Virus genome (UHGV): UHGV-0057520
Reading direction: 5' to 3' (one strand)
Source: a virus
Length of the DNA stretch: 30,871 nt
Part shown: positions 1 through 30,871 of the stretch, one piece after another
How the letters are laid out: every line of letters begins with the position of its first letter
Position numbering within the stretch: the stretch's first letter is position 1
The notes under the pieces: generated by a model
The model's database searches: none
The model's input: the letters and a program-made list of their open reading frames with translations, nothing else
Told to the model about the DNA's origin: nothing
Made by a program: the position numbers and the translations under genes

Positions 1-471
1 CTAATAAAATACCCAATTTTCTGTTTCTTGGTTGTGTCCAAAGTTATATTCAATATCTGGTGTTGATGTATCAATATTCTTCATCCCATCAACAAGAGTT
101 GATACAACAGCCAAATCTTGTTTGATTCTCATTAAATGGTATTTCTTCCGGCGCAATAAACTTTCAATGGCAAGTTTCTTCGTTGGGAATGCAAAAGATC
201 TTTCTGCATTTTTTGCTACTTTCTTAATTGCATATCTATTTCTCTTTTGTTTCCATTCCTGTAACCACTGATTTGGTGCTGGTTTAAAATTAACAATCCA
301 ATGCGCAGGAACCAACCATGCATAATGCTCTGTCTGATGAAAAGCTATATATTGAAGTGCGAATATTTTGATTCCATCTTCTTCAACTGTCGCCTGGAAT
401 CTCCAGAAAACAGGCATTCCATCATGTTCAGTTTCTGATTCAGGAAAAGGTACGCTCCATGATATTGTCAT
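1..471 (-). CDS. hypothetical soluble protein, 156 aa, AT-rich accessory gene at the distal end of the pL operon
   Basis: Complete ORF with ATG at 469-471 and stop at 1-3; GAGGTGA ribosome-binding site just upstream on the minus strand; much more AT-rich than neighbouring genes; no hydrophobic segments; no family recognised. Confidence 0.5.
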   Translation of the reverse strand: MTISWSVPFPESETEHDGMPVFWRFQATVEEDGIKIFALQYIAFHQTEHYAWLVPAHWIVNFKPAPNQWLQEWKQKRNRYAIKKVAKNAERSFAFPTKKLAIESLLRRKKYHLMRIKQDLAVVSTLVDGMKNIDTSTPDIEYNFGHNQETENWVFY

Positions 472-533
472 ATCTCACCTCAAATAAGTGGTTTGCTGCC
501 AAAACAATGAACCATCCGGAAATTCCAGATAGT

Positions 534-758
534 TCATAATTCACTCTTCAATACTTCCAACTTACTAATCGCCGATAGATATCCGCGCTGATAGGGCATC
601 ATCATTCCTTCGAGCTTGCCACTTCTTAACTCCTCCCTGAGCAATTGTATTGCTTGATCAATAACCTCTGCCTTAGCGCCCTTTATGGCTTGCTTGCGGG
701 GCTTTGCTTTCTGCTTTGGCAGATTTCTCAAGCATGATGGAATGTATGTCTGATTCAT
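534..758 (-). CDS. small basic hypothetical protein directly downstream of N
   Basis: ORF track 534..761 begins on GTG; the first ATG is at 756-758 (MNQTY...); abuts the N stop codon; Lys/Arg-rich; no family recognised. Confidence 0.4.
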   Translation of the reverse strand: MNQTYIPSCLRNLPKQKAKPRKQAIKGAKAEVIDQAIQLLREELRSGKLEGMMMPYQRGYLSAISKLEVLKSEL

Positions 759-761
759 CAC

Positions 762-1034
762 TTACCTCGCCGTCAGTTGTTTTGATTTCCGGTAGCCTGC
801 CGAGTAAATGGCTACGTTTGGCAGGCAAATACTTCCACTGCATTCATCTGCCTTCTTGCTGAGAAGGCTGCCAAGTGATGCTGCTTTGTCTGCTCTGACG
901 CAACCAGAGAGCTTTAGCGCAATTTTTCGCGCCAGTCGCTGCTCTTGCATTGCCTGTTCACGTTGAGCCTGTCTGCGTGCTCTGCGGCGATTTCTGGCGT
1001 TATCGTCAGCCAGATATGTAATGACTACTGTCAT
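762..1034 (-). CDS. N: antitermination protein N (P22 gene 24-like)
   Basis: 90 aa; begins MTV(V)ITY and ends YRKSKQLTAR, matching my recollection of P22 gp24; arginine-rich RNA-binding motif (ARNRRRARRQAQREQ) near the N-terminus; sits downstream of oL/nutL. Confidence 0.8.
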   Translation of the reverse strand: MTVVITYLADDNARNRRRARRQAQREQAMQEQRLARKIALKLSGCVRADKAASLGSLLSKKADECSGSICLPNVAIYSAGYRKSKQLTAR

Positions 1035-1141
1035 GTTGACCTCCGATGATTGACTTTGGCGGTGACGCGCCGGGTGCTTATCTTCCGGTTGCCGTCGTGC
1101 AGCTGCACTTCACATCACCCCAAAGCCAACTACTCTTTGGT

Positions 1142-1182
1142 TCCCGCATTTCGGCGGGACAATCCCATCAATGTTAAAGAGC
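1142..1182 (-). promoter_or_regulatory. nutL: boxB hairpin (1142-1159) and boxA-like element (1172-1182)
   Basis: Minus-strand sequence TCCCGCCGAAATGCGGGA is a 6-bp stem with 6-nt loop, identical to the hairpin after cro at 2839-2856; GCTCTTTAACA lies just upstream on the transcribed strand. Confidence 0.6.
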
Positions 1183-1230
1183 CTGCCAATCTGTTCCGTT
1201 TGGCTACCAGCGTCCTGCTGATGGCTAAAG

Positions 1231-1271
1231 AATACTGTAGGTATTTTATTGTGTAAATACCCAAGGTATTT
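1231..1271. promoter_or_regulatory. oL operator pair with pL
   Basis: Two palindromes of form AATAC-N5-GTATT (AATACTGTAGGTATT at 1231-1245; AAATACCCAAGGTATTT at 1255-1271), same half-sites as the cI-cro intergenic operators. Confidence 0.55.
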
Positions 1272-1402
1272 ATTTTTGATGAAATAATGATAAGCAAATG
1301 AATACAAAGGATATTTATTTTTTTCGGTGTCTACTTGTTCAGTGCTTTTTATGCGGGATATGTGAAGTGGATCCCGATAGCTATTGCTGCCGGGATTATA
1401 GG

Positions 1403-1771
1403 TTAGTCAGCGAAGGTTAAGACGAGAATTACCTTAATGATGTCTGCTACAACAGACACGGCCATAGATAAACCAAAGACGATCCAAGCCACAGTGATGT
1501 CTTCACTACCATCGTATAGAGTTCCGTAATCACTGGTGTAAGGCGTAAATGTCGCGCCTTGATACAATAGGTATAAGCTTGATCCATAGAGGATAAATGC
1601 AGATATCCCTTGTATTGCTATGATCACAAGAATCATGAAACGAGCTGATCTATGCGCCCAAGCCTGGCTTATTTTTTCTGATAGAGATTTCGCAATAAAA
1701 GCATGCGCTAAGCCGTAAATTGTCGAGATTGCCAACATCCCAAAAAAGCTTGCTATAGCGGTTCCAACCAT
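1403..1771 (-). CDS. small multi-pass membrane protein co-transcribed with cI (candidate lysogen-expressed exclusion protein)
   Basis: ORF track 1403..1792 begins on TTG overlapping the cI stop; first ATG at 1769-1771 preceded by a GGGG ribosome-binding site; about 122 aa with three to four hydrophobic helices; occupies the position rexA/rexB hold in lambda. Confidence 0.6.
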   Translation of the reverse strand: MVGTAIASFFGMLAISTIYGLAHAFIAKSLSEKISQAWAHRSARFMILVIIAIQGISAFILYGSSLYLLYQGATFTPYTSDYGTLYDGSEDITVAWIVFGLSMAVSVVADIIKVILVLTFAD

Positions 1772-1788
1772 AAGCGCCCCTTGCGTGA

Positions 1789-2505
1789 TCAAACCAGCCT
1801 TAGTTTTGTCTCAATTGCAACGCCTATAATCTTGCAGTTTCCATTGATTGGCACGAGAGGCCATGCAGGATTAAGTCCCTTGAGGTATTTATTTCCGCCG
1901 TCGATTATCAGCTTCTTGAATGTTGCTTCGTTAGAGTCAGAAAGTTTTGCTATGACCAAGCTGCCGTTGATCGCCTCCCTTCCGGTATCGAAAAGAACGA
2001 ATGTTCCCTCTGGAATGCTTAACCCAACCGGTGCCGTCATTGAATCACCTTCCACTTTAAGCCAGAACGCATTACCTTGAATATGCGCGTCAGACTCAAG
2101 CCAAACATCTATGTCTTTAATGGTGTATGGTTCGCATGCTTCACACCACGAGCCAGCCTGGATACTGCTTAACACCGGATACCTCTTTCCTGCTCTGTAT
2201 TCCCCTGCATACCTTACGTTGGCATCGCTCTTAAGGCTTTCTGCCTGTTCTGCAACCTTGGCAGCAATTGACTGGCTAAAATCAGCAATTGAGACTTGCA
2301 ACAATCGTGCAAAACCAGATGCAACCTCAACGTTTAGCGCGTTTCTGCCATTAAGATAATGCCCTACCGCTCCTTGGGTGATACCCAGTTCATCAGCGAT
2401 TGAGTATTGGGTTATTCCCAATTCTTTCTTTTTTGACTCATACAAAGCCTTAAGCCGCTTAGCGTCTTCGAGCTGTTCTGTCGTCAGTGATTTTTTATTT
2501 TCCAT
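1789..2505 (-). CDS. cI: cI-type prophage repressor (HTH N-terminal domain, LexA/S24-like C-terminal autocleavage domain)
   Basis: 238 aa; N-terminus LTTEQLEDAKRLKALYESKKKELGITQ and C-terminus FWLKVEGDSMTAP...TFKKLI closely parallel lambda cI as I recall it; divergent from cro across an operator region. Confidence 0.9.
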   Translation of the reverse strand: MENKKSLTTEQLEDAKRLKALYESKKKELGITQYSIADELGITQGAVGHYLNGRNALNVEVASGFARLLQVSIADFSQSIAAKVAEQAESLKSDANVRYAGEYRAGKRYPVLSSIQAGSWCEACEPYTIKDIDVWLESDAHIQGNAFWLKVEGDSMTAPVGLSIPEGTFVLFDTGREAINGSLVIAKLSDSNEATFKKLIIDGGNKYLKGLNPAWPLVPINGNCKIIGVAIETKLRLV

Positions 2506-2540
2506 AGCTTAATTCTAATAGCTAAGGTACTTAAACTAAA

Positions 2541-2581
2541 AATACCCTGAGTATTGATTGCTTTGAATACCTGTAGTATTC
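2541..2581. promoter_or_regulatory. oR operators with divergent pRM/pR
   Basis: AATACCCTGAGTATT (2541-2555) and GAATACCTGTAGTATTC (2565-2581); candidate pR -35 TTGATT (2554-2559) and -10 TATTCT (2577-2582) with 17-bp spacer. Confidence 0.55.
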
Positions 2582-2611
2582 TTTGTTCATGGTTAATAAC
2601 GGAGAGTGCAT

Positions 2612-2806
2612 ATGATTCGAATGACACTTGCCGATTACGCCAAAATCCATGGACAGGCTAAAGCAGCCAGTGACTTTGGTGTAATCCAGTGCGCTATCAG
2701 CAAGGCCATTCTGGCAGGCCGTAACATCATGGTTACGGTAAAGCCTGATGGCAGTGTGATTGGAGAGGAAGTTCGTCCTTTCCCAAGCAACAAGAAAAAC
2801 AAATAG
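2612..2806 (+). CDS. cro: Cro repressor
   Basis: ORF track starts on GTG at 2606; ATG at 2612 with GGAGAG ribosome-binding site; [20 protein letters not shown]...[11 protein letters not shown] parallels lambda Cro. Confidence 0.85.
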
Positions 2807-2812
2807 TAACAC

Positions 2813-2856
2813 CGCTCTTTAACAGTCATGGTCCTCATTCCCGCCGAAATGCGGGA
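2813..2856 (+). promoter_or_regulatory. nutR: boxA (CGCTCTTTAA, 2813-2822) and boxB hairpin (2839-2856)
   Basis: boxA closely matches the lambda consensus CGCTCTTA; boxB TCCCGCCGAAATGCGGGA is identical to the nutL hairpin. Confidence 0.65.
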
Positions 2857-2914
2857 ATACAACGCGCATAAGTTGATGCGCATAACTTCTTATTAGTTAA
2901 GGAAATACTTACAT

Positions 2915-3193
2915 ATGCAACTTACAAGTACTCGCAAGAAAGCGAATGCAATTACAAGCAACATCCTGAATCGAATTGCTGTACGTGGTCAGCGAAAGGT
3001 TGCCGACGCGTTAGGGATTAATGAATCGCAAATTTCGCGATGGAAAGACAGCTTCATCCCAAAAATGGGAATGCTTCTGGCTGTTCTTGAATGGGGTGTT
3101 GAAGACGAGGAGTTGGCGGAACTGGCTAAGAAAGTAGCCAGAATGCTGACAAAAGAAAAAGCCCCGAAGAACGGCGAATTCTTCGAGGCCTGA
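2915..3193 (+). CDS. cII: cII transcriptional activator
   Basis: 92 aa; ESQISRWKDSFIPKMGMLLAVLEWGVEDEE is near-identical to the lambda cII core as I recall it. Confidence 0.85.
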   Translation: MQLTSTRKKANAITSNILNRIAVRGQRKVADALGINESQISRWKDSFIPKMGMLLAVLEWGVEDEELAELAKKVARMLTKEKAPKNGEFFEA

Positions 3194-3227
3194 TGTAGAA
3201 AGACTGGATCAATCCACAGGAGTAATT

Positions 3228-3389
3228 ATGACAAAACGTCGTAAGAAATACCAGGAAAAAGAAGAGATTCGACACCCTGATTCACCTGAGGGATTAGTGG
3301 TAGCCGCAGCAAATAACAGGGCGTTCGCAGAGCGCCTTGTTGGTGTTTACAGACTAGCCAAAGCAGGAGTGAAACATGGGCGTCGTTAA
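3228..3389 (+). CDS. possible small basic protein, 53 aa, between cII and the replication initiator
   Basis: ATG at 3228 with AGGAG 6 nt upstream; absent from the ORF track (under 60 aa); overlaps the initiator start by 14 nt in another frame. Confidence 0.3.
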   Translation: MTKRRKKYQEKEEIRHPDSPEGLVVAAANNRAFAERLVGVYRLAKAGVKHGRR

Positions 3390-4266
3390 GTTAGCTGATT
3401 ACAGGCATAACCCTGTACAACATCAGGAGGCATCCAGTATGGGGTATGTCTCTATACACCGCCAGTTTATGGACAGCAGGCTCTATAAGGACTCTCAGGC
3501 AGTACATCTTTGGCTTCACTTAATTCTCAAGGCTAATCACGAATCTACTGTCGTCAATACGGATATCGGGCCGATAACTGTTGATCGCGGTCAGATGATA
3601 ACTGGACGCCCGTCGCTGGTCAGAGAAACATTCATCCCCGACAACAAAGTTCGGAGCTTATTACGGACTTTTGAGTCGAAAGGGATGCTTAATATTTGCT
3701 CGATGGGGAAGAAATTTAGCCTGTTTACAATCGTTAAATATGACGATTTTCAGGCAAAAAATTGTCCAACGGTTGTCCAACGGTTGTCCAACGCAAACAC
3801 CAGTAATGGCGCGGCTCTCAGCGGAGATTGTCCAACGGTTGTCCAACAGTTGTCCATAAACAATAATATAAATAATATCTCTAATACTGACGTATTAGAG
3901 AGTGCCACAGCAGACAAAAAGTCTGACAAGAAAAAACCTTCCGTTAGCTGTCAGGATGTTGTCGATGCTTACCACGAAATCCTTCCTGAAGCGCCAAGAA
4001 TCCGCGCACTGAATGACAAGCGTAAAAACCAGATCCGAACGTTCTGGCGCAAAGCCGGAGTGATAACCCGCCAGCTTGACGGGCATGGGTTCACGATGCA
4101 GGACTGGAGAAATTATTTGAGCTACGTAGGCGAAAATTGCCGATGGATGTTCGAAGAACGCCCAAACCATCAACGCGGAACCGTCTGGCACAAAAAGGGA
4201 TTTGATTTCCTGCTTAACGACAATACCTACCTGAAAGTTCGTGAGGGTGAACACGATGACCGATAA
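3376..4266 (+). CDS. replication initiation protein (lambda O / P22 gene 18 analogue)
   Basis: 296 aa directly upstream of the helicase gene; contains the origin iteron array inside its coding sequence, as lambda O does; AGGAG ribosome-binding site before 3376. Confidence 0.7.
   Translation: MGVVKLADYRHNPVQHQEASSMGYVSIHRQFMDSRLYKDSQAVHLWLHLILKANHESTVVNTDIGPITVDRGQMITGRPSLVRETFIPDNKVRSLLRTFESKGMLNICSMGKKFSLFTIVKYDDFQAKNCPTVVQRLSNANTSNGAALSGDCPTVVQQLSINNNINNISNTDVLESATADKKSDKKKPSVSCQDVVDAYHEILPEAPRIRALNDKRKNQIRTFWRKAGVITRQLDGHGFTMQDWRNYLSYVGENCRWMFEERPNHQRGTVWHKKGFDFLLNDNTYLKVREGEHDDR
3762..3900 (+). repeat. replication origin: six direct iterons (TTGTCCAACGG-like) plus adjacent AT-rich segment
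   Basis: Copies at 3762, 3773, 3784, 3827, 3838 and 3849 (last truncated), followed by AAACAATAATATAAATAATATCTCTAATACT; translated as the repeated CPTVVQRLSN peptide. Confidence 0.7.
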
Positions 4267-5692
4267 TTTTTATGCGCCGCCCCATAGCATCGAGGCAGAG
4301 CAGGCGGTGATTGGTGGATTGCTTCTGGATGATGACAGCAGTGAGCGCGTCCAGAAAGTTCTGGCGATGCTGAAGCCTGATTCATTTTACAGCCGACCAC
4401 ACAAAATCCTTTTCGAAGAAATAACCAGAATGCACCGGGAGCAAAAGCCAGTAGATGGCCTGACGCTTTTCGATGAACTGGAGCGTAAATCGTTAACGGC
4501 GTCTGTTGGCGGTTTTGCTTATATCGCTGAGATCGCAAAGAACACGCCAAGCGCAGCAAACATCGTTGCCTATGCAATGCAGGTTCGCGAAACCGCAATG
4601 GAACGCTATGCCATCAACCGCATGACTGAAGCGACGGAATTGCTCTATTCCCGCAACGGAATGACTGCAACGCAGAAGTACGAAGCTATTCAGGCGATTT
4701 TCACGCAACTGACAGACCATGCAAAAACCGGATCGCGTCGCGGCCTTCGCTCATTTGGTGAGGTCATGGAAGACTGGGTTAGCGACCTTGAGAAGCGATT
4801 TGACCCGTCAGGCGAACAACGAGGAATGAGCACAGGGATCCCATCTCTGGACAGGATGCTGTCACCGAAAGGTCTGGTGAAAGGCTCTCTGTTCGTCATT
4901 GGCGCTCGCCCTAAGATGGGGAAAACGACGCTATACAGCCAGATGGCAATCAACTGCGCAGTGCATGAGAAAAAGCCCGCTCTGATGTTCAGCCTTGAAA
5001 TGCCAGGTGATCAGATACTTGAAAAACTGGTAGGACAGAAGTCAGGTGTTAACCCAAATATTTTTTACCTTCCGGCGACAAATGACGCCGATGACGGCTA
5101 TCAGGGTGATTACGATGGTGACTTCAACAGGGCGATCGAAACAGCTAATCGCTTGAGTGAAATCGACATGCTTTACATCGACGACACGCCGGGATTATCT
5201 CTGGCTCAAATCGTCAGCGAAAGCCGTCGAATCAAGCGAGAAAAAGGATGTGTTGGCATGATTCTGGTCGATTACCTGACACTAATGACCGCTGAGAAGG
5301 CCGATCGCAACGACCTTGCTTACGGCATGATCACCAAAGGACTGAAGAACCTTGCCAAAGAGCTTGATTGCGTTGTTGCGCTTCTGACGCAGCTTAACCG
5401 CGCATTGGAAAGCCGAACCAATAAACGCCCATTACCAAGTGACTCGCGCGATACAGGACAGATTGAACAGGATTGCGATTATTGGGTGGGGATCCATCGT
5501 GAAGGTGCTTTTGATGACAGTGTTCCACCTGGTGAAACCGAACTAATCCTTCGTCTCAATCGTCATGGCAATACCGGCACGGTGTATTGCATTCAGGCAA
5601 ATGGCGCTATTTATGACACAGACCAACAGTCTGCTGAAATGCGCCGCCGTGAACGCGAGGAACCGCAGTCCAAGAAGAAAGGAGGATTCTGA
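4256..5692 (+). CDS. DnaB-family replicative helicase (P22 gene 12 analogue)
   Basis: ORF track starts on GTG at 4241; ATG at 4256 with GAGGGTG upstream; DnaB-like N-terminus (HSIEAEQAVIGGLLLD) and Walker A (GARPKMGKTT). Confidence 0.85.
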   Translation: MTDNFYAPPHSIEAEQAVIGGLLLDDDSSERVQKVLAMLKPDSFYSRPHKILFEEITRMHREQKPVDGLTLFDELERKSLTASVGGFAYIAEIAKNTPSAANIVAYAMQVRETAMERYAINRMTEATELLYSRNGMTATQKYEAIQAIFTQLTDHAKTGSRRGLRSFGEVMEDWVSDLEKRFDPSGEQRGMSTGIPSLDRMLSPKGLVKGSLFVIGARPKMGKTTLYSQMAINCAVHEKKPALMFSLEMPGDQILEKLVGQKSGVNPNIFYLPATNDADDGYQGDYDGDFNRAIETANRLSEIDMLYIDDTPGLSLAQIVSESRRIKREKGCVGMILVDYLTLMTAEKADRNDLAYGMITKGLKNLAKELDCVVALLTQLNRALESRTNKRPLPSDSRDTGQIEQDCDYWVGIHREGAFDDSVPPGETELILRLNRHGNTGTVYCIQANGAIYDTDQQSAEMRRREREEPQSKKKGGF

Positions 5693-5784
5693 TGACCATC
5701 TACATCACTGAGCTAATAACAGGCCTGCTGGTAATCGCAGGCCTTTTAATATGGGGGAGAGTAATTGGAGGATTTAAGAAATGA
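5692..5784 (+). CDS. possible 30-aa hydrophobic peptide translationally coupled to the helicase
   Basis: ATG overlaps the helicase stop (TGATG); encodes MTIYITELITGLLVIAGLLIWGRVIGGFKK; its stop overlaps the next ATG at 5781. Confidence 0.25.
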   Translation: MTIYITELITGLLVIAGLLIWGRVIGGFKK

Positions 5785-5996
5785 GTACGATAGCTGAGCT
5801 TGTCAGGGCTAATTTTCGTGAAGAGTTGGTGCGTTGGTATCGGTATCGTTCATCGTCAAGTTTGCCGCTTGATGAGTTGTATGAGCATTCACCTGCCGCA
5901 CGACGCTATCCGCGTGACCGTGTTCTTCGACGGTTGTTCAAACTCAACAATGAGTTTCAGCGCAACAGAATAATCCGGAGTCTGGATTTAAAGTGA
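5781..5996 (+). CDS. hypothetical protein, 71 aa
   Basis: ATG at 5781 with GGAGGA 8 nt upstream; Arg-rich; no family recognised. Confidence 0.45.
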   Translation: MSTIAELVRANFREELVRWYRYRSSSSLPLDELYEHSPAARRYPRDRVLRRLFKLNNEFQRNRIIRSLDLK

Positions 5997-6006
5997 AGGA
6001 GTGAGC

Positions 6007-6192
6007 ATGAGTCGACGAAGTAGCTTTTTGGGGTTTGTAATATTCCTGTTCTGCACTGGTTACATCGTAATCTGGTCAATTTCGAACATTGACCGTGGCG
6101 GGGAATATCTCATTGTAATGTTCTTTCCTTTGTTTCTTGGGTGGTACGCCGCAAGGTTGCTGGAAGAATGGGGTTACAGGCATAAAAAATAA
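6007..6192 (+). CDS. small membrane protein, about 61 aa, two predicted helices
   Basis: ORF track starts on GTG at 6001; ATG at 6007 with AAGGAG upstream; hydrophobic stretches FLGFVIFLFCTGYIVIW and LIVMFFPLFLGWYAA. Confidence 0.45.
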   Translation: MSRRSSFLGFVIFLFCTGYIVIWSISNIDRGGEYLIVMFFPLFLGWYAARLLEEWGYRHKK

Positions 6193-6251
6193 AGGAGTGT
6201 TCAGTGACGCAAACCATTTTTTATTGGATTAAGAGCGAGTGGTAAGTACCG

Positions 6252-6434
6252 ATGGTAAATGCATTTATTTGTAGTTTATTTCTTGTCGCGATTTTTCATG
6301 GATTCCTTTTGATGATGAGTTTTGTTCTCTGGAATAATGGATATCGCATATTGGGAGTAGGTTTTGTTTTACGGTTTTCAGTTCTCTGCGCGTTGCTACC
6401 GATAATTATGGCGACTATCAAATATTATTGGTAA
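6252..6434 (+). CDS. small hydrophobic membrane protein, 60 aa, AT-rich
   Basis: Almost entirely hydrophobic (two helices); weak ribosome-binding site, so coding status is uncertain. Confidence 0.35.
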   Translation: MVNAFICSLFLVAIFHGFLLMMSFVLWNNGYRILGVGFVLRFSVLCALLPIIMATIKYYW

Positions 6435-6449
6435 CCCAAAAAATCATCG

Positions 6450-6818
6450 ATGGAGAGTGATATGGACGAATCAAGAAAGCAGTTTGAGGAATACGTTGCC
6501 AAAAAATTGAGATTACCATTCGAGATGATAACCGAGGCAAGAAATGGTGATAGGTACTTCGCATTTTCAAGCATGGATATTCGTCACTCCTTAAATGAGT
6601 GGTGGACTTTATGGCAGGCATCGCGAGCAGCTATTGAACTGGATATCGACTGGCCAGAATCGAATGACGACTTTTGGAAAGATGGTGAAGAAGGTGCTTA
6701 TGCGATGGGTTATGAGGATGGGCGTGACAAAACGGTAATTGCAGTAATGAAAGCTATCAGAGCCGCTGGAATTAAAGAGAAGAATTTCGATGAAGCAAAC
6801 AATCTTCCTCCGAAGTAA
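6450..6818 (+). CDS. hypothetical acidic protein (nin-region)
   Basis: ORF track start 6450; an alternative ATG at 6462 has a better GGAGAG ribosome-binding site; no family recognised. Confidence 0.45.
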   Translation: MESDMDESRKQFEEYVAKKLRLPFEMITEARNGDRYFAFSSMDIRHSLNEWWTLWQASRAAIELDIDWPESNDDFWKDGEEGAYAMGYEDGRDKTVIAVMKAIRAAGIKEKNFDEANNLPPK

Positions 6819-7200
6819 GCAACAACAGCAAGCCGCAATCAACGCCATCCTCGCAACACCACTCGATAAAGACAAGCCAGTTACCATCCGCATTACTGAC
6901 TACAAGCGCAACCTTGACCAGAACGCAAAATTTCACGCGATGCTGGCGGATATCGCACGTCAGGTTCAATGGTGCGGAAAATGGTTAAAACCGGAACAAT
7001 GGAAGGTTTTGTTGATCAGCGGTCATGCAGTGGCAACAAAACAGGAAGCTGATGTTTTGCCCGGGCTTGAAGGCGAATACGTCAACATTCGCGAAAGTAG
7101 CGCGCAGATGAGTGTGAAGCGTATGGCAAGTCTGATTGAGTACACGACAGCATGGGCTATTGGTCAGGGTGTCAGATTTACCGACAGGAGGTACGAATGA
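6790..7200 (+). CDS. ninB: NinB (Orf-family recombination mediator)
   Basis: 136 aa; [32 protein letters not shown] parallels lambda NinB (SLDQN...W.GRWL) as I recall it. Confidence 0.75.
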
Positions 7201-7373
7201 GACGACAGCGACGAAGTATCACCGACATCATCTGCGAAAACTGCAAATACCTTCCAACGAAACGCACCAGAAATAAACGCAAGCCAATCCCGAAAGAATC
7301 TGACGTAAAAACCTTCAACTACACGGCTCACCTGTGGGATATCCGGTGGCTAAGACATCGTGCGAGGAAATGA
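7197..7373 (+). CDS. small basic Cys-containing protein (NinD/NinE-like)
   Basis: ATG at 7197 overlaps the ninB stop (ATGA) with GGAGG upstream; 58 aa; the ORF track extends it upstream in the same frame from 7152. Confidence 0.4.
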
Positions 7374-7735
7374 CAATGGATTATTCACAGTTAAGTGATT
7401 TTGAAATTAACGTGGCGGTATTCGAAGCCATTCATAACGGATCACCGGATTACAAAGAAGGTGAGAATGGCGATATGGTGTTTGTCTCATTTGAGGGAGA
7501 CATTGTAAACGGAGACGCAGTTGAAGTAGAGGTTGAGCGCGGATCCTTTAACCCATGCGCAAACCCAGCAGACGCATGGCCGATTATTGAAAAATACAGG
7601 ATTAGCATTATCAATCTCGATGAAGACGAGTGGGGTGCACGCGGTGTGGCCTACTGTAAATCTAAGCGAGCTATACATGAAAATCCCCTCCGCGCCGCCA
7701 TGATTGTCTTTCTCATGATGCAGAGAATCCAATAA
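7370..7735 (+). CDS. hypothetical protein (nin-region)
   Basis: ATG at 7370 overlaps the previous stop, with GAGGAA upstream; acidic, about 121 aa; ORF track start 7334. Confidence 0.45.
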
Positions 7736-7920
7736 TGCTTAGCCCATCCCAATCCCTTCAATACCAGAAAGAAAGCGTCGAGCGAGCTTTAACGTGCGCT
7801 AACTGCGGTCAGAAGCTGCATGTGCTGGAAGTTCACGTGTGTGAGCGTTGTATATATGAATGCTTAAATATGGTGGAACATAATGAGAAATATAAGCAAC
7901 ATAGACGAATTAAGAAATAA
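7735..7920 (+). CDS. small Cys-rich protein (NinF-like zinc ribbon)
   Basis: 61 aa with a CxxC...CxxC pattern; its 3' end runs into the AT-rich HNH gene. Confidence 0.4.
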   Translation: MLSPSQSLQYQKESVERALTCANCGQKLHVLEVHVCERCIYECLNMVEHNEKYKQHRRIKK

Positions 7921-8389
7921 ATTATCATATGATGATGTTTTAGGTGTACTTAGATGGAAAGTGTCTCCTTCTAATAATGTTAAGGTTGGCAGTGTTGCTG
8001 GTTACATTAGGAGTGATGGTTATAGGATGTTAACTATCGATGGTGTAATTACTTATGCTCACCACGTTATATGGATGATAAATAATGGTGAGATTCCATT
8101 AGGGTATAAAATTGATCATATAAATGGAGTAAGGTCAGATAATAGGCTATCTAATCTTCGATTGGTTACACACCAACAGAATGCACAGAACCAAAAGAGA
8201 AAAATAACCAATTCGTCAGGAGTGACTGGAGTATATTTCAATAAAGAGAGATGTAAGTGGATTGCGAATATATGCGTAGATGGGCGCACCAAATATCTTG
8301 GAATATTTGCTAGCATCATTGACGCTATTGCAGAAAGGAAGAGGGCAGAAAAAGAACTGGGTTTTCATGAAAACCATGGCAGACCATAA
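7883..8389 (+). CDS. HNH homing endonuclease with AP2-like DNA-binding domain
   Basis: 168 aa; HNH motif IDHINGVRSDNRLSNLRLVTHQQNAQN; C-terminal SGVTGVYFNKERCKWIANICVDGRTKYLGIF resembles an AP2 domain; markedly AT-rich. Confidence 0.75.
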   Translation: MRNISNIDELRNKLSYDDVLGVLRWKVSPSNNVKVGSVAGYIRSDGYRMLTIDGVITYAHHVIWMINNGEIPLGYKIDHINGVRSDNRLSNLRLVTHQQNAQNQKRKITNSSGVTGVYFNKERCKWIANICVDGRTKYLGIFASIIDAIAERKRAEKELGFHENHGRP

Positions 8390-8442
8390 CTGCGCAGAAC
8401 TGATGAGCGATCCGAATAGCTCGATGCACGAGGAAGAAGACG

Positions 8443-8655
8443 ATGAGTGATTACCTGAAATGGTATCTCTGCCACCGCTGGTTAATTAAGTTTGCTGTAA
8501 AAGACTGGATGACAGCGGATGCCAACAAGCTTAAGCAAAGAAAGGACTATTACTACGCCAGAATGAAGGAAAACTACTGCTCAATTCGCACTCGCATATT
8601 TATTAAAAAAGACCTTCAGTCAATTCTTCAATTGCGAGGGAAGGTAAATGGCTAA
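8443..8655 (+). CDS. hypothetical protein, 70 aa
   Basis: ATG with GAGGAAGAAG upstream; no family recognised. Confidence 0.4.
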   Translation: MSDYLKWYLCHRWLIKFAVKDWMTADANKLKQRKDYYYARMKENYCSIRTRIFIKKDLQSILQLRGKVNG

Positions 8656-8938
8656 CCTACGCAAAGAAGCGCGCGGCAGAGAATGCCAGGTACGTATTTA
8701 CGGCGTATGCAATGGTAATCCTGAAACTACAGTTCTGGCACATTACCGGATGGCTGGAATTTGCGGAACGGGAATGAAGCCTGACGACCTGATCGGCGCA
8801 TGGGCTTGTAGCGCGTGTCACGATGAAATCGACCGACGCACCCATAATCTCGACAACAAAGACGCCAGACTTTACCACCTCGAAGGCGTGATCAGGACGC
8901 AGGCGATACTGCTGAAGGAGGGAAAGATTAAGCCATGA
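8648..8938 (+). CDS. ybcO: YbcO-like protein (DUF1364, putative nuclease of DLP12-type nin regions)
   Basis: RECQVRIYGVCNGNPETTVLAH...CSACHDEIDRRTH closely matches my recollection of E. coli YbcO. Confidence 0.7.
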   Translation: MANLRKEARGRECQVRIYGVCNGNPETTVLAHYRMAGICGTGMKPDDLIGAWACSACHDEIDRRTHNLDNKDARLYHLEGVIRTQAILLKEGKIKP

Positions 8939-9297
8939 ACGAATATCAGTTTGTGCTTCCATACCCGCCGTCGGTGAATACCTACTGGCGAAGACGAGGA
9001 AGCCAATACTACATCAGCGATAAAGGCCAGAAATACCGAAAAGACGTTCAGCAAATCATCCGCCAACTTAAGTTAGACATTTTCACCAAATCACGACTCC
9101 GCATCAAAGTAATCGCAGACGTTCCAGACTCCCGCCGCCGCGACCTCGATAACATCCTGAAAGGTTTACTCGACTCCCTTATCCACGCCGGATTTGCGGA
9201 AGACGACGAGCAATTCGATGACATTCGCGTAATTCGTGGTGTGAAAGTACCAGGCGGACGGCTTGGAATAAAAATCACCGAACTGGAGAACGTATGA
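8935..9297 (+). CDS. rusA: RusA-family Holliday junction resolvase
   Basis: 120 aa; LPYPPSVN, DSRRRDLDNILKGLLDSL and GGRLGIKITE motifs are typical of RusA. Confidence 0.85.
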   Translation: MNEYQFVLPYPPSVNTYWRRRGSQYYISDKGQKYRKDVQQIIRQLKLDIFTKSRLRIKVIADVPDSRRRDLDNILKGLLDSLIHAGFAEDDEQFDDIRVIRGVKVPGGRLGIKITELENV

Positions 9298-9482
9298 ACG
9301 CCACAATTCAAACGATACCAGAGCTTCTTATCCAGACACGAGGCAATCAGACCGAAGTGGCGAGGATGCTTTCCTGCGCAAGAGGAACAGTGCTCAAGTA
9401 CAACCGAGACAGCAAAGGTGAGCGTCACGTAATAGTTAACGGCGTCCTGATGGTCAAACAAGGCAAGAGGGGAAGACGATGA
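9294..9482 (+). CDS. NinH-like protein
   Basis: TIPELLIQTRGNQTEVARML.C.RGTV.KY parallels lambda NinH (TIPDMLVEAYGNQTEVARRLKCSRGTVRKY). Confidence 0.65.
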   Translation: MNATIQTIPELLIQTRGNQTEVARMLSCARGTVLKYNRDSKGERHVIVNGVLMVKQGKRGRR

Positions 9483-9997
9483 GCATAAGAGAACTAAACC
9501 TCACCAAAGAGCAGCACGAGTGGCTGAATGGCTGGCTTGAACTGTGGGGCGCATGGGTTTATTCAGGTCGTCTGGAAAAGCGCATGAGCAGCGTAATAGC
9601 GAAGTTCATGGAGAGCGTAGAGCCGGGAAGAGTTATGACAAGGCCAATGTGTAATGATGATGATGGAATGTTGATTTCTCAGGTCGTCGATTCCGTCATG
9701 TGCATTGACAAGAAAGCCTTTGGAATCCTCCTCAGCTACTACGCTCATGGTTCATCTAAGCGAGCAATTGCATCCTACTATCACGCGACTGCAAAGCCAC
9801 GCAAGATGTGTGGACGTGGTGGCGAGGGATGGAGAAAGCCTTCACTGGCAACCTGTAGAAACGAAATTGACGACATCCTGAAAGCGTCGTTATTTGTTTT
9901 GTACCAACCAATGCAAAATGCTTTCAAAATGCGTAAACGTGTTGAGAAAGTTAAGCATGTTGCTGTTAAAAGCCTTGACATGCAATTAGCCATTTAG
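9479..9997 (+). CDS. Q: late-gene antiterminator Q
   Basis: 172 aa, last gene before pR'; N-terminal WLELWGAWV motif resembles DLP12-type Q (QuuD) proteins; conserved position upstream of the lysis genes. Confidence 0.75.
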   Translation: MSIRELNLTKEQHEWLNGWLELWGAWVYSGRLEKRMSSVIAKFMESVEPGRVMTRPMCNDDDGMLISQVVDSVMCIDKKAFGILLSYYAHGSSKRAIASYYHATAKPRKMCGRGGEGWRKPSLATCRNEIDDILKASLFVLYQPMQNAFKMRKRVEKVKHVAVKSLDMQLAI

Positions 9998-10004
9998 CCA
10001 TAAT
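9975..10004 (+). promoter_or_regulatory. late promoter pR' candidate
   Basis: -35 TTGACA (9975-9980), 18-bp spacer, -10 CATAAT (9999-10004), overlapping the end of Q. Confidence 0.55.
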
Positions 10005-10014
10005 TAGAGGGTAA

Positions 10015-10056
10015 GCTGCCGTTAGTGACTCTTAAGTTGCAACGGTGGCTTTTTTT
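10015..10056 (+). terminator. stem-loop plus U-run just downstream of pR' (tR'-like)
   Basis: GCTGCCGTT...AACGGTGGC forms a 9-bp stem (two G-U pairs) with a 17-nt loop, followed by TTTTTTTATTT. Confidence 0.45.
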
Positions 10057-10060
10057 ATTT

Positions 10061-10135
10061 GGGTCAGTCGTATAAAGGTCATTACGGAAGGCTGTTAACC
10101 TTCTTATCGTGGTTCGAGTCCACGCTGTCCCGCCA
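10061..10135 (+). tRNA. tRNA-like gene, anticodon GUU (Asn), non-canonical D-arm and one acceptor-stem mismatch
   Basis: Manual fold: acceptor 6 of 7 bp, perfect anticodon stem GAAGG/CCTTC with loop CTGTTAA, T-arm CGTGG-TTCGAGT-CCACG, 3' GCCA. Confidence 0.5.
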
Positions 10136-10140
10136 AATAT

Positions 10141-10216
10141 GCTGGTTTAGCTCCAATGGTAGAGCAGTCGCCTTGTAAGCGAATGGGTAGCGGTTCAAGT
10201 CCGTTAACCAGCACCA
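10141..10216 (+). tRNA. tRNA-Thr (anticodon UGU)
   Basis: Manual fold: perfect acceptor stem GCTGGTT/AACCAGC, D-arm GCTC-CAATGGTA-GAGC, anticodon loop CTTGTAA, T-loop TTCAAGT, discriminator A and CCA; 5 nt after the first tRNA. Confidence 0.7.
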
Positions 10217-10458
10217 TAACTGAGCCGTAGCCACTGGCTATCCTGGATTCATCAGTGATAGTTACGCTGCGGCCTTCTACACATGACCTTCGTGAAAGCG
10301 GGTGGCAAGAGGTTGCGCTAACAACCTCCTGCCGTTTTGCCCGTGCATATCGGTCACGAACAAATCTGATTACTAAACACAGTAGCCTGGATTTGTTCTA
10401 TCAGTAATCGACCTTATTCCTAATTAAATAGAGCAAATCCCCTTATTGGGGGTAAGAC

Positions 10459-10782
10459 ATGAAGATGCCAGAAAAACATGACCTGTTAGCCGCCATTCTC
10501 GCGGCAAAGGAACAAGGCATCGGGGCAATCCTTGCGTTTGCAATGGCGTACCTTCGCGGCAGATATAATGGCGGTGCGTTTACAAAAACAGTAATCGACG
10601 CAACGATGTGCGCCATTATCGCCTGGTTCATTCGTGACCTTCTCGACTTCGCCGGACTAAGTAGCAATCTCGCTTATATAACAAGCGTGTTCATCGGCTA
10701 CATCGGTACTGACTCGATTGGTTCGCTTATCAAACGCTTCGCTGCTAAAAAAGCCGGAGTAGAAGATGGTGGAAATCAATAA
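10459..10782 (+). CDS. S: class I holin S (dual-start holin/antiholin)
   Basis: 107 aa, essentially identical to my recollection of lambda S, including the MKM dual-start motif. Confidence 0.9.
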
Positions 10783-11242
10783 TCAACGTAAGGCGTTCCT
10801 CGATATGCTGGCGTGGTCAGAAGGAACAGATAACGGACGGCAGAAAACCAGAAATCACGGTTATGATGTTATTGTCGGTGGCGAGCTGTTCACTGATTAC
10901 TCCGATCACCCCCGCAAACTTGTCACGCTAAATCCGAAACTCAAATCAACAGCCGCCGGACGTTACCAGCTTCTTTCCCGTTGGTGGGATGCCTATCGTA
11001 AGCAGCTTGGCCTGAAAGACTTCTCTCCGAAAAGCCAGGACGCTGTGGCACTGCAACAGATTAAAGAGCGTGGCGCTTTACCGATGATTGATCGCGGTGA
11101 TATTCGTCAGGCTATCGACCGTTGCAGCAATATCTGGGCTTCACTGCCTGGCGCTGGTTATGGTCAGTTCGAGCATAAGGCTGACAGCCTGATTGCAAAA
11201 TTCAAAGAGGCTGGCGGAACGGTCAGAGAGATTGAGGTATGA
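10766..11242 (+). CDS. R: endolysin R (lytic transglycosylase)
   Basis: 158 aa, very close to lambda R as recalled; overlaps the holin 3' end as in lambda. Confidence 0.9.
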
Positions 11243-11676
11243 GCAGAGTCGCCGCGATTATTTATGCTCTGGTTATCTGCATCATCGTCTGCCTGTCATG
11301 GGCTGTTAATCATTACCGTGATAACGCCACCGCCTACAAAGAGCAGCGCGATAAAGCCATATCCATCATCGCTGATATGCAGAAGCGGCAACGTGATGTA
11401 GCAGAACTCGACGCCAGATACACAAAGGAGCTTGCTGATGCTAACGCGACTATCGAAAGTCTCCGTGCTGATGTTTCTGCTGGGCGTAAGCGCCTGCAAG
11501 TCGCCGCCACCTGTGCAAAGTCAACGACCGGAGCCAGCGGCATGGGCGATGGAGAAAGCCCAAGACTTACAGCAGATGCTGAACTCAATTATTACCGTCT
11601 CCGAAGTGGAATCGACAAGATAACCGCGCAGGTTAACTACCTGCAGGAGTACATCAGGACGCAATGCCTGAAATAA
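11239..11676 (+). CDS. Rz: spanin inner-membrane subunit Rz
   Basis: N-terminal [30 protein letters not shown] is near-identical to lambda Rz; coiled-coil periplasmic domain. Confidence 0.85.
11438..11623 (+). CDS. Rz1: spanin outer-membrane lipoprotein Rz1 (embedded in Rz, +1 frame)
   Basis: ATG at 11438 with GGAG upstream; signal peptide and lipobox (LLGVSAC) followed by a proline-rich segment. Confidence 0.7.
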
Positions 11677-11708
11677 TTTTTTTGCAAATCACAAAGTCAA
11701 TTTAATGA

Positions 11709-11731
11709 GCCTCGCGATGCGGGGCTTTTTT
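11709..11731 (+). terminator. rho-independent terminator after the lysis cassette
   Basis: GCCTCGC-GAT-GCGGGGC hairpin (7 bp, one G-U pair) followed by TTTTTT. Confidence 0.6.
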
Positions 11732-11878
11732 ATGTCCGCAGTAAACGCGCTTCACACGCGCGACTTATGAACACAGAACCTTTCAGGATGACCCTTGAGG
11801 ATGCCGGTTTGGTGATCGGTGCCTTTCTGTGGGCCGGAATCCTGTGTGACAAGGTTCATCACTAAAAGGTGAACACTG

Positions 11879-12421
11879 ATGAATTATCCAACTATCGTTA
11901 ACGGCATCGATTTCCGAGATCTGATTTTTGTGGCAAACAACGATCCGGTTACAGATTCTTTTATGGTGGCAAAAGCATTTGGAAAGCTGCCGAAGAACGT
12001 GGTTCGTGACATTGAACGAACCATAGAAGCTTGCCCTCCTGAGTTTGATACAAAGCTCAACTTTGAGCTTTGCTATAAAAACAATGAGTTACAGAATGGT
12101 AAGCCGCAAAAATTCTACCGTCTCCGCAAGGATGGGTTGATGCTTTTGGTTATGTCCTACACCAAAAAAGAAGCAATGCGTATCAAAATTGCTTACATCA
12201 ACGCATTCAACTGGATGTACGCCATGCTTCAGGTTGGTCATCGTCAATTTGAAGAAGAGAGAAATGCCGTAATGCTGGAGTACATGAAAGAGAAGGATGT
12301 TGCCAGCATGTCAGGCCGCCTGCTTAATCGCTGGGGAAAAATTAAGAAGCCTCAGCTACTGGCGAGAATTGAACGCCTTGAACAGCACGGGCAAACCGTA
12401 ATCCCCGGACTCACCAATTAA
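11879..12421 (+). CDS. rha: Rha-family phage regulatory protein
   Basis: 180 aa; N-terminal region resembles the Rha domain and sits between lysis and terminase genes, as in P22-like genomes. Confidence 0.6.
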   Translation: MNYPTIVNGIDFRDLIFVANNDPVTDSFMVAKAFGKLPKNVVRDIERTIEACPPEFDTKLNFELCYKNNELQNGKPQKFYRLRKDGLMLLVMSYTKKEAMRIKIAYINAFNWMYAMLQVGHRQFEEERNAVMLEYMKEKDVASMSGRLLNRWGKIKKPQLLARIERLEQHGQTVIPGLTN

Positions 12422-12648
12422 CGGCAGTACAGCGAAACAACCCAAGCCAGAAAGTGGGGAAATAACACTGGCAGCCACTGAAAGATGAACCTCCTGCCTT
12501 ATGGCAAGAAAGATTCTTTGTGGTGGCGGACTGATGGAAAGACATCGGTTATTGCAGAGGTCATTCAATGAGTGGTCTCGACAATGGCTTATACCCTACA
12601 CGGGATAACTTAACTGATATCCCTTTTAACGGATAAACGGAGCCAACA

Positions 12649-12891
12649 ATGGCAGAGATTATTCCCATGACTGAAGAACAGAAATTCCAGTTAGAGATTT
12701 ACAAGCTGGTCATGAACCAGAACGCAGCCGCAGAAGAAGCATTTCAATTCATTGGCACTGACGAGCTGAAGCTTGAGCTATTCAAAATTCACTTCCAGTC
12801 AGGCGGCGCTAATTCAGATATCACGACCCGCACTATCGAAGCGGTACGTAAATCGAAGGAGGCGTTAGACCTGTTCACTACCGGAGCATAA
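12649..12891 (+). CDS. hypothetical protein, 80 aa, upstream of terminase
   Basis: GGAG ribosome-binding site; no family recognised. Confidence 0.45.
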   Translation: MAEIIPMTEEQKFQLEIYKLVMNQNAAAEEAFQFIGTDELKLELFKIHFQSGGANSDITTRTIEAVRKSKEALDLFTTGA

Positions 12892-12893
12892 AC

Positions 12894-13334
12894 ATGGCGC
12901 GCCCAACAAAGTATCAAGAGGCGTATGCCGAACAGGCACGCAAACTGTGCTTGCTGGGCTACACCGATGCAGAGCTTGCTGATTTCTTCGAAGTCAGTGA
13001 GTCAACTATTAACAAGTGGAAGCTTGATTATCCTGAGTTTTCGGAGTCCATAAAAAAGGGTAAGGCCGTCGCTGATGCAGAAGTTAGTGATCGTCTTTAT
13101 CAACGCGCTATGGGCTTCGTGGCTCCAGACATCGATATTCGTGTTATTGAAAACAGAATTGTCGAAACTCCGCTTGAGAAGTATTACCCGCCTGATACAA
13201 CCGCCGCCATCTTCTGGCTTAAGAACCGACAGAAGGATAAATGGCGCGATAAGGTTGATCACGAGCTAACAGGCAAAGACGGCGGCGCAATCCAGATTGA
13301 AACATCACCGATGAGCACTCTATTCGGAAAATGA
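12894..13334 (+). CDS. terminase small subunit
   Basis: 146 aa directly upstream of and overlapping the large terminase; HTH-like N-terminus (YTDAELADFFEVSESTINKWK). Confidence 0.75.
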   Translation: MARPTKYQEAYAEQARKLCLLGYTDAELADFFEVSESTINKWKLDYPEFSESIKKGKAVADAEVSDRLYQRAMGFVAPDIDIRVIENRIVETPLEKYYPPDTTAAIFWLKNRQKDKWRDKVDHELTGKDGGAIQIETSPMSTLFGK

Positions 13335-14746
13335 CCTCGATTAATCCTATCTTTGAACCGTTCATTGAGGCGCATCGCTATAAAGTCGCCAAAGGCGGTC
13401 GAGGTAGCGGTAAGTCATGGGCAATCGCGAGGCTGCTTGTTGAAGCGGCGCGTCGGCAGCCGGTGCGTATTCTCTGCGCTCGTGAACTGCAAAACAGTAT
13501 CAGCGATTCGGTAATCCGGTTGCTTGAAGACACCATAGAGCGGGAAGGGTATTCGGCTGAGTTTGAAATTCAGCGTTCAATGATTCGTCATCTCGGAACG
13601 AATGCTGAGTTCATGTTCTACGGCATCAAAAACAACCCGACGAAGATTAAATCGCTCGAAGGCATTGATATCTGCTGGGTGGAGGAAGCGGAAGCGGTAA
13701 CGAAGGAATCATGGGATATCCTGATACCAACCATCCGCAAGCCATTTTCCGAAATATGGGTGAGCTTCAACCCGAAAAACATCCTCGACGATACCTATCA
13801 GCGATTCGTAGTAAACCCTCCCGATGATATTTGTCTGCTGACGGTGAACTACACCGACAACCCGCACTTTCCTGAAGTTCTCCGTCTGGAGATGGAAGAG
13901 TGCAAACGCAGAAATCCGACACTGTATCGTCACATCTGGCTTGGTGAGCCGGTAAGCGCAAGTGATATGGCAATCATCAAACGTGAATGGCTTGAAGCCG
14001 CAACCGATGCGCACAAGAAACTCGGATGGAAAGCGAAAGGTGCGGTTGTTTCTGCGCATGACCCGTCAGATACAGGGCCAGATGCTAAAGGTTACGCATC
14101 GCGTCACGGTTCGGTGGTTAAGCGCATTGCCGAAGGTCTGCTGATGGACATCAACGAGGGTGCTGACTGGGCTACTTCGCTGGCGATTGAAGACAGCGCT
14201 GACCATTACCTGTGGGATGGTGATGGCGTCGGTGCGGGGCTACGCAGACAGACAACGGAAGCATTCTCCGGTAAGAAAATCACCGCCACGATGTTCAAGG
14301 GCAGTGAATCGCCATTCGATGAAGATGCGCCGTATCAGGCCGGAGCATGGGCTGATGAAGTCGTACAGGGCGACAACGTTCGCACTATTGGTGATGTGTT
14401 CCGCAATAAGCGAGCGCAATTCTATTACGCGCTGGCTGACAGGCTGTATCTGACATATCGGGCGGTTGTCCACGGTGAGTATGCAGACCCCGACGACATG
14501 CTGAGCTTCGACAAAGAAGCGATAGGCGAGAAGATGCTGGAGAGGCTGTTTGCAGAACTGACGCAGATTCAGCGCAAATTCAATAATAACGGGAAGCTGG
14601 AGCTTATGACTAAGGTCGAAATGAAGCAGAAGCTCGGTATCCCATCTCCTAACCTGGCTGATGCGCTGATGATGTGTATGCATTGCCCGGAGTCGGCTGC
14701 GCAACCCGACTATTCCAGTTACTCAATTCCTTGTGGTGTAGGTTGA
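13331..14746 (+). CDS. terminase large subunit (ATPase/nuclease)
   Basis: 471 aa; Walker A VAKGGRGSGKS near the N-terminus; size and position match P22/Sf6-type large terminases. Confidence 0.9.
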   Translation: MTSINPIFEPFIEAHRYKVAKGGRGSGKSWAIARLLVEAARRQPVRILCARELQNSISDSVIRLLEDTIEREGYSAEFEIQRSMIRHLGTNAEFMFYGIKNNPTKIKSLEGIDICWVEEAEAVTKESWDILIPTIRKPFSEIWVSFNPKNILDDTYQRFVVNPPDDICLLTVNYTDNPHFPEVLRLEMEECKRRNPTLYRHIWLGEPVSASDMAIIKREWLEAATDAHKKLGWKAKGAVVSAHDPSDTGPDAKGYASRHGSVVKRIAEGLLMDINEGADWATSLAIEDSADHYLWDGDGVGAGLRRQTTEAFSGKKITATMFKGSESPFDEDAPYQAGAWADEVVQGDNVRTIGDVFRNKRAQFYYALADRLYLTYRAVVHGEYADPDDMLSFDKEAIGEKMLERLFAELTQIQRKFNNNGKLELMTKVEMKQKLGIPSPNLADALMMCMHCPESAAQPDYSSYSIPCGVG

Positions 14747-14747
14747 T

Positions 14748-16946
14748 ATGGCAGAAAAAAAGATGACTGACTGGCATCGCAAGGTGCTGTGCAACTTTGA
14801 TAATGCCTGGTCAGCAACGCAGGATATGCGTGAGCAGATTATTGAGGCTCAACGTTTCGTCCGGGTGTCCGGCGCACAGTGGGAAGGCAGCACAAACGCT
14901 GGTTACTCATTTGATGAAGGCAGGTTTGAGCATTACCCGCGCTTTGAACTGAATAAGATTGCCCGTGAATGTGATCGCATCATTGGCGAGTATCGACAGA
15001 ATCGCATCAGCGTTAAATTCAGGCCGAAGGACGATAAGGCATCGGAAGCGTTAGCCGAAAAGATGAACGGCAAATTCCGCGCTGACTATCAGGAAACATC
15101 CGGTGGCGAAGCGTGTGATAACGCATTTGATGATGCTGTAACGGGCGGATTCGGTTGTTTCCGCATGTGTGCCGATTACGAAGATGAAATGGATCCGAGT
15201 AACGAGCAGCGCCGCATCAGACTTCTTCCTGTTTACGACCCAGCGACATGCGTCTTCTTCGATCAGGACAGCAAGCAATATGACCGTTCTGATGCTATGT
15301 GGGCTATGGAAATGTTCTCCATGACGCCTAAAGCGTTCGAGACTGAATACCCTGATTCCATCGCGGCAAGCCTTTCTCGTGATGACACTGGCACTCAGTA
15401 TGACTGGTCAACGCCCGATGCCATCTATGTTGGACGCTACTACGAAGTTCGCATAGAGAAGGTGAAGCTCACGGCGTGGCGCAACCCTGTTAGCGGAGAA
15501 ACGGCAATCTATGATGAAGAGCAAATCAAAGATATTGTTGACGAGCTGACCGATGGCGCATTCGAACTGATTGGCGAGCGGACAGTGAAGAAACGCCGCG
15601 TTTATTGCGGCCTTCTGTCTGGCGCTGAATGGCTGGAAGAACCGAAGCGTATTCCGGGCGAACATATTCCTCTCATCCCGGTATATGGGCGTCGCTCATT
15701 TGTTGATAATCAGGAGCGAATCGAAGGCCACGCTGCAAAAGCGATGGATGCACAGCGTCTTGAGAACCTGATGGTTTCCATGATTGCAGATAACGCTACT
15801 CAGGCTGGCGGTGATGGCATTCCTATCGTGGATGTTGATTTCATTCCCGGTCCATTAATGAATCACTGGGCAGAGAGGAATAAGAAAAGACCAGCAGTTC
15901 TTCCCATGACCAGCAAGAAGGACAAAAACGGAACGGTCATTTCAGAGGCTCAGGTTGCTGGCTGGACGCCTCCGACACAAATGCCTCCAGCTCTTGCCGG
16001 GCTATTGCAGTACACCGGAACGGCTATTCAGCAAATTACAGGTGCTTCGCAGCTTGAGAACATGCCGAGCAACGTCGCCACCGATACCGTTGATAGCATT
16101 TTTAACCGGATGGACACGCAGTCCTATATCTACATGGACAACATGGCTAAATCCATGCGTCGCGCTGGCGTTGTGTGGCTTTCTATGGCGCGTGAAGTCT
16201 ATGGCAGCGATACGCCGATGCGTATCGTTAATGAGGACGGCAGCGATGACGTGGCGCTGATGACTGGTGAAGTGGTTGACCGTCAGACAGGGCAGGTTAT
16301 CGCGCTTAACGACCTTTCGCAGGGTAACTATGAAGTGACTGTCGATGTCGGTCAGTCGTTCGCTACTCGCCGTGATGCAACGGTTAAGTCGTTACTTTCC
16401 ATGCTGGCACTTATCCCGCCAGGAACGCCGAAGCATGACCTTGTATCGTCGATGATTCTCGACAATATGGACGGCGAAGGGATGGACGACCTGAAAGAAT
16501 ACAACCGCAATCAGTTGCTTCTGTCTGGCGTTATCAAGCCGAGAACGCCTGAAGAACAGCAAATGGTTGAGCAGGCGAAACAACAACAGGCCAGTCAGCC
16601 AGATCCGGCTATGGTTGCTGCGCAAGGTCAGCTTCTTGCTGGTCAGGCTGAATTGCAGAAAGCGCAGAACGAACAAGCAGCCATTCAGGTTAAAGCATTC
16701 CAGGCACAGACGGATGCTCAGGTTGCTGCGGCAAATGTTGTGAAAATCCTCGCATCTGCCGATAGCCAGCAAAAATCTGATATCCGTGAGGCGCTGAAAC
16801 TGCTCGGACAGTTCCAGCAACAGCAAGGAGATAATGCCCGTGCTGATGCAGAGCTTGTCCTGAAGAGTCAGGCGCAGGGCCATGCGCAGCGCATGGACAT
16901 CAACAGCATCCTGCAAAAATCAACTCAGCAACAACCACAGCAGTAA
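14748..16946 (+). CDS. portal protein
   Basis: 732 aa immediately after terminase; Gln/Ala-rich C-terminal helical extension as in the P22 portal. Confidence 0.85.
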   Translation: MAEKKMTDWHRKVLCNFDNAWSATQDMREQIIEAQRFVRVSGAQWEGSTNAGYSFDEGRFEHYPRFELNKIARECDRIIGEYRQNRISVKFRPKDDKASEALAEKMNGKFRADYQETSGGEACDNAFDDAVTGGFGCFRMCADYEDEMDPSNEQRRIRLLPVYDPATCVFFDQDSKQYDRSDAMWAMEMFSMTPKAFETEYPDSIAASLSRDDTGTQYDWSTPDAIYVGRYYEVRIEKVKLTAWRNPVSGETAIYDEEQIKDIVDELTDGAFELIGERTVKKRRVYCGLLSGAEWLEEPKRIPGEHIPLIPVYGRRSFVDNQERIEGHAAKAMDAQRLENLMVSMIADNATQAGGDGIPIVDVDFIPGPLMNHWAERNKKRPAVLPMTSKKDKNGTVISEAQVAGWTPPTQMPPALAGLLQYTGTAIQQITGASQLENMPSNVATDTVDSIFNRMDTQSYIYMDNMAKSMRRAGVVWLSMAREVYGSDTPMRIVNEDGSDDVALMTGEVVDRQTGQVIALNDLSQGNYEVTVDVGQSFATRRDATVKSLLSMLALIPPGTPKHDLVSSMILDNMDGEGMDDLKEYNRNQLLLSGVIKPRTPEEQQMVEQAKQQQASQPDPAMVAAQGQLLAGQAELQKAQNEQAAIQVKAFQAQTDAQVAAANVVKILASADSQQKSDIREALKLLGQFQQQQGDNARADAELVLKSQAQGHAQRMDINSILQKSTQQQPQQ

Positions 16947-17036
16947 TTAACCCATAACGTGCAATGGCTGTCTTTATGAGGCCTGGCACCCTATTGCCTT
17001 CCGATGGGCTGAACATCGAGTAAACAGGGGTAAAAA

Positions 17037-17930
17037 ATGGACCAGATGGCAGAAAACACACCAGAAGTTGAAATCGAAACCGACGCGTCAGAGCAGATTC
17101 CTGATGATGTCGAACTGGCTGAAGAAGTCGAAACAGCAGATGGCAGTGAGTCCTCAGGAAATGATGCAGAGGAAGCTACTGACACTGATGACGACGAATC
17201 AGAACAGGAATTCTACTTTGGTGACGAAAAGCTGGATTCGCCAACCAGCGAAGATGGAGCTGAGCATGGACTGGTAAAACACTTGCGCAAGACGATTAAA
17301 GAGAAAGACCGCGAGCTGAAAGAGCTGATGCGTCAGTCTCAGAAACCCGTCGAGCAGCAGCCGGTAATCACTCAACCACCGCGAATGCCAAAACTGGACG
17401 ATGAGGACATCGGTTTCGATGAAGAAATCTACCAGCAACGCATGGCTAAGTGGGCAGAGGATAACGGCAAATACCAGGAGCAAGTACGAGAGCGGAAACG
17501 AGAGGAAGAGGCGCGTACCGCAACGCTTCAGCAGAAAGCAGCCAATTACATGCAGAGAGTAAAAGCACTGAAAGTGGCTGGCTACCAGGATGCAGAGCAG
17601 GCTGTACGCGAAGATGTTCCTGTTCATATTCAGGACATGATCCTTCTTGAGTCAGAGAAGCCGGAAATCGTTGTTCTGGCGCTCGGTCGCAACGCTGAAC
17701 TGCGCAAGCAACTGGCAGAAGCTACCAACCCCGTAGCAATTGGTCGTCTGCTGGAACGTATCGAATCGAAGGCCAGAATCATGCCAAAAGCAAAAACCAC
17801 GGCAGCCACAACCCCGACAGTTAAGGGGAGCAACGGCGCAGTAATCAACAACCTCGACAAATTGAAAGCCAAGGCGCTGGAAACTGGTGACTGGACGCCG
17901 TATTTCGCCGCTAAAAAGGCAAAAAAATAA
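17037..17930 (+). CDS. scaffolding protein
   Basis: 297 aa, highly acidic N-terminus, charged helical C-terminus, between portal and coat genes. Confidence 0.8.
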   Translation: MDQMAENTPEVEIETDASEQIPDDVELAEEVETADGSESSGNDAEEATDTDDDESEQEFYFGDEKLDSPTSEDGAEHGLVKHLRKTIKEKDRELKELMRQSQKPVEQQPVITQPPRMPKLDDEDIGFDEEIYQQRMAKWAEDNGKYQEQVRERKREEEARTATLQQKAANYMQRVKALKVAGYQDAEQAVREDVPVHIQDMILLESEKPEIVVLALGRNAELRKQLAEATNPVAIGRLLERIESKARIMPKAKTTAATTPTVKGSNGAVINNLDKLKAKALETGDWTPYFAAKKAKK

Positions 17931-17948
17931 CCTATCGGAGCATTAAGC

Positions 17949-19238
17949 ATGGCTAACCAATTAGCAAAAGACCTTGAAATCATGTTCGAAAACTACGTTG
18001 AAGGCTTTGAGGCCGCCTGCGTAGTTTCCCATAACGCTAAAAAATTCCGTCCCGGTGATACAGCAATGCAGCGAGCAGGTGATGTTCTGTATCGTCCGCA
18101 GCATTACCACATGAACATTGAGGAAGGCCTCGATCTCAGCAGCAAAACGCCTACAGCACTGGTTCAGCGCCTTGTTCCTTCTGTGTTCAAGGAGCCGAAA
18201 AACATTCTGTACACTCTGGATGCGCGTGAAATGCGTGACCCTGAGCATAAAACTGAAGCTGGTCGCGCCGCAGGTATGCGCCTTGCTGCACAGATTGACT
18301 CTGACCTGATTTCCATGGTTACGCAGCGTGCTACTAACGTGATCACAATGTCTGACTCAACCACAGGTACACAGGGCCGTGATTTGTGGAACTGTGCGGC
18401 AGGTACACAGGGCCGTGATTTGTGGAACTGTGCGGCAGGTATTGATGCCACCATGACGGCGATTGGTGTACCGCAGGGTATCAACCGTCGCTCTTTCTGG
18501 AACCCCTTCAACTACAAAGACCTTGCTGGCGAGCTTGGTCACCGTGCCTACGCTCAGGGCGCAACCCTGACAGCATACGAAAAAGCGCAGATCCCTCCGG
18601 TTGCTTCCTTTGATAGCTACAAGACCGATATTTCTGGTCGATTACCGAAAGGAAGCGCTGAATCCTTGACAGTATCAGACCAACCTGAACACAAGGTTGA
18701 AGCGAAAGATTCAAATGGTATGCCAGTTGATAACCGACAGGGGACTATTACGGTATCTGCATCTGGCTTGCAGGTTGGTGATGCGTTCACCATTGCCGGT
18801 GTGAATTCCGTACACCAGATCACAAAAGATACCACCGGGCAACCGCAGGTATTCCGTGTTCTGGCTGTTAGCGGAACTACCGTAACAATCTCTCCAAAGA
18901 TTCTCCCTGTTGAAAATACCGATGTTGCGAGTCGTCCATATGCAAACGTCGATGCCAAACCGGCAGAATCAGCAGCAATCACCATTCTCAACAAGAACGC
19001 AGCACCTGCTAACCTGTTCTGGGCTGATGGTTCTGTTGAGCTGATGTACGGCAAACTAGCGTTCCCGACTGGTCAGGGTCCACAGGTAATGACAGCAACC
19101 ACCGAGCAGGGCGCTACGCTGATCATGTCTTACGCCTTCGACCACATCAAAGGCGTAACCACTGCTCGTTTCACCACTCTGTACGGTTGCTCTGTACTTG
19201 TTCCTGAATATACGGGCATCGTTATTGCCGGGCAGTAA
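17949..19238 (+). CDS. major coat protein (P22 gp5-like)
   Basis: 429 aa; several blocks parallel P22 gp5 as recalled (FRVLAVSGTTVTISPK, RPYANV, LFWADGSVEL); contains the tandem duplication at 18365-18436. Confidence 0.85.
   Translation: MANQLAKDLEIMFENYVEGFEAACVVSHNAKKFRPGDTAMQRAGDVLYRPQHYHMNIEEGLDLSSKTPTALVQRLVPSVFKEPKNILYTLDAREMRDPEHKTEAGRAAGMRLAAQIDSDLISMVTQRATNVITMSDSTTGTQGRDLWNCAAGTQGRDLWNCAAGIDATMTAIGVPQGINRRSFWNPFNYKDLAGELGHRAYAQGATLTAYEKAQIPPVASFDSYKTDISGRLPKGSAESLTVSDQPEHKVEAKDSNGMPVDNRQGTITVSASGLQVGDAFTIAGVNSVHQITKDTTGQPQVFRVLAVSGTTVTISPKILPVENTDVASRPYANVDAKPAESAAITILNKNAAPANLFWADGSVELMYGKLAFPTGQGPQVMTATTEQGATLIMSYAFDHIKGVTTARFTTLYGCSVLVPEYTGIVIAGQ
18365..18436 (+). repeat. perfect 36-bp tandem duplication inside the coat gene, in frame
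   Basis: AGGTACACAGGGCCGTGATTTGTGGAACTGTGCGGC occurs twice back to back, encoding two copies of a 12-residue unit (cyclic form TQGRDLWNCAAG). Confidence 0.9.
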
Positions 19239-19245
19239 TTTTGGT

Positions 19246-19266
19246 GGGGCTTCGGCCCCATTTTTA
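19246..19266 (+). terminator. rho-independent terminator or attenuator after the coat gene
   Basis: GGGGC-TTCG-GCCCC hairpin followed by ATTTTTATT. Confidence 0.6.
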
Positions 19267-19279
19267 TTGGGAGAAGACA

Positions 19280-19468
19280 ATGGCACGAACAATGCTCTAT
19301 AAGCCTGGCAACATGATCACCTGTGGTCAGTTTGCTGTCGATTACATCATTGTTGATGACGAAGAAGTTAAATCTCACCTGAAAAAAGGTTGGGTAAAAA
19401 CTCCTGAAGAAACCGCAACGAAGCAAAAAGTGGCTAAGGCGGAAGAAGATGGCGAAAACGAAGGGTGA
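19280..19468 (+). CDS. small hypothetical protein, 62 aa
   Basis: ATG at 19280 with GGGAGAAG upstream (ORF track starts at 19241); acidic C-terminus; overlaps the next gene start. Confidence 0.45.
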   Translation: MARTMLYKPGNMITCGQFAVDYIIVDDEEVKSHLKKGWVKTPEETATKQKVAKAEEDGENEG

Positions 19469-19910
19469 TCTCGTTCTAAAGGCTTTACGAAAAGCCGGGC
19501 TGTATTCCAATGCCACGTTGACAGATGCCGACCCTCAGGCAATTGAAGATGCCATTAATGACCTTGAAGACATGATGGCAGCATGGCAGGCGAAAGGTAT
19601 CGAGCTTGGATATCAGTTTGCGGATACAGAAAACGGCATCATGCCGTTACCTGACGATGATTCAGGTATCCCTGCATGGGCAAATGATGGCGTCGCTTTG
19701 AAGCTCGCTGTGCAAGTGTGCATGGATAACGTCATTCAGCCGTCGGATGCTCTCCTGACCGCTGCTGACAGTGCATATCAGACAATCTGTATCGCTTTAA
19801 CAAAAATACCACCACTTGAGCGGCGAAATGACATGCCTCGCGGTAGTGGTAACAAAAGCGCGTTTACGTGGAATCGGTTTTACATCGAGAAAGATGATCC
19901 GAGTACGTGA
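19449..19910 (+). CDS. tail accessory / head-completion protein (P22 gp4-like)
   Basis: KTKGDLV...LTD..PQ...DA..DLE.MMA.W and PRGSGN motifs parallel P22 gp4 as recalled. Confidence 0.75.
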   Translation: MAKTKGDLVLKALRKAGLYSNATLTDADPQAIEDAINDLEDMMAAWQAKGIELGYQFADTENGIMPLPDDDSGIPAWANDGVALKLAVQVCMDNVIQPSDALLTAADSAYQTICIALTKIPPLERRNDMPRGSGNKSAFTWNRFYIEKDDPST

Positions 19911-19919
19911 GGTGAATAA

Positions 19920-21338
19920 ATGCCGATTCAGCAACTTCCGCTCATGAAAGGTGTCGGCAAAGACTTCCGAAATGCCGACTATATCGACTATCTACCAGTG
20001 AATATGTTGGCTACACCCAAAGAAATCCTTAACAGCAGCGGATATCTTCGCTCATTCCCGGGCATTGCCAAACGCTCTGATGTAAACGGTGTATCGCGCG
20101 GAGTCGAGTACAACATGGCGCAGAATGCTGTTTATCGCGTGTGTGGTGGGAAGCTTTACAAAGGCGAAAGCGAAGTCGGTGACGTCGCCGGAAGTGGTCG
20201 CGTATCAATGGCGCATGGTCGGACATCTCAGGCTGTAGGTGTTAATGGTCAACTGGTCGAGTATCGCTATGATGGCACGGTTAAAACCGTCTCAAACTGG
20301 CCTACAGACAGCGGATTCACACAGTACGAGTTAGGTTCAGTTCGCGACATTACGCGCTTACGTGGGCGTTATGCGTGGTCAAAAGACGGAACTGATTCAT
20401 GGTTTATCACTGACCCTGAAGACGAATCGCACCCTGACCGATACAGTGCACAATATCGTGCCGAGTCTCAGCCTGACGGTATTATCGGCATCGGAACATG
20501 GCGAGACTTCATCGTCTGCTTTGGTTCATCGACGATTGAATATTTCTCCCTGACTGGTGCAACCACAGTTGGTGCTGCTTTGTATGTCGCACAGCCATCG
20601 CTGATGGTGCAAAAAGGCATCGCCGGGACTTACTGCAAAACGCCGTTTGCTGATTCCTATGCGTTTATCAGCAATCCGGCAACAGGTGCGCCGTCTGTGT
20701 ACATCATCGGTTCCGGGCAGGTGTCACCAATCGCCAGCGCGAGCATTGAGAAAATCCTCCGCTCCTACACTGCTGATGAACTGGCTGATGGCGTGATGGA
20801 GTCTCTGCGATTTGATGCTCATGAGTTGCTGATTATCCACCTTCCGCGTCATGTCCTCGTGTACGACGCATCTTCAAGCGCCAATGGCCCGCAATGGTGT
20901 GTGTTGAAAACTGGCTTGTATGACGATGTGTACCGCGCTATCGACTTCATTTACGAAGGCAATCAGATAACGTGCGGCGATAAGCTGGAGTCCGTGACCG
21001 GGAAATTGCAGTTCGATATCAGCAGTCAGTATGGTCTTCAACAGGAACACCTGCTGTTTACTCCGTTGTTCAAAGCGGATAACGCCAGAGTGTTCGACCT
21101 TGAGGTTGAGTCGTCAACTGGCGTTGCGCAGTATGCTGACCGCCTTTTTCTCTCTGCAACCACTGACGGCATCAATTACGGGCGTGAGCAGATGATTGAG
21201 CAGAATGAACCGTTCGTTTACGACAAACGTGTTTTGTGGAAGCGAGTAGGGCGCATCAGGAAAAATGTCGGCTTCAAATTGCGCGTTATCACGAAGTCAC
21301 CTGTCACTCTGTCTGGTGCTCAGATAAGGATTGAGTAA
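19920..21338 (+). CDS. tail accessory protein (P22 gp10-like)
   Basis: 472 aa; N-terminus [49 protein letters not shown] is nearly identical to P22 gp10 as recalled. Confidence 0.85.
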
Positions 21339-22186
21339 TGGCGGATTCGAATCTCAATACACCTGTTATTGTTCAGGCGACGCGGCTCGATACATCAATC
21401 CTTCCACGCAATATCTTCTCGCAGTCATATCTGCTGTACGTTATCGCACAGGGTACTGATGTTGGTAACGTGGCGAACAAGGCCAACGATGCCGGACAGG
21501 GCGCTTATGATGCACAGGTCAGGAACGATGAGCAGGATGTAATACTGGTCGATCACGAAATTCGACTGGCATCGGCCGAAGCGAAGATACAGGACCACGA
21601 AACAAGGATCACTAACGCAGAAGCGGCGATAGTCGGCCTTGATTCGCGATTAACGACAGCAGAAAACGATATTGATTATCTGACTGATGAAGTTGTCGCC
21701 ATACAAAACACGCTTTCAGACCATGAAACGCGCATCGATGCTCTGGAGTATGCCACCACGCGCAAGAAATCAGAGGTTGTTTACTCAGGAGTATCGATAA
21801 CCATTCCGACAGCGCCGACCAACCTTGTTAGCTTGCTGAAAACGCTCACGCCGTCATCCGGCACGTTGGCACCATTCTTCGACACCGTTAACAACAAGAT
21901 GGTTGTGTTCAACGAGAACAAAACCCTGTTCTTCAAGCTGTCGATTGTCGGGACGTGGCCCAGCGGAACCGCCAACAGGTCAATGCAGCTAACTTTTTCC
22001 GGCTCTGTTCCTGACACACTGGTAAGCAGTCGCAACTCGGCGACAACAACCGACAACATCCTGTTAGCTACGTTCTTTAGCGTTGATAAAGACGGCTTTC
22101 TTGCCACAAATGGCAGCACGTTAACCATTCAGTCGAATGGTGCGTCGTTTACTGCCACAATCATCAAAATCATTGCGGAGCAGTGA
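21338..22186 (+). CDS. tail needle protein (gp26-like N-terminus with a different C-terminal domain)
   Basis: First ~60 residues match P22 gp26 as recalled; followed by coiled-coil heptads and a ~140-residue C-terminal domain not found in P22 gp26. Confidence 0.75.
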
Positions 22187-22665
22187 TGGAAATAAAGCTC
22201 ATCGATAATCCGGTGAAGCTTGCAGAATTCCTCAACAACCCGGCAAACACAGGAAATATCGTAGACAGTGGAGATAAATACTACATCAAGCCTGATGCGG
22301 TATACCTCGGCATCTACGAAGGATTAGTGCTGGCTGGCGTTCATGAAGTGCGTAACTTCTGGCATAGCGTTGTTGAATGCCATGCGGTGTACGACCCCGG
22401 ATTCCGTGGTGAATATGCACTGCAAGGGCATCGATTATTCTGCAAATGGCTTCTCGAAAACTCACCATTCCTTAACAGCATCACCATGGTTCCTGACACC
22501 ACCAAATACGGACGGGCAATTATCCGTTTGCTTGGCGCTACCCGTGTTGGTCACCTTGATGATGCTTATACCAGCAATGGAAAGCCTGTAGGCATCACGA
22601 TTTATCAGTTACCGCGCTCAAAATACGAGGAGCTAAAGAATGTTAATTTCCCAGATTGCCAATAA
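22183..22665 (+). CDS. head/ejection accessory protein (P22 gene 14 position)
   Basis: 160 aa between the needle and the first ejection protein; assigned by synteny only. Confidence 0.5.
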
Positions 22666-23314
22666 GCACCTCAGCAAAGCTGTTTACTGCAAAGGTGGCA
22701 GTGATGGCGGTTCAAAGGCACAGGCACGCGCAACTGAAAAGGGCATCGAATTGCAGCGCGAAATGTGGCAAACGAACATGCAAAACCTTGCACCGTTCAC
22801 GCCACTTGCTCAGCAGTACGTATCACAGTTGCAGAATCTTTCCTCTCTTCAGGGGCAAGGTCAGGCGCTTAACCAGTATTACAACTCCCAGCAGTACAAA
22901 GACCTTGCTGGACAGGCGCGTTACCAGAGTCTGGCAGCAGCAGAGGCAACGGGTGGATTAGGCTCTACAGCAACAGGAAACCAGTTAGCAGCAATCGCAC
23001 CTACACTCGGTCAAAACTGGCTGTCAGGTCAGATGAACAACTACAACAATCTGGCAAACATTGGCCTTGGTGCTCTTACAGGTCAGGCAAACGCCGGGCA
23101 GAACTACGCTAACAACGTCAGCCAATTGTATCAACAGCAGGCGGCGGCATCTGCGGCTAATGCTAACCGACCATCAGGACTGCAATCAGCCTTGGGAGGT
23201 GCCATGAGCGGTGCTGCATCAGGGGCGATGATTGGCTCTGTGGTGCCAGGAATAGGTACGGCTGTTGGCGCTATTGGTGGCGGCATTATCGGTGGGCTTG
23301 GATCATTGTTTTAA
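22640..23314 (+). CDS. ejection (internal virion) protein, gp7-like
   Basis: 224 aa, Gln/Ala/Gly-rich with a glycine-rich hydrophobic C-terminus; position and size match P22 gp7. Confidence 0.65.
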   Translation: MLISQIANKHLSKAVYCKGGSDGGSKAQARATEKGIELQREMWQTNMQNLAPFTPLAQQYVSQLQNLSSLQGQGQALNQYYNSQQYKDLAGQARYQSLAAAEATGGLGSTATGNQLAAIAPTLGQNWLSGQMNNYNNLANIGLGALTGQANAGQNYANNVSQLYQQQAAASAANANRPSGLQSALGGAMSGAASGAMIGSVVPGIGTAVGAIGGGIIGGLGSLF

Positions 23315-23323
23315 GGTGGGAAT

Positions 23324-24736
23324 ATGGCTACTTGGCAACAAGGAATCAACTCAGGCGGTTTTCTTGCTGGTATCGGTGGGCAAAACTCAAATGCGCCAAA
23401 GGCAAGTGATGTAAGTGAGGCGTTGGCCTATATTCGCCAGAACAACGAAATGGAGCGTTCAGGTCGCAATAACATCGGCCTTCAGGCGTTGCAGGGACTT
23501 GGTAGTGTCGCTCAAACATATCAAGCCGCAAAGCAACAGGAAGCGGATGCTGCATTCCAAAAAGAATATGCGGCAGCCATCCAGTCAGGCGATCGACAGC
23601 AGGTGCGAGATTTGATGACCAAATATCCTGGTCAATTAGAGAAGATTCAGTCTGGCATGAAGTGGGCAGACGAAGACCAGCGCAACTCTATCGGCACCTT
23701 AGCGGCTGGCGCTCGCCTTGCGGCATCGTCTCCAGAAGCAATGCAATCATGGCTACAAAACAACGCCAAGGAACTGACTCGCGTCGGTGTTGACCCTAAT
23801 AACGTTGCTCAGATGTATCAGCAGAACCCTTCAGGATTTGGTGAGTTTGTTGATCACCTTGGGATGGCTGCGCTTGGTCCGATTGATTACTTCAATGTTC
23901 AGGACAAGATGGCTGGTCGTGAGATTGACCGAGGCGGGCTGGCAGAGACAATCCGCAGCAATCAGGCTGGTGAAGCACTTCAGGCGAGAGGGCAAAACCT
24001 TTCCTATCAGTCAGCAATGACTGGGCACAATATCGCAGCACAACGCTTGGCTCTGGATCAGCAAGAGTTCGGGTTTAAGATGCAGCAAGCGCAGGAAAAG
24101 GCTCAGCAGTTGATTAGCGAAGCACCTAAGCTGTCAGTAAACATGGAAAAAGGCATCGAGACGGCTGTAAACAATGCCACAGCATCATCAAACTCAGCCA
24201 ATTCCATGAGTGCGCTTGCTCAACAGTTCAGAGCAGAAAAACCAACGACCGGCTTGTTCGGTAACGCACAGAACATGTTCGCAAAACTTACCGGAAGCGA
24301 TACGACATTGCGTGATTTGCGCATTCGCCAAAATGCCCTTGTTAACAGTCAGGTTCTTAAATTCCTACCTCCCGGCCCAGCAACGGATAAAGACGTTGAG
24401 ATCGTTCGACAGGGTGCGCCAACTGACATGGATAACCCTGAGACGGTCGCAAGATGGCTTGATGCAATGGCAAACCTTGAGCGACGAAACGCGCAGTTTA
24501 ATGAGTTTAAAGCTGAGTGGATGAGCGCGAATGGCAACCCTGGACAATCGCGTAATGGCGGTCAGATATTGGGGTTGGATGTTAAAAAAGGTGAATCATT
24601 GGGGAGTGCCGTTAAGCGGTATATGTCAATGAATACTGACGCAGCGCCAGCACAAGATTCGACACCTTCAGGAGAACCACGGAATCAGGTTGGATCATAT
24701 ACCTCAAAATCAGGCATTCAATTTACGGTGGAATGA
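23324..24736 (+). CDS. ejection protein, gp20-like
   Basis: 470 aa (P22 gp20 is about 471 aa); assigned by synteny and size. Confidence 0.7.
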
Positions 24737-26580
24737 TGAAAGTAACTGCAAACGGTAAGACATTTACCTTTCCTGATGGTACGAGCACCGAAGATATTGG
24801 CACCGCCATTGATGAGTATTTTGCTGGTCAGGCTGTTCAGCAACAAACAGTTAATCAGGCCAATAATGCACCAACACGGGAAGAACCATCATTGATGCAA
24901 CAAGCTGGCGATTGGCTCACTGGTGGTCAAAGTGCAGGGCAAATTGCGGAACAGGCTGGTCGTGGTCTGGTAAACATACCATTTGACGTATTGCAGGGCG
25001 GCGCAAGTCTGATTAATGCAATCAGCCAGGGGCTTGGTGGCCCCAAGGTTTTGGACGATGTCTATCGTCCAGTCGATCGACCAACAGACCCTTATGCGCA
25101 AGCTGGAGAAACAATTGGCGGGTATTTAGTTCCAGGAGTTGGAACGGCAGGAAGCATGGCTATTGGATCACTGGCAGAGGCCGCAAATCAGAAAGGCGAT
25201 TTCGCACAAAATGCAGCTAAAAATGCCGGAGTTAACCTTGCCGCTCAGGGGGTTCTTTCCGCAGCAGCAAAGGGAATAGGGCGTGGAATAACGGCTATAA
25301 AAGGTGATATTGCGCCAGAAGTGGCGAAGAAAATTGCCACATCAGAATCGATGGGCGTGACACCAATGACATCTGATGTTATCACGCCGAAAAATGCTTT
25401 CACTCGCGGCCTAACTCAGGATGCCGAGGGGGCTTTGCTCGGGACAGGCTCAAAGCGAGCGGAGCAATATGCAACGCGTAGTAAGCTGGTAAGTAATTAT
25501 TTTGACCGTTTTGGTGAGTACAACCCTGATGATGTGGTGAAATCTCTTACCACCACGTTAAGGGGGCGGAAGGATGCCGCTGGCGCTGTTATCAATGACG
25601 TCACCAATAAAATGGGTAATGCCGCAGTTGATACCACAAATACCATGAATGCTCTGAATACAGCGATCGCAAGACAGGAACGGCTTGGGACGTCTGCCAA
25701 TCAAAGCCTGCTTACATCCTTGCGTAACCTACGTGAAGAATTAGCAAACCCTGCAACTGATTTGGATGTTACGTTTGATCTCTTGCGTCAGCACAGAACA
25801 GCATTTAGATCTAATGTTCAGGGAGATGCTATGGTCTTCCCAAACCAGGCAAAAGCAGCTACCAATATGGTAGAGAATGCAATGTCAAAAGATCTTCGTA
25901 ACGCAGTTGCAAAAAACCTCGGTGCATCAGACGCAGCAAAATACCTTAAAGCAAATTCCGATTATGCAAACGTTTATAATAAGGTGCTTAATAAAAACAT
26001 TGCTAACAAGCTCAACAAGGCAAGCAGTGAAGCCAGTCCTGAACTTATAAATACCGTTGTATTAAGCAGAAAACCATCTGACGTGAAACGAATCTGGAGC
26101 GCATTGGATAATAAAGGGAAAGATGCTATGCGTGCAGCTTATGTCAGCAAAATAGCGGAAAAGGCCGGTGACTCTCCAGCCAAGTTCATCACTGAAGTTA
26201 ATAAGCTGAAATCTCAGTCAGGCGGTGAAATTTACAACACTATTTTTTCTGGAAAGCACATGAAAGAGCTTGATTCTCTTCATGAAGTTCTACAGCAAAC
26301 AGCAAGGTCAGACACCGCAAATGTAGTAACTCAGACGGGGCAATCGCAAGCCAACAGGATAAGGACGATTGGCGCAACTGCGACTCTTGGCGTATCAATG
26401 GGGCTTGAGGCTGGTTTCGGTGCAATGATGCGCTTGTATGAGTCAAAAGCAGCAAGGAATGCTCTCTTACGTTTGGCAAACACCAAAGCAGGAACACCAG
26501 CCTATGAAAGAGCGCTAAATAATGCTGCAAATGCGATACGCCCTATACTTTCAAGCCAAATTACAGCAGAACAGCAATAA
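24733..26580 (+). CDS. ejection protein, gp16-like
   Basis: 615 aa (P22 gp16 is about 609 aa); assigned by synteny and size. Confidence 0.7.
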
Positions 26581-26593
26581 AAATAAGATATAA

Positions 26594-27078
26594 CTATCTG
26601 ATATTACTGCTACTGTTGCATGTTACCGTGTTTCCAAATCCTGAATTGCAGTTTGTATATGTGTCAACGCGTGTTGGGTAAGGTTGAGTTATAACAGGCT
26701 GGCGCGCTTTTTGCTCGATCGCTTGCATTGTGTTTACAGCCTGATAATTCAATAAAGCCTGCTGGAATGCTTGGCTTTGTGCTATTTGTTGTGCTTGTTC
26801 TTGGCTTTGTAATTGAACATAAAGATTCTGAAGTTCAAGTCTTGCCTGTGTGTCACTTATCTTGCCTTCATCGACACCTTGCCCGAGCATCTTCGCAGCA
26901 AGGACATACAGCTTAGGTGTTGGTGCTGATGCCATGCGAGAGTCGTTCTTCAAGCTGGCATCAAGGCAATTAGCCATATCGCTAAGCTTTGGATAGCGTT
27001 GCTCGCAACTTGCCTGATAGTCGCTTACTTTTGCGCACCCAGCCAGCAGAAGCGGGATAATTAACAGTGATTTTTTCA
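26594..27078 (-). CDS. lipoprotein, about 161 aa mature-region Gln-rich (candidate exclusion or conversion factor)
   Basis: ORF track 26594..27130; likely start is the ATG at 27076-27078 giving MKKSLLIIPLLLAGC (signal peptide and lipobox); opposite strand to the flanking late genes; Gln-rich helical segment then Cys-containing C-terminus. Confidence 0.6.
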
Positions 27079-27113
27079 TATAATTAACTCTCCTTAGTTT
27101 TGCGCAGGATACC

Positions 27114-27479
27114 ATGAAAAAAGTTAACATTGGAAACGTACCAAAGATGCTCGTTCCGCTCTTTGAGAGCGGTACAATTGTGTTTTGTAGAGACTTTCCA
27201 GAATGGCAACGCCTGCATCAAAAACTTGGCGTTGACGTGCATGACTCGGACGCCAACGGAGCGTCTCATACAATGAGTAGCGAGAATGGTGTTTTGCATG
27301 TGATAGGCGTGTTCAATGGCAAACTATCTACTATTGCCCATGAGTGCGCTCACATGGCATTCGATATCTGCTCAAGGGTAGGTGTTGATGTTGAACCAGG
27401 AAGAGCCAACGAGACTTACTGCTACTTAATGAGCAGGCTTGTTGAGTTCTGCGAGCGACATATCAAAAAGCCGGAGTGA
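27114..27479 (+). CDS. small HExxH protein, possibly ImmA/IrrE-like (M78) zinc metallopeptidase
   Basis: 121 aa; HECAH motif followed about 15 residues later by RANETYCYLM, resembling the HExxH...E.EAN.FA signature of ImmA/IrrE domains as I recall them. Confidence 0.5.
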   Translation: MKKVNIGNVPKMLVPLFESGTIVFCRDFPEWQRLHQKLGVDVHDSDANGASHTMSSENGVLHVIGVFNGKLSTIAHECAHMAFDICSRVGVDVEPGRANETYCYLMSRLVEFCERHIKKPE

Positions 27480-27492
27480 CCCGGCTTGATTA

Positions 27493-27687
27493 TTACTTTT
27501 TGCTGTCTGGAGTTCGCTTATCCAATACCCAGCCATGACCTGGCTTTGTTGTTGGTGGAAGCCTTTCGTTGTCCTTGACGGTTGCAAAATTGTCTTTCTT
27601 ACCGCCGCGTGGGCCAACTTCTTGGTATATTCCGCCGTTTTTTCCTGTGTTTTCACCTGGTTTTTTCGCCATGATATACCTCAACAT
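27493..27687 (-). CDS. small basic Gly/Lys/Pro-rich hypothetical protein, 64 aa
   Basis: ORF downstream of the mnt terminator on the minus strand; low-complexity; no family recognised. Confidence 0.35.
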   Translation of the reverse strand: MLRYIMAKKPGENTGKNGGIYQEVGPRGGKKDNFATVKDNERLPPTTKPGHGWVLDKRTPDSKK

Positions 27688-27763
27688 ACACCCGTTATTG
27701 GGCGATTAAATATTGATCTCATTTTATAAGTAGTCAATATGGCCCAGGTAAATGCAAAAATTA

Positions 27764-27786
27764 ACCCACCTTCAGGTGGGTTTTTT
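27764..27786. terminator. bidirectional rho-independent terminator at the 3' end of mnt
   Basis: ACCCACC-TTCA-GGTGGGT hairpin flanked by AAAAATT upstream and TTTTTTG downstream. Confidence 0.7.
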
Positions 27787-28023
27787 GTACAAATCCTTCA
27801 GCGTATCAAACACCATCTTCTTAACAAGCTCTGACTGCTCATCAGCGATGCGTTCCGCATCGTCTCGATAGCCTGAAATTTTGGATGGCTTTGATACAGC
27901 ATCAGTCACTATCTGAACTAATTCTGAATTAAGAGAGCGGCCATTGGATTTGGCTCGCTGTTTTAGTTTTTCCTTTAATTCGTAAGGTAGCCGCAGATTA
28001 AATTGCGGGTCATCTCTTCCCAT
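27772..28023 (-). CDS. mnt: Mnt repressor (ribbon-helix-helix, P22 immI-type)
   Basis: 83 aa; NGRS.NSEL.QIV.DA.SKPS...GYR.DAER.ADEQSELVKKMVFDTLKDLYKK is near-identical to P22 Mnt as recalled. Confidence 0.85.
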   Translation of the reverse strand: MGRDDPQFNLRLPYELKEKLKQRAKSNGRSLNSELVQIVTDAVSKPSKISGYRDDAERIADEQSELVKKMVFDTLKDLYKKPT

Positions 28024-28087
28024 TCTTGATGCCTCGCTTTTGTGAGTGGATCGGCATCTTATTATCTGCTGATTGCATCCTCAATAA

Positions 28088-28100
28088 GACCACGGTGGTC
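28088..28100. promoter_or_regulatory. Mnt operator-like palindrome (O_mnt), likely overlapping a rightward promoter
   Basis: GACCACGGTGGTC is a perfect 13-bp palindrome sharing the CCACGGTGG core of the P22 mnt operator as recalled; lies between mnt and the tailspike start. Confidence 0.55.
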
Positions 28101-28170
28101 GTATTTTTTTGATTAATAATGCATCACTGCGGCAATGCTGCGGCGATTCCTTGTATCTGGAGCAAATTAA

Positions 28171-30162
28171 ATGACAGACATTACAGCCAATGTTGTAGTG
28201 AGCATGCCTTCGCAACTCTTCACTATGGCGCGTTCTTTTAAAGCCGTAGCTAATGGCAAAATTTATATCGGTAAAATTGACACTGACCCGGTAAATCCTG
28301 ATAACCAGATTCAGGTCTATGTTGAGAACGAAGATGGTTCTCACGTTCCTGTTGCACAGCCAATCGTCATCAATGCCGCTGGGTATCCAGTATATAACGG
28401 ACAGATTGCCAAATTCGTAACTGTGCAAGGCCATTCTATGGCTGTTTATGATGCATGTGGTGCGCAGCAGTTCTATTTTCCAAATGTGCTGAAGTATGAC
28501 CCGGATCAGTTAAGGCAGGAGTTAGCAAGTTCAGGTGATGATCTTGGAGATGCATTAATAGCAGTAAAACAACCATTCACCTTGTCAATAAGAAGGACGC
28601 AGCATCAAAAAAATGCCGAGCACATTAGTGTTAGTGATTTTGGTGCAAAAGGAGACGGCATAACAGATGATACTGTAGCAATTCAAAATGCTATTAATGC
28701 AGTACCAGAAGGGGCTATACTTGGATTTTATGGTGGTGAATTTGTTTTTGATAAGGTTGAATTGCTTAAGCCAATAACATTGGTTGGTGATGCAACGTTA
28801 ATTCACAACGGATTTAGAATAAAATCTAGCAGAATACGATCACTTTTATCTGGTGTTCAGAAATGCAAGGATTACTCCGAGTCTTCAAGAGCATTTTATT
28901 GCTATGCAAATGAAGACCAAAGAGATTATGACGATATTCAGATTTTGTTTAATAGATTTGAAGGTTTCTTTTACTCTACGACATTTGTTGCAAAAAACTA
29001 TTATTTGGAGAATGACCCTAATTCAAGAACTGTCAAAAATACAAAAGTAATAGGATGTACATCAGTTGCTCCTGATTCTGTAAATGCCGGTCATTTTCAA
29101 CATATAGGCGTTACAAATGCTGAAACATCACATAACTCAACTTATGGCGGACAAAATGCAACATCATACAACTTCATTAACCAGAATGGATTTGTAAGGA
29201 TTATAGGAAATTATGACCATAACAATAACTATGGTTCATGTGAGCTTGAGAACTCAATGGTGAGTAACTCAGTCATATCATGTAATACGTTTTCGTCATA
29301 TTTATGGGTGGATGATACAAGCAATGTTACTATTTCTGGAAATACAGTTTCATCAAGGATCAAAGTAACATCGCAAACTGACGATGTTCATAATATAACC
29401 ATATCAGCAAATACCACAAAACGGATTACTATAGAGCAATTTGGAGAATCTCCGACAGGTCTGGTATATGGTGCATTAATTTCCTGTAACACTATTACTG
29501 GCGACAGTGATGGAAGTTCAGACATTTTATGTACGTCACTTGTTACAGGTGAAATTTCATCAAATTATTGTCATGGATCAGAAAAAAATATATCAATTGT
29601 CCGCCTGGATTCTTCTGATATAACTGTTAGAAACAATAAAGGAAACAAAGGATTACTTACAATAAGTAACGATGGTGGGAGGATAATTGAATATGGCAAT
29701 GATTCTATGGTTCTGTCTGGAAGCATAGATAGCAGACATATACATAATTTATTACAACCAGACACATCGTATTTAGATCTACCGGGGAAATATCTGCACG
29801 GAACTAAATATACTGGCAGTATCCCCCCCGGTTCCACAGGAACTGTATCACTTCAAATACCATCAGGGGCAAGCCTTGTTTTCAGGGGTGTTTCTATATG
29901 GGTTCTAATTAGAGATGTTAGCAATAACAATATATCGTCATTCAGAATTGATGGTTCATATAGAGTTGTTGGTGGAAGTGTTGGTCTTAGTTTTGCTGAT
30001 GCTTATTCGAAACTCGGGGTGGATGCAAACTCTATAACAGTGTCAAACAATAACAGCACTTCTGACAATATCAGCATAGCAATTAAAAACACAGATTCAT
30101 CAAAAACCCTTCAGGTTACTGTTATGCCGGAGGTTTCAAGCAGGTTAGGTATTGAGGAATAG
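28171..30162 (+). CDS. tailspike: P22-type head-binding N-terminal domain fused to a different, AT-rich receptor-binding domain
   Basis: 663 aa; first ~110 residues ([11 protein letters not shown]...[20 protein letters not shown]...VLKYDPDQ) match P22 gp9; the rest carries beta-helix/pectate-lyase-like signatures ([18 protein letters not shown]) and is Asn/Ser-rich. Confidence 0.85.
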
Positions 30163-30190
30163 CATCATATATAATTATTTTAATGTTAAT

Positions 30191-30217
30191 GCCGCCTTCT
30201 TGTTGGCGGCTTATTTG
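30191..30217 (+). terminator. rho-independent terminator after the tailspike
   Basis: GCCGCC-TTCTTGTT-GGCGGC hairpin followed by TTATTTGT. Confidence 0.6.
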
Positions 30218-30238
30218 TGAAAATCGAATGAGTTATTT

Positions 30239-30541
30239 ATGATGAATATAGAAGTTGATATAACACCAATTCTTCACGCACTTTGCGCTGTTGTCGCACA
30301 AGTTCTGGTTGGTCTTTTTACCGGAAACTGGGCTTACGGTGCGATAGCCGGTTGTACGTTCTTCATTGCGCGTGAACACACCCAGGCAGAATATCGCTGG
30401 ATTGAAATGTTCGGGCATGGCAAGCGTATGAATATGCCGTGGTGGGGTGGTTTTGATCCACGCGTGTGGGATGTAGGAAGCCTTATGGATTTTTCTTTCC
30501 CAATTATCGGATGCTTATTGGTATGGATTCTTGCATCGTAG
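30239..30541 (+). CDS. small membrane protein, 100 aa, downstream of the tailspike
   Basis: Two hydrophobic helices flank a Trp/His-rich loop (EYRWIEMFGHGKRMNMPWWGGFDPRVWD); no family recognised. Confidence 0.45.
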   Translation: MMNIEVDITPILHALCAVVAQVLVGLFTGNWAYGAIAGCTFFIAREHTQAEYRWIEMFGHGKRMNMPWWGGFDPRVWDVGSLMDFSFPIIGCLLVWILAS

Positions 30542-30871
30542 CGAACACATAATTACCGATGAAACAAAACTGAGACACACAAAGCTTTGCACTGGATTGC
30601 AAGGCTTTGTGATCTTCGATAGTGGTTAAGGTGGATCACTCCACCTTTTCATCAAGCCAATCCGCCCACCACTGCATCATTTCTCTGCGCTTAACGTAGT
30701 TGATGCATCACTATCACCCTGTAATGGCTTATTACTGGTTTGCAGACAGGTAGGCATGAACATATGCCTGCGCATGAAGATGGAACTAGTCCGGATGCGA
30801 TATTTTTGGTGATCACGTACATCATCAACGAAGTGCGTTATGGTGAGTTTGATGACTACCCGCTGAAGTGA

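Follow-up and report, generated by a model that had tools for sequence, protein, structure and literature searches.

The slot between the repressor gene cI and the OL/PL region is occupied by rexAB in phage lambda, by hex in 434 and by bstA in the Salmonella prophage BTP1. Together with stk of phage 933W, hex and rexAB have been described as lysogen-expressed exclusion genes in the repressor slot (PMC3564112), and the BstA report presents bstA as a defence gene downstream of the repressor and remarks on a "cI-N hotspot" (PMC8585504). Hex excludes heterologous P22, stabilises the lysogen and dampens RecA-stimulated repressor cleavage (PMC3564112). Lambda RexB is described as a small polytopic inner-membrane protein (PMC8585504), and its gene stands on the repressor transcript in the interval from cI to OL. 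From another place in the prophage, P22 SieA, which is small, sits in the inner membrane and has three predicted transmembrane (TM) domains, blocks DNA delivery (PMC10883804). Here we compare with these systems a small membrane protein gene that holds the cI-OL slot in a viral genome of 30,871 nucleotides (UHGV-0057520), the whole of which is called the window. The phage of the window carries a P22-like virion module closest to those of vB_EcoP-720R6 and CUS-3.

hkaS within an HK620-type immunity region

The features of the region, as read from the window and from the annotation of coliphage HK620, are as follows.

1222..1293, minus strand: OL3-OL2-OL1 operators and PL (TTTACA-17-TATTCT at 1257-1229), from promoter scan and HK620 annotation
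1290..1320, minus strand: tIMM, putative terminator of the cI transcript, a weak AT-rich hairpin, from the HK620 feature table and sequence
1371..1396, minus strand: stem-loop just past the hkaS stop, AUCCCGGCAGC...GCUAUCGGGAU, lacking a U-tract, from RNA folding
1403..1771, minus strand: hkaS coding sequence, 122 aa (ATG 1771-1769, TAA 1405-1403), a predicted three-helix inner-membrane protein
1777..1782, minus strand: AAGGGG, the Shine-Dalgarno of hkaS, 5 nt before the ATG and within the 17-nt cI-hkaS spacer, from sequence
1790..1792, minus strand: TTG, the mechanical ORF start, overlapping the cI stop and in frame here; it would give 129 aa and is probably unused
1789..2505, minus strand: cI repressor, 238 aa, HTH_3 and Peptidase_S24 domains, phrog_4 transcriptional repressor, TGA stop 1791-1789
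2512..2540, minus strand: putative PRM (-35 TTTAGT 2540-2535, 17-nt spacer, -10 TAGAAT 2517-2512), read from sequence
2516..2581, strand not given: OR3-OR2-OR1 operators, with AATACnnnnnGTATT-type palindromes visible and the HK620 annotation mapped at a 1500-base offset

An earlier note on this DNA had described a membrane protein of about 122 aa directly behind cI on the same strand, with a ribosome-binding site of its own before the first ATG, in the slot that lambda uses for rexA/rexB. All of this was borne out, the gene lying between cI and its own OL operators, upstream of OL/PL and N, where OL/PL forms the left bound of the immunity module. The note had not been able to place the protein in a family, and this no longer holds: the gene is hkaS of coliphage HK620 (AAK28867, GenBank AF335538; annotated "unknown"), and the product is 99.2% identical to the proteins of HK620 and HK630 and 100% identical to those of mEpX2, HZ41, phi296 and phi367. 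It matches PHROG 6534 with an E-value of 2.9e-79, residues 8-129 of the 129-aa ORF aligning with profile positions 1-122 of 122. The product of hkaS is thus a hypothetical protein that has already been catalogued, in a slot that is well known, and not a new discovery, and PHROG 6534 itself has no assigned function. In HK620 the gene likewise lies between cI and OL, whereas the phage around it here is a different mosaic with other genes left of N. The sieA slot of the window holds a lipoprotein gene instead.

The start of hkaS deserves some care, since the ORF track begins at the TTG that overlaps the cI stop, and the earlier note had proposed translational coupling on that ground. The overlap does exist in the window, but it is not conserved in homologues: an in-frame TAA directly before the ATG closes off the TTG extension in a Salmonella-type homologue, and the TTG is out of frame in a Hafnia-type homologue (loci with such a stop or an out-of-frame TTG are labelled L002 and L008). 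PHROG 6534 and all deposited annotations take the ATG as the start. Given the absence of the extension in these homologues, the overlap of the TTG with the cI stop is a coincidence. What is kept is the spacing, as homologous loci have cI-hkaS spacers of 15-20 nt (1772-1788 here) with a conserved AGGA/GGGG Shine-Dalgarno, and an AAGGA-type Shine-Dalgarno stands at the same distance from the ATG in divergent hkaS homologues. Because the overlapping start is not conserved, strict coupling is unsupported, and the comparison suggests that cI and hkaS are at most loosely coupled in translation.

The cI protein is 99.6-100% identical to cI of HK620 and mEpX2, and its gene is presumably the first of the PRM operon. 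The -10 element of the putative PRM ends 6 nt from the cI ATG and the -35 element abuts OR2, which would imply a leaderless cI mRNA as in lambda; this PRM was placed by analogy with lambda, and a simple promoter scan did not report it. A scan of the minus strand between cI and hkaS gave no promoter-like or terminator-like site. From this architecture we infer that hkaS comes second on the repressor (PRM/PRE) transcript in an HK620-type lambdoid immunity module and is transcribed in lysogens together with cI. At the 3' side of hkaS the terminator scan returned no intrinsic terminator, the stem-loop being non-canonical and tIMM going undetected, and the fold of the 141-nt region that contains the stem-loop (z = -1.4) is weak evidence for a structured end. 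The GC content of hkaS is 42%, compared with 45.5% for cI and 47% for the window, a difference too small to mark hkaS as a foreign moron by base composition.

Membrane topology and comparison with described exclusion proteins

The AlphaFold2 model of HkaS (pLDDT 89.3) consists of helices at residues 2-29, 41-74 and 89-121 and a short loop helix at 31-38, and Kyte-Doolittle hydropathy likewise gives three segments. Where the note had counted three to four hydrophobic helices, there are therefore three and not four. The loops carry opposite charges (+4/-1 in loop 1 and 0/-4 in loop 2), and on this bias the protein is predicted to sit in the inner membrane N-out/C-in, with a basic cytoplasmic and an acidic periplasmic loop. 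Since these loops have only about 17 and 21 residues, they leave little room for a cytoplasmic sensor or enzyme. Conservation is lowest in the periplasmic loop, with 19% invariant residues against 53% in the cytoplasmic loop; within the helices the polar or charged residues Q54, D110 and K113 are invariant, and the C-terminal ILVLTFAD is invariant as well.

HkaS resembles several of the known proteins in placement or in type, and none of them in sequence. RexB shares the small polytopic build and the place between cI and OL, but it is 144 aa long and depends on RexA as its sensor partner, whereas HkaS is encoded by the single ORF between cI and OL, with no rexA-like gene alongside; the profile comparison (hhalign) of the two gave a probability of 0.6%, and neither PADLOC nor PHROG returned a RexB match. 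SieA is, like HkaS, prophage-encoded, small and free of an enzymatic domain, with three predicted TM segments. It differs in its length of 162-164 aa and in its gene, which follows gene 16 near immI and has its own promoter; its conserved cytoplasmic motif FxRYPxEAxxFNK is absent from HkaS, and the hhalign probability was 0.3%. The 434 hex gene sits in the same slot as hkaS, on the repressor transcript, and its start likewise lies near the cI stop or overlaps it. Hex as annotated, however, has one N-terminal hydrophobic segment followed by a hydrophilic body and is not a three-TM protein like HkaS (hhalign probability 0.06%). For SieB of P22/lambda the probability was 0.1%, and direct profile comparison with RexB, SieA, SieB, the P22 holin and Hex stayed below 1% throughout. 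T4 Imm and HK97 gp15 also act in superinfection exclusion at genome entry. The genes of BstA and Stk are defence genes that are expressed in lysogens and that stand, like hkaS, directly behind the prophage repressor. Their products are unlike the membrane protein HkaS, Stk being a tyrosine kinase (PMC3564112) and BstA acting at phage DNA replication sites (PMC8585504).

Broader searches led to no described family either. There was no match in Pfam or NCBIfam; the only Pfam line, for TssN (E 0.03), scored 14 bits where the cut-off is 30 and can be discounted as noise. PADLOC-DB v2 defence models gave 0 families at E <= 1, a sequence search of solved structures gave 0 matches at E <= 10, and fold searches with the HkaS model retrieved generic helical bundles only. 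No housekeeping or structural family, which would have spoken against a role in defence, matched HkaS in the profile and structure searches. Literature searches by gene name, phage names, protein accession and PHROG id, and in the literature on defence hotspots in lambdoid phages, brought up no study of hkaS; as a literature term "HkaS" matches only herbarium acronyms.

Class I holins have three TM segments in N-out/C-in orientation, which is the topology predicted for HkaS. This likeness suits a reading of HkaS as an abortive-infection effector, an oligomeric latent channel or a cause of membrane depolarisation on superinfection, either RexB-like with no RexA-type sensor or SieB-like. The position in the rexAB slot fits such a role, and Q54, D110 and K113 within the helices, together with the C-terminal ILVLTFAD, could line an oligomeric pore. 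Yet there is neither a partner gene nor a cytoplasmic domain through which infection could be sensed, and in sequence HkaS resembles neither RexB, SieB nor the P22 holin gp13 (hhalign probability 0.3% for the latter) and has no PADLOC match. Holins, moreover, typically have a charged C-terminal tail and are encoded in the lysis cassette, whereas HkaS ends in ...VLTFAD with no basic tail and its gene belongs to the immunity region. We consider an effector of this kind unlikely.

Distribution, selection and linkage to cI

Members of the family occur in prophage immunity modules only. A word-indexed protein search gave no more than 12 clusters at 90% identity. When 1.84 billion representative proteins were searched exhaustively with a profile, one full-length 50%-identity cluster and one 44-aa fragment came up. 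As far as these sequence collections go, this is a tiny orphan family of very narrow taxonomic range and without distant relatives. Within this range hkaS was contiguous with an HK620-type cI in all cases: in 16 of 16 phage records, in 146 of 146 complete E. coli genomes (2.7% of 5,426, or about 1 in 37, from many sources) and in 80 of 80 assessable fetched loci. The prophages concerned are of four virion types, with Lederbergvirus, Lambdavirus, Hendrixvirinae and Stx-type Sepvirinae phages among the carriers, and mEpX2 and HK630 have the identical module, the record of mEpX2 giving E. coli K-12 MG1655 as host. The constant linkage to cI is partly a matter of geography, as a gene placed between cI and OL travels with every exchange of the immunity module.

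Further from HK620 the slot changes. Behind the cI relatives of 62-71% identity in Serratia OS31, Cronobacter ENT39118, phage Fostie and Erwinia phage 49 there is no hkaS-like membrane ORF, the genes found there being soluble ORFs or nothing, and P22 has nothing between cI and OL. The slot is thus optional.

hkaS itself is a real gene under purifying selection and not a chance ORF. Its dN/dS is 0.14 against a homologue at a dS of 0.67, which matches the 0.73 of cI, while its dN is 4-5 times that of cI. In deeper comparisons synonymous sites are saturated and the reading frame, the 122-aa length and the Shine-Dalgarno are nevertheless retained, and all of 81 copies (80 viral contigs and one Buttiauxella genome contig) are intact. 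These observations, along with the confident AlphaFold model, make it highly improbable that hkaS is a passenger ORF of no current function that hitch-hikes with the immunity module, even though it lies inside the co-adapted OL-cI-OR-cro block, has no known domain and is so narrowly distributed. The variable periplasmic loop and the higher dN fit an outward-facing interaction with fast-evolving partners; alternatively, both could reflect weaker constraint.

Small membrane proteins often regulate larger membrane proteins, and HkaS might accordingly be a lysogenic-conversion factor that has nothing to do with phages and adjusts the activity of a transporter, sensor kinase or envelope-stress pathway of the host, raising the fitness of the lysogen. 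Purifying selection, retention in every copy examined and the frequency among complete E. coli genomes from many sources would agree with this, and the annotation of phage Huey, of another immunity type, has a PagP-like envelope gene beside the repressor. HkaS, however, has no similarity to any known regulator, its family is restricted to prophage immunity modules, and all characterised occupants of the slot named in PMC3564112 and PMC8585504 act on phages or on prophage induction. We give conversion a low probability.

Species-representative genomes yielded a single locus, in a Buttiauxella prophage. The cI that precedes hkaS there shares about 90% identity with the present one in its C-terminal cleavage/oligomerisation domain, while its DNA-binding domain, like the cro gene, is unrelated to those here. 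HkaS was found behind only one type of cI C-terminal domain, whereas BstA occurs behind many different repressors. The Buttiauxella case could be taken to favour a protein that modulates the switch between lysis and lysogeny or the stability of the prophage, acting in the manner of Hex, through FtsH/HflKC on cII/cIII, or by a membrane signal to cI. 434 Hex stabilises lysogens from the same place (PMC3564112), and the gene order suggests that hkaS would also be transcribed from PRE when lysogeny is established. Set against this, only about 17 residues of HkaS face the cytoplasm, the protein is not similar to Hex, and physical proximity alone would lead one to expect linkage to the 3' half of cI; a switch modulator seems to us quite improbable. 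Still more doubtful is the narrower proposal that HkaS is a membrane partner of the cI C-terminal domain, tuning repressor stability or relaying an envelope or membrane signal into induction. The Buttiauxella linkage is the one observation that points there, with the modulation of repressor cleavage by Hex in the same slot as a parallel, and plain physical linkage explains it more simply.

Superinfection exclusion as a candidate function

The reading that we tentatively put forward, as possible and far from assured, is that HkaS is a lysogen-expressed inner-membrane protein of the PRM operon which excludes heteroimmune phages, with genome entry as the most likely point of action. HkaS would be made with cI in the lysogen from the repressor transcript, perhaps in larger amounts than cI, since the cI message looks leaderless and hkaS has a strong Shine-Dalgarno. 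At the inner membrane it would protect the lysogen against heteroimmune phages by blocking the trans-envelope DNA conduit of the incoming phage, or an inner-membrane host factor that this phage needs. Such a block would parallel that of P22 SieA, though the two proteins are unrelated in sequence. With the module present in phages of four virion types, no single injection apparatus can be named as the counterpart of HkaS.

Exclusion or abortive infection was already the role suggested in the earlier note, and it is a hypothesis drawn from the position of the gene and the type of the protein. The position behind cI, the three-TM build, the small loops, selection, retention and the optional nature of the slot argue for exclusion; the absence of a PADLOC match and of similarity to known exclusion proteins, and the generic folds, argue against it. 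On balance hkaS is a reasonable anti-phage candidate in an already known hotspot.

Should HkaS have no phage phenotype, a strictly conserved gene of the repressor operon would still need explaining. Should it exclude phages, its 122 aa would represent a new defence family, made up of a single gene, embedded in the membrane and unrelated to SieA and RexB and presumably to Imm, and the cI-N hotspot would gain a further characterised occupant. The defence would then already be present in roughly 1 in 37 complete E. coli genomes, with Shiga-toxin-converting phage records among its carriers, and would bear on host range in phage therapy and on the spread of lambdoid and Stx phages into lysogenic strains.

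The hkaS gene and its family

A lambdoid immunity region occupies the left end of the window; in it, an ORF named hkaS in coliphage HK620 lies between cI and the left operators and promoter (OL, PL).

Features of the immunity region
762-1034, minus strand: N-type antiterminator (Pfam N_peptide, phrog_271)
about 1140-1293, minus strand: nutL, PL and OL
1403-1771, minus strand: hkaS, 122 codons (ATG 1771-1769, end 1403), between OL/PL and cI
1789-2505, minus strand: cI (HTH_3 and Peptidase_S24; stop codon 1791-1789)
beyond cI, plus strand: OR, then cro (2612-2806), cII, an O-like replication gene and a DnaB-like helicase gene

Positions 1000-2900 share 99.3-99.5% identity with the immunity regions of HK620, mEpX2, HK630, HZ41, phi296, phi367 (EHEC being the record host of the last two) and others. 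The remainder of the window holds a P22-like (Lederbergvirus-type) virion module, nearest to vB_EcoP-720R6 and CUS-3. The ORF carries the product name “unknown” in the HK620 record (AF335538), and its protein matches PHROG 6534, to which no function is assigned, over the full length (E 2.9e-79). The earlier note could not place the protein in a family; it does belong to one, though without an attached function. Our literature search found no paper discussing hkaS, and Pfam, NCBIfam, PADLOC and PDB sequences gave no match to HkaS. The gene already has a catalogue entry, as an unknown, and its slot is a known hotspot.

The family is very small. Twelve clusters at 90% identity came out of a word-indexed search of 5.8 billion proteins; they stem from E. 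coli, Hafnia, Salmonella and metagenomes and extend to identities as low as 52%. A profile search of all 1.84 billion 50%-identity representatives gave one full-length cluster and one fragment. Species-representative genomes include one carrier, a Buttiauxella. The gene is found on 115 IMG/VR contigs. Among 5,426 complete E. coli genomes, 146 carry it, in each case on the chromosome and annotated “hypothetical protein”. It is widespread enough to matter.

Selection, expression and linkage to cI

hkaS is a real gene under selection. Compared with the copy in the divergent Hafnia-type locus its dN/dS is 0.14, and its dS (0.67) is close to that of the adjacent cI (0.73), indicating that the two genes diverged together. 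In each comparison made, the dN of hkaS is 4-5 times the cI value. Every one of the 81 copies in the fetched loci (80 on viral contigs, one on a Buttiauxella contig) is an intact 122-codon frame.

The earlier note described the ORF correctly as lying right behind cI on the same strand with a ribosome-binding site before its ATG; the 17-nt spacer includes AAGGGG at 1782-1777. Strict translational coupling by start/stop overlap, which it also proposed, is unsupported. The mechanical ORF start, a TTG at 1792-1790 that overlaps the cI stop, is missing from divergent homologues: an in-frame TAA immediately precedes the ATG in the Salmonella-type junction, and the TTG is out of frame with hkaS in the Hafnia-type junction. 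Since the ATG and an AAGGA-type Shine-Dalgarno sequence 5-8 nt upstream are kept in every divergent homologue compared, hkaS carries initiation signals of its own; the start given by PHROG 6534 and by deposited annotations is likewise the ATG, not the TTG.

Simple scans of the minus strand detected neither a promoter-like nor a terminator-like site between cI and hkaS, and the two genes are likely co-transcribed. Upstream of cI on the same strand a putative PRM-like (repressor-maintenance) promoter can be read: -35 TTTAGT (2540-2535), a 17-nt gap, -10 TAGAAT (2517-2512) and then 6 nt before the ATG. The -35 abuts OR2, which is centred about 43 bp upstream. The arrangement mirrors lambda PRM, and the cI mRNA would be leaderless, as in lambda; given its strong Shine-Dalgarno sequence on a common transcript, hkaS might be translated more efficiently than cI. 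Downstream of hkaS are only a stem-loop without a U-tract and the weak “tIMM”, annotated as a putative cI-transcript terminator by the HK620 authors.

Every hkaS copy with readable upstream sequence lies behind cI, the gap being about 17-20 nt. This contiguity holds in 16/16 phage records, 146/146 E. coli genomes, 80/80 assessable fetched loci and all divergent metagenomic and genomic places. Four virion types are represented among the carriers: Lederbergvirus (HK620 and the window), Lambdavirus (HK630), Hendrixvirinae (mEpX2) and Stx-type Sepvirinae (phi296). hkaS accordingly moves with the immunity module and not with tail or ejection genes. In part this is geography, because any immunity exchange brings along a gene situated between cI and its OL operators. 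Occupation of the slot is not obligatory: P22 is empty between c2 and OL, and cI relatives at 62-71% identity have soluble ORFs or nothing there. Retention together with purifying selection argues that hkaS is useful, and a passenger without function is hardly credible. In a prophage of an uncultured Buttiauxella sp. (contig CBCPKK010000004.1, positions 1567-2869 of the fetched locus), a 56% identical hkaS follows a chimeric repressor that shares about 90% identity with the window cI in its C-terminal domain, with the N-terminal DNA-binding domain and cro unrelated. Judged from its sequence this locus is a domain-swap recombinant, which links hkaS to the 3′ half of cI and not to immunity specificity. 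A Hex-like modulator of the switch is one reading of such a link to the repressor gene, distinctly unlikely in our estimation.

Predicted topology and candidate role of HkaS

An AlphaFold2 model built on an eight-sequence alignment (pLDDT 89.3, pTM 0.76) has helices at residues 2-29, 41-74 and 89-121, with a short helix (31-38) in loop 1 and a small beta-hairpin (about 78-86) in loop 2. Hydropathy recovers these three segments in every full-length member, and one atypical member, P0007, lacks the first; of the “three to four hydrophobic helices” noted earlier, three are thus borne out and the fourth is not.

Loops of HkaS, with invariance scored among five divergent members
Loop 1, residues 28-44: K+R 4, D+E 1; 53% invariant, motif KISQAWAHRxARF
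Loop 2, residues 72-92: K+R 0, D+E 4; 19% invariant

By the positive-inside rule these charges predict an outside N-terminus and an inside C-terminus, with about 17 residues exposed to the cytoplasm and about 21 to the periplasm. Q54, D110 and K113 are invariant polar residues within helices, and the C-terminal ILVLTFAD is almost invariant. The variable periplasmic loop and raised dN are consistent with an outward-facing arms race, but also with weaker constraint.

The functional reading is drawn from position and protein type. The cI-to-OL slot is described as the home of lysogen-expressed lambdoid accessory genes acting on other phages (PMC3564112, PMC8585504), among them rexAB, 933W stk and 434 hex (PMC3564112) and bstA, the cI-N region being explicitly called a hotspot (PMC8585504). 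HkaS could also be a fitness factor without relation to phages, which we regard as not very likely. With almost no soluble mass, HkaS is unlikely to be a sensor or enzyme and likely acts within the membrane. The best-characterised precedent is P22 SieA, a small three-TM inner-membrane prophage protein that obstructs DNA delivery by interfering with the ejection-protein conduit (PMC10883804). Other small membrane proteins that block genome entry are T4 Imm and HK97 gp15. By analogy, HkaS may act within the inner membrane of the lysogen and block entry of the incoming genome; such superinfection exclusion is the reading we favour, tentatively, as possible but short of probable. A membrane effector of abortive infection is not very likely. 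The exclusion or defence interpretation of the earlier note, which pointed to the slot of lambda rexA/rexB, is a fair hypothesis resting on analogy.

Unlike RexB, HkaS is not accompanied by a rexA gene, and it lacks the SieA motif; it may work like SieA, yet it is not an SieA. As a member of the RexB, SieA, SieB, Hex or holin families HkaS was rejected, all hhalign probabilities being below 1%. The module is identical in HK630 and in mEpX2, whose record names E. coli K-12 MG1655 as host, and this makes HkaS a cheap and reasonable experimental candidate. Should it prove to be an exclusion factor, its family would be new but of a kind already known.

434 Hex (“repressor protection protein”, OL657227.1, positions 2109-2513 of the fetched locus) starts, as annotated, with a signal-peptide-like MIRIAALLSILLTTSANS. 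This is surprising, as Hex reportedly prevents RecA-stimulated cleavage of the repressor in the cytoplasm; uncertainty about its start codon is acknowledged in the paper itself (PMC3564112).

Other features of the window

An identical 18-nt sequence, CCCGCCGAAATGCGGGAA, occurs at 1141-1158 (minus) and 2840-2857 (plus), inside the nutL and nutR regions of the HK620 annotation, and forms a boxB-like hairpin consistent with the arginine-rich N protein at 762-1034. Left of N are two minus-strand genes of families without assigned function, at 1-471 (phrog_1636, 156 aa) and 534-761 (phrog_5305, 75 aa), which differ from hkaQ and hkaP at the same place in HK620; on sequence comparison, a further mosaic boundary is placed here, directly beside the immunity module. 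Two adjacent plus-strand tRNA genes, tRNA-Asn(GTT) at 10061-10135 and tRNA-Thr(TGT) at 10141-10216 (Rfam, ARAGORN), separate the early (replication) genes from the virion genes. Just past the gene-16-like DNA-transfer protein (24733-26580), on the opposite strand, 26594-27130 (minus) encodes a predicted lipoprotein of 161-178 aa with a MKKSLLIIPLLLAGC lipobox (phrog_6067, a family without assigned function). In P22 the slot after gene 16 holds sieA instead, and the lipoprotein is a possible further surface or exclusion factor expressed from the prophage.

Follow-up and report, generated by a model that had tools for sequence, protein, structure and literature searches.

The segment that we analysed lies directly downstream of the DnaB-like replicative helicase gene of a P22-like lambdoid phage. 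Within the window, by which we mean the whole stretch of 30,871 nucleotides, the rightward early operon has the order N, cI, cII, O, DnaB helicase, nin genes, and Q. N is located on the minus strand (762-1034), Q at 9479-9997, and the lysis genes at 10459-11676. An earlier note on this DNA had described the segment as a run of very small hydrophobic ORFs following the helicase gene. All four reading frames (ORF1 to ORF4; Table 1) were indeed found on the plus strand where the note had placed them, and ORF1, ORF3, and ORF4 are strongly hydrophobic, but ORF2 is not (GRAVY -0.83). The helicase stop codon TGA (5690-5692) shares base 5692 with the ATG of ORF1 (TGATG, 5690-5694), and the boundary of the mosaic relative to other phages is located precisely at 5691/5692. 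The same stop/start arrangement is present in other phages, in which this frame follows ren, P, or the helicase gene.

Table 1. Features of the segment downstream of the helicase gene and of its immediate surroundings
Feature	Position	Strand	Basis or remark
DnaB-like replicative helicase gene	4241..5692	+	ORF and annotation of homologous prophages
ORF1, ninA reading frame, 30 aa, phrog_5907	5692..5784	+	Homology to lambda and P22 ninA
73-bp linker block	5692..5764	+	ninA start, tR2 hairpin, T-run, and GGGGGAGAG; >400 lambdoid phage records
tR2-type intrinsic terminator	5721..5752	+	Terminator scan, folding, P22 annotation, variant comparison
ORF2, DUF7301 family, 71 aa	5781..5996	+	PF23975, phrog_1785, PGAP 'DUF7301 family protein'
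ORF3, predicted two-helix inner-membrane protein, 61 aa	6007..6192	+	SD AAGGAG 5996-6001
Recombination scar	6191..6245	+	Alignment with phage Gally at both junctions
ORF4, predicted two-helix membrane protein, 60 aa	6252..6434	+	Member of an uncurated ~61-aa family
phiTE_015-family gene, phrog_343	6462..6818	+	PGAP name; overlaps the NinB start
NinB	6790..7200	+	End of the variable tR2-to-ninB slot

ORF1 corresponds to the ninA reading frame of lambda (P22 gp53/orf26, epsilon34 gp54) and was assigned to phrog_5907 by profile search (E = 4.8e-15). It has the same position as in these phages: the last replication gene ends with a stop codon that overlaps its start, and its own stop overlaps the start of the next gene, as in the lambda-type element. 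The ninA/tR2 stretch of about 70 nt is 95.8% identical to positions 40566-40636 of lambda, which come right after ren. Its identity to P22 ninA is 90%; the latter is annotated as 'ninA, orf26; similar to lambda ninA' and carries a terminator inside the gene at the equivalent place. In the window, this terminator is formed by the stem AGGCCTGC, the loop TGGTAATC, and the stem GCAGGCCT at 5721-5744, followed by TTTAATAT. The hairpin has an 8-bp stem with six GC pairs and a minimum free energy of -16.2 kcal/mol (z = -3.6); AGGCCTGC-N8-GCAGGCCT is identical in lambda tR2. The lambda hairpin begins 30 nt after the AUG of ninA (PMC4824070), and so does the hairpin in the window. The T-run of the window is weakened, differing from that of lambda by two T-to-A changes (TTTAATATGG vs. 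TTTTATTTGG), so that the tail following the stem reads TTTAATAT in the window and TTTTATTT in lambda. The linker block that carries the ninA start and the terminator has mosaic joints at either end (coverage classes 1-73, 1-70, and 1-32), and the ninA/tR2 linker is kept in hundreds of phages, with lambda, P22, and Stx phages among them. The ninA frame of the window has 30 codons, with its tail provided by the DUF7301 module, versus 26 aa where ninB sets the tail. The earlier note was right about the frame, its hydrophobicity, and its position at the helicase stop, but the 30-aa peptide is not unassigned, since it represents the known ninA of lambda and P22 with tR2 inside (PMC4824070).

ORF2 matches the Pfam family DUF7301 over its full length (positions 1-64 of the 65 in the model; 91.5 bits at a gathering threshold of 27) and shows no difference from this family or from phrog_1785. 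An identical protein, WP_000103679.1, is named DUF7301 by PGAP. The size and the basic nature that the earlier note had ascribed to ORF2 are correct, but again the protein is not unassigned. It contains 16 lysine and arginine versus 9 aspartate and glutamate residues and is a soluble basic protein, not a membrane protein. Its ATG overlaps the ninA stop codon (ATGA), and its gene shows 7 synonymous versus 4 non-synonymous changes among related loci. A sequence search of the PDB with ORF2 retrieved no match, and literature searches on DUF7301 and on small membrane proteins of the nin region did not find any functional work.

ORF3 is preceded by a canonical Shine-Dalgarno (SD) sequence at 5-nt spacing. 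The original ORF list gave it as a frame of 63 aa from a GTG codon (6001-6192). This start was rejected because the GTG falls inside the SD sequence, and the ATG at 6007 was used instead. The frame is open in nearly all of 133 related loci, which comprise 21 distinct DNA sequences without indels; one variant has a shifted stop and one a different 5' end. In comparison with one diverged homologue (72% identical), the dN/dS ratio was 0.19 in frame versus 0.79 and 1.94 off frame (Fisher p = 1.8e-6). Among close relatives, variable sites are spread evenly over the three codon positions (12/11/12). Two helices are indicated by hydropathy and by the AF2 model (residues 3-26 and 30-60); the N-terminus is basic (MSRRSS), and the tail at the C-terminus is charged (EEWGYRHKK). 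For distant homologues, a word-indexed search and searches of species-representative genomes, viral contigs, and metagenome contigs returned only sequences of 90-100% identity and the single one at 72%, and ORF3 appears to be confined to Escherichia prophages. Judged from its conservation, ORF3 is a real gene, and its product is a small membrane protein by prediction, as the earlier note had proposed.

ORF4 is AT-rich (GC 0.34), strongly hydrophobic (GRAVY +1.52), and preceded by a weak SD sequence. When its 257-nt region was shuffled 5000 times, 95 of the shuffled sequences reached its length. It is intact in all 63 related loci, without indels. The AF2 model again contains two helices (2-28 and 32-59), in agreement with the AT-rich membrane protein of about 60 aa described before. 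Homologues of 61-65 aa and 25-49% identity are encoded in prophages of Enterobacter, Atlantibacter, and Erwiniaceae. The distant members were found by hmmsearch in a library of 1.8 billion proteins (E = 3e-9 to 4e-4), and members from viral contigs also fit the pattern of length, two helices, and motif. The family motif is MSFVxWxNxFRxLGxG...R, with S23, F24, W27, N29, L34, G35, and R41 invariant around the turn. The homologous genes are located either in the helicase-to-NinB slot or in the leftward early operon, often with overlapping start and stop codons and with strong SD sequences. For diverged members, dN/dS was 0.08-0.27 in frame versus 0.7-2.0 off frame; within E. coli, where just 11-18 substitutions were available, it was 0.5-0.7 and alike in all three frames. 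Judged from these comparisons, ORF4 is a real gene of a family that is conserved in lambdoid prophages of Enterobacterales.

About 4% of complete E. coli genomes contain at least one of ORF3 and ORF4; prophages of O26, O103, and O111 STEC are among the carriers, and lysogens with the cassette include O26:H11 11368 and O103 ML775. A common origin of the two was rejected, since hhalign of the two families gave a probability of 0.5% and they are unrelated. Scans of both proteins and their diverged homologues against Pfam, PHROG, NCBIfam, and PADLOC assigned no family, and PGAP leaves both genes unannotated, so that the term unassigned, as used in the earlier note, still applies to this pair. The sub-threshold matches (Acyl_transf_3 for ORF3, as well as DUF4181 and T4SS_pilin) are typical of transmembrane (TM) segments. 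Foldseek comparison of both AF2 models with the viral models in BFVD returned nothing below E = 1; helical hairpins are uninformative in such comparisons.

Both genes form mosaic cassettes of their own, and their orders and neighbours vary: in phage Gally ORF4 precedes ORF3, and elsewhere ORF3 is usually located 12 nt 5' of NinB. At the recombination scar between them, the ribosome-binding site and the first six codons of NinB are joined at a T-run to the tail of a Gally/HK97-type variant of ninA. The resulting mini-ORF of 13 codons (6204-6245) ends 6 nt before ORF4. Downstream of ORF4 follows a phiTE_015-family gene, a recurrent downstream neighbour of ORF4-family genes as judged by PF26207 matches on the neighbours and also tested by BLASTP. 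In related prophages, the tR2-to-ninB slot also contains members of phrog_1165 (68 aa, two TM helices) and phrog_5903 (108 aa, one TM helix). They share the slot, the transcription unit, the cassette behaviour, and the small membrane nature with ORF3 and ORF4, but are unrelated to them in sequence and, unlike them, have PHROG families.

Taken together, we consider it probable that the nin region of a P22-like lambdoid phage starts here and that positions 5692-6434 cover its initial 750 bp, comprising ninA/tR2, a DUF7301 gene, and two membrane mini-proteins. The segment consists of four independently assorting mosaic cassettes within the rightward early (pR) operon, and a run of tiny genes of this kind is how a lambda-type "nin" region ordinarily begins. 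With the tR2 core upstream, everything downstream would depend on N antitermination. A consensus scan found no sigma-70-like promoter upstream of ORF3 or ORF4, although weak or non-sigma-70 promoters would escape it; it returned two promoter-like sites in total versus 3.3 expected from shuffles, and the sole site on the minus strand is at 6434-6405. An Rfam scan of positions 5000-7500 (E <= 1) gave only a spurious match to TeloSII (19.6 bits versus a gathering score of 86) and no known sRNA. Both scans bear on a type I toxin-like arrangement, in which ORF3 or ORF4 would have its own promoter and an antisense RNA gene that overlaps it or lies beside it. Both ORF3 and ORF4 follow tR2, and neither has a promoter of its own in this consensus scan, so that they are probably delayed-early, N-dependent genes and not exclusion factors expressed from the prophage. 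Both proteins are therefore predicted to be made, probably, in lytic growth only. The invariant residues of ORF4 are polar or aromatic and clustered at the turn (S23, W27, N29, G35, R41). For this reason, we tentatively suggest as the likeliest mode of action, though at somewhat less than an even chance, that ORF3 and ORF4 bind a specific inner-membrane protein of the host or the phage rather than acting as generic pore-forming toxins. In the lytic cycle, they might thereby bar the entry of DNA from superinfecting phages, or they might adjust a transporter, cell division, or the timing of lysis.

The earlier note had raised the possibility that these small hydrophobic ORFs, among them that of 30 aa, encode membrane peptides for host killing or phage exclusion. 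A small two-helix membrane protein can have such a role, since T4 Imm excludes phages. The idea is in line with the hydrophobicity of the three frames, with the conservation of ORF3 and ORF4, and with the occurrence of phrog_1165 in this slot of other prophages, as a third small membrane protein that has two helices and is unrelated to these two. ORF1, however, is accounted for by tR2, and neither ORF3 nor ORF4 matches a PADLOC defence model (E <= 1) or any toxin, holin, or exclusion family. Moreover, classical lambdoid exclusion genes act in the repressed prophage: P22 SieA and HK97 gp15 are exclusion proteins expressed from the prophage, whereas T4 Imm is expressed early. ORF3 and ORF4, behind tR2 and with no promoter found by the consensus scan, are not expected to be expressed in a repressed prophage, so that a lysogen would not be protected. 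They resemble T4 Imm, with its two TM helices, in that they are likewise predicted small inner-membrane proteins that would be made early in the lytic cycle. Like Imm, SieA, and gp15, they lie outside the structural and lysis modules, but they show no sequence or profile similarity to any of the three. Among 50,697 phage records, only four contain ORF3 and only one contains ORF4. Overall, we did not find any evidence in support of host killing or exclusion, and we regard this explanation of the whole run as unlikely.

For ORF1 in particular, it could be argued that NinA itself is a functional single-pass membrane peptide and that the terminator merely shares its sequence. Three unrelated middle segments all leave the frame open and hydrophobic, at a length of 24-34 aa; one of them is that of variant L042, in which a 34-aa hydrophobic ninA frame is kept with no evident hairpin terminator. 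SD-like motifs are located 5' of the ninA ATG behind unrelated upstream genes, the start of lambda ninA is experimentally active (PMC4824070), and ninA has a PHROG of its own. But any frame that runs through a GC-rich stem and a T-run reads as G/L/A/V/I/F. The hydrophobicity of ORF1 (GRAVY +1.29) is largely a by-product of the hairpin and T-run codons, because the hairpin sequence GGC CTG CTG GTA ATC GCA GGC CTT reads GLLVIAGL. The C-terminal tail changes with every downstream module, and that of ORF1 (RVIGGFKK) is set by the DUF7301 module. Furthermore, HK022 has the hairpin but no ninA start, in variant L104 codon 7 of ninA is a stop, and transcripts ending at tR2 do not contain a ninA stop codon. 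The hairpin-free first 30 nt (10 codons) of ninA show 7 synonymous versus 8 non-synonymous changes and therefore no signal at the peptide level. In at least 18 loci, the lambda-type terminator is replaced at the same position by another hairpin with a T-run (GGGGCTAC...GTAGCCCC TTTTTTATT, z = -3.2). As far as the variant sequences tell, it is the hairpin with its T-run that is conserved, not the ninA peptide, and a function of NinA as a membrane peptide is quite improbable. Instead, ninA may be preserved as a bridge frame by which translation of the first nin gene is coupled to that of the replication genes across the terminator. The frame begins where the last replication gene has its stop codon and ends on or beside the start of the next gene; in at least 10 downstream contexts, the distance of the ninA stop from that start ranges from -14 to +6 nt. 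We infer that in translated read-through transcripts the main role of ninA would be to carry ribosomes past the terminator and on to the first nin gene.

A holin-, pinholin-, or antiholin-like role of ORF3, which would shift the timing of lysis or depolarise the membrane, is very unlikely. ORF3 does resemble class II holins and pinholins such as S21 of phage 21 in size (61 aa compared with about 60-70), in its two predicted TM helices, and in its charged tail, and by the positive-inside rule its basic N-terminus together with this tail would give a similar N-in/C-in topology. But its gene belongs to the nin region, which precedes Q, the lysis genes follow only about 4 kb further downstream, and it was never found beside an endolysin. 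There is no holin family match in Pfam, PHROG, or NCBIfam (E <= 1), and the Foldseek comparison with viral models likewise gave no hit below E = 1. The dual-start motif of S21-type holins is missing as well, since the upstream GTG is located inside the SD sequence and cannot serve as a second start. Finally, a chance origin of ORF3 and/or ORF4, as open frames in spacer DNA that hitch-hikes between nin genes, is highly improbable: PGAP calls neither, ORF4 has a weak SD sequence, low GC, and an uninformative dN/dS within E. coli, and close relatives of ORF3 vary without codon-position bias, but the open frames, whose conservation the earlier note had suggested to check, are kept without indels in the 63-133 loci, both genes are under frame-specific purifying selection in diverged pairs, ORF4 homologues down to 25% identity retain the length and the seven-residue invariant motif across genera, and ORF3 has its canonical SD sequence.

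The arrangement of the nin start also allows a broader, speculative reading, which we consider unlikely to hold as a whole. The tR2-to-ninB slot would be a landing site for interchangeable two-helix membrane proteins (ORF3, the ORF4 family, phrog_1165) that are made only after N antitermination and act on the inner membrane in the lytic cycle; the ORF4 family may pair with the recurrently neighbouring phiTE_015 protein and, separately, ninA may be the bridge frame proposed above. If true, shutting out superinfecting DNA or resetting a host membrane machine would be examples of such activities.

Our results suggest no new kind of system, and their value for annotation is modest. Their main use is to correct the annotation: from sequence alone, tR2 inside ninA, a textbook regulatory element, can be mistaken for the gene of a hydrophobic peptide, and at the same time ORF3 and ORF4, both genuine genes of small membrane proteins, are systematically missed by PGAP. 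The ORF4 family, which is present in several genera of Enterobacterales and has no curated model, is a candidate addition to Pfam or PHROGs. Should these mini-proteins prove to modulate the host membrane in the lytic cycle, the small set of characterised nin-region accessory functions would be enlarged.

The window represents a lambdoid phage or prophage of E. coli, P22-like (Lederbergvirus-type), with a canonical early region: N, a cI-like repressor, cII, an O-like protein and a DnaB-type helicase are followed by the nin genes, with NinB, NinX, HNH, YbcO, RusA and Q located after the helicase. Therefore, ORF1 to ORF4, four tiny genes 3' of the helicase gene, open the nin region of the rightward early (pR) operon. 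All four ORFs described for 5692-6434 in the earlier note are present, including the start of ORF1 at the helicase stop, the basic 71-aa protein and the AT-rich last ORF. For ORF3, the start given by the ORF listing (GTG 6001) was rejected, because it falls within the Shine-Dalgarno (SD) sequence; the real start is therefore ATG 6007. Further downstream, a 61-aa CxxC...CxxC protein (7735-7920) overlaps the start of the HNH endonuclease gene (7883-8389, PF13392), and both together (7735-8389) form an insertion between NinX and YbcO.

Coordinates of ORF1 to ORF4, N and Q in the window
Feature	Coordinates	Strand	Description
N	762-1034	minus	early region
ORF1	5692-5784	+	30 aa; ATG shares base 5692 with helicase stop (TGATG)
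ORF2	5781-5996	+	71 aa; ORF1 stop overlapped by ORF2 ATG (ATGA)
ORF3	ATG 6007 to 6192	+	61 aa; Shine-Dalgarno AAGGAG at 5996-6001
ORF4	6252-6434	+	60 aa; GC 0.34; GRAVY +1.52
Q	9479-9997		early region, after RusA

ORF1 is a textbook case of a reading frame with a terminator inside it. The stretch between 5691/5692 and ~5764 is present in 415 phage records, and the ORF1 block is 95.8% identical to lambda 40566-40636, directly after ren, and 90% identical to P22. Annotated records name the frame ninA (P22 gp53 'orf26, similar to lambda ninA', epsilon34 gp54, mEp234), and in the P22virB-3 record a terminator 'similar to phage lambda' is annotated within it. The sole site found by a terminator scan of 5400-7300 is this terminator, tR2 (AGGCCTGC-TGGTAATC-GCAGGCCT at 5721-5744, then TTTAATATGG), with a hairpin MFE of -16.2 kcal/mol (z = -3.6). 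In lambda, the NinA initiation site, reported as 'not weak', lies in the natural sequence before tR2, which is located 30 bp past the NinA AUG and 16 bp ahead of the stop (Li et al., PMC4824070); the geometry of ORF1 is identical. The T-run of the window (5745-5752) carries two T-to-A changes (TTTAATATGG vs TTTTATTTGG in lambda), shared with a handful of related loci, which probably weaken termination. ORF1 is hydrophobic because the GC-rich stem and the T-run are read as codons (GGC CTG CTG GTA ATC GCA GGC CTT, giving GLLVIAGL).

Conservation, by which the earlier note had proposed to judge the run, spoke against the ORF1 peptide: across the ninA sequences compared, the conserved feature is the terminator. 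The first, hairpin-free 30 nt of the frame show seven synonymous and eight non-synonymous changes, and the C-terminal tail differs with every downstream module. In Gally/HK97-type ninA, a different hairpin and T-run are substituted past nt 32 (GGGGCTAC..GTAGCCCC TTTTTTATT), HK022 keeps the tR2 hairpin without a ninA start, and locus L104 (~2414) has a stop at codon 7. Translation of the frame may still have a role, as suggested by its openness and the placement of its stop. All three middle-segment variants are open and hydrophobic, including the 34-aa variant of L042 (~1213-1320), which lacks an evident terminator hairpin. In ten or more downstream contexts, the ninA stop is within -14 to +6 nt of the next start; these contexts are not fully independent, since several share GGGAAGT past the T-run. 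Lambda, P22, epsilon34, VT2-Sakai and the window have ATGA/GTGA overlaps. ninA could thus act as a bridge frame, linking translation on the two sides of the terminator. The ninA/tR2 linker travels with whichever gene comes last before the nin region; in VT2-Sakai (L003, 14821-15156), it adjoins the stop of orf28 and not that of the helicase, because this extra gene intervenes.

The description of the run as hydrophobic applies to ORF1, ORF3 and ORF4. ORF2 contains 16 K+R vs 9 D+E at a GRAVY of -0.83 and is therefore basic, not hydrophobic. It also has a family, as does ORF1 (ninA/tR2), so that only ORF3 and ORF4 are still unassigned. ORF2 matches PF23975 (DUF7301, a family without known function) over its full length with 91.5 bits (cut-off 27), belongs to phrog_1785, and is identical to WP_000103679.1, named by PGAP. 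Neither a PDB relative nor, in the library searched, a paper on DUF7301 was found.

ORF3 matched no family in Pfam, PHROG, NCBIfam or PADLOC and is mostly left unannotated by PGAP. Its conservation was borne out: a single indel-free frame is present in nearly all of 133 related loci, which comprise 21 distinct DNA sequences; of two deviating variants, one has a shifted stop and the other a different 5' end. Evidence for selection comes from one diverged pair, because the close relatives show no codon-position bias (12/11/12 variable sites). The one diverged homologue, encoded directly 3' of a DnaB helicase gene and 72% identical in amino acids, gives a dN/dS of 0.19 in frame vs 0.79 and 1.94 in the other frames (Fisher's test, p = 1.8e-6). 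ORF3 occurs in 4 of 50,697 phage records and was otherwise found only in Escherichia prophages and gut metagenomes (90-100% identity). The AF2 model contains helices 3-26 and 30-60 (mean pLDDT 71.6), and the charges (MSRRSS..., loop SNIDRGGE, tail EEWGYRHKK) suggest an N-in/C-in topology. A holin-like action is unlikely, since ORF3 lies outside the lysis cassette, lacks a dual start and matches no family.

ORF4 is not related to ORF3. Its AF2 model shows helices 2-28 and 32-59 (mean pLDDT 70.6). Searching 1.84 billion representatives with a profile retrieved 61-65-aa proteins with 30-49% identity; a follow-up search assigned homologues to Enterobacter cloacae, Atlantibacter hermannii and an Erwiniaceae bacterium, and further members derive from viral contigs. 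As for ORF3, conservation holds: all members keep the length, both hydrophobic segments and seven invariant residues around the turn (S23 F24 W27 N29 L34 G35 R41; motif MSFVxWxNxFRxLGxG...R), and diverged pairs show dN/dS values of 0.16, 0.27 and 0.08 in frame vs 0.7-2.0 off frame. Close homologues (78-97% identity) gave 0.5-0.7 in all frames, which in this E. coli branch (L007, L107, L108) could reflect relaxed constraint or too few substitutions (11-18). In lambdoid prophages, the genes occupy the helicase-NinB interval or follow Dam in the leftward early operon; overlapping start/stop codons are frequent, as are strong SDs. In about six of ten distinct contexts (window 6252-6818, L007, L111, L116, L152, L161), the next gene or the one after it is phiTE_015-like, which may indicate a functional pair or simply conservation of synteny. 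In the window, this gene (6450-6818; its model PF26207 is absent from the Pfam copy used) could start at either of two in-frame ATGs (6450 or 6462), the latter favoured by PGAP and an SD (GGAGAG), and at its 3' end it shares 29 nt with NinB.

The slot between tR2 and ninB is mosaic. Matches to other prophages start exactly at 5691/5692, whether the upstream gene is ren, P or a helicase. In phage Gally, the ORF4 module (window 6214-6637) precedes the ORF3 module (5982-6220), and in most prophages ORF3 lies 12 nt upstream of NinB. The ORF3/ORF4 junction of the window (6191-6245) is a visible recombination scar, in which the start of NinB, comprising the ribosome-binding site and six codons (AAAGGAGTGTTCAGTGACGCAAACCATTTTT), is joined at a T-run to the tail of a Gally/HK97-type ninA (TATTGGATTAAGAGCGAGTGGTAA). 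The resulting 13-codon frame (6204-6245) ends 6 nt upstream of ORF4, precisely as is seen for variant ninA in Gally, and may couple translation to ORF4, whose SD is weak. ORF3 and/or ORF4 are present in 214 of 5426 complete E. coli genomes, 58 of which have both in the window arrangement. At other loci, the slot contains a two-TM protein of a third, unrelated type (phrog_1165, 68 aa; not annotated for HK022) or a protein with one TM (phrog_5903, 108 aa), one of which directly follows tR2 in many related prophages (L012 and relatives, HK022 from 33044 onward, L038). Small membrane proteins thus seem to recur in this slot, in a sample biased towards loci picked for having ORF3 or ORF4.

Taken together, the predicted terminator tR2 would gate the ORF2-ORF4 region, and ORF3 and ORF4 are real hydrophobic proteins of the pR operon with two predicted helices. 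No promoter-like site of their own was found upstream of either gene (two sites in the scan vs 3.3 expected from shuffles). Both would be made only following N antitermination, in lytic growth. SieA, Rex and gp15 are lysogen-protecting exclusion factors; with such expression ORF3 and ORF4 would not belong to this type. Binding to a defined membrane partner is favoured over generic pore formation, because the invariant ORF4 residues are specific polar/aromatic turn positions. Structure searches with both models were uninformative. Our best guess, a tentative one that we consider somewhat less probable than even, is a transient role in the lytic cycle, such as keeping out superinfecting DNA in the manner of Imm or adjusting a host membrane machine. 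The original observation is confirmed, its interpretation only partly right: ORF3 and ORF4, though genuine, are ordinary small membrane proteins of phages, as predicted from their sequences. The value of the finding lies mostly in annotation, together with the testable side idea that ninA may serve as a translational bridge.

Follow-up and report, generated by a model that had tools for sequence, protein, structure and literature searches.

The nin region of the window (the whole 30,871-nucleotide stretch of virus genome UHGV-0057520 analysed here) contains a 539-bp cassette that interrupts ninF, and the single gene of this cassette is most likely a free-standing HNH-AP2 homing endonuclease gene (HEG) that was copied into the dispensable ninF of a P22-like lambdoid phage. 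The window represents a P22-like phage or prophage of E. coli (Lederbergvirus) with vB_EcoP-720R6 as its best match, and the gene order around the cassette (Table 1) is that of a typical lambdoid nin region, with tRNA-Asn and tRNA-Thr downstream of Q. The function of ninF is not known (PMC3224144), and in lambda the gene is non-essential when Q is supplied (PMC10695390).

Table 1. Features of the interrupted ninF locus and its neighbours, in coordinates of the window.
Feature	Position	Strand	Basis
NinB	6790-7200		Pfam/PHROG
NinE	7152-7373		Pfam/PHROG
NinX	7334-7735		Pfam/PHROG
ninF 5' portion, native codons 1-39, with complete CxxC...CxxC zinc-ribbon core	7735..7851	+	Pfam NinF, phrog_672
Junction-proximal patch T GAG CGT TGT (C-E-R-C)	7842..7851	+	filled vs empty alleles
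Inserted cassette, 539 bp	7852..8390	+	comparison with empty allele
Insert-encoded C-terminal tail of the interrupted ninF ORF, IYECLNMVEHNEKYKQHRRIKK then stop	7852..7920	+	ORF 7735..7920
Shine-Dalgarno-like GGTGGA, 4 nt 5' of the HNH ATG	7873..7878	+	read from sequence
Putative HNH-AP2 homing endonuclease gene, 168 aa	7883..8389	+	RefSeq WP_001244575.1
HNH (beta-beta-alpha-metal) nuclease core, residues 58-102	8054..8188	+	Pfam HNH_3
Predicted AP2-type DNA-binding domain, residues 112-160	8216..8362	+	family profile and predicted fold
ninF 3' remnant, CAELMSDPNSSMHEEEDDE then stop	8391..8450	+	matches annotated ninF 3' ends
phrog_3973 nin gene, outside the element; ATG overlaps the ninF stop	8443..8655	+	
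YbcO	8648-8938		Pfam/PHROG
RusA	8935-9297		Pfam/PHROG
NinH	9294-9482		Pfam/PHROG
Q	9479-9997		Pfam/PHROG

The limits of the cassette were defined against vB_EcoP-720R6, whose flanks are 99.6% identical to those of the window and which is 539 bp shorter and has an intact 58-codon ninF. The junction, placed by eye and by exact string matching, falls between two consecutive Cys codons in ...HVCxxC|CAELM...; the empty allele of 720R6 reads ...GTG TGC TCC GAT TGC|TGC GCA GAA CTG..., and the filled allele of the window reads ...GTG TGT GAG CGT TGT[7852-8390]TGC GCA GAA CTG...; the right boundary is uncertain by 1 nt and the left one by as much as ~10 nt. The cassette is composed of a 31-nt leader holding the Shine-Dalgarno-like sequence, the 507-nt ORF and 1 further nucleotide. 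The 5' part of ninF is collinear with the intact gene of 720R6 (L001:1936-2112) and matches the Pfam NinF profile from end to end (E = 6e-12, positions 1-25 of 25), while the upstream Cys-rich ORF as a whole matches the 58-position phrog_672 over positions 1-44 only. As the cassette length is not divisible by three, the 5' part reads into 22 new codons and stops at 7918-7920, so that the ORF at 7735..7920 and the start of the HNH ORF overlap by 38 nt, the overlap with a preceding Cys-rich ORF that had been remarked on in a preliminary description of this DNA. That description placed the gene between small Nin-like genes and suspected that the upstream gene had been truncated; the nin-region location holds, but the cassette sits inside ninF itself, and although the 3' end of the upstream ORF is altered, the last 19 codons of ninF and its stop persist at 8391-8450 in a frame that differs from that of the 5' part. 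This remnant is a 19-codon acidic tail contained in an ORF at 8280..8450, and the only evident starts for it are ATGs within the 3' end of the HNH gene. It matches the annotated 3' end of ninF at 96.7% in more than 200 phage records, and a blastn search of positions 7850-8450 against 50,697 phage records matched the segment 8390-8450 only.

The low GC content reported in the preliminary description was borne out, with 0.351 for the insert and 0.357 for the HNH ORF versus 0.479 for the rest of the nin region and 0.470 for the window; among 3034 windows of 539 bp, 73 (2.4%) have a GC content as low as the insert, mostly in the tailspike gene and at the left end of the window. No terminal inverted repeats, direct repeats or target-site duplication were found at the cassette boundaries, and no promoter or terminator within the cassette scored above shuffled controls. 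The HNH gene is the sole ORF of the insert, which encodes no transposase. An IS element or transposon was considered and rejected, given the lack of inverted repeats, target duplication and transposase.

The ORF at 7883-8389 was found as it had been described and is an HNH endonuclease by sequence, matching Pfam HNH_3 (PF13392) with E = 1.2e-19 over model positions 2-46 of 46 and well above the cut-off (70.1 versus 24.8 bits), and matching phrog_99, "HNH endonuclease", with E = 3e-70. HNH_3 is matched by all 65 aligned homologues; across 64 homologues, residues D78, N91 and N103 are invariant, and H79 and N100 are at least 90% conserved. The HNH segment aligns with the DH...N...N active-site segment of I-HmuI, in which the D-H residues reportedly form a general-base pair that acts with downstream Asn residues in catalysis and metal binding. 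A profile of the homologue family finds I-HmuI as its best PDB match, with E = 7e-10 across the N-terminal and HNH parts, and I-HmuI (1u3e) is also the best PDB fold match of the whole protein (Foldseek E = 4e-4, probability 1.0, TM-score 0.45). The N-terminal beta region and the HNH core are thus shared with I-HmuI, while the C-terminal module of that enzyme is said to be a helix-turn-helix rather than AP2.

The likely AP2 domain named in the preliminary description is backed by the family profile and the predicted structure, but not by the Pfam threshold on the protein's own sequence, where PF00847 scores 15.4-16.9 bits (E = 0.008-0.024) against a gathering cut-off of 33.3. Among the homologues, 20 of 65 match PF00847 at E ≤ 1e-3 (best 3e-8), and positions 111-160 of the family profile match the plant AP2 domains of WRI1 (E = 1e-5) and TEM1 (E = 2.5e-4). 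The AlphaFold2 model (pLDDT 90.4) places strands at residues 117-120, 125-132 and 135-142 and a helix at 145-159, and this sheet and helix superpose on the AP2 domain of TEM1 with an rmsd of 1.2 Å (probability 1.0), as well as on AtERF1 (probability 0.99) and a Plasmodium AP2 domain. We therefore accept the C-terminal part as a predicted AP2-type fold that lies below the level of Pfam on this sequence.

Comparison with related genomes showed that uninterrupted alleles are abundant. In addition to 720R6, the empty-site pattern was found at no fewer than 121 loci (at least) in IMG/VR, and among 5426 complete E. coli genomes ninF is intact in 1187 and carries the insert in 44, so that the uninterrupted gene is ~27 times commoner and the insert is present in about 3.6% of ninF-bearing E. 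coli genomes; both samples include related strains, and these counts are not of independent events. Clearly, then, relatives are not all filled, nor is the composition of the insert matched to its surroundings. In all, 34 filled copies were compared: the window itself, 29 from IMG/VR and 4 from E. coli chromosomes. They share one and the same left junction, and the 33 copies that reach the right junction agree there too; with both junctions present, the insert measures 539 bp in 32 copies and 540 bp in one. The inserts are nearly identical (0-4 differing positions, pi = 0.0048), and 33 of the 34 copies retain an intact ORF. Beyond ~60 nt from the insert, filled loci resemble one another no more than empty loci do (p-distance 0.6-0.7). 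The filled loci form 13 upstream and 9 downstream context clusters that combine in 19 ways, and 9 of these pairings also occur around an empty site. In the four annotated E. coli chromosome architectures the upstream gene is NinX or NinE, and downstream lies a hypothetical gene, a KilAC antirepressor, NinG or another hypothetical gene. This pattern of one identical site in many contexts, set against abundant empty alleles, upholds the earlier claim of a mobile endonuclease insertion. As the recipients have no sequence in common apart from ninF, the target must lie within its ~177 bp.

The exact 168-residue protein is present on at least 1000 public contigs of E. coli and E. albertii under the name "HNH endonuclease". 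The insert DNA is absent from the 50,697 isolated-phage records, where no protein is more than 60% identical, and the GTDB species-representative genomes gave no match to either the junction pattern or the protein. Such rarity (about 3.6%, and none in isolated phages) is not expected from unopposed, efficient drive.

Sequence differences cluster in the flank immediately beside the junction. The junction patch GAGCGTTGT occurs in 34 of 34 filled alleles and in 0 of the 121 empty alleles listed, and nucleotide diversity in the 10 nt left of the site is 0.000 in filled versus 0.327 in empty alleles. The window and 720R6 show 9 differences within 47 nt (-10 to +37), 7 of which fall in the patch at 7842..7851, versus 4 in the ~2200 nt of further flank. 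A rare haplotype, marked by T at -13, occurs in filled and empty forms that share the right flank and the downstream gene, the sole difference between the two being CAC>CGT beside the site. At the level of sequence, these clustered differences resemble a co-conversion tract left by break-induced repair with short conversion tracts, and the C-E-R-C patch may be either a co-converted donor flank or a set of immunity substitutions.

A divergent copy on a short metagenomic contig (L158) encodes a protein 85% identical to that of the window from DNA that is 81% identical. The insertion point is the same (TGT|ATATATG), in a divergent ninF (IHVCEKC), and ybcO follows directly. In this copy a 27-nt deletion fuses the HNH ORF into the ninF remnant, AGGAG stands where the window has the GGTGGA Shine-Dalgarno-like sequence, and the tail reads IYVLLNAGDDHEDNN, so the insert-encoded tail of the ninF ORF is not conserved there. 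Between the window ORF and L158, dN/dS is 0.07 with dS of 1.2, and within the E. coli population the HNH ORF carries 13 synonymous and 8 non-synonymous SNPs. These comparisons indicate that the HNH-AP2 ORF is under purifying selection and that the protein is kept functional, as judged from the dN/dS ratio, the SNP counts and the conserved D78/H79 and Asn residues. They also indicate that the association with ninF predates the near-clonal E. coli copies.

Homing itself, meaning site-specific cleavage, we infer from the sequence patterns and from analogy with characterized enzymes. I-HmuI and T4 MobA and MobE are nickases, free-standing HNH enzymes nick and home in T4, and free-standing HEGs often cut far from their own insertion point (PMC2988022). 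In the proposed mechanism, transcription of the HEG would start at pR as part of the delayed-early nin operon, and its translation would rely on the Shine-Dalgarno sequence of the cassette. Homing would be triggered when a HEG-bearing phage or prophage shares a cell with a lambdoid genome that has an intact ninF, to which the enzyme is predicted to bind through its AP2 and N-terminal DNA-binding parts, nicking or cutting within ninF at a putative site near the CxxC|C codons. Phage or host recombination would then repair the break with the HEG-bearing allele as template, copying the cassette together with a short piece of the donor flanks, ~10 nt on the left and of variable length on the right. 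We propose that the filled allele is immune because its site is split and 2-3 substitutions adjoin the junction, and that the phage tolerates the insertion since it can do without ninF and since the cassette, being co-oriented and terminator-less, should exert no polarity on the essential Q.

The many genomic contexts of the insert do not by themselves prove active drive, because ninF is heavily recombined and found in mosaic contexts even among empty alleles. The cassette might thus have entered ninF a single time and afterwards been carried about by ordinary lambdoid recombination through the ninF flanks, with a nuclease that is no driver and that may be inactive or cut something else. Empty ninF likewise is a conserved module of ~177 bp that turns up in many unrelated surroundings and whose internal SNP haplotypes are shuffled, the rarity of the element and its absence from isolated phages fit such passive carriage, and haplotype linkage is only weakly informative as a test of independent invasions, as ninF recombines among empty alleles. 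We nevertheless judge passive carriage unlikely. Strong purifying selection (dN/dS 0.07; 33 of 34 ORFs intact) would be unexpected for a useless passenger, the catalytic residues are conserved, and the exchange points lie 10-37 nt from the insert in the near-isogenic pair and within 13 nt in the rare-haplotype pair; exchange so close to the insert fits break-stimulated short-tract conversion and would be improbable for unstimulated crossovers.

Purifying selection is also compatible with a domesticated or competitive nuclease that benefits the phage, for instance by excluding rival lambdoid phages or prophages through cuts at their ninF or by stimulating recombination and replication, with self-copying as a side effect. 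Its operon is rich in recombination functions (NinB/Orf, YbcO, RusA), and in T-even phages HEGs are known to cause marker exclusion (PMC2988022). The present data do not separate this account from plain homing, but occupation of a single precise site alongside empty alleles is what a selfish element classically shows, and a strong benefit to the phage would be hard to square with the low frequency. We give this account very little credence. HNH-AP2/IENR1 enzymes are also often intron-encoded (PMC2248197), as is the closest solved structure, I-HmuI, which brings up a self-splicing element, either a group I or II intron with an HNH ORF or an intein, from which intact NinF would still be made. 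Here the architecture of the cassette leaves practically no chance. Only 32 of its 539 nt lie outside the ORF (31 before and 1 after), which gives no room for an intron core, and no Rfam family matched positions 7400-8900 at E ≤ 1; an intein would require a continuous frame, whereas an insert of 539 nt breaks the ninF frame, which then runs into a stop at 7918-7920.

Empty alleles are themselves unusual next to the site. Positions -10 to -4 of empty ninF are dimorphic, reading TGT GAG CAC in ~2/3 of alleles and TGC TCC GAT in ~1/3, a difference that includes a synonymous change of the Cys codon. Among 97 empty alleles, nucleotide diversity is 0.44-0.58 at these positions versus an average of ~0.06 elsewhere in ninF; this sample was anchored 56-81 nt upstream, whereas the first search pattern had fixed bases near the site and so partly built in the contrast, and the dimorphic patch persisted under the anchor-based sampling. 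The allele types are CEHC (GAGCACTGC|TGC), CSDC (TCCGATTGC|TGC) and CEAC. A possible, though rather doubtful, reading is that the patch is the footprint of an arms race, one allele class being a cleavage-resistant escape variant under selection at the DNA level, in which case the low frequency of the HEG among lambdoid prophages of E. coli (~4%) would be a result of that resistance. Alternatively, the patch could reflect a long-standing polymorphism at the protein level, in an exposed zinc-knuckle loop.

The insert gene most likely belongs to a known kind, the free-standing HNH-AP2 homing endonucleases, at a ninF target that has not been described before, and it reveals no new kind of system; a literature search for ninF together with HNH or homing endonuclease found no paper. 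Free-standing HNN/HNH-AP2 genes occur in the Xanthomonas phages Xp10, OP1 and Xop411 and in coliphages T1, Rtp, T5 and RB16/RB43 (PMC2248197), and phage enzymes of this type are treated by Magnani et al. 2004, as cited in that paper. Like those genes, the insert gene combines an HNH_3 core without Cys dyads with a C-terminal AP2 fold, encodes ~170 residues, is free-standing and AT-rich relative to the host phage, and varies in presence between related genomes. Homologues of the 168-residue protein occur in 3805 phage records. The nearest named phage relatives, ~50% identical, are from T1-like Klebsiella phages, among them P0005 of Klebsiella phage cp17, which adjoins a primase gene. The HNN/HNH-AP2 relatives are intergenic and, for the Xoo phages, have no conserved flanks (PMC2248197); the ninF insert, unlike these, is intragenic, occupies a single precise site and has a well-defined empty allele. 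It differs also from I-HmuI of Bacillus phage SPO1, a nicking enzyme encoded by a group I intron, in that no intron accompanies it.

T4 MobA and MobE offer a further parallel as free-standing HNH HEGs that depend on upstream operon promoters and whose ORFs overlap the upstream gene (PMC2988022). Aeh1 nrdA::mobE and, in the T4 topoisomerase, gene 39/60::mobA likewise are insertions within a coding sequence that split the gene, but those split genes are essential and their halves reassemble into active enzyme (PMC2988022), whereas ninF is dispensable, reassembly of its fragments is neither needed nor indicated, and the host is a temperate lambdoid rather than a T-even phage. A paralogous HNH-AP2 gene lies between ybcO (DUF1364) and rusA in some E. 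coli lambdoid prophages (e.g. Ecol_276, WP_044342108.1), in the same operon and orientation, and is 40% identical over 164 residues (E = 2e-37). This paralogue is intergenic and interrupts no gene; its presence varies, and its site is empty in the window.

Few cases are known in temperate lambdoid phages, homing biology being known otherwise mainly from T-even and SPO1-like lytic phages, and the ninF locus would add to them a natural homing site that is clearly delimited, with many filled as well as many empty alleles and a near-isogenic phage pair. It may serve as a simple E. coli system in which to measure homing and co-conversion when prophages meet superinfecting phages, to ask whether target-site polymorphism limits a HEG, and to learn the DNA specificity of a bacterial AP2 domain.

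The split gene also explains a recurrent annotation problem, in which two "NinF" CDSs surround an intact HNH gene that is sometimes called a pseudogene. In RefSeq the insert gene already bears the name HNH endonuclease and has a "NinF" CDS on either side, the 3' remnant being the second "protein NinF". In B7A and E2348/69 the HEG appeared to have decayed (RefSeq "pseudogene, missing C-terminus"), a possibility that was rejected because the 168-codon ORF is intact in both; the pseudogene annotation arises because the overlapping ORF of the ninF remnant was called instead.

Certain lambdoid prophages, among them that of E. coli Ecol_276 (locus L002), carry a paralogous HNH-AP2 gene between ybcO (DUF1364) and rusA that is 40% identical to the HNH gene of the window (E 2e-37). 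The corresponding position in the window, where ybcO and rusA overlap at 8935-8938, has no such gene. At least two lineages of homing endonuclease genes therefore occupy the nin operon, each at a different site. The metagenomic contig L158 carries a divergent copy, encoding a protein with 85% amino acid identity to the window copy, at the same insertion site in a divergent ninF. A 27-nt deletion in this contig has removed the HNH stop together with the ninF codons for HNCAELMS, lengthening the HNH ORF to 176 aa, and ybcO follows immediately 3' of it.

RefSeq/PGAP labels the HNH gene of E. coli B7A (L004) and E2348/69 (L005) as a 150-bp pseudogene fragment with a "missing C-terminus", and the "protein NinF" of both records is the ORF of the 3' ninF remnant, which overlaps the HNH gene. 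The pseudogene call was ruled out, as the 168-codon ORF is intact in both genomes, with one or two synonymous differences from the window. Several partial copies of the HNH protein (cluster of window 7883-8386) bear the NCBI label "serine/threonine protein phosphatase, partial", evidently a propagated misannotation.

Two ATG codons lie in frame with the ninF remnant at window 8367-8390 (MKTMADHN/CAELM..., the slash marking the cassette end), where they are forced by GFHENHG, a motif conserved at the C-terminus of the HNH family. These ATGs could in principle allow the 19-codon NinF tail to be made as a small peptide, and an ORF of this kind is called NinF by PGAP. At the opposite junction, the insertion has created a T-rich tail behind a weak ninF hairpin (GTTCAC-GTGT-GTGAGC). 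Together these elements (window 7831-7861) have a terminator-like score, but the number of such hits does not exceed that in shuffled sequence (1 found versus a mean of 0.7).

Among empty ninF alleles (loci L037-L194), a 7-nt patch at positions -10 to -4, equivalent to window 7842-7848 and directly adjoined by the insertion point, is dimorphic. The main variants are TGT GAG CAC and TGC TCC GAT, with GAA GCG, GAT CAC and GAG TAC being rarer, and the differences include a synonymous Cys-codon change. Within the patch π is 0.44-0.58, compared with an average of ~0.06 elsewhere in ninF.

Coordinates of HNH genes in other genomes and of further window features
Feature	Location	Context
Paralogous HNH-AP2 gene	L002:5235-5759	E. 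coli Ecol_276 prophage
Divergent HNH copy in divergent ninF	L158:1-909	Logan SRR25288770
Intact HNH ORF	L004:4184-4690	E. coli B7A
Intact HNH ORF	L005 about 4115-4621	E2348/69
Further low-GC stretch (0.37-0.40)	6000-6600	Between helicase gene and nin genes
tRNA-Asn(GTT) gene	10061-10135	Directly downstream of Q antiterminator gene
tRNA-Thr(TGT) gene	10141-10216	After tRNA-Asn(GTT), downstream of Q
Lowest-GC stretch of window (0.335-0.37)	28801-30000	Within ORF 28171-30162

The low-GC stretch at 6000-6600 contains small, hydrophobic-looking ORFs (6001-6192 and 6252-6434), the latter without a match in a PHROG search, and this segment could not be aligned with the near-isogenic phage vB_EcoP-720R6. 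The lowest-GC stretch encodes the receptor-binding portion of the tailspike (phrog_20231), with a conserved P22-type N-terminal head-binding domain upstream; modules of this sort are typically exchanged horizontally. The two tRNA genes 3' of Q are annotated likewise in vB_EcoP-720R6.

Follow-up and report, generated by a model that had tools for sequence, protein, structure and literature searches.

What lies between the late antiterminator gene Q and the holin gene S of UHGV virus genome UHGV-0057520, and is this interval an empty cargo site? The original prediction, which concerned one part of the window (the whole 30,871-nt stretch of DNA analysed), placed a late promoter, a terminator-like hairpin and two tRNA-like genes there. 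It compared the locus with the site at which Stx phages carry tRNAs and toxin genes, and regarded it as empty. The element was correctly spotted, and it had already been described: judged from its sequence, it is the known phage 21/Sf6-type late-leader tRNA cassette. The term "empty" is misleading, because the tRNAs are themselves the cargo and a tRNA-Thr of identical sequence has reported anti-defence activity. Alignment of the interval to a known element had been named as a ground for rejecting the prediction, and the interval does match the tRNA pair of phages 21 and Sf6 and the leader of the lambda S gene. Its annotation should be tRNA-Asn and tRNA-Thr of the phage 21/Sf6 type, with that leader behind them (Table 1). 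The best explanation of the whole locus, to which we assign a probability of about 0.72, is an intact and functional tRNA cassette behind the terminator tR', expressed with the late operon and acting as a replacement for tRNAs destroyed by nucleases.

Table 1. Features of the Q-to-S region, in window coordinates.
Feature	Position	Strand	Basis
Late antiterminator gene Q, phage 21/Sf6 gp59 type, 172 aa	9479-9997	+	ORF; Pfam Phage_antitermQ, E = 1.3e-25
Late promoter pR'	9975-10004	+	Promoter scan, sigma-70-like, 11/12 positions
Predicted late transcription start (10011) and sigma-dependent pause element TAAGCTG (10012-10018)	10011-10018	+	Alignment to phage 21
tR' intrinsic terminator	10013-10060	+	Hairpin 10013-10051, T-rich run to 10060; fold
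tRNA-Asn(GUU), 75 nt	10061-10135	+	ARAGORN; Rfam RF00005, 55.3 bits
tRNA-Thr(UGU), 76 nt	10141-10216	+	ARAGORN; Rfam RF00005, 61.5 bits
Lambda-type S-gene leader, non-coding, structured, 242 bp	10217-10458	+	Alignment to lambda
Holin/antiholin gene S	10459-10782	+	ORF; Pfam Phage_holin_3_1, E = 2.4e-30

Both the predicted promoter, found by the scan, and the hairpin, supported by folding, are present, and existing annotations contain both. Homologues of the window's Q carry the Q annotation in Sf6, HK75 and E. coli prophages, and the 3' end of the gene overlaps pR'. The promoter comprises a -35 hexamer TTGACA (9975-9980), an 18-nt spacer and a -10 hexamer CATAAT (9999-10004), with a direct repeat resembling a Q-binding element, TTAGCC/TTAGCC (9986-9991 and 9994-9999), between the hexamers. 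It is already annotated in the Sf6 and HK75 records and aligns with the curated -35, QBE and -10 of phage 21, although the repeat sequence is not the same. The predicted transcription start and pause element were placed by reference to the phage 21 annotation (TSS 39541; SDPE 39542-39548). The segment 10011-10060 folds at -20.2 kcal/mol (z = -5.4), none of 200 shuffles folded equally well, and the hairpin is followed by T7-A-T3 at 10050-10060. tR' escaped a simple terminator scan, but its fold and three independent annotations identify it as a terminator: the same sequence is labelled tR' in Sf6, HK75 and phage 21, and the copy in the window is identical to that of phage 21. The end of tR' directly adjoins the start of tRNA-Asn, which left no room for a promoter between them, and the promoter search found no other promoter-like site nearby. 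This arrangement suggests late expression of the tRNAs, and we infer from their position that they depend on Q.

By homology with phage 21, pR' would fire constitutively, with transcripts ending at tR' after about 40-50 nt; the pR' transcript of lambda is a 6S-type RNA of 194 nt. Q would load at the promoter-proximal pause and permit read-through of tR' into tRNA-Asn, tRNA-Thr, the S leader and the genes for lysis and morphogenesis. Because the tRNAs stand directly behind tR', they would be transcribed first in the late operon once Q makes the polymerase terminator-resistant. RNase P and 3' trimming would then free both tRNAs, whose CCA ends are encoded, and the host AsnRS and ThrRS would be expected to charge them, as the identity elements are present in their sequences. 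The textbook determinants are G34-U35-U36 and G73 for Asn, and G1-C72, C2-G71, G35 and U36 for Thr. The Asn gene has G34-U35-U36, G73 and CCA, and the Thr gene has G1-C72, C2-G71, G35-U36, A73 and CCA.

The two genes lie 5 nt apart, as originally described, and Asn comes first. ARAGORN and Rfam accepted both candidates with the predicted anticodons, and the Rfam scores (E = 1.6e-9 for Asn and 3.3e-11 for Thr over the whole window) lie above the gathering score of 29 and well outside what chance would give. In the 30.9-kb window, ARAGORN found only these two tRNAs, neither of them for Lys. Both sequences fold as cloverleaves of the 7/4/5/5-bp stem pattern and retain the conserved core nucleotides (U8, A14, G18G19, U33 and the GTTC T-loop). 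The Thr anticodon arm, GUCGC-CUUGUAA-GCGAA, contains a G27·A43 mismatch, and the stems of this tRNA are otherwise all paired. Across the Thr family, 96.4% of the cells were paired, nine pairs showed double changes, and the covariation score was 0.320 against 0.151 in shuffles, with none of 500 shuffles reaching the observed value. The anticodon arm, including G27·A43, was invariant in all five copies of the array located between Q and the holin gene, while the acceptor stem covaried.

The Thr gene is identical in sequence to phage 21 tRNA-Thr21 and to the Thr(UGU) genes of HK446 and Kapi1; the identity with tRNA-Thr21 rests on the phage 21 genome record and on the published description (C28U/G42A, short stem; PMC12445682). 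The lethal action of P2 Old is to cut the tRNA-Thr(UGU) of the host behind C28 and C40, within a paired CNG motif, and tRNA-Thr21, which has C28U/G42A and a shortened anticodon stem, resists cleavage and protects cells. Resistance to Old requires the altered CNG and the shortened stem jointly (PMC12445682). The window's Thr gene has U28, A42 and G27·A43, exactly the features of tRNA-Thr21. At the CNG site (positions 28-30/40-42), the host tRNAs read CUG/CAG in thrU and CGG/CCG in asnT, as against UCG/CGA in the window's Thr and AAG/CUU in its Asn. The Thr tRNA thus combines both resistance features; the Asn tRNA has the altered CNG only, on a stem with five perfect pairs. Known Old-resistant phage Thr(UGU) tRNAs comprise tRNA-Thr21, tRNA-Thr6 and those of HK446, T4 and Bas32, and the window's gene has the tRNA-Thr21/HK446 sequence.

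The cassette is common, and recent work showed that the sequence of one of its two genes overcomes P2 Old, the protein behind the classic P2-lambda interference. The HK446 Thr(UGU) gene restored plaquing of Old-sensitive phages and E. coli thrU did not. The window's Thr tRNA would share the anti-Old activity reported for the identical sequence. The HK446 study sets several bounds on this reading: lambda was not rescued from Old by the Thr tRNA on its own, the tRNAs that Old depleted more than 2-fold in tRNA-seq did not include Asn, and HK446 also encodes an Old protein inhibitor, Oad2, the authors doubting that anti-Old activity is the selected role of the tRNA (bioRxiv 10.64898/2026.07.10.737580). 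The Asn tRNA is not mentioned in the HK446 work, and the HK446 GenBank record carries no tRNA annotation.

A second anticodon-stem nuclease, PARIS AriB, cuts the E. coli Lys(UUU), Thr(UGU) and Asn(GUU) tRNAs between positions 40 and 41, beside U36-A-A-U39, and mutation of U39 abolishes cleavage (PMC12409363). The tRNA-Lys/Thr/Asn set of T5 neutralises AriB (PMC12409363, PMC11464382), with the Lys tRNA required for rescue in every case tested (PMC12409363). Reading from U36, host thrU and asnT have UAAUCA and UAAUCC, the window's Thr and Asn have UAAGCG and UAACCU, and the resistant Thr and Asn tRNAs of T5 have UAAGCA and UAAGUU. The window tRNAs resemble those of T5 in that U39 is replaced (G39 in Thr, C39 in Asn) and position 41 is changed. 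They differ in that no tRNA-Lys(UUU) accompanies them and that the sequences are not homologous in detail. A PARIS-specific role was therefore downgraded, since tRNA-Lys(UUU), the prime target of AriB, has no phage copy in the window. Taken by itself the motif argument is also weak, because chance would often give an unrelated tRNA other bases than the host's at positions 39 and 41.

Both tRNAs of the window thus lack the Old and AriB recognition motifs of host thrU and asnT. In the explanation that we favour, tRNA-Thr(UGU) would replace the tRNA of the single host thrU gene when it is destroyed by anticodon-stem Toprim nucleases. For P2 Old, this step draws on the experiments of others with the same sequence; for PARIS AriB, it is suggested by the U39G and A41G changes. 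The remaining interest of the locus is tRNA-Asn, whose anticodon matches a secondary target of Old and AriB and whose arm is free of both motifs. It would most likely do the same job for the host tRNA-Asn. A more far-reaching proposal can be put forward only tentatively: the Asn tRNA may be no passenger but the partner of tRNA-Thr in a counter-defence cassette, in which temperate lambdoid phages would carry behind tR' nuclease-evading copies of the two non-lysine Old/PARIS targets, and the recurrence of the tandem in phages 21/Sf6, P1 and N4 may reflect convergent selection by nucleases and not codon usage.

Codon usage is the basis of the strongest alternative, in which the tRNAs only serve the codons of the late genes and have no anti-defence role. 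The codon ACA occurs 18.8 times per 1000 in the late genes (30% of Thr codons) against 5.5 per 1000 (10%) in 40 K-12 genes (p = 8e-17). This is a 3.4-fold enrichment that makes ACA the commonest Thr codon there, and thrU is a single-copy gene in the host. Asn codons are also more frequent (55 against 38 per 1000), and the coat gene (17949-19238) prefers AAC (16 AAC, 3 AAU); the phage L paper makes the same codon-supply argument from a coat gene in which 24 of 25 Asn codons are AAC. However, four codons are enriched more strongly than ACA and have no phage tRNA (AGG 5.8-fold, AGA 5.1-fold, UCA 3.8-fold and AUA 3.8-fold), while AAC is enriched only 1.25-fold. K-12 has four asn tRNA genes. The failure of extra host thrU to rescue from Old, where the phage Thr succeeded, indicates that the sequence differences matter, and the invariant anticodon arm beside a covarying acceptor stem points to selection on the arm. 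We therefore regard codon supply as an unlikely sole explanation. The two explanations can both hold, and the Thr(UGU) of the replacement cassette would also add decoding capacity for ACA.

The Asn gene had been suspected of being a pseudo-tRNA, and in its fullest form this alternative makes the locus an empty cargo slot holding a decaying relic of a larger tRNA-plus-toxin module. Its two oddities are real: the acceptor stem has a U4·U69 mismatch, and the weak D stem has three pairs and U13·U22. Degenerate tRNA genes also occur at this site in relatives. The remaining stems are nevertheless paired, including five Watson-Crick pairs in the anticodon arm GAAGG-CUGUUAA-CCUUC, and the gene retains G73, the encoded CCA, U8, A14, G18G19, the CUGUUAA loop and the TΨC loop. 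Its homologues differ by three stem substitutions in Mulock/ST16 and eight in RCIP0034, all of them compensated, with no pair broken. These pairs were counted by explicit structural position, as MAFFT misplaced the D-loop and variable-loop indels of RCIP0034. The mismatch itself is conserved in diverged Asn copies, including RCIP0034, in which the other three stems are completely different, and it is U·G in Oslo. The gene is 100% identical in phage 21, HK446, Kapi1, Sf6, L and JLK-2012, remaining unchanged in phages of E. coli, Shigella and Salmonella whose Q modules differ, and PGAP (NCBI RefSeq) labels tRNA-Asn and tRNA-Thr without a pseudogene flag. Given a score far above threshold, the retained core and identity nucleotides, the compensated substitutions and the conserved mismatch, the Asn gene is, as far as its sequence tells, a genuine and intact tRNA gene, and the pseudo-tRNA idea is not supported. 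The pattern points to purifying selection on the structure of both tRNAs.

Nor did the DNA downstream contain any remnant of a toxin. The original prediction had noted no toxin or other cargo gene, and indeed none with a coding signal was found in the interval. The only ORF of at least 50 aa (10255-10407, 50 aa) is not credible as hidden cargo: it lacks a Shine-Dalgarno sequence, and its substitutions among five phages are all non-synonymous. What follows the tRNAs is an intact lambda S leader. With the evidence on the Asn gene, a decayed tRNA-plus-toxin module is very improbable. About 220 bp of non-coding sequence with inverted repeats had been predicted here; the repeat coordinates were correct, and the length is 242 bp. 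Positions 10219-10458 correspond to lambda 44946-45185, with 232 of 240 bases the same (96.7%), and identity is 98.3% to HK75 and 97.9% to Kapi1 and Sf6. The repeat GAGGTTG/CAACCTC (10309-10315 and 10322-10328) extends to 12-nt arms (10304-10315 and 10322-10333) with 92% complementarity, and three more inverted repeats lie in the leader. Its hairpins, one at 10304-10333 and an sdi-type hairpin at 10437-10453 just 5' of the S start, folded better than shuffles (z = -3.3 and -4.0). A permissive Rfam scan of 9900-10500 returned only the two tRNAs and no family over the leader. S, the first late protein gene, has dual starts at ATG 10459 (S107) and ATG 10465 (S105), and the Sf6 record describes its genes 60 and 61 as S107-like and S105-like.

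Another possibility is that the tRNAs make good a host tRNA gene damaged by prophage insertion. P22-like phages integrate into tRNA genes, among them thrW and argU (phage L and epsilon34 papers), and compensation of this kind was suggested for HK446 in the discussion of bioRxiv 10.64898/2026.07.10.737580. However, at thrW and argU the attP sequence restores the host gene on insertion, according to the same phage L and epsilon34 papers, and neither tRNA of the cassette, Thr(UGU) or Asn(GUU), is the thrW (CGU) or argU species. A cassette behind tR' should moreover be largely silent in a lysogen, and this one is found with unrelated phage backbones. Compensation for integration is thus a very doubtful explanation.

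The least credible alternative makes the tRNAs mainly RNase P/RNase E entry sites that detach the pause/terminator leader from the late mRNA and determine where the S transcript begins and how stable it is. In its favour, tRNA-Asn starts right after the U-run of tR', a highly conserved structured leader follows the pair, and maturation of co-transcribed tRNAs would necessarily cut the late transcript. Against it, the S leader of HK75 and lambda is the same and has no tRNA before it, conservation of the anticodon, identity elements and CCA is unneeded for a mere processing signal, the Thr tRNA has been shown to function in decoding, its sequence rescuing ACA decoding under attack by Old (PMC12445682, bioRxiv 10.64898/2026.07.10.737580), and processed anticodon mutants of another phage Thr tRNA lost the phenotype (PMC12445682).

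The favoured explanation, an intact replacement cassette, concerns an element that is widespread and apparently mobile between phage backgrounds. Alignment with related Q-to-S intervals gave 98.4% identity to Sf6, whose annotation of the interval reads promoter, qut, tR', tRNA-Asn and tRNA-Thr, "similar to phage 21". The 156-nt cassette matched Sf6 and phage 21 at 155 of 156 bases, the sole difference lying in the 5-nt spacer. Copies were present in 61 phage records and in 369 of 5,426 complete E. coli genomes (~7%). A lambda-type S leader is present in roughly 1,150 E. coli genomes. Their backbones include Lederbergvirus, phage 21 (Jouyvirus), siphoviruses (Oslo, Flyfo) and Klebsiella phages, and Asn/Thr tRNAs at this position in P22-like phages are described in the phage L and epsilon34 papers. 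The Q/pR' in front of these tRNAs is of the phage 21 type in the window and Sf6 and of the lambda type in Kapi1 and HK446. HK75 is a natural tRNA-less sibling: its Q, pR', tR' and S leader are those of the window, with an unrelated segment at the position of the tRNAs. The segment junctions fall at the T-run of tR' and at "AACTGAGCC".

Degenerate tRNA-derived genes were seen at this site in several relatives, namely a chimeric Thr gene in JLK-2012, the second gene in L/ST64T and a tRNA-like fragment in HK75. The alternative segment of HK75 has a T-arm-like sequence. This was rejected as a tRNA, as ARAGORN made no call and Rfam gave a sub-threshold match to a tmRNA end (20 bits against 47).

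Among known systems, the comparison with Stx phages made in the original prediction is valid for position. In 933W, Q, pR', qut and terminators are followed by ileZ-argN-argO and stx2AB, in the same place between Q and the lysis genes. The tRNAs there are for Ile, Arg and Arg, they have a putative dedicated promoter, and toxin genes and about 3 kb of further cargo accompany them, whereas in the window the tRNAs abut tR' and the S leader follows directly, with no protein cargo. P1 has a tandem Asn(GUU)-Thr(UGU) pair in the same order, 2 nt apart, downstream of C1-controlled ban promoters, and N4 has Asn and Thr in the same order within an array that also contains Ser and Pro. The Thr genes of P1 and N4 are 80-86% identical to that of the window, and their Asn genes have a different acceptor stem. 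P1 Thr retains the CNG motif and P1 Asn retains UAAU. Lambda shares the hairpins of the leader and the dual-start S gene, in which the sdi stem-loop sets the S107/S105 ratio, but in front of its leader, where the window has the tRNA pair, stand about 170 bp of sequence unrelated to it. The closest systems are the type copies in phage 21 (OL657228, 39591-39746) and Sf6 (AF547987, 36065-36220), which share with the window the tRNA order, the 5-nt spacing and the place after tR' and before the holin gene. Phage 21 differs in its Q-binding element, its -10 and its holin gene S21, which has its own leader. The window shares its early transcribed region and terminator with phage 21, and its type of Q/pR' and its lambda-type S leader with Sf6.

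The window is an E. coli phage or prophage of the P22-like (Lederbergvirus) type; over 25 kb, it matched vB_EcoP-720R6, Huey, phiv205-1, CUS-3 and HK620 best. The original prediction for the Q-to-holin interval was partly right. Two tandem tRNA-like genes with the expected anticodons, 5 nt apart, had been placed behind a pR' promoter and a terminator-like hairpin, followed by non-coding sequence with inverted repeats and no toxin gene, and all of this was borne out. Both tRNAs passed ARAGORN and the Rfam threshold, with the Asn gene upstream. In the 242 bp between tRNA-Thr and S, an ORF search found no credible gene, and folding and repeat searches revealed several hairpins and inverted repeats. 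As far as position goes, the comparison with Stx phages was right: phage 933W carries ileZ-argN-argO-stx2AB in the corresponding slot. The suggestion of an Asn pseudo-tRNA did not hold, and the interval, which had been matched to no known element, aligned with the phage 21/Sf6 cassette and the lambda S leader. A 168-aa ORF of the nin region (7883-8389, + strand) encodes an HNH_3 endonuclease domain (Pfam E = 1.2e-19) and probably represents an insertion of the homing-endonuclease type.

Features of the interval 9479-10782 and its mosaic blocks (Rfam tRNA score threshold, 29 bits)
Feature	Position	Support or distribution
Late antiterminator gene Q	9479-9997	Pfam Phage_antitermQ
pR', sigma-70-like late promoter	TTGACA 9975-9980, CATAAT 9999-10004	11/12 positions match
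tR' hairpin (terminator behind pR')	10013-10051, then T7-A-T3 up to 10060	-20.2 kcal/mol, z = -5.4
tRNA-Asn(GUU)	10061-10135	ARAGORN; Rfam 55.3 bits
tRNA-Thr(UGU)	10141-10216	ARAGORN; Rfam 61.5 bits
Lambda-type holin gene S	10459-10782	Pfam Phage_holin_3_1
Block 1 (Q end, pR', tR')		Common to Sf6 and HK75 at 97-98%; replaced by lambda-type Q and 6S region in lambda and Kapi1
Block 2 (tRNA pair)	10059-10218	Common to Sf6 and Kapi1 at 99-100%; unrelated segment in HK75 and lambda
Block 3	10219-10458	Common to all five

The nucleotide sequence argues that the Asn gene is a genuine tRNA gene. It retained U8, A14, G18G19, a CUGUUAA anticodon loop, a TTCGAGT T-loop, G73 and an encoded CCA. Under the established rules of tRNA identity, AsnRS reads the anticodon and G73, and both elements were present. 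The Asn copies of Klebsiella phages differed from the window type by three pairing-preserving double substitutions (6:67 AU to GC, 7:66 GC to AU and 28:42 AU to CG), and that of RCIP0034 by eight such double changes; no pair-breaking substitution was found among the Asn homologues compared. The U4·U69 'mismatch' is a conserved feature rather than a sign of decay: it was kept in RCIP0034, though the D, anticodon and T stems all differ there, and was U·G in Oslo.

The two genes form a cassette that had been recognized and annotated before, and the function of the Thr gene has now been characterized. The 486-bp interval matched 176 phage records. Shigella phage Sf6 (98.4% identity) is annotated with a promoter 'nearly identical to phage 21 late promoter', a qut site and tR', and with tRNA-Asn and tRNA-Thr 'similar to phage 21'. 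Both tRNA sequences were 100% identical in the window, coliphage 21, HK446, Kapi1 and others, and a single spacer base separated the window cassette from those of phage 21 and Sf6. According to publications on phages L and epsilon34, Asn and Thr tRNAs occupy this position in some P22-like phages. The curated late leader of phage 21 was identical to the window from the sigma-dependent pause element TAAGCTG (10012-10018) through the terminator; the Q-binding repeats and -10 were of the Sf6/L type, unlike phage 21. The cassette was found in 61 phage records; 369 of 5,426 complete E. coli genomes also had it, and in these RefSeq annotates tRNA-Asn and tRNA-Thr without a pseudogene flag. The lambda-type S leader, the stretch preceding S, occurred in 1,146 of the 5,426, and thus about one-third of such late regions have the cassette.

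The three blocks assorted independently in an alignment of the window, Sf6, HK75, Kapi1 and lambda, and the tRNA pair is an exchangeable cassette, present or absent between the tR' T-run and 'AACTGAGCC'. HK75 has Q/pR'/tR' and the S leader as in the window, without the tRNAs. Opposite window 10059-10218, its segment (HM173637, 1232-1290) resembled the 3' half of a tRNA or tmRNA, with a T-arm GCCGGTTCGATTCCGGC and then an acceptor-like strand. It scored 20.2 bits (E = 2.4e-5) against the Rfam tmRNA model, below the gathering score of 47, and ARAGORN called no tRNA in it; it may be a decayed tRNA in the same slot. Longer arrays in this slot of other phages all start with this Asn tRNA. The arrays were Asn-Phe-Thr in Flyfo, Asn-Phe-Thr-Arg in Mulock and ST16-OXA48phi5.2, Asn-Arg in RCIP0034, Asn-Thr*-Gly in JLK-2012, and, in L/ST64T, Asn with a degenerate gene derived from Thr. 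The annotated tRNA-Thr (Thr*) of JLK-2012 (JQ347801, 981-1056) is a chimera with a broken anticodon stem, uncalled by ARAGORN; it matches the cassette Thr exactly over its first 26 nt and is thrU-like beyond. It is followed (1060-1734) by tRNA-Gly(UCC) and tciA/tciB. In P1, tciA lies ~730 bp downstream of the Asn-Thr tandem, past plp and upl. Phage L (MW013502, 481-552) and ST64T have a gene annotated as tRNA-Leu(UAA) that shares with the cassette Thr its A73 and acceptor stem but has an aberrant anticodon arm. It was also uncalled by ARAGORN and appears to derive from the Thr gene by degeneration or retargeting.

What had been described as 'non-coding sequence with nested inverted repeats' is the S-gene leader of lambda: 232 of 240 bases in block 3 were identical to lambda 44946-45185. 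A hairpin lies directly upstream of the dual S107/S105 starts. At 10358-10440 (about lambda 45085-45167), the possible pairings of GAACAAATC (10358-10366), GGATTTGTTCTAT (10389-10401) and ATAGAGCAAATCC (10428-10440) are mutually exclusive; the last segment adjoins the hairpin just 5' of the S start codons, and lambda has all three unchanged. This region, which matched no Rfam family, could be an alternative-structure switch in the S leader, where none is known to have been described. Also within the leader, a GC-rich, terminator-like hairpin (10304-10343; 12-nt arms 92% complementary, then GTTTTG) is present in lambda as well, with one stem position uncompensated (window A·C, lambda G-C). Tandem terminators downstream of lambda pR' were reportedly described in the 1980s.

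The Asn gene begins directly behind the tR' U-run, and a promoter scan found no other promoter-like sites near the tRNA pair, so the tRNAs would be made only on Q-modified read-through of tR'. They would be the first product of the late operon once the modified polymerase passes tR', and RNase P and 3' trimming would then free both.

Others have demonstrated what the Thr tRNA does, using an identical sequence. [quoted passage not shown] In contrast, tRNA-Thr21 of phage 21, for which C28U/G42A and a shorter anticodon stem are described, resists cleavage and protects cells (PMC12445682). The window Thr anticodon arm, GUCGC-CUUGUAA-GCGAA, has exactly these features (U28, A42 and a G27·A43 mismatch), whereas that of host thrU is ACUGA-CUUGUAA-UCAGU. 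In an independent report, a 2026 preprint, the HK446 Thr(UGU), of the same sequence, restored plaquing of the Old-sensitive phages HK97, HK542 and Bas34, and E. coli thrU failed to do so (bioRxiv 10.64898/2026.07.10.737580). None of the five Q-to-holin array copies varied anywhere in this arm, G27·A43 included, whereas the acceptor stem covaried, which fits selection on the arm. The Thr family behaved like the Asn family in keeping its pairing: 96.4% of cells were paired, nine pairs had double changes, and 0/500 shuffles reached the observed score. Besides its tRNA, HK446 encodes a protein that inhibits Old, and the authors of the preprint doubt that the selected role of the tRNA is anti-Old (bioRxiv 10.64898/2026.07.10.737580).

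Among the 5,687 codons of 17 late genes, Thr was most often encoded by ACA, which occurred at 18.8 per 1000 and made up 30% of the Thr codons, against 5.5 per 1000 and 10% in 40 K-12 genes (3.4-fold, p = 8e-17), and thrU is single-copy in the host. Codon supply is therefore a plausible second benefit of the Thr tRNA, and this demand on a lone thrU explains the heavy damage to such phages from thrU loss. The case is weaker for the Asn tRNA, because AAC and AAU were enriched 1.25-fold and 1.8-fold, and the more strongly enriched AGG, AGA, UCA and AUA have no phage tRNA in the window.

The related defense nuclease AriB of PARIS cuts E. coli Lys(UUU), Thr(UGU) and Asn(GUU) at 40/41 beside U36-A-A-U39; a U39 change abolishes cleavage, and the Lys, Thr and Asn variants of T5 jointly neutralize PARIS (PMC12409363). 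The window tRNAs carry the anticodons of two of these three targets, and U39 is replaced in both (Thr UAAGCG, Asn UAACCU), as in T5 (Thr UAAGCA, Asn UAAGUU). We infer that their role may extend to PARIS. The phage has no tRNA-Lys, the tRNA that the T5 experiments showed to be essential, and two differences from the host would be unsurprising in an unrelated tRNA. Of the two factors that Old resistance requires, the Asn tRNA has only one, its CNG being altered but its stem keeping the full five pairs. Asn was not strongly depleted in Old tRNA-seq, and the HK446 study speaks of 'a single' tRNA and does not mention the Asn gene (bioRxiv 10.64898/2026.07.10.737580). The HK446 entry (JQ086372, 35097-35252) carries no tRNA annotation but matches all 156 nt of the cassette at 100%, and the Asn gene appears to have been overlooked. 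P1 carries an Asn(GUU)-Thr(UGU) tandem (AF234172, 725-878) and N4 an Asn-Ser-Thr array (EF056009, 437-686; genes unannotated in that record). Together with the silence of the HK446 study on Asn, the recurrence of both anticodons in these unrelated coliphages leaves room for a modestly novel reading, in which the pair may act as a two-tRNA counter-defense unit.

Follow-up and report, generated by a model that had tools for sequence, protein, structure and literature searches.

An in-frame 36-bp tandem duplication in the coat protein gene of a CUS-3/P22-like prophage from a human gut sample

The virus genome UHGV-0057520, a stretch of 30,871 nucleotides that was analysed as a whole and is referred to here as the window, carries two head-to-tail copies of a 36-bp block within the gene for its major coat protein. 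This raises the questions of whether the second copy exists in the phage or only in the assembly, how and when it arose, and what twelve additional residues do to a protein that has to build a capsid. The initial annotation, made from the letters alone, offered either a recent slippage or recombination event tolerated by the capsid, or an artefact of assembly or sequencing. The reading that we consider very probable is that of a young, private slippage duplication in the coat gene of an integrated prophage, with the first copy looped out of the fold; the mechanism of slippage and the choice of the structural copy are the parts of it that we infer. The duplication is an ordinary mutation, by which a familiar mechanism has given a known protein one more allele, but it offers a clean textbook case of a tandem duplication flanked by microhomology and caught soon after its origin, in a well-studied capsid family with a solved structure.

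The coat gene and its repeat

The window is a stretch of prophage of the typical P22-like (Lederbergvirus) kind, with modules that follow one another as listed below.

Early modules, in order: N, CI-type repressor, CII, an initiator-like ORF with iterons, DnaB-type helicase, nin genes, Q
Late modules, in order: two tRNAs, lysis genes, terminase, portal, scaffold, coat
End modules, in order: gp4, gp10, needle, ejection proteins, tailspike

The coat gene lies after portal and scaffold and before gp4 and gp10, as expected for the P22/CUS-3 family, and the morphogenesis genes around it are all full length according to the ORFs and Pfam.

14748-16946, P22_portal (Pfam)
17037-17930, scaffold-sized ORF (ORF list)
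17949..19238, plus strand, major coat (capsid) protein gene, 429 aa, CUS-3 type, HK97 fold with I-domain (ORF, Pfam, PDB, Foldseek)
19449-19910, P22_Tail-4 (Pfam)
19920-21338, Phage_stabilise (Pfam)

Residues 1-428 of the coat ORF align with positions 1-423 of the 423 positions of the Pfam profile PF11651 (P22_CoatProtein; E 9.5e-72). The best match to a solved structure in sequence searches is the mature capsid of CUS-3 (PDB 8skg, E 1.8e-271), and the sole gap in that alignment is one of 12 residues, exactly at the duplication. P22 gp5 matches by sequence at only E 4.6e-34. Foldseek searches with an AlphaFold2 (AF2) model also placed 8skg at the top (E 1.6e-68, TM 0.82), and the P22 structures 8i1v and 5uu5 were matched at TM 0.78-0.83 with 25-28% identity. 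The gene thus encodes a CUS-3-type coat protein rather than P22 gp5 itself, to which its sequence is only distantly related. The earlier comparison with P22 therefore stands in part: P22 gp5 (5uu5, 8i1v) shares the Pfam family and the fold and has no duplication, but at this identity it is not the gene found in the window. The closer reference is the CUS-3 coat (8skg; I-domain 6mnt), which, with near-identical alleles in E212, EC.P3 and many E. coli prophages, is ∼96-99% identical to the coat protein of the window, and CUS-3 matches the window in the order of its genes (portal, scaffold, coat, gp4, gp10) as well as in the HK97 fold with an I-domain. From the CUS-3 type the window protein differs by the 12 extra residues, a duplicated GTQGRDLWNCAA, and by the substitution R28H; the others are all 417 aa long, as against 429 aa in the window. 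Several database entries for ‘coat’ proteins (among P0072 and P0102-P0114) are fused to unrelated proteins (DUF2824, tail needle, portal, NinB, gp16). Chimeric contigs or frameshifts in the gene calls probably account for these entries, which were left out of the length statistics.

The repeat itself is simple. Tandem Repeats Finder (TRF) reported a 36-bp unit in 2.2 perfect copies at window positions 18364-18441 (period 36, 100% matches, 0 indels, score 156), and in the raw sequence two identical 36-mers, CAGGTACACAGGGCCGTGATTTGTGGAACTGTGCGG, stand head to tail without a spacer and are followed by six more matching bases, CAGGTA.

18364..18399, plus strand, copy 1 of the 36-bp unit (TRF), encoding most of GTQGRDLWNCAA, residues 140-151
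18400..18435, plus strand, copy 2 of the 36-bp unit (TRF), residues 152-163
18436..18441, plus strand, CAGGTA, 6-bp microhomology that also starts each unit (DNA alignment with single-copy alleles)

The junction of the duplication falls between GCGG and CAGGTACACAGG, and the junction 24-mer is ACTGTGCGGCAGGTACACAGGGCC. Raw sequence, TRF and the ORF at 17949-19238 all bear out the perfect in-frame duplication first described for this gene, and the coordinates then given, 18365-18436, describe the TRF repeat in one of its seven equivalent registers. As 36 is a multiple of 3, the reading frame is kept, and the predicted addition of 12 residues is borne out by the translation, in which GTQGRDLWNCAA is found at residues 140-151 and again at 152-163. 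By simple arithmetic, perfect adjacent 36-mers are expected by chance ∼7e-18 times in the window (∼30871 × 4^-36), so a chance origin is negligible. A functional element on either strand was also considered and rejected; the minus-strand ORFs at 18164-18511 and 18357-18542 are taken as spurious because they lie inside a strongly supported coding gene.

Reality, age and origin of the duplication

Whether the second copy is real was judged from the records that contain the junction. There are five such records, differently assembled; each of the following is 100% identical to the window.

UViG_3300045988_081332 in IMG/VR, the same as JGI 3300045988 Ga0495776_115713, 30,723 bp, carries the junction
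UMIC01031918.1, 30,435 bp, carries the junction
ENA ERZ919660, ERR414484 k127_24013, 38,557 bp, carries the junction
ENA ERZ28597881, LIJU14-1_SAMEA2338854 scaffold_4, 472,315 bp, carries the junction

The record labels point to a single human gut run (ERR414484, PRJEB5224), and all records come from that run or are identical to it. They thus represent several assemblies of one data set and not independent samples, but since differently assembled records all carry the duplication, an error specific to one assembler is ruled out. De Bruijn contigs contain only k-mers present in the reads. The Logan contigs of the same run were built with k=31, and contig ERR414484_9680 starts at window position 18412 with the 30-mer GCCGTGATTTGTGGAACTGTGCGGCAGGTA, which forms the end of the repeated block and is followed directly by the first unique base. 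In a k=31 graph this 30-mer is a k-1 node with two successors, C leading back into the repeat and T leading out of it. A single-copy genome gives no branch there, and the branch is thus indirect evidence of junction k-mers in the reads. In this way, the point at which a small-k contig breaks off in a metagenome assembly graph can testify to a repeat at the level of the reads, even where these are not available.

An artefact would mean that the true genome is single copy and that the second unit was created by joining of overlapping contig ends, by gap filling or by chimeric reads. That all junction records trace to or equal one run and sample, and that the junction is in no other genome searched, would fit such an origin. 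However, the identical duplication is present in at least four assemblies of different name and size, whose contigs range over 30-472 kb, the k=31 contig begins exactly at the branch node expected of a true duplication, and the period of 36 together with the CAGGTA microhomology fits biological slippage. We therefore regard the artefact raised at the outset as disfavoured and very improbable. Overlap joining in particular, with a contig-end overlap (k or k-1) of 36, is compatible with the period alone and is contradicted by the agreement between assemblies and by the Logan branch point. The sample may nevertheless be a mixture in which the duplicated allele is in the minority or the majority next to a single-copy allele.

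The related genes place the duplication in time. All matching coat genes, in 11 of 11 phage records and in every listed match of 409 E. coli records, are 1254 nt long, which is 1290 minus 36. A 40-mer centred on the junction, whose halves on either side are too short to seed on the single-copy gene, had no match either among 5,426 complete E. coli genomes or among 50,697 phage records; a 38-nt junction pattern had none in 185,579 GTDB species genomes (one genome per species). A scan of viral and metagenome contigs for the junction found no independent occurrence, as every record it gave was 100% identical to the window. Alignment with related coat proteins, proposed earlier as a check, thus found single copies in all relatives examined, and rather than being common among related coats, which would have spoken against a recent event, the duplication is absent from the E. 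coli, phage and species-genome collections searched.

In E212 and in the ETEC1747 prophage the DNA is base-identical to the window over the site, minus the 36-bp insert. The nearest relative, found via its exact portal protein, is a prophage in E. coli assembly GCA_964038155.1 (L017/L019, here L019). Over 21,046 nt it is 99.98% identical to the window, with five differing sites besides the duplication, and its coat protein has 417 aa. With so close a relative still single copy, the duplication event is very recent. ETEC1747 (H12) had been considered as a wide comparator for private changes as well, but only its coat gene is near-identical; its flanks are ∼95% identical, that is, mosaic, and it was therefore dropped in favour of L019. 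All in all, the duplication is almost certainly a real, derived, very young and private allele.

When the five differences between window and L019 were polarised with four outgroups (L020, L021, L022, L016), only one was private to the window.

18031, plus strand, G->A transition, coat R28H at the end of the N-arm (polarised comparison)

Besides the duplication, R28H is the only lineage-private change in the 21,046 compared bases. A further candidate, G244D (G232D in single-copy numbering), appeared private in comparison with E212 and was rejected, as it is shared with L019. The duplication, R28H and G232D are the sole differences between the coat genes of the window and E212.

The single-copy alleles also suggest how the repeat was made. 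In E212, ETEC1747 and CUS-3 the hexamer CAGGTA occurs twice, 36 bp apart, and brackets exactly the segment that is duplicated in the window; in Sf101 the first site reads CTGGTT, i.e. the first hexamer is missing. A duplicated segment bordered on each side by a short direct repeat is the classic signature of slipped-strand mispairing of the Streisinger type. Such duplications have head-to-tail copies without a spacer and microhomology at the border, as does the coat gene of the window, and compared with known cases nothing is unusual here: a single event left two copies, without any hint of a repeat that is programmed or phase-variable. As the single-copy alleles have CAGGTA at either edge of the unit, recent slippage is the best explanation, and with the relatives single copy the slippage or recombination event proposed at the outset is the account we favour. 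In this scenario, the two CAGGTA hexamers of the ancestral coat gene would have mispaired during slipped-strand synthesis and thereby given rise to the 36-bp tandem duplication. The gene is that of a CUS-3/P22-like (Lederbergvirus) prophage residing in an E. coli chromosome in one human gut sample. An equivalent RecA-independent unequal exchange may have taken the place of slippage, since unequal exchange between sister strands at the CAGGTA microhomology has an outcome indistinguishable from that of polymerase slippage.

A second in-frame tandem duplication in a coat protein was seen in P0010 (HCC1175150.1, 430 aa), which belongs to the same 90% cluster and comes from a third-party Salmonella Paratyphi C assembly. 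It is imperfect, spans 13 residues (ISGRLPKGRAESF followed by ISGRLPKGSAESL) and is located at the linker between A-domain and I-domain, unlike that of the window. This protein has several odd substitutions besides the duplication, which may be real or may reflect a low-quality assembly.

Placement of the extra residues and possible effects on the capsid

The insertion site corresponds approximately to P22 residues 131-144, as mapped by sequence alignment and our own numbering of the P22 sequence. In P22 the A-domain comprises residues 128-221 and its mobile tip residues 158-209 (PMC9965877), which puts the site, located past the spine helix, at the very beginning of the A-domain and clear of the mobile tip. 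It does not coincide with the positions of P22-type coats at which insertions are tolerated, namely the T182/T183 loop and the C-terminus (∼131-144, not 180-185). The literature consulted on P22-type coats gives the domain limits and nothing on whether this loop faces inside, outside or an interface.

Structural modelling of the insertion site, suggested earlier as a check, was carried out with AF2. For the window coat, with an alignment of 32 sequences (pLDDT 84.7, pTM 0.84), the model has a strand at residues 130-134 and a helix at 154-171, and pLDDT falls below 50 only at residues 138-151, essentially copy 1. In the single-copy control P0016 (pTM 0.86), a confident loop of 7 residues (135-141) is followed by a helix at 142-159. 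Copy 1 is thus looped out in the model, and the A-domain helix starts in copy 2. The simplest reading of these models, which test it weakly, is that the native start of the helix is kept by copy 2, while copy 1 bulges out to form a longer loop. Low confidence in copy 1 was rejected as proof of disorder and is only weak evidence for it: homologous alignment columns are lacking for the inserted residues, so that the low values are in part built into the model. At the protein level, the event adds 12 residues (GTQGRDLWNCAA) where the A-domain begins, between its first strand (130-134) and the long helix. The downstream copy most likely takes the place of the native helix start and the upstream one is pushed out, so that the loop would grow to ∼19 residues compared with 7.

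How far this exceeds natural variation was assessed in an alignment of 106 homologs. The stretch from V131 to W159 has 27 residues in the window and 8-17 (mode 15) in the full-length, non-chimeric homologs, two chimeric fusion ORFs (0 and 7 residues) being disregarded. Among these full-length, non-chimeric members no loop as long as that of the window was found, which is 10 residues beyond the maximum. The loop is at the same time the most variable stretch of this region in the family, in length as well as sequence, and varies even among coats that share 93-96% identity elsewhere. The inserted piece is half an amphipathic helix and includes a copy of the family-invariant Trp (W159); since it is hydrophobic and contains this copy, misfolding is plausible.

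The change at residue 28 is also outside the range of the family, as His was found at this position in none of the 106 homologs (R in 59, K in 20, Q in 15). Both private mutations in 21 kb fall within the 1.25-kb coat gene, both alter the protein and none is synonymous, and the SNP would land in the coat gene with a probability of ∼0.06. This coincidence is suggestive only, and is as compatible with compensation as with early decay.

For tolerance there is an experimental reference in engineered insertions into the T183 loop of the P22 coat, which also place extra residues in an A-domain loop of a P22-family coat. Insertions of at least 3 residues at T183 allow procapsids to form but abolish infectious phage (Morris and Prevelige 2014, PMC4113789). 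T183, however, is in the axial tip loop, while the insert in the window is in the loop before the first A-domain helix, a different loop, for which the literature on P22-type coat insertions contained nothing comparable. In longer contigs from the same data, the tailspike gene is followed by PBP5/dacD-like, GyrI-like/sbmC-like, FUSC/yeeA-like, DUF496/yeeX-like and cbtA/cbeA genes. As these are E. coli chromosomal genes, the prophage is integrated, and its coat gene is therefore free of immediate selection. We judge that the duplication is silent in the lysogen, whereas its effect on the production of virions is uncertain and quite possibly harmful.

Two readings of a real duplication can be set against each other. 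We give roughly even chances to the one in which the extra residues cripple capsid assembly or maturation and the allele persists sheltered in the lysogen, as the first steps of prophage decay. The integrated state, the protein-altering nature of both private changes with none synonymous, and the discovery of the allele nowhere else in the collections searched are in line with such decay; moreover, half of a buried amphipathic helix, with its invariant Trp, is present once more in the duplicated piece, and insertions of at least 3 residues at P22 T183 block maturation (PMC4113789). Two mutations are nevertheless too few for inferring relaxed selection, elsewhere the 21 kb are intact and barely differ from the relatives, and the loop is naturally plastic. 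The other reading is that of an active phage in which an enlarged surface loop of the capsid is tolerated or even selected, R28H being co-adapted or compensatory. We consider it a real possibility, if one we would not bet on. The insert lies in a loop that varies naturally between 8 and 17 residues and differs between coats otherwise 93-96% identical, the predicted global fold is unchanged (pTM 0.84 vs 0.86), the flanking morphogenesis genes are all full length, and both lineage-private mutations in 21 kb are protein-changing and in the coat gene. The probability of the SNP lying there, P ∼0.06, is weak, however; the allele was found in no second sample and in no virion-derived sequence among the collections searched, the loop exceeds the natural maximum by 10 residues, and His28, absent from the family, fits decay as well as compensation. 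Insertions into the P22 A-domain are also poorly accepted in vivo, albeit in another loop (PMC4113789).

The most specific form of tolerance, in which the duplication and R28H are a co-selected pair in a still-active phage, with the pre-helix loop accepting a 12-residue insert and the N-arm change compensating for it, appears unlikely to us. If true, it would reveal a new display-tolerant site and a coupling between N-arm and A-domain in CUS-3/P22-type coats. Should the insert be tolerated by the capsid, its site would offer a new natural insertion point for the engineering of P22-type virus-like particles, given that T183 tolerates insertions poorly in vivo.

Other features of the prophage and its relatives

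In the longer contigs L012 and L013, positions 12069-20047, which lie past the window end at 30871, contain dacD, sbmC, yeeA and yeeX-like genes followed by cbtA/cbeA and radC-type genes. The gene order in these contigs thus indicates an integration site next to dacD. The dacD-side region is, we assume, the integration region reported for Sf101 (sbcB locus).

Several modules differ between the window and its closest relatives. Between Q and the holin gene, at 10061-10216, the window has a tRNA-Asn(GTT) and a tRNA-Thr(TGT). L019 has no tRNA at that place and instead contains a gene for a 170-aa HNH/AP2 endonuclease (L019 positions 4511-5468). With L019 otherwise 99.98-100% identical, the exchange of tRNA pair and endonuclease is a clean module swap. 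Six 11-bp iterons of the form TTGTCCAAC(G/A)G are present at 3762-3856, arranged in two blocks of three and followed by an A+T-rich stretch. They lie inside the ORF at 3376-4266, which encodes a 296-aa replication-initiator-like protein with no Pfam match, and the arrangement is that of a lambdoid origin. In the nin region, an ORF at 7883-8389 encodes a 168-aa HNH endonuclease that is also found in L019 and L022, has a variant form in L020 and is missing from L021; by this comparison it appears as one of the mosaic differences among close relatives.

Follow-up and report, generated by a model that had tools for sequence, protein, structure and literature searches.

The window (the whole stretch of DNA analysed, 30,871 nucleotides, UHGV virus genome UHGV-0057520) is the genome of a lambdoid, P22-like (Lederbergvirus-type) temperate phage of Escherichia coli. 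Its gene order is the canonical one of P22 (portal, scaffold, coat, gp4, gp10, needle, gp14, gp7, gp20, gp16 and tailspike), and the tailspike carries a P22 head-binding domain. A CI-like repressor, CII, a DnaB-like helicase, a Q antiterminator, two tRNAs, holin/lysis genes, Rha and the terminase are also encoded. Large parts of the window are 93-96% identical to vB_EcoP-720R6, CUS-3, Kapi1 and other phages, and none of the complete E. coli genomes covers more than 77% of its first 25 kb, which fits the usual mosaicism of the P22-like group. The tail needle gene lies between a PF11134 protein and a PF11039 (DUF2824) protein, followed by P22_gp7 and Inj_translocase (gp20) proteins, all recognised by Pfam. 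The features at this locus are the following:

19920..21338, plus strand: gp10 homologue, tail hub / head closure protein, the upstream neighbour (Pfam PF11134 Phage_stabilise, 986.8 bits)
21326..21340, plus strand: Shine-Dalgarno-like AAGGA (21326-21330) and TAATG junction, read directly from the sequence
21338..22186, plus strand: tail needle gene, homologous to gene 9 of Sf6 and gene 26 of P22 (open reading frame call, 282 aa plus TGA)
21338..21547, plus strand: needle residues 1-70, conserved putative N-terminal plug domain and start of the shaft (94% identical to Sf6 gp9, 80% to P22 gp26)
21548..21715, plus strand: needle residues 71-126, mosaic divergent segment of the coiled-coil shaft (34% Sf6, 39% P22)
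21728..22183, plus strand: needle residues 131-282, end of the shaft and Sf6-type C-terminal knob (3RWN, 150/152; 4K6B; PF16532)
21781..22128, minus strand: antisense open reading frame of 115 aa in the open reading frame listing, rejected as a gene
22186..22665, plus strand: gp14 homologue (DUF2824), the downstream neighbour (Pfam PF11039, 217 bits)

According to the open reading frame listing and its translation, the needle gene starts with ATG, runs through 282 codons and stops with TGA. Its ATG (21338-21340) overlaps the TAA stop of the gp10 homologue (21336-21338) by one base, forming TAATG, and its own stop overlaps the ATG of the gp14 homologue at 22186 in the same way, forming TGATG, as read directly from the sequence. 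Sf6 gene 9 has an identical one-base overlap with its upstream gene (6836..8254 and 8254..9102), and both of its neighbours are overlapped likewise. Translation of the gp10 homologue and the needle may thus be coupled. As regards the gp14 homologue, the most likely start is the ATG at 22186 and not the GTG at 22183 that was listed mechanically, by analogy with the annotation of Sf6 and of an E. coli prophage. Its product has 159 aa and extends 8 residues further at the C-terminus than its 151-aa counterparts in Sf6 and in the E. coli prophage; the reading frame as listed (22183-22665) overlaps the start of the gp7 homologue at 22640.

Three further observations concern other parts of the window. 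Adjacent tRNA-Asn (GTT) and tRNA-Thr (TGT) genes occupy 10061-10216 on the plus strand, between the Q antiterminator (9479-9997) and the holin (10459-10782). An 11-bp direct repeat occurs in two clusters on the plus strand, at 3762-3793 and 3828-3856 (TTGTCCAACGG / TTGTCCAACAG, 2.9 and 2.6 copies), both inside an open reading frame (3376-4266) which lies immediately upstream of the DnaB-like helicase gene and has no Pfam match at E <= 1e-5; these repeats resemble iterons and could indicate that a replication origin lies here, in a gene for an O-like initiator. Moreover, an open reading frame of 178 aa (26594-27130, minus strand) directly follows the gp16 homologue, where P22 has sieA. Similarity to the P22 SieA protein was not detected, no Pfam family was recognised, and the only match is PHROG 6067, of unknown function; the frame may represent another superinfection-exclusion gene or a moron.

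The needle protein was compared with gp26 of Salmonella phage P22 (233 aa, NC_002371) by BLASTP, which returned one gapless alignment over residues 1-137 (82/137 identical, 60%, E = 3e-55) and nothing significant beyond residue 137. The two proteins agree at 80% of the positions in residues 1-70 and at 39% in residues 71-126, and residues 3-64 match the N-terminal cryo-EM chain of P22 gp26 (8eap_B) with E = 1.7e-27. The first-pass annotation, which had likened the N-terminal 60 or so residues and the coiled-coil heptads to those of P22 gp26, is borne out by this identity and by a common heptad register; its estimate that the protein is about 50 residues longer than P22 gp26 agrees with the difference of 49. 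That annotation had also seen a swapped, Ser/Thr-rich C-terminal domain lacking in P22. The needle C-terminus does differ in kind from the P22 tip: homology to the latter (gp26 residues 141-233) is absent, since the BLASTP alignment ends at residue 137 and the match to PHROG 1219, the P22-type needle, extends from residue 1 to no further than residue 143 (positions 1-143 of the 233 in the profile). The composition is only weakly distinctive, with Ser and Thr making up 28% of needle residues 141-282 and 24% of the P22 tip. Furthermore, the domain is not peculiar to this gene, being the standard knob of Sf6-type needles, whose tips and those of P22 have been described as having different folds (PMC3741392). 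A full-length colinear alignment with P22 gp26, which would have spoken against a swapped domain, was looked for and is absent, and it is Sf6 gp9 that aligns colinearly instead.

The alignment with gp9 of Shigella phage Sf6 (282 aa) is gapless over 282/282 residues, with 85% identity. In a search of PDB sequences, the top match was the crystal structure of the Sf6 knob (3RWN_A), identical to needle residues 131-282 at 150/152 positions (E = 4.7e-90), and the second was the knob of the E. coli prophage HS1 (4K6B_A, residues 131-282, E = 9.5e-89); the further matches were several P22 gp26 structures, which cover only the N-terminal half of the needle. The Pfam family PF16532 (Phage_tail_NK, Sf6-type tail needle knob) was recognised over residues 109-282 with 361.9 bits against a cut-off of 27 bits (E = 5.7e-109, covering 2-175 of the 175 profile positions), and PHROG 1030 ('tail needle knob') over residues 1-282 with 440.8 bits. 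The E values for the Sf6 knob crystal chain and for PF16532 imply that the similarity is not due to chance. NCBI, UniRef and other sources already contain the exact protein under the name 'tail needle knob protein [Escherichia coli]', and it has been seen on 96 contigs. Its gene is matched in 1098 of 5426 complete E. coli genomes, mostly by partial matches, and in the closest of these it shows 97.9% DNA identity and bears the same annotation. No NCBIfam model matched the needle protein, so that the name carried by the NCBI/RefSeq records comes from no model in that library.

Taken against P22 alone, the needle C-terminus appears foreign, the alignment stopping after residue 137, and the protein might be regarded as a novel recombinant whose tip has given way to a new, uncharacterised C-terminal domain. 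This has practically no chance of being correct: over its last 156 residues the protein shares 98.7% identity with Sf6 gp9, this part falls into a curated Pfam family and has two PDB entries as matches, and the exact protein was already public. An uncharacterised domain newly replacing the needle tip is therefore ruled out by 3RWN and 4K6B, PF16532, Sf6 gp9 and the exact public match. None of the comparisons made contradicts the identification as a needle, and, judged by sequence, the protein can be assigned with a probability of about 0.97 to the known Sf6-type tail needles of P22-like (Lederbergvirus) temperate phages and prophages of Escherichia coli. The structure, distribution and phenotype of this needle class have already been published, and the feature is thus already known.

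The fold of the knob is probably that of a TNF-like jelly-roll trimer. This assignment is based on the 98.7% identity to the crystal structure and not on structure prediction; single-sequence AlphaFold2 gave low confidence for needle residues 127-282 (mean pLDDT 53.5, pTM 0.51). In PMC3741392, the Sf6-type tip is described as a TNF-like knob with three bound L-glutamates, resembling the fibre knobs of adenovirus and PRD1. The residues mutated in the knob-mutant constructs of the L-glutamate-binding work, E146, K200, S248 and D250 in Sf6 numbering (PMC3741392), are all present at the same positions in the needle. Moreover, codons 127-282 differ from those of Sf6 by 18 synonymous and 2 nonsynonymous changes, which indicates strong purifying selection on the knob in the sense frame.

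The antisense reading frame within the knob region (21781..22128) is present in the window and uninterrupted in both Sf6 and the E. coli prophage, which might suggest a real feature. Its third codon positions, however, fall on the third positions of the sense codons, so that the wobble is shared and a change that leaves the sense protein unaltered will often leave the antisense one unaltered as well; for this reason, its survival among near-identical sequences is uninformative. In Salmonella phage S9-5, which has 69% DNA identity over the stretch, the antisense frame has no start codon and is interrupted by two stops, whereas conservation of the sense protein is retained. The frame was rejected as a gene on these grounds, and the chance that it is a real feature is negligible.

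Between the two conserved ends of the protein lies the shaft. One unbroken heptad register runs through needle residues 62-140, with NLLIIILIVLIT at the a positions and QHAHALALIHL at the d positions. Hydrophobic core residues (I, L, M, V, F, A, Y) account for 73% of the a and d positions compared with 41% across residues 62-140, and the same register is found in both P22 gp26 and Sf6 gp9. Identity to Sf6 gp9 is 94% over residues 1-70, falls to 34% over residues 71-126 and rises again to 98.7% over residues 127-282. Codons 71-126 carry 37 nonsynonymous and 9 synonymous differences from Sf6, the DNA identity drops to 42-76% at gene nucleotides 181-405, and the left breakpoint of the segment is placed near codon 69. 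To judge from these comparisons, about eight heptads have been exchanged relative to Sf6, with register and length kept. The allele is shared with a prophage of E. coli VTB96933v, a chicken isolate, in which codons 1-126 are identical in DNA, and with the fragmentary record of phage ECO26.1 3-1 (94.8% DNA identity). A distant-mode blastn search of positions 21530-21740 against the phage collection returned only ECO26.1 3-1 and so pointed to no donor lineage. The divergent segment is a case of ordinary mosaic recombination within the coiled coil, and the sole local peculiarity of this needle.

Since residues 71-126 are only 34% identical to those of Sf6, the stability of the shaft could differ. 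It is nevertheless very doubtful that this segment is a distinct allele altering stability or release kinetics, and with them the timing of DNA delivery, or that the knob affects host range in nature.

Needle genes of this type also occur outside complete phages: more than 100 E. coli genomes carry a P22-like remnant of a few genes with an Sf6-type needle gene (Leavitt et al., PMC3741392). Together with the predominance of partial matches among the 1098 E. coli genomes and with a private in-frame duplication of 12 aa in the coat gene of the window, this could be taken to mean that the needle gene is non-functional, as part of the decayed remnant of a prophage. The genome, however, is intact and ordered, from the repressor through the terminase to the late operon and the tailspike, with full-length open reading frames throughout. 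The needle frame is itself full length, and the low count of nonsynonymous changes in its knob also speaks against decay. With the whole late operon intact, a remnant was judged unlikely and given very little weight.

The duplication lies in the P22-family coat gene (17949-19238, plus strand, 429 aa), as a perfect tandem duplication of 36 bp at 18364-18441 (2.2 copies, 100% match) by which GTQGRDLWNCAA occurs twice in frame. The coat gene has 1254 bp in 11 of 11 related phages versus 1290 bp in the window, and the best 10 E. coli genome matches span 185 bp of a 221-bp query, that is, they are without the duplication. It could be a private mutation affecting capsid assembly, or an assembly artefact. 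Because of this unusual duplication in the coat gene, it is not certain that the phage makes viable virions.

The first-pass annotation had further suggested that the tip may mark a different host specificity. In its stronger form, this idea makes the knob a domain which binds a secondary receptor and restricts the phage to Escherichia and Shigella. Several published observations are in its favour: PMC3741392 likens the knob fold to the fibre knobs with which adenovirus and PRD1 bind their receptors, and the needle is placed so as to contact the outer membrane first. In addition, all the knob-bearing P22-like phages known in 2013 infected Escherichia or Shigella, and the knob was found in 0 of 48 Salmonella P22-like phages (PMC3741392), which its authors read as a possible evolutionary disadvantage of the knob for Salmonella phages. 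At that date, Sf6-type knob needles had been counted in 69 of 164 P22-like phages and prophages (PMC3741392).

The genetic evidence points the other way. P22 carrying Sf6 codons 69-282, or the HS1 knob alone, gives normal titres and infectivity on Salmonella (PMC3741392, Table 3), a result which does not support the suggestion of the first-pass annotation. Constructs with point mutations in the knob (E146, K200, S248 and D250) likewise show near-normal titres and infectivity (PMC3741392); several other changes of the tip slow the release of potassium, a measure of DNA delivery (Leavitt et al. 2013, PMC3741392). The conclusion of Leavitt et al. (2013) was that the knob confers no species specificity in the laboratory (PMC3741392). 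Besides, the host-range expansion mutants of Sf6 all map to the tailspike, which is also the site of the OmpC-binding region (PMC9400499). Knob-type needles were found, moreover, in Lederbergviruses isolated on other hosts. By tblastn, Salmonella phage S9-5 encodes a full-length knob needle with 62% identity overall, a well conserved knob, an insertion of 7 residues (one heptad) in the shaft and a diverged N-terminus, and Klebsiella phage phiKp_30 encodes one with 83% identity overall; more distant full-length needle matches were obtained in Aeromonas and Shewanella phages. The needles of S9-5 and phiKp_30 weaken the correlation of 2013 between the knob and Escherichia/Shigella. A role of the knob as determinant of host specificity is thus improbable, and it has been largely refuted under laboratory conditions.

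The function of the Sf6-type needle can be pictured from what is established in related phages. In the virion of Sf6 and P22, the needle is a trimer which seals the DNA exit channel, as stated in PMC9728967 and PMC3741392, and cryo-EM of Sf6 has shown that the N-terminal tips of the trimer form a quasi-six-helix bundle plugging the channel of the hexameric tail hub (PMC9728967). Cryo-tomography of P22, as summarised in PMC9400499, shows the needle touching the cell surface; the particle changes its orientation and sheds the needle, and the ejection proteins build a tube for the passage of the DNA. By homology with the solved structures, three chains of the present needle would assemble into one long fibre, of which residues 1 to about 60 would insert into the channel of the gp10 tail hub, seal it and retain the packaged DNA; this plug role is attributed to the N-terminal domain following PMC9728967 and PMC3741392. 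Residues 62 to about 140 would form a trimeric coiled-coil shaft of 11 heptads projecting past the tailspikes, and residues from about 140 to 282 would fold as the trimeric TNF-like knob, with three L-glutamate molecules at the subunit interfaces. On infection, the tip would be in a position to touch the outer membrane, and the subsequent loss of the needle would allow the ejection proteins (homologues of gp7, gp20 and gp16, encoded just downstream) and the DNA to leave the virion. From the published genetics, the tip would set the rate of DNA delivery and not the host range.

The needle gene chiefly serves correct annotation, as it flags a P22-like E. coli phage with a needle of the Sf6 class. 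The distribution of knob needles, which is wider than the one restricted to Escherichia and Shigella reported in 2013, is a small update on a known class.

Among the known systems, Sf6 gp9 (3RWN) shares with the present needle its length of 282 aa, the knob residues and the register of the heptads, and its gene occupies the same place, overlapping each neighbour by one base; it differs in shaft residues 71-126 (34% identical) and by two conservative substitutions in the knob, V154I and T275I. P22 gp26 (PDB 2POH, 3C9I) is homologous in the plug domain and the shaft, with 60% identity over residues 1-137 and the same heptad register, and its gene likewise lies between genes 10 and 14, but its tip (residues 141-233) is unrelated in sequence to the needle C-terminus. 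The needle of E. coli prophage HS1 (4K6B) has a near-identical knob, as compared over residues 131-282, but its total length is greater, at 317 aa, and its knob is placed at codons 174-317 (PMC3741392), which implies a longer coiled-coil shaft. Finally, the needle of the E. coli VTB96933v prophage (WP_063268665.1, annotated 'tail needle knob protein'), with 99% protein identity, the same shaft allele and the same neighbours, differs by four amino acids, all of them in the knob.

What the first reader, a model, noticed from the sequence alone, without database searches (positions are those of the whole stretch)
26594..28170. Accessory island between ejection genes and tailspike: lipoprotein, HExxH protein, small ORF and Mnt without arc/ant
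The late operon is interrupted by a minus-strand lipoprotein gene, a plus-strand HExxH protein gene, a minus-strand 64-aa ORF and a near-canonical mnt gene, with a bidirectional terminator and a 13-bp operator-like palindrome. In P22 this position holds immI (sieA, mnt, arc, ant). Here mnt and its operator are retained, but no arc or ant reading frame is present between mnt and the tailspike start. The combination of a repressor, a putative metallopeptidase and a secreted lipoprotein is not an arrangement I recognise and could be a new regulatory or exclusion module.
Basis: partly seen in the sequence, partly recalled or inferred. Interest (0 to 1): 0.8.

Follow-up and report, generated by a model that had tools for sequence, protein, structure and literature searches.

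The report
P22-type "ant moron" with lipoprotein cassette
This is an ordinary variant of the well-known variable accessory region ("ant moron") that sits between the DNA-injection genes and the tailspike gene of P22-like prophages; two of its genes are P22's own, and the only part without a described counterpart is a lipoprotein gene that takes the place and the promoter of P22's superinfection-exclusion gene sieA.

Summary
The features are real at about the stated coordinates. They are not a new integrated module. The window is an E. coli P22-like prophage, and 26594-28170 is the "ant moron" between genes 16 and 9 (PMC2629481).

- **hkcC, orf59a and mnt.** The HExxH gene is hkcC and the small ORF is orf59a. 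With the 3' half of mnt they are about 97% nucleotide-identical to P22 itself.
- **arc and ant.** Both are absent. That is common: the same mnt-operator-gene 9 junction occurs in phages SE1, ST160 and Gally and in 108 of 5,426 complete E. coli genomes.
- **Mnt.** It is not decaying. dN/dS is 0.095 against ST160. Its Gln6 variant pairs with an operator changed symmetrically in both half-sites.
- **Lipoprotein.** It replaces sieA downstream of the ribosome-binding site, under the upstream sequence annotated in P22 as PsieA. It abuts a convergent gene-16-sized frame in 84 of 88 related loci measured. The rest of the interval varies combinatorially. Published RNA-seq shows its Gally homologue is transcribed from the prophage.
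- **HkcC.** It belongs to a broad family of about 120-residue proteins. Only H-E-H and a Glu 20 residues later are invariant, which marks a minimal zincin.

Best reading: three independent cassettes. I infer, but have not shown, that the lipoprotein is a superinfection-exclusion factor. Interest is low to moderate.

The parts
24733..26580 (+). Gene 16 homologue (ejection/DNA-transfer protein); left boundary of the accessory region
   Evidence: 69% nucleotide identity to P22 gene 16. Annotated as a DNA transfer / P22-gp16 family protein in matching E. coli genomes.
26594..27079 (-). Lipoprotein gene (161 aa; lipobox LLAG|C, Ala at +2). Occupies the sieA slot, convergent with gene 16 with 13 nt between the stop codons.
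   Evidence: phrog_6067, function unknown, E=2.9e-109. No hit in Pfam, NCBIfam or PADLOC. About 90 protein clusters, all named ones from Enterobacterales. Invariant C15, C25, C38 and C154. Next to a convergent gene-16-sized frame in 84 of 88 loci measured. The homologue GALLYPH_13 is transcribed from the prophage (PMC9928086 S1 table).
27080..27165 (-). Upstream region of the lipoprotein gene: Shine-Dalgarno AAGGAG plus the sequence annotated in P22 as the sieA promoter (PsieA). It lies inside the 5' end of hkcC on the other strand.
   Evidence: Identical to P22 upstream of sieA, and to HK620 upstream of hkcB, as far as the Shine-Dalgarno sequence, apart from one substitution; it diverges just after it. 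The promoter is annotated in BK000583. An 85-bp upstream fragment plus sieA is sufficient for exclusion in P22 (PMC10883804).
27114..27479 (+). hkcC (121 aa): predicted minimal zincin with HExxH at 76-80 and Glu100; lies in the late-operon orientation
   Evidence: 99.2% amino-acid identity to P22 and HK620 HkcC. phrog_1365, function unknown. AF2 pLDDT 89. In 66 diverse relatives only H76, E77, H80 and E100 are invariant. Structure and profile matches to zincins are weak.
27468..27487 (.). Bidirectional terminator hairpin between hkcC and orf59a (tORF59A of HK620; annotated as the mnt terminator in P22)
   Evidence: -12.1 and -12.6 kcal/mol.
27493..27672 (-). orf59a (59 aa; the mechanical ORF runs to 27687): small basic protein of unknown function
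   Evidence: phrog_3202, E=1.3e-31. Sub-threshold Pfam YjzC hit, E=0.0017. Homologous to P22 orf59a.
27709..27737 (-). Sigma-70-like promoter match TTGACT-17-AATATT upstream of orf59a
   Evidence: The only promoter-like site reported by the scan of 26400-28300. This is a consensus match only.
27763..27782 (.). Bidirectional terminator hairpin at the 3' end of mnt (tMNT of HK620)
   Evidence: -13.4 and -14.4 kcal/mol; 0 of 200 shuffles fold as well.
27772..28023 (-). mnt (83 aa), Gln6 variant. The C-terminal half is P22-like; the N-terminal DNA-binding half is of the SE1/ST160/Gally type.
   Evidence: Pfam Arc and Repressor_Mnt. 100% amino-acid identity to Gally Mnt. dN/dS 0.095 against ST160 at dS 0.51. 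The mosaic junction lies near 27870.
28056..28084 (-). Candidate Pmnt: TTGAGG-17-TAAGAT. Positional homologue of P22 Pmnt (TTGAGA-17-TATCAT, my reading); ST160 has TTGTGG-17-TATGAT.
   Evidence: Read from the alignment and the P22 annotation. It falls below the scanner's threshold, so it is inferred.
28086..28102 (.). Mnt operator variant AAGACCAC-G-GTGGTCGT (P22: AGGTCCAC-G-GTGGACCT)
   Evidence: Aligns with the annotated P22 mnt operator. It is the only copy in the window. The same half-sites sit 62 nt from the mnt start in 25 of 26 surveyed loci with Gln6-type Mnt, and also in the window, Gally and ST160.
28171..30162 (+). Tailspike gene (gene 9 homologue); right boundary
   Evidence: N-terminal head-binding region is 76% nucleotide-identical to P22 gene 9. 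Annotated as phage tailspike protein.

Best explanation
The interval is one allele of the 'ant moron', the hypervariable accessory region that P22-like phages carry between genes 16 and 9. It is built from three cassettes that are inherited independently and do not need one another.

(1) Lipoprotein moron.
- It replaces the sieA coding sequence and keeps the upstream sequence annotated in P22 as PsieA.
- It is therefore expected to be made by the lysogen, exported, lipidated at Cys15 and, with Ala at +2, sorted to the outer membrane facing the periplasm.
- My inferred function is superinfection exclusion of P22-like phages. It would act either on the periplasmic conduit that the ejection proteins build or on an outer-membrane step of DNA delivery. 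This would be a functional analogue of the inner-membrane protein SieA, not a homologue. I put about 0.4 on this step.

(2) hkcC.
- This is a P22 gene read in the late-operon direction.
- It encodes a minimal zinc-peptidase-like protein (HExxH plus Glu). Its substrate is unknown.

(3) orf59a-mnt with Pmnt and one Mnt operator.
- The Ant antirepressor, Arc and the Pant promoter hexamers are gone.
- Mnt and its operator have nevertheless co-evolved (His6 to Gln6, with symmetric G-to-A and T-to-A changes in the operator) and are under purifying selection.
- Mnt therefore still binds this site. It most likely regulates its own promoter and/or transcription that enters the tailspike gene, and no longer controls an antirepressor.

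Shown here: identities, positions, distribution, selection, and transcription of the Gally homologue.
Inferred: localisation, exclusion activity, peptidase activity and the present target of Mnt.
For: Locus identity.
- 27090-28023 aligns to P22 13837-14770 at 91.8%. P22, HK620, ST160 and Gally show the same gene order.
- The literature describes this region as variable and moron-like, with hkcC and 59a of unknown function in P22 (PMC2629481).

Independence of the cassettes.
- In 89 lipoprotein loci the gene orders are: Lpp-Mnt-Tsp 46; Lpp-HkcC-Orf59a-Mnt-Tsp 10; Lpp-Ant-Tsp 10; Lpp with Mnt-Arc-Ant 8; Lpp alone 7; Lpp-HkcC-Orf59a-Tsp 2.
- In Morganella and Yersinia ruckeri the lipoprotein gene is the only gene between genes 16 and 9.
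- No SieA or HkcB hit appears in any of these loci.

Lipoprotein expression.
- Its upstream region is identical to the P22 sieA upstream region down to the Shine-Dalgarno sequence, apart from one substitution.
- In P22, 85 bp of upstream DNA plus sieA suffices for exclusion (PMC10883804).
- The 97.5%-identical Gally homologue reads log2(fpkm+5) 6.0-10.3 in lysogens, against 3.6-4.1 for the adjacent gene 16 (PMC9928086 S1).

This locus is an exclusion hotspot.
- SieA maps here (PMC10883804). So does the BTP1 antisense RNA STnc6030 (PMC7067206).

HkcC.
- Only H76, E77, H80 and E100 are invariant over 66 relatives at 23-74% identity.
- The AF2 model is confident and places the motifs on two helices packed against a sheet.
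- The profile aligns to thermolysin 135-181. That span contains thermolysin's HExxH and Glu166, with the same 20-residue spacing (residue numbers from my memory).
- 15 of 66 members give sub-threshold hits to Pfam SprT-like.

Mnt.
- dN/dS is 0.095 against ST160.
- The Gln6 type pairs with GACCAC half-sites in 25 of 26 surveyed loci. The His6 type pairs with GTCCAC.
- The same junction to gene 9 is contiguous in 108 of 5,426 E. coli genomes.
Against: - No experiment links this lipoprotein to exclusion.
- Its AF2 model is only moderate (pLDDT 66) and has no structural neighbour in the PDB. It hits no PADLOC defence model.
- The authors of the Gally study classed Gally as having no morons. The lipoprotein gene fell just under their 5-fold cut-off in LB (70.2 against 78.1). 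The text implies that Gally made no difference to LF82 survival in macrophages.
- Gally's lipoprotein gene has a different upstream region from the window's. Its expression data therefore transfer only by analogy.
- For Mnt, no sigma-70-like promoter was found on the + strand near the operator, so what it represses is unknown.
- Deleting mnt in LF82 gave no phenotype in the one assay tried (PMC9928086).
Confidence: 0.8

Rival explanations
1. One reading: the repressor, the metallopeptidase and the secreted lipoprotein work together as one new regulatory or exclusion module.
For: The genes are adjacent, and PsieA overlaps the 5' end of hkcC. The exact arrangement recurs in 13 complete E. coli genomes and in 10 IMG/VR contigs.
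Against: - Each component occurs without the others. hkcC-orf59a-mnt sit with sieA in P22, and hkcC sits with hkcB in HK620.
- The lipoprotein is alone in Morganella and Yersinia.
- The lipoprotein occurs with Mnt only in 46 loci and with Ant only in 10 loci.
- HkcC paralogues sit between the lysis and terminase genes in ST64T, and next to a lysozyme gene in mEp044.
- Only one operator copy exists in the window, and it is not near the lipoprotein gene or hkcC.
Confidence: 0.05
2. The lipoprotein is a host-fitness or virulence moron, comparable to lambda Bor, that helps the lysogen under host-imposed stress. It is not a phage-exclusion factor.
For: - The Gally homologue rises from log2 about 6.1 in LB to 10.3 at 1 h inside macrophages.
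- The gene is present in 186 of 5,426 complete E. coli genomes. These include ST131, O104:H4 and O26 strains.
Against: - Every genomic context examined for the family, from E. coli to Morganella, Providencia, Yersinia and Tatumella, is the gene 16-adjacent slot of a P22-like prophage.
- SieA is reported to occupy this same gene 16-gene 9 position in P22-like prophages (PMC10883804).
- There is no similarity to Bor, TraT or other known lipoprotein families.
Confidence: 0.2
3. mnt and its operator are a decaying remnant of an immI region that lost arc and ant, with no present function.
For: - The positional homologues of the Pant hexamers are degraded: TCGGCA and TGCATC, against TTGACA and TATATT in P22.
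- Phage L's mnt-like gene has been suggested to be a possible remnant (bioRxiv 10.1101/2020.10.05.325894).
- The LF82 mnt deletion showed no phenotype in macrophage survival.
Against: - dN/dS is 0.095 at dS 0.51 between two arc/ant-less lineages. The first 32 residues are identical.
- All 26 surveyed Gln6-type alleles are intact 83-aa frames.
- The operator half-sites are invariant, while the centre base takes all four values and the flanks vary.
- The arrangement is found in 108 E. coli genomes and never joined to arc or ant.
- The gene is induced 40-fold in macrophages in LF82.
Confidence: 0.08
4. HkcC is a repressor-cleaving protease of the ImmA/IrrE type. It would be a protease-based replacement for the Ant antirepressor in the immunity I region.
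Against: - Only 1 of 66 relatives touches Pfam Peptidase_M78, and only at E about 0.1, whereas 15 touch SprT-like.
- hkcC coexists with a complete mnt-arc-ant set in P22, so it is not a replacement.
- Paralogues lie in or next to the lysis gene region of other phages, far from any immunity region.
Confidence: 0.07

Closest known systems
The 'ant moron' / immunity I region of phage P22 and its relatives (Villafane et al. 2008, PMC2629481; Sauer et al. 1983)
   Same: - Same position between genes 16 and 9.
- hkcC and orf59a, with their terminators, are about 97% nucleotide-identical to P22.
- The same mnt gene family, with an operator at the same place relative to mnt.
- The upstream region annotated in P22 as PsieA is retained.
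   Different: - arc, ant and the arc-ant segment that carries sar in P22 are absent.
- The positional homologues of the Pant hexamers are degraded.
- sieA is replaced by a lipoprotein gene.
- The Mnt DNA-binding half and the operator are a different specificity type (Gln6 with GACCAC).
Salmonella phages SE1 and ST160, and Escherichia phage Gally (Lederbergvirus)
   Same: - SE1 and ST160 have hkcC-(orf59a)-mnt-gene 9 with the same arc/ant-less junction and the same operator half-sites.
- Gally and vB_EcoP-720R6 have the same lipoprotein (97.5% identity) and an identical Mnt protein.
   Different: - ST160 has no lipoprotein gene; SE1 gave no lipoprotein match either.
- Gally has a different gene (GALLYPH_14) in place of hkcC and orf59a.
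- No phage record in the collection covers 80% or more of the queried interval 26400-28400. The exact combination was seen only in prophages: 13 complete E. coli genomes and 10 IMG/VR contigs.
P22 SieA superinfection-exclusion protein (Leavitt et al. 2024, PMC10883804)
   Same: - Same slot and same orientation (convergent with gene 16).
- Same upstream promoter region and Shine-Dalgarno sequence.
- Both families are confined to P22-like prophages in every context examined.
- No SieA hit occurs in the 89 lipoprotein loci surveyed.
   Different: - No sequence similarity.
- SieA is a multi-pass inner-membrane protein with a cytoplasmic FxRYPxEAxxFNK motif. This protein has one signal peptide with a lipobox and is predicted to be an outer-membrane-anchored periplasmic protein.
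- Exclusion by the lipoprotein has not been tested.
Phage lipoproteins that block entry: T5 Llp, the Cor proteins of phi80/HK022/N15, and Ltp of TP-J34 (from my own knowledge; Ltp is cited in PMC10883804)
   Same: All are small, prophage- or early-expressed lipoproteins of the cell envelope. The predicted disulfides fit a periplasmic location.
   Different: - No sequence or fold similarity was detected.
- Those proteins act on FhuA or on a tape-measure protein, neither of which has a role in P22-like infection. The target here would have to be different.
Minimal zincins and the SprT-like/thermolysin-type HExxH...E metallopeptidases
   Same: - HExxH on one helix and a Glu 20 residues downstream on the next helix. 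This matches the spacing of thermolysin His146-Glu166 as I recall it.
- A small alpha/beta fold.
- 15 of 66 relatives weakly match Pfam SprT-like.
   Different: - No match reaches a curated threshold.
- As I recall, SprT-like enzymes use a third His rather than Glu.
- No activity or substrate is known.

Membership tests
P22 immunity I region (mnt-arc-ant-sar) | Mnt repressor gene | tested here: met
   Pfam Arc E=2.8e-22 and Repressor_Mnt E=2.2e-18. Aligns with P22 mnt.
P22 immunity I region (mnt-arc-ant-sar) | Mnt operator next to mnt | tested here: met
   28086-28102 aligns with the annotated P22 operator, with symmetric substitutions.
P22 immunity I region (mnt-arc-ant-sar) | arc and ant genes (and sar between them) | tested here: not met
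   The 147-bp spacer holds no such frame. tblastn with Arc and Ant finds nothing apart from the mnt paralogy. The segment that carries sar in P22 is missing.
P22 immunity I region (mnt-arc-ant-sar) | Pant promoter overlapped by the operator | tested here: not met
   The positional homologues of the hexamers read TCGGCA and TGCATC. No + strand promoter-like site was found.
'ant moron' of P22-like phages (PMC2629481) | Variable, non-morphogenetic gene set inserted between the gene 16 and gene 9 homologues of the late operon | tested here: met
   Flanked by gene 16 and the tailspike gene. The content varies among 89 related loci.
'ant moron' of P22-like phages (PMC2629481) | Own promoters and terminators (autonomous expression) | tested here: met
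   Two bidirectional terminators. The PsieA region is retained. The Gally homologues are transcribed in lysogens independently of the late genes.
SieA superinfection-exclusion proteins | Sequence homology to SieA types A-C, including the FxRYPxEAxxFNK motif and the multi-pass inner-membrane topology | tested here: not met
   tblastn with P22 SieA gives no hit in the window or in the 89 loci. The lipoprotein sequence lacks the motif and has only one N-terminal hydrophobic segment.
SieA superinfection-exclusion proteins | Blocks DNA injection by P22-like phages | not testable with these tools
   Needs plating and DNA-entry assays.
Bacterial lipoproteins | Signal peptide ending in a lipobox [LVI][ASTVI][GAS]C | tested here: met
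   MKKSLLIIPLLLAG|C. G14 and C15 are invariant in 25 homologues. Ala at +2 implies outer-membrane sorting by the Asp+2 rule (established knowledge).
Known phage or plasmid envelope lipoprotein families (Bor, Cor, Llp, TraT) | Match to the family profile | tested here: not met
   Zero Pfam families at E up to 1. No NCBIfam or PADLOC hit. No PDB sequence or fold match.
Zincin / gluzincin metallopeptidases (HkcC) | HExxH motif plus a downstream third metal ligand, conserved across the family | tested here: met
   H76, E77, H80 and E100 are the only invariant columns in 66 relatives at 23-74% identity.
Zincin / gluzincin metallopeptidases (HkcC) | Zincin fold (active-site helix and ligand helix packed on a beta-sheet), with significant similarity to solved members | tested here: inconclusive
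Zincin / gluzincin metallopeptidases (HkcC) | Membership of a curated peptidase family (for example Pfam SprT-like or Peptidase_M78) | tested here: not met
   No hit at gathering score. 15 of 66 relatives match SprT-like below threshold, with a best E of 1e-4.
Zincin / gluzincin metallopeptidases (HkcC) | Zinc binding and peptidase activity | not testable with these tools
   Needs biochemistry.

The most novel reading that the evidence does not exclude
The lipoprotein founds a new class of superinfection-exclusion proteins specific to P22-like phages. It would act from the outer membrane or periplasm on the conduit built by the ejection proteins, and would be a non-homologous alternative allele to the inner-membrane SieA. 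In addition, in arc/ant-less phages the Gln6 Mnt-operator pair would have been re-purposed to control prophage-state transcription of the tailspike region. In LF82 that region is switched on inside macrophages independently of the late operon.
Probability: 0.3. Interest if true: 0.55.

Novelty: new member of a known kind. Interest (0 to 1): 0.25.

Why it matters
- **The region as a whole.** It matters little. It is a textbook example of cassette shuffling in a known phage hotspot.
- **The lipoprotein.** It is carried by 186 of 5,426 complete E. coli genomes, including ST131, O104:H4 and O26 strains. It is transcribed from the prophage in the one strain with data. It sits under the promoter of a proven exclusion gene. 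This makes it a cheap and well-motivated candidate for a new exclusion mechanism against P22-like phages.
- **HkcC.** This P22 gene has been listed as 'unknown' in the P22-like phage literature (HK620 record; PMC2629481). The invariant HExxH...E signature now gives a testable hypothesis for it.
- **Mnt.** The natural His6/Gln6 Mnt and operator pairs are a clean case of repressor-operator co-evolution in a classic model system.

Tried and rejected
- **Fold searches for the lipoprotein.** Foldseek against the PDB and a profile hmmsearch against PDB sequences gave only chance-level helical matches. I drew no function from the fold.
- **PADLOC.** No hit for any of the four proteins.
- **NCBIfam.** Nothing for the three unknown proteins.
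- **Second Mnt operator.** I looked elsewhere in the window for a possible relocated antirepressor target. There is none within 3 mismatches. The part of the prophage outside the window was not searched.
- **Promoter downstream of the operator.** I looked for a + strand promoter that Mnt might repress to control gene 9. I found none by scan or by eye. The palindrome followed by a T-run is a weak hairpin (-6.3 kcal/mol, z -1.4), and the T-run is not conserved in Gally or ST160. I therefore rejected a terminator reading.
- **Spanin idea.** I considered that the lipoprotein might be a spanin. I rejected this because a lysis protein gene is annotated in the lysis cassette upstream, in the 100%-matching E. 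coli IR53017 locus, whose upstream part may differ from the window.
- **Genome scan.** The genome-contig scan returned only 5 loci, because that collection holds one genome per species. The survey therefore rests mainly on IMG/VR contigs. Those are dominated by near-identical E. coli alleles.
- **Literature.** Searches for hkcC, hkcB and orf59a found nothing beyond 'unknown function'.
Full report
**What is there**

The window is a P22-like (Lederbergvirus) prophage of E. coli. The stretch 26500-28250 is 100% identical to E. coli IR53017 and 99.9% identical to several other strains, including an ST131 strain. In IR53017 the prophage's right end lies next to ybhB-bioA.

The ORF map reads, from left to right:
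- gene 16 homologue, 24733-26580 (+)
- lipoprotein gene, 26594-27079 (-)
- HExxH gene, 27114-27479 (+)
- small ORF, 27493-27672/27687 (-)
- mnt, 27772-28023 (-)
- a 147-bp spacer
- tailspike gene, 28171-30162 (+)

Other features in the interval:
- Two hairpins behave as bidirectional terminators, at 27468-27487 and 27763-27782. Their free energies are -12.1 to -14.4 kcal/mol.
- The 13-bp palindrome GACCACGGTGGTC is at 28088-28100.
- tblastn with P22 Arc, Ant and SieA finds nothing in the whole window except the expected Arc-Mnt paralogy.

The corrections are the start of the lipoprotein gene, the length of the small ORF, and the number of terminators.

**This is the known 'ant moron', and two of the 'unknown' genes are P22's own**

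- Window 27090-28023 aligns with P22 13837-14770 at 91.8%. Window 27086-27870 is 97.3% identical to P22.
- The HExxH protein is 99.2% identical to HkcC of P22 and HK620. The small ORF is orf59a.
- Villafane et al. (PMC2629481) named the interval between genes 16 and 9 the 'ant moron'. They listed its P22 content as sieA, hkcC, 59a, mnt, arc, ant and sar. They showed that it varies from no genes to six genes among P22-like phages.
- They also noted versions with only mnt plus one unknown gene (ST64T, ST104). The phage L paper says the same for L.
- hkcC-(orf59a)-mnt-gene 9 without arc or ant is already present in the sequenced phages SE1 and ST160.

**The arc/ant-less junction is common and is not decay**

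The spacer aligns with P22 from the mnt start through the operator. It then jumps to about 50 bp upstream of gene 9. Gally and ST160 have the same junction.

- The operator here is AAGACCAC-G-GTGGTCGT. In P22 it is AGGTCCAC-G-GTGGACCT. The T-to-A change occurs in both half-sites. The G-to-A change is mirrored in the Gally and ST160 alleles, while the window's right arm is imperfect at that position.
- Mnt here has Gln6 where P22 has His6. Its strand PQFNLRLP resembles Arc's PQFNLRWP.
- From memory, His6 is a known specificity determinant of Mnt (Youderian et al. 1983; Knight and Sauer 1989). I could not retrieve those papers.
- In the surveyed loci, Gln6 Mnt goes with GACCAC half-sites in 25 of 26 cases, always 62 nt from the mnt start and always without ant. 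The window, Gally and ST160 show the same pairing. His6 Mnt goes with GTCCAC in the 4 loci found, all of which carry ant.
- The centre base of the operator takes all four values, while the half-sites stay fixed.
- Between the window and ST160, both of which lack arc and ant, mnt has dS 0.51, dN 0.048 and dN/dS 0.095. Residues 1-32 are identical.
- The segment made of the N-terminal half of mnt, the operator and the gene 9 start is contiguous in 108 of 5,426 complete E. coli genomes. In the sampled hit rows no match ended at the operator, so it was never seen joined to anything else.
- The positional homologues of the P22 Pant hexamers are degraded (TCGGCA and TGCATC). The Pmnt homologue is kept: TTGAGG-17-TAAGAT here, TTGTGG-17-TATGAT in ST160 and TTGAGA-17-TATCAT in P22. 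These promoter readings are mine, taken. The scanner reports no + strand promoter.

I conclude that Mnt still binds this operator and is selected for. It no longer guards an antirepressor. What it controls now is not established.

Published LF82 data cover Gally, whose Mnt protein is identical. In that lysogen mnt, the tailspike gene and the gene after it are induced 6- to 40-fold inside macrophages, while upstream late genes are not. A mnt deletion had no effect on bacterial survival there (PMC9928086).

**The lipoprotein**

*Sequence features.*
- It has a canonical signal peptide and lipobox (LLAG|C) with Ala at +2. By the Asp+2 rule this predicts an outer-membrane lipoprotein facing the periplasm.
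- C25, C38 and C154 are invariant, and a Cys-x8-9-Cys C-terminal hairpin is present. This fits a disulfide-bonded periplasmic protein.
- The family has about 90 clusters at 90% identity. All named members come from Enterobacterales, and all are annotated as hypothetical.
- It is phrog_6067, of unknown function. It matches nothing in Pfam, NCBIfam, PADLOC or the PDB.
- The AF2 model is moderate (pLDDT 66): a helical bundle, a long Gln-rich helix and a beta-hairpin. It has no structural neighbour.

*Genomic context.*
- Upstream of the start codon, the DNA is identical to the P22 sieA upstream region and to the HK620 hkcB upstream region, apart from one substitution. It diverges two or three bases after the Shine-Dalgarno sequence.
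- That region is annotated as the sieA promoter in BK000583. With only 85 bp of it, sieA confers exclusion (PMC10883804).
- sieA, hkcB and the lipoprotein gene are therefore alternative cargoes of one expression slot.
- In 89 loci with the lipoprotein (4 from contig look-ups, 5 from the genome scan, 80 from IMG/VR), no SieA or HkcB hit is found.
- In 84 of 88 loci where it could be measured, the gene sits within about 0-190 nt of the end of a convergent gene-16-sized reading frame.
- In Morganella and Yersinia ruckeri it is the only gene between genes 16 and 9.
- Phages Gally, vB_EcoP-720R6, VSe13, MS2 LVA and Proteus phage Brookers carry it. So do 186 of 5,426 complete E. coli genomes.

*Expression.* In the LF82 lysogen the 97.5%-identical GALLYPH_13 has these log2(fpkm+5) values (PMC9928086 S1 table):

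| Condition | GALLYPH_13 | Adjacent gene 16 |
|---|---|---|
| LB | 6.0-6.3 | 3.6-4.1 (all conditions) |
| B1/B6, without macrophages (my reading of the column labels) | 7.9-8.2 | |
| 1 h in macrophages | 10.3 | |

- In LB it missed that paper's 5-fold moron cut-off narrowly (70.2 against 78.1).
- Gally's upstream region differs from the window's. The two lines of evidence for prophage expression are therefore independent of each other, and neither is direct for this allele.

*Function.*
- The same locus elsewhere encodes SieA. In BTP1 it encodes an antisense RNA that gives immunity to superinfection (PMC7067206).
- On these grounds I infer that the lipoprotein is a prophage-expressed envelope protein. 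It is most likely a superinfection-exclusion factor against P22-like phages (about 0.4). A host-fitness role is the main alternative (about 0.2).
- It is not a member of the SieA family. It would work like SieA only in outcome.

**HkcC**

- A profile search of 1.84 billion representative proteins found 514 clusters at E up to 0.001. Nearly all of the 150 best listed are stand-alone proteins of about 110-140 residues.
- In an alignment of 66 of them (23-74% identity to the query), the only invariant columns are H76, E77, H80 and E100.
- AF2 gives a confident model (pLDDT 89, pTM 0.83). HExxH lies on helix 71-88, E100 lies at the start of helix 100-116, and both helices pack on a small sheet.
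- The profile aligns, not significantly (E 0.44), with thermolysin 135-181. That span holds HExxH and Glu166 at the same 20-residue spacing (residue numbers from my memory). It also aligns with myroilysin at E 0.028.
- 15 of 66 members hit Pfam SprT-like below threshold.
- HkcC is therefore very probably a minimal zincin-type metalloprotein. It belongs to no curated peptidase family, and its substrate is unknown.
- The gene reads in the late-operon direction. Paralogues at 38% identity lie between the lysis and terminase genes of ST64T and L, and next to a lysozyme gene in the siphovirus mEp044.
- This fits a portable late-operon accessory gene. It does not fit an immunity function.

**No integrated module**

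Among the 89 lipoprotein loci the gene orders are as follows:

| Gene order | Loci |
|---|---|
| Lpp-Mnt-Tsp | 46 |
| Lpp-HkcC-Orf59a-Mnt-Tsp (the window's type) | 10 |
| Lpp-Ant-Tsp | 10 |
| Lpp with Mnt-Arc-Ant | 8 |
| Lpp alone | 7 |
| Lpp-HkcC-Orf59a-Tsp | 2 |

The remaining six loci are other or truncated arrangements.

- HkcC, Orf59a and Mnt sit with SieA in P22, and HkcC sits with HkcB in HK620.
- The three 'unknowns' therefore assort independently. The combination in this window is one draw from a shuffled set.

**Verdict**

- The interpretation as a new regulatory or exclusion module is not supported.
- The region is a new combination of known cassettes within a known kind of element.
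- The one part worth an experiment is the lipoprotein as a candidate non-homologous counterpart of SieA. Secondary points are the zincin signature of the long-unassigned P22 gene hkcC and the natural Mnt-operator specificity pair.
- Interest 0.25.

Noticed in passing
window 30239-30541 (+): A 100-aa predicted membrane protein lies just downstream of the tailspike gene and has no Pfam hit. Its N-terminus matches Gally GALLYPH_17. In LF82, GALLYPH_17 is induced about 30-fold in macrophages together with mnt and the tailspike gene (PMC9928086).
   Followed up: partly
L001 (phage Gally) 2500-6683; published LF82 RNA-seq: In the LF82 lysogen the five rightmost Gally genes are transcribed independently of the upstream late genes. 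These are the lipoprotein gene, GALLYPH_14, mnt, the tailspike gene and GALLYPH_17. The lipoprotein gene was just under the authors' moron cut-off (70.2 against 78.1). The promoter that feeds the tailspike gene in the lysogen is not identified.
   Followed up: partly
window 27998-28023 (Mnt residues 1-9) and 28086-28102: The recognition strand of Gln6-type Mnt (PQFNLRLP) is nearly the same as Arc's (PQFNLRWP). The operator differs from P22's by G-to-A and T-to-A changes that are mirrored in both half-sites in most alleles. This looks like a natural repressor-operator specificity switch.
   Followed up: partly
loci L046, L056, L064, L075, L078, L087, L088, L093, L096 and others: A third, more distant Mnt-like gene lies next to the tailspike gene in about 30 of the lipoprotein-bearing loci. 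Its mechanical ORF is 99 aa and starts MPFHPTGE. No CCAC-N-GTGG-type palindrome was found upstream of it. Its operator and function were not examined.
   Followed up: no
alignment A1 (lipoprotein family), residues about 128-161: The C-terminal tail comes in two forms...TNCNSGFGNTVTCNSSSNIR and ...TTNCTTYGNQTRCQSY. The two forms are exchanged among otherwise similar N-terminal domains, and both keep a Cys-x8-9-Cys hairpin. This tail may be a specificity determinant.
   Followed up: no
L009 891-1616 (E. coli IR53017 prophage, nin region): A KilAC-domain antirepressor gene follows a truncated Rha-family gene in the nin region of the prophage that matches the window at 100% over the finding. The window itself shows no P22 Ant homologue. 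I did not check whether the window carries this nin-region antirepressor.
   Followed up: no
window 26581-26593: Only 13 nt separate the stop codons of gene 16 and the convergent lipoprotein gene, and there is no terminator between them. Transcripts of the lipoprotein gene should therefore run antisense into the 3' end of gene 16. This is the geometry of the BTP1 exclusion RNA STnc6030 (PMC7067206).
   Followed up: no

Follow-up and report, generated by a model that had tools for sequence, protein, structure and literature searches.

A lipoprotein at the sieA locus of P22-like prophages, predicted to reside in the outer membrane and a candidate for superinfection exclusion

The 30,871-nucleotide stretch of viral DNA analyzed here (the window) comes from a P22-like (Lederbergvirus) prophage of Escherichia coli, of which it forms the late region, and at the position where P22 carries sieA it encodes a lipoprotein. 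We tentatively propose that this lipoprotein replaced sieA and that it most likely protects the lysogen by blocking the entry of superinfecting phage DNA, acting from the side of the periplasm opposite to that of SieA. Exclusion is a plausible function and the single most likely one of those weighed below, because the gene occupies the sieA slot and retains the sieA promoter, sieA itself is absent, a relative appears to carry the gene in an operon with mnt, and an orthologue is transcribed in the lysogen. Other phage lipoproteins (Cor, Llp, Ltp, and the Lpp proteins of mEpimmI) add precedents. The family is already catalogued as PHROG 6067, with no assigned function and no Pfam entry, and a literature search found no characterization of it in P22-like phages.

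A sequence-only reading of this DNA had placed the gene at 26594-27078, on the strand opposite the late operon. The minus strand and the stop end of that span hold, but its start falls 1 nt short, and its translation is out of frame and contains stops. The open reading frame occupies 26594-27079 on the minus strand, from an ATG at 27079-27077 to a TAG stop that ends at 26594; the 161-residue product begins MKKSLLIIPLLLAGC and is identical to an E. coli RefSeq "hypothetical protein" (WP_016231948.1). The gene is indeed convergent with the late operon, and 13 nt lie between its stop and that of the gene 16 homologue. A longer, 178-residue reading from an ATG at 27130 was rejected: the extra codons are not kept in homologues, no Shine-Dalgarno sequence precedes this ATG, and it falls within the promoter; the 161-residue start was preferred because the MKK start is kept among homologues and N-terminal extensions are not. 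The ratio dN/dS is 0.047 against the orthologue in prophage Gally and 0.042 against VSe13, and more distant homologues are still 50 to 87% identical in protein sequence although their synonymous sites are saturated. The ORF is a real gene under strong purifying selection.

The same earlier reading had recognized a lipoprotein signal with a lipobox, and this part of it stands up well. An n-region of MKK and an h-region of SLLIIPLLL are followed by the lipobox LAGC with Cys15, in agreement with the pattern applied ([LVI][ASTVI][GAS]C, together with a positive n-region, a hydrophobic h-region, and a Cys within about 30 residues of the start). Only 2 of 304 Met starts in the window (at least 50 aa) show a lipoprotein signal, those of this ORF and of the Rz1 spanin. 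The lipobox Cys is invariant in all family alignments, alignments A1 and A5 also keep the G-C pair without exception, and Ala16, at the +2 position, is invariant in the close family (alignment A1). In Enterobacterales the residue after the lipidated Cys governs sorting, with Asp at +2 leading to Lol avoidance. Since the +2 residue is an invariant Ala and not the Lol-avoidance Asp, the lipoprotein is predicted to be sorted to the outer membrane. Hydrophobic 19-residue windows are confined to the signal peptide (maximum Kyte-Doolittle value, 1.32), and hydropathy across the whole protein reveals no C-terminal transmembrane (TM) segment.

In the better of the AlphaFold models (42 sequences; mean pLDDT, 69.6), the N-domain is modeled confidently (pLDDT of 83 to 92 over residues 21 to 100), a long helix spans residues 76 to 125 with low confidence in its Gln-rich distal half, and the Pro-containing linker that follows is disordered. 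Composition bears out the Gln-rich helical region described earlier: Gln accounts for 20 of 161 residues (12.4%), and 16 of these 20 fall within residues 78 to 131, which are predicted to be helical. Heptad and hydrophobic-moment analysis of this helix found no convincing coiled-coil register, and we therefore make no claim of oligomerization. Alignment A5 shows no variation at Cys25, Cys38, or Cys154, and we infer two periplasmic disulfides, Cys25-Cys38 and Cys144-Cys154. The C-terminal module is variable and swappable, ending either in CNSSSNIR (type 1) or in CQSY (type 2). A Citrobacter sp. homologue (L012, 112-564) differs from the window at a dN of 0.15 in the N-domain and of about 0 to 0.01 in the Gln-rich helix and C-terminal parts, an intragenic mosaicism indicating that the halves of the gene recombine independently.

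Table 1. Positions of the lipoprotein gene, its parts and its neighbors in the window, and of three distant homologues on contigs of their own
Feature	Position	Strand	Remarks
Rz1 o-spanin, inside Rz (11239-11676)	11438-11623	+	Pfam Rz1 E = 2e-20; other lipobox ORF in the window
gp7-like	22640-23314	+	
gp20-like	23324-24736	+	
Divergent gp16-like	24733-26580	+	
Lipoprotein CDS	26594-27079	-	161 aa plus TAG stop; PHROG 6067 member; dN/dS 0.04-0.05
Predicted beta-hairpin, residues 138-158	26606-26668	-	Cys144 and Cys154 in motif T-N-C-x3-G-N-x3-C
Gln-rich extension of long helix, residues 97-127	26699-26791	-	Low model confidence; Pro-containing linker next
Helical N-domain, residues 16-96	26792-27034	-	Invariant Cys25 and Cys38; common to the wider lipoprotein superfamily
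Signal peptide (residues 1-14, MKKSLLIIPLLLAG) and predicted lipidated Cys15	27035-27079	-	Lipobox LAGC
PsieA region and hkcC module	27086-27400	.	97.5-98% identical to P22 and HK620
Shine-Dalgarno AAGGAG	27090-27095	-	10 nt before lipoprotein ATG; at a recombination joint that the window shares with Gally and with P22, where it precedes sieA
PsieA-identical sequence (TTGGTACGTTTCCAATGTTAACTTTTTTCAT)	27114-27144	-	31/31 against annotated P22 PsieA promoter
hkcC-like	27114-27479	+	121 aa; PHROG 1365 (function not assigned)
orf59a-like	27493-27687	-	64 aa; PHROG 3202
mnt	27772-28023	-	Arc and Repressor_Mnt domains
Tailspike	28171-30162	+	
L017, distant homologue	6208-6633		Between UvrC/UDG/Zn-peptidase genes and EarP
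L018, distant homologue	8001-8375		Toxin-antitoxin or integrase island
L020, distant homologue	3509-3922		Toxin-antitoxin or integrase island

In P22 the corresponding position, between gene 16 and hkcC/orf59a/mnt and on the same strand, is that of sieA. An identical junction segment and the same gene order are found, for example, in E. coli strain Ecol_881, where they adjoin dacD. The window also retains a sequence identical to the P22 PsieA promoter (Table 1), within a segment (27086-27400) that is 97.5% identical to its P22 counterpart. The promoter sequence is just a weak consensus match and was missed by a generic promoter scan. The 5' leader differs from that of P22 by one base up to the common AAGGAG, and homology to P22 then stops at the ribosome-binding site, 7 nt before the lipoprotein ATG. 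That P22-like identity ends at this point indicates a precise exchange of cassettes, with the lipoprotein ORF in place of sieA. This ORF is in turn a mosaic module, with a match to Gally that runs from the stop codon to just past the ribosome-binding site. When placed ectopically, sieA is functional with just 85 bp of upstream DNA (PMC10883804), and this 85-bp sequence is conserved in the window. As sieA is carried by just 22 of 66 P22-like phages (PMC10883804), alternatives in its slot are to be expected.

The slot and its relatives were also searched for sieA itself. No homologue of P22 SieA or of HkcB was found in the window or in the loci compared with it; with the type A sequence as the sole SieA query, tblastn at E <= 1 matched just P22. 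None of 12 slots scanned contains an ORF with at least three TM segments, and the P22 control scores three.

Other features of this neighborhood deserve separate mention. The start codon of the hkcC-like gene overlaps the end of the PsieA annotation, and the lipoprotein gene diverges from it across 35 bp of shared intergenic space. No terminator-like hairpin was found in the 13 nt between the convergent stops of gene 16 and the lipoprotein gene (26581-26593); transcription of the late genes should therefore continue across the lipoprotein gene in the antisense direction, and transcription from PsieA should likewise continue antisense into gene 16. The 615-residue protein in the gene 16 position has no match to Pfam P22_gp16 and is called "hypothetical" in RefSeq, and its 31 to 35% identity to gp16 at other lipoprotein loci marks it as a divergent ejection-protein type. 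The orf59a-like ORF gives a weak, subthreshold YjzC-like Pfam match and has bidirectional terminator-like hairpins on both sides (27468-27487 and 27763-27782). Within 27772-28170 there is no arc or ant between mnt and the tailspike gene, which are about 147 bp apart, so that Mnt is an orphan repressor in the window, as it is in Gally. The mnt and tailspike genes of Gally are coinduced in macrophages (PMC9928086).

Profile comparison places the lipoprotein in PHROG 6067 over its full length (E = 2.9e-109, residues 1 to 161 on profile positions 1 to 161). Scans against Pfam (E <= 0.1), NCBIfam, and PADLOC-DB v2 (E <= 0.1) gave no match, a profile search of PDB chain sequences gave chance matches alone (E of about 1), and no fold relatives were found in BFVD or the PDB. 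Ninety clusters of the family were found at 90% identity, with named sources in Escherichia, Citrobacter, Serratia, Cronobacter, Klebsiella, Pectobacterium, Yersinia, Morganella, Providencia, Tatumella, and Symbiopectobacterium. Their labels are all hypothetical except for one "lipoprotein" and one evidently spurious "GspK"; the latter, from Cronobacter (P0023), is a full-length family member whose name is evidently wrong. An E. coli protein of 167 aa labeled "recombinase" (P0089, Pfam ERF) matches positions 1 to 53 of the lipoprotein profile and is probably a chimeric or miscalled ORF.

Where flanking genes are available, the family keeps its place. The order gene 16 (convergent), lipoprotein, tailspike is preserved in every flanked locus, that is, in the window and in 12 further distinct loci that cover at least 8 further genera; the syntenic loci come from Escherichia, Salmonella, Yersinia, Morganella, Serratia, Pectobacterium, Providencia, Tatumella, and Proteus and from an Enterobacteriaceae metagenome-assembled genome. 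Among 50,697 phage records, tblastn found the lipoprotein in five phages, all of them Lederbergvirus-like. One is Proteus phage Brookers, whose family member (gp14, labeled "putative lipoprotein") is encoded 17 nt downstream of the mnt stop and in the same orientation as this gene for a lysogeny-maintenance repressor, with which it apparently forms an operon. Of 5426 complete E. coli genomes, 186 carry the gene; their upstream junction is of P22 type in 19 and of Gally type in 24, with other partners in the remainder.

Independent expression, possibly in the lysogen, had been expected from the orientation of the gene, and two lines of evidence now agree with it: the intact PsieA sequence in the window, and transcription of the Gally orthologue, LF82_138 (GALLYPH_13), while its late neighbors stay at background. 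LF82_138 is 97.5% identical to the lipoprotein of the window and, in published RNA-seq of the E. coli LF82 lysogen, gives 70 normalized reads in LB against a prophage median of 15.6 (PMC9928086 S1 Table), which makes it the second highest Gally gene in the lysogen, behind the C2 repressor at 727 reads (PMC9928086). Gene 16, next to it, does not rise above background in any condition, with log2(fpkm+5) values of 3.6 to 4.2 (PMC9928086). For the orthologue, transcription in the lysogen independently of the late operon is thus demonstrated, from an upstream module that differs from the one in the window. LF82_138 lies 4.5-fold above background, and Gally was reported to have no morons because this value is just under the authors' 5-fold cutoff (PMC9928086).

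These observations suggest how a lipoprotein in this slot might exclude phage. The protein would be exported by Sec, lipidated at Cys15, and, with Ala at +2, transferred by Lol to the inner leaflet of the outer membrane. The compact helical N-domain would sit at the membrane, the Gln-rich helix and the C-terminal hairpin would project into the periplasm, and the protein could interfere there with an outer-membrane-proximal step of DNA delivery. Candidate partners are a host outer-membrane or periplasmic component and the conserved ejection protein gp7. Across loci, identity is 50 to 97% for the lipoprotein, 44 to 79% for gp7, 28 to 70% for gp20, and 31 to 35% or undetectable for gp16. Because the lipoprotein is far more conserved than gp16 and gp20, its partner is more likely to be something conserved than to be the hypervariable gp16 and gp20 C termini that SieA targets. 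Covariation with gp16 type was dropped as an argument in view of the same ranges for gp16 and the lipoprotein. A precedent for the arrangement comes from E. coli, where phage lipoproteins encoded inside structural-gene clusters give receptor-specific exclusion (PMC11893012).

Several findings count against exclusion. The same slot holds other cargo elsewhere (hkcB, of no assigned function, in HK620, and a second, PEGA-like lipoprotein added in Gally), and slot contents other than exclusion genes weaken the case. A dN/dS of about 0.04 and conservation across genera are not the signature of an arms race. Induction of the orthologue in macrophages and the scoring of Gally as having no moron also weigh against exclusion, as do the chromosomal homologues outside phages and the lack of a PADLOC match. 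We remain doubtful of the broader proposal that the family constitutes a new class of outer-membrane-anchored superinfection exclusion protein, one that would stop podovirus DNA at the outer-membrane/periplasmic end of the ejection-protein conduit or at a conserved host docking partner, that would form the counterpart to SieA in the inner membrane, and that would have been recruited from a proteobacterial lipoprotein superfamily with no Pfam model or structural relative.

That superfamily is wide. An exhaustive profile search returned 242 representatives at E <= 1e-3, mostly proteobacterial lipoproteins of 125 to 180 aa, among which no name or Pfam domain was found. They share an N-domain motif, GC-ATVGxYQxxCE...CL...KLYLLKAEQL..V..GEISD.DARVELQ.LYV, and often a C-terminal TTNC...GN...C motif as well. 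Distant members are about 32 to 38% identical overall, with the likeness chiefly in the N-domain. Three of them (124 to 141 aa) could be placed on contigs, all in non-phage neighborhoods (Table 1), and distant members used singly as queries against viral contigs gave no match. Such chromosomal and island contexts imply that the fold serves cells in a way that does not involve P22-like phages.

One possibility, and a serious rival to exclusion, is that the lipoprotein serves the host: a domesticated member of a cellular lipoprotein family, carried as a moron, it would tune envelope physiology in the lysogen (stress tolerance, intracellular or serum survival, or envelope integrity) and not phage entry. 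The variety of cargo in the slot, the chromosomal relatives in non-phage contexts (L017; L018 to L020), strong purifying selection with conservation across genera, and induction in macrophages all give this alternative weight, and the exact protein occurs on at least 1000 E. coli contigs. Expression of LF82_138, as log2(fpkm+5), is about 6.1 in LB (6.3/6.0) and rises to 8.6 in macrophages at 6 h (8.7/8.5) (PMC9928086). The same data set gives 7.9 to 8.2 in columns headed B1 and B6, probably culture medium, and 10.3 in columns headed MB1, probably macrophages at 1 h (PMC9928086). The divergent lipoprotein neighbor, LF82_139, rises alongside: it stands at about 5.5 in LB and reaches about 11 under MB1, the probable 1-h macrophage condition (PMC9928086). 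This second lipoprotein (GALLYPH_14; L001 4620-5039, plus strand; 139 aa, beginning MKRIIGVVAGAILLSGC) takes the hkcC position in Gally and matches PHROG 6823, of no assigned function, with a weak PEGA-domain match.

We nonetheless regard host adaptation as a possible role and not as the leading one. The Enterobacterales members examined all lie in the sieA slot of P22-like prophages, beside ejection-protein genes, and never elsewhere in the genome or in phages of another type, and in the window the sieA promoter is reused. A Pfam search at E <= 0.1 linked the protein neither to Bor or TraT nor to any other known virulence lipoprotein. Deletion of mnt in LF82, a different gene from that of the lipoprotein, left macrophage survival unchanged (PMC9928086).

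An unlikely alternative is receptor masking in the manner of Cor and Llp, in which the lipoprotein would bind the periplasmic face of OmpA, OmpC, FhuA, or a similar protein and block unrelated phages, not P22-like ones specifically. Its predicted outer-membrane sorting, with the invariant Ala at +2, and a degree of conservation that suits a conserved host target are consistent with this idea, for which Cor, Llp, and the OmpA- or LamB-specific Lpp proteins of mEpimmI (PMC11893012) are precedents. Against it, no sequence likeness to Cor extends past the signal peptide (PHROG 1119), no fold match was found in BFVD or the PDB, the 147 mature residues make it about twice the size of Cor or Llp, and linkage to ejection-protein genes points to P22-like biology. 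A function in the lytic cycle, whether in lysis in the manner of an o-spanin or in the virion or its assembly, is highly improbable: a phage-encoded lipoprotein of outer-membrane type could fit, and a weak PHROG match to an Rz-like spanin exists (E = 0.07, signal peptide region only), but the gene runs against the late operon, its orthologue is transcribed while late genes are silent, the product lacks a C-terminal TM segment and has no Pfam match to Rz1 (PF06085), and a spanin role was rejected given the window's own Rz with embedded Rz1 (Table 1).

If the lipoprotein does exclude phage, it would offer a second handle on assembly of the gp7/gp20/gp16 trans-envelope conduit, this time from the outer-membrane side, and it would bear on which lysogens, ST131 and AIEC strains among them, fall within the host range of therapeutic and typing podoviruses. 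If instead it serves the host, as macrophage induction in LF82 might suggest, it would be an overlooked moron in a prophage reported to have none. In either case, it marks out a domain family that Pfam does not include. With sieA in just about one-third of sequenced P22-like phages, the lipoprotein is one common alternative occupant of the slot, across Enterobacterales. Its function is readily testable, the family is widespread, and the question touches on the mechanism of podovirus DNA delivery.

How far the lipoprotein resembles known exclusion systems depends on which of them is compared. The sequence-only reading had found it not obviously related to Cor, and we agree: the PHROG 1119 match (E = 0.092) aligns only residues 1 to 29, the signal peptide. 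Like Cor (phi80, N15, and HK022) and Llp (T5), it is a Cys-containing phage lipoprotein with an outer-membrane-type sorting signal. Cor and Llp protect the infected or lysogenic cell, are about half its size, and target FhuA, the receptor of siphoviruses, whereas P22-like podoviruses bind O-antigen. The predicted architecture of a helical domain, a Gln-rich helix, and a hairpin also sets it apart from both. Ltp of Streptococcus phage TP-J34 and Lpp021/Lpp010 of mEpimmI are likewise temperate-phage lipoproteins, and these two systems block DNA entry. The mEpimmI lipoproteins, too, are encoded within the structural-gene cluster (PMC11893012). Ltp differs in the envelope type of its host, and tblastn found the present family in five P22-like phages only.

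The closest comparison is with SieA of P22. Both genes lie convergent with gene 16 and upstream of mnt and the tailspike gene, on the same strand, with the same promoter and ribosome-binding site; the products are similar in size (161 versus about 164 aa), and both are envelope located (predicted here) and expressed from the prophage (as seen for the orthologue). The two proteins have no sequence similarity. SieA, of types A, B, and C, is a polytopic inner-membrane exclusion protein with at least three TM helices and a cytoplasmic FxRYPxEAxxFNK motif (PMC10883804), whereas the lipoprotein has a cleavable lipoprotein signal alone, with a predicted outer-membrane anchor and a predicted periplasmic location. 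By position between genes 16 and 9 and by its leftward PsieA, the gene looks like a sieA; by homology and by number of TM helices, its product does not. At most, then, the protein may work like an exclusion protein, and it is best described as a prophage envelope lipoprotein at a superinfection exclusion locus.

Follow-up and report, generated by a model that had tools for sequence, protein, structure and literature searches.

The question raised by this locus is what an Mnt repressor and its operator control when they stand directly beside a tailspike gene and the genes arc and ant are gone. The whole stretch of DNA analyzed (UHGV-0057520, 30,871 nucleotides, hereafter the window) belonged to a P22-like (Lederbergvirus) prophage of E. 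coli. The segment 27480-28300 was found at 100% identity in several complete E. coli chromosomes, for example those of LD67-1 and IR53017, and at a coverage of at least 80% in 54 of 5426 genomes, these 54 being complete E. coli genomes. A gp16-like DNA-transfer gene was identified at 24733-26580 (PHROG 770, E 1e-279), and the tailspike gene was confirmed as the direct neighbor of mnt at 28171-30162 on the plus strand, encoding a P22-type head-binding domain (Pfam Head_binding, E 4e-66; PHROG tail protein) followed by a pectate-lyase-like receptor-binding part. A lipoprotein-like ORF, hkcC (99% identical to hkcC of HK620) and an ORF59a-like gene were also located upstream, and a spacer of 147 nt (28024-28170) separated mnt from the tailspike gene. 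The absence of arc and ant, which the first-pass annotation had read from the letters, held for the whole window in tblastn: the P22 Ant query had no match anywhere, and the sole match of the P22 Arc query was mnt itself. The mnt cassette was thus placed between the gene 16 homologue and the tailspike gene within the late operon, in a region that contained mnt and genes of unknown function, without arc and ant.

This region is the mnt-only form of the P22-like immI region (“ant moron”), which is situated between gene 16 (DNA transfer) and the tailspike gene, a form known for ST64T, L and ST104 (PMC2629481, Villafane et al. 2008; PMC8022706). The layout of mnt beside the tailspike gene was also annotated in phages ST160, SE1, Gally and vB_EcoP-720R6, and the genome paper of phage L described the same layout and left open whether it was a remnant or had a new function (PMC8022706). 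Published descriptions of the gene arrangement date back to 2008, and the window is one more instance of it.

The mnt gene (27772-28023, minus strand) was identified by ORF and Pfam analysis as encoding a repressor of 83 aa with a ribbon-helix-helix and, C-terminally, a tetramerisation coiled coil, in a Gln6 allele (MGRDDPQFNLRLP...). The N-terminal ribbon-helix-helix was covered by Pfam Arc (PF03869, E 2.8e-22, residues 3-50) and the C-terminal coiled coil by Repressor_Mnt (PF11423, E 2.2e-18, residues 53-80). The protein aligned over its length with the solved Mnt structures 1MNT (residues 3-77, matching 1MNT residues 2-76) and 1QEY (53-83), and with 28 of 31 residues identical to 1QEY in its C-terminus it was predicted to form a tetramer. 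These alignments bore out the presence of an Mnt homologue, but not its earlier description as near-identical to P22 Mnt, since the identity to P22 Mnt was 63/83 (76%). The C-terminal tetramerisation part was nearly identical, and the differences clustered in the DNA-binding N-terminal part. Mnt is a textbook model of DNA reading by a beta-sheet, and according to Knight and Sauer the base-contacting residues of P22 Mnt are reportedly Arg2, His6, Asn8 and Arg10. In the window, Arg2, Asn8 and Arg10 were retained and His6 was replaced by Gln, with which the beta-strand became PQFNLR, exactly that of Arc. As the P22 base-contacting set was not fully kept, the window Mnt belongs to another specificity class, not to another family. 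Engineered specificity changes at residue 6 of Mnt are said to have been described by Youderian et al. in 1983, by Knight and Sauer, and by Silbaq, Ruttenberg and Stormo in 2002, the last under the name “master residue”, and His6 is what we take to be the specificity-switching residue of the engineered mutants. By the account of a citing paper, Knight and Sauer (1989) traced the specificity of Mnt to a short region at its N-terminus, and changing a single Mnt residue is described as altering the preferred bases (PMC1184061). The Mnt proteins of the E. coli phages Gally and vB_EcoP-720R6 were 100% identical to that of the window.

The palindrome first noticed at 28088-28100 was confirmed at this position, and the inverted repeat extended beyond it. 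The core dyad GACCAC-G-GTGGTC (GACCACGGTGGTC, centre 28094) was enclosed in a full dyad AATAAGACCAC-G-GTGGTCGTATT, whose arms of 11 nt span 28083-28093 and 28095-28105, and its centre was 77 nt upstream of the tailspike ATG (28171). The presumed Mnt operator, Omnt, was given a 21-bp span (28084-28104) by analogy with P22 ATAGGTCCACGGTGGACCTAT, and in the alignment this inverted repeat coincided with the P22 operator. The proposed likeness to the P22 operator stood for the common CCACNGTGG core (CCAC-N-GTGG) and failed outside it, where the two differed symmetrically, the half-site being AAGACCAC in the window versus AGGTCCAC in P22. The P22 operator in the strain examined was ATAGGTCCACGGTGGACCTGT, and the left half of the window operator was ATAAGACCAC, the right half in the family consensus being GTGGTCTTAT. 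The pattern match by itself was not significant, with about 0.75 matches expected per window at up to three mismatches. The dyad is regarded as a real site because of its conservation. In 42 distinct related sequences its distance to the mnt ATG was constant, and over 42 distinct orphan-type intergenic sequences the positions -12 to -1 and +1 to +6 were invariant or nearly so (at most 2/42 differed anywhere), the centre base was free (A 8, T 12, G 13, C 9), and the positions +7 to +16, including the T-run of the window, were variable. Read from the sequences, this footprint is that of a dyad protein site with a presumably uncontacted centre, not that of a hairpin. A second operator was found neither in the window nor in the complete 38.7-kb Gally genome at up to four mismatches in the 16 specified bases, and a scan of species-representative genomes with AATAAGACCACNGTGGTC gave 30 matches, all in unrelated taxa and at chance level.

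The palindrome and the T-run (28088-28109) might also act as an intrinsic terminator for rightward transcripts rather than as a protein site, which we consider hardly credible. The plus strand scan did flag a 5-bp stem with a 3-nt loop, then GTATTTTTTT. However, the hairpin was weak (-6.3 kcal/mol, z -1.4), the T-run was limited to the sub-type of the window and variable or absent elsewhere, and variation was confined to the exact centre, the would-be loop positions +1 and -1 being essentially unchanged (in 42/42 and 41/42 sequences). A bidirectional intrinsic terminator was detected at the mnt 3' end (27763-27782; terminator scan; folding -13.9 kcal/mol, z -4.1), which corresponds to tMNT of the HK620 annotation, and a further terminator was detected by scan and folding at 27468-27487.

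Other structures were also found in the spacer. In the leader of the tailspike gene (gene 9), a conserved hairpin at 28127-28143 (plus strand; -12.4 kcal/mol, z -2.5) was paired in 96% of cells in 20 distinct homologues, with changes on both sides at three pairs. As the same hairpin also precedes gene 9 in P22 and HK620, it was assigned to the tailspike leader and not to immI. An extended inverted repeat or stem-loop (GATGCC TCGCTT ... GAGTGG ... GGCATC; 28028-28058, plus strand) was located between the mnt start codon and the -10 hexamer of Pmnt, the promoter of mnt described below; its folding energy was -13.9 kcal/mol as plus strand RNA versus -8.9 kcal/mol as minus strand RNA, and 94% of cells were paired in 12 distinct sequences, with covariation not above that of shuffles. 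As its 5' arm was upstream of the predicted Pmnt start, it was rejected as an mnt mRNA leader from that start. A 28-aa plus strand ORF from 28029 across the operator was rejected as well, since by reading of the alignment it was not conserved in the ST160 type. The Rfam scan of 27400-28400 returned nothing but sub-threshold matches to terminator-like pieces.

For promoters, a simple sigma-70 hexamer matrix (PWM) was adopted, which was approximate; of the two P22 controls, Pant (TTGACA-17-TATATT) was recovered at 15.4 bits and Pmnt (TTGAGA-17-TATCAT) at 12.9 bits. A leftward Pmnt was predicted on the minus strand of the window. Its -35 hexamer TTGAGG (28079-28084) was at the position homologous to P22 TTGAGA and overlapped the operator edge by 1 bp, and its -10 hexamer TAAGAT (28056-28061), after a 17-nt spacer, aligned with P22 TATCAT; together they scored 10.4 bits, in the top 3e-5 of all window positions. 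The start was predicted at about 28047-28050, with a leader of about 25 nt and a Shine-Dalgarno motif GAGG at 28032-28035. Of the 42 distinct intergenic sequences of the orphan type, 40 retained Pmnt at this position. In P22, Pant and Pmnt are divergent, overlapping promoters (PMC2724298). The Pant hexamers had no counterpart in the window, with nothing at the homologous place, and a Pant-like promoter was kept in 0/42 distinct orphan sequences, while three ant-bearing loci of the Gln6 class, described below, had a Pant-like promoter of 11.7 bits. No sigma-70 promoter was found in the spacer by a separate promoter scan, and the best rightward candidate in 28010-28185 (TTTTGT-16-TATTAT) scored 5.3 bits in the PWM, at chance level, and was upstream of the operator. 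The rightward promoter that the first-pass annotation had imagined over the operator, reading straight into the tailspike gene, was therefore not recovered; it was the -35 hexamer of the leftward Pmnt that abutted the operator.

The same annotation had suggested that Mnt could regulate tailspike supply. This could occur by repression of a weak rightward promoter or by a roadblock to late-operon transcription. The distance from the operator to the tailspike ATG (77 nt) and the -10-like TATTAT at 28060-28065 fit such control, and the P22 ant moron has been suggested to affect the amount of late transcription that arrives at gene 9, with a possible role for Mnt and Arc (PMC2629481, citing Adams et al. 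1985). We nevertheless regard it as improbable. No rightward sigma-70 promoter rose above background and both Pant hexamers were lost, and the TATTAT was upstream of the operator, a mirror of the Pmnt -10 region without a -35 hexamer. In addition, the operator-to-tailspike distance in related loci was not fixed (135-148, about 425 or 931 nt), whereas the operator-to-Pmnt geometry was unchanging.

Related loci were collected from IMG/VR by protein and by DNA. The protein-similarity scan returned 80 loci and the DNA-pattern scan with AGACCACNGTGGTCT at least 120; IMG/VR loci are redundant, and these locus counts do not equal independent events. In the protein scan, arc and ant were found in none of 65 loci with a Gln6 Mnt (starting MGRDDPQFNLR), and the dyad was 61 nt from the mnt ATG in all of them. 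At 16 loci with a His6 Mnt (starting MARDDPHFNFR), ant was present in all and the operator GGTCCAC-N-GTGGACC in 12; the 12 P22-like ones carried arc, and loci L070-L073 had only a divergent arc-like ORF. Among the pattern matches listed, 73/120 were chance or unrelated repeats, and at least 47 pattern loci had an adjacent Mnt homologue (38-100% identity), all Gln6. Residue 6 and the operator half-site went together by either direction of ascertainment, protein or DNA pattern: over about 110 related loci, the Gln6 Mnt was paired with GACCAC-N-GTGGTC and the His6 Mnt with GTCCAC-N-GTGGAC. This match may go back to a single evolutionary switch, that is, to one event, and it is thus taken as consistent with the known role of the residue, not as independent proof. 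From the residue-operator match (about 130 loci) and the conservation footprint, Mnt is predicted to bind the adjacent dyad specifically.

Among named phages and prophages, P22, epsilon34, UPF_BP1 and the WL164 prophage were of the His6 class, N7 and the ETEC1730 prophage formed a third operator class, and Midgardsormr38 had a further one. In a second orphan class (Sf101, VSe13) the promoter scaffold was kept, and both the beta-strand (AQFHLR) and the dyad were different. Three loci (L085, L138 and L149) were complete immI of the Gln6 class, in which the AATAAGACCACGGTGGTCTC operator and a TTGACA Pant were accompanied by an arc-like gene and ant. The operator layout ahead of ant in loci of the L085/L138 type was AAGACCAC-N-GTGGTCTT.

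The other proposal of the first-pass annotation was that mnt is a decaying remnant, so that mnt and its operator would be neutral leftovers of the arc/ant deletion, heading for loss as in HK620. HK620 does show such an end state, with only the mnt and ant terminators left, mnt was truncated in two of the 111 Gln6 orphan loci among those listed (L064 and L069), one of these two alleles also having a mutated operator half-site, and the possibility was left open in the phage L paper (PMC8022706). The selection data pointed the other way. The mnt ORF was intact in 108/111 of these loci. Between the window type and the ST160 type, both orphans, dN was 0.048 and dS 0.51 (dN/dS 0.095), and the median dN/dS over 81 pairs was 0.09. 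The half-sites and the positions of the Pmnt hexamers were conserved, while adjacent and central bases varied freely, and the orphan arrangement was common to Mnt lineages down to 60% identity. Neutral decay is accordingly judged very improbable.

A benefit of the retained repressor could lie in immunity. In this explanation, the Mnt of the prophage would act in trans and silence the antirepressor promoter of incoming phages with an operator of the same class, and the lysogen would be protected from antirepressor-driven induction. Strong purifying selection without another target in its own genome calls for a benefit, complete immI of the same class exist (the three loci above), and antirepressors act across prophages (PMC7380047). 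On the other side, other operator classes were used by the P22-like phages and prophages with ant that were examined from E. coli and Salmonella (the His6 class by P22, epsilon34, UPF_BP1 and the WL164 prophage, the third class by N7 and the ETEC1730 prophage). No named ant-carrying phage with the Gln6/AGACCAC operator was found, UPF_BP1, N7, ETEC1730 and Midgardsormr38 being of other classes. L138 is not P22-like, and its nearest relative, an Erwinia phage, is itself of yet another class. No matching target is therefore known in the same hosts, and we consider this immunity possible and rather unlikely, as an extension of the best explanation given below that does not exclude it. Somewhat more doubtful still is the broader reading that the orphan Mnt is a repressor-only defence, in which ant was discarded and the repressor kept against the antirepressors of incoming relatives, and in which the classes (His6/GGTCCAC, Gln6/AGACCAC, N7, Sf101) would record a race of escape and pursuit.

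The explanation that we consider probable is that mnt, Pmnt and Omnt form a selected, self-contained cassette of a distinct specificity class, with the tailspike gene fed by late-operon read-through. Its parts would be mnt, its own leftward sigma-70 promoter Pmnt and a single dyad operator directly against the Pmnt -35 hexamer. The cassette most likely controls only itself and not the tailspike gene: as Pant, the arc operator, arc and ant are absent, the operator would no longer control anything in the rightward direction. The Mnt tetramer is expected to bind the operator, which is centred about 45 nt upstream of the predicted Pmnt start, and because the operator edge overlaps the -35 hexamer by one base, the bound tetramer would touch the promoter. 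Contact with the -35 region may let Mnt hold its production in the lysogen at a fixed level. With Pant gone, negative autoregulation is the simplest outcome that we infer, and at a centre of about -45 the effect could also be neutral or even activating. According to Vershon et al. in 1987, P22 Mnt reportedly raises the activity of Pmnt only indirectly, by shutting off the competing Pant. Since Pant is gone here, the reason for the strict conservation of the operator is not self-evident. For the tailspike gene, transcription is expected to come from the late operon, with antitermination carrying it past the terminators at 27468-27487 and 27763-27782, as in P22, whose tailspike gene is reached by late-operon transcription (PMC2629481).

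Compared to P22, the window encoded an Mnt with the same fold and domain order (ribbon-helix-helix and tetramerisation coiled coil), from a gene whose position between gene 16 and gene 9 and whose orientation were unchanged, and its operator had the same odd-numbered dyad centre, the same CCAC-N-GTGG core and the same geometry relative to the leftward Pmnt -35 hexamer. Differently from P22, residue 6 was Gln instead of His, the outer operator positions were AAGAC instead of AGGTC, symmetrically, and Pant, the arc operator, arc and ant were missing, so that the canonical Mnt target of P22 was not present. ST64T, L, ST104, SE1, ST160, Gally and vB_EcoP-720R6 likewise carry mnt without arc and ant adjoining the tailspike gene, and in these mnt-only phages the Gln6 N-terminus, the operator and the intergenic scaffold were all as in the window. 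The window differed from them in an extra AT-rich 11-12 nt, including the T-run, to the right of the operator and in its flanking cargo genes, and the L/ST64T type had a diverged C-terminal half of Mnt (70% identity overall). HK620 shared hkcC, the ORF59a-like gene, both terminators and the tailspike leader with the window, but had wholly lost mnt and the operator, which are intact in the window. As in the engineered Mnt residue-6 mutants, one changed beta-strand residue went with changed preferred operator bases; unlike them, the pairing in the window is natural, is fixed in a large phage lineage, and is accompanied in each half-site by symmetric changes at two operator positions.

These results change little in phage biology at large, as the arrangement was already published and the same allele is annotated in isolated phages. 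The new element is modest, namely a specificity class, Gln6/AGACCAC, that occurs naturally, and the fact that Pmnt and Omnt were selectively kept when Pant, arc and ant were lost. The question raised in the phage L paper, whether mnt is a remnant or has a new function, becomes answerable on sequence grounds: the gene is under selection and not decaying. The natural residue-6 variant and its matching operator provide a ready-made pair on which the rules drawn from engineered Mnt mutants can be tested. If it were true that the orphan Mnt protects lysogens against foreign antirepressors, this would be a simple new prophage-encoded defence.

In the leader of the tailspike gene, about 30 nt upstream of the ATG, a conserved hairpin (CTGCGGC AAT GCTGCGG) with a folding energy of -12.4 kcal/mol was located at 28127-28143 on the plus strand, and P22 and HK620 likewise carry it before gene 9. 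Among 20 distinct homologues, 96% of the cells were paired and 3 pairs were changed on both sides. The hairpin was deleted in one sub-type, represented by L042. Because the U-run was absent, the reading as a terminator was rejected, and the hairpin may serve as an element for the processing or the stability of the tailspike mRNA.

The stretch that separates the start codon of mnt from the -10 element of Pmnt, its predicted leftward promoter, was also found to contain a long, imperfect inverted repeat (28028-28058). The repeat was kept in every orphan-type locus (mnt adjoining the tailspike gene, without arc and ant), the distant VSe13 included. The plus strand RNA folded better than that of the other strand (-13.9 vs -8.9 kcal/mol), and an invariant U.G pair corresponded to a mismatch on the opposite strand. 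When covariation of the repeat was tested against shuffles, none was above the shuffle level.

An AT-rich insert of about 280 nt was present after the original tailspike ATG in the relatives L023, L034, L051-L055, L060, L064 and L069, where the old start read MTDII followed by a stop, and a new in-frame ORF, which started with MNRRLFFKTLASLS resembling a twin-arginine signal, continued into the head-binding domain. In L031, an IS1-like element with an InsA-like ORF interrupted the tailspike gene at its 5' end, about 200-930 nt to the right of mnt, and this locus is therefore a disabled prophage. In the window, a lipoprotein-like ORF (26594-27130, minus strand; lipobox MKKSLLIIPLLLAGC; PHROG 6067, function unknown) held the place which is occupied by the superinfection-exclusion gene sieA in P22.

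The Mnt homologues in RefSeq phage records (e.g. NC_014900, NC_011802 and NC_004348) and in PHROG 795 were labelled "partition protein ATPase", which for an 83-aa ribbon-helix-helix repressor is an annotation error spreading from record to record. In L070-L073, a P22-type (His6) Mnt was accompanied by a diverged Ant (57% identity), and the P22-type operator was absent throughout the 5-kb locus; these loci are apparently mosaic, the repressor having been separated from its site. An unrelated recurrent 30-mer, ACGAACAAGACCACAGTGGTCTGCTCTTCA, contained the same dyad as the presumed Mnt operator of the window in more than 10 loci among the IMG/VR matches listed (e.g. L099, L100, L124, L165, L170, L175 and L188), with no Mnt homologue in the vicinity. 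In phage N7 (L207) and the E. coli ETEC1730 prophage (L208), in which both arc and ant were present, VARNDPQFNVR was paired with ATAGTAGTAC-G-GTGCTATCAT, and in Sf101 (L240) and VSe13 (L241), which carried an orphan mnt adjoining the tailspike gene, AQFHLRL was paired with GTACCATTTnGGTAT. N7/ETEC1730 and Sf101/VSe13 are additional Mnt/operator classes.
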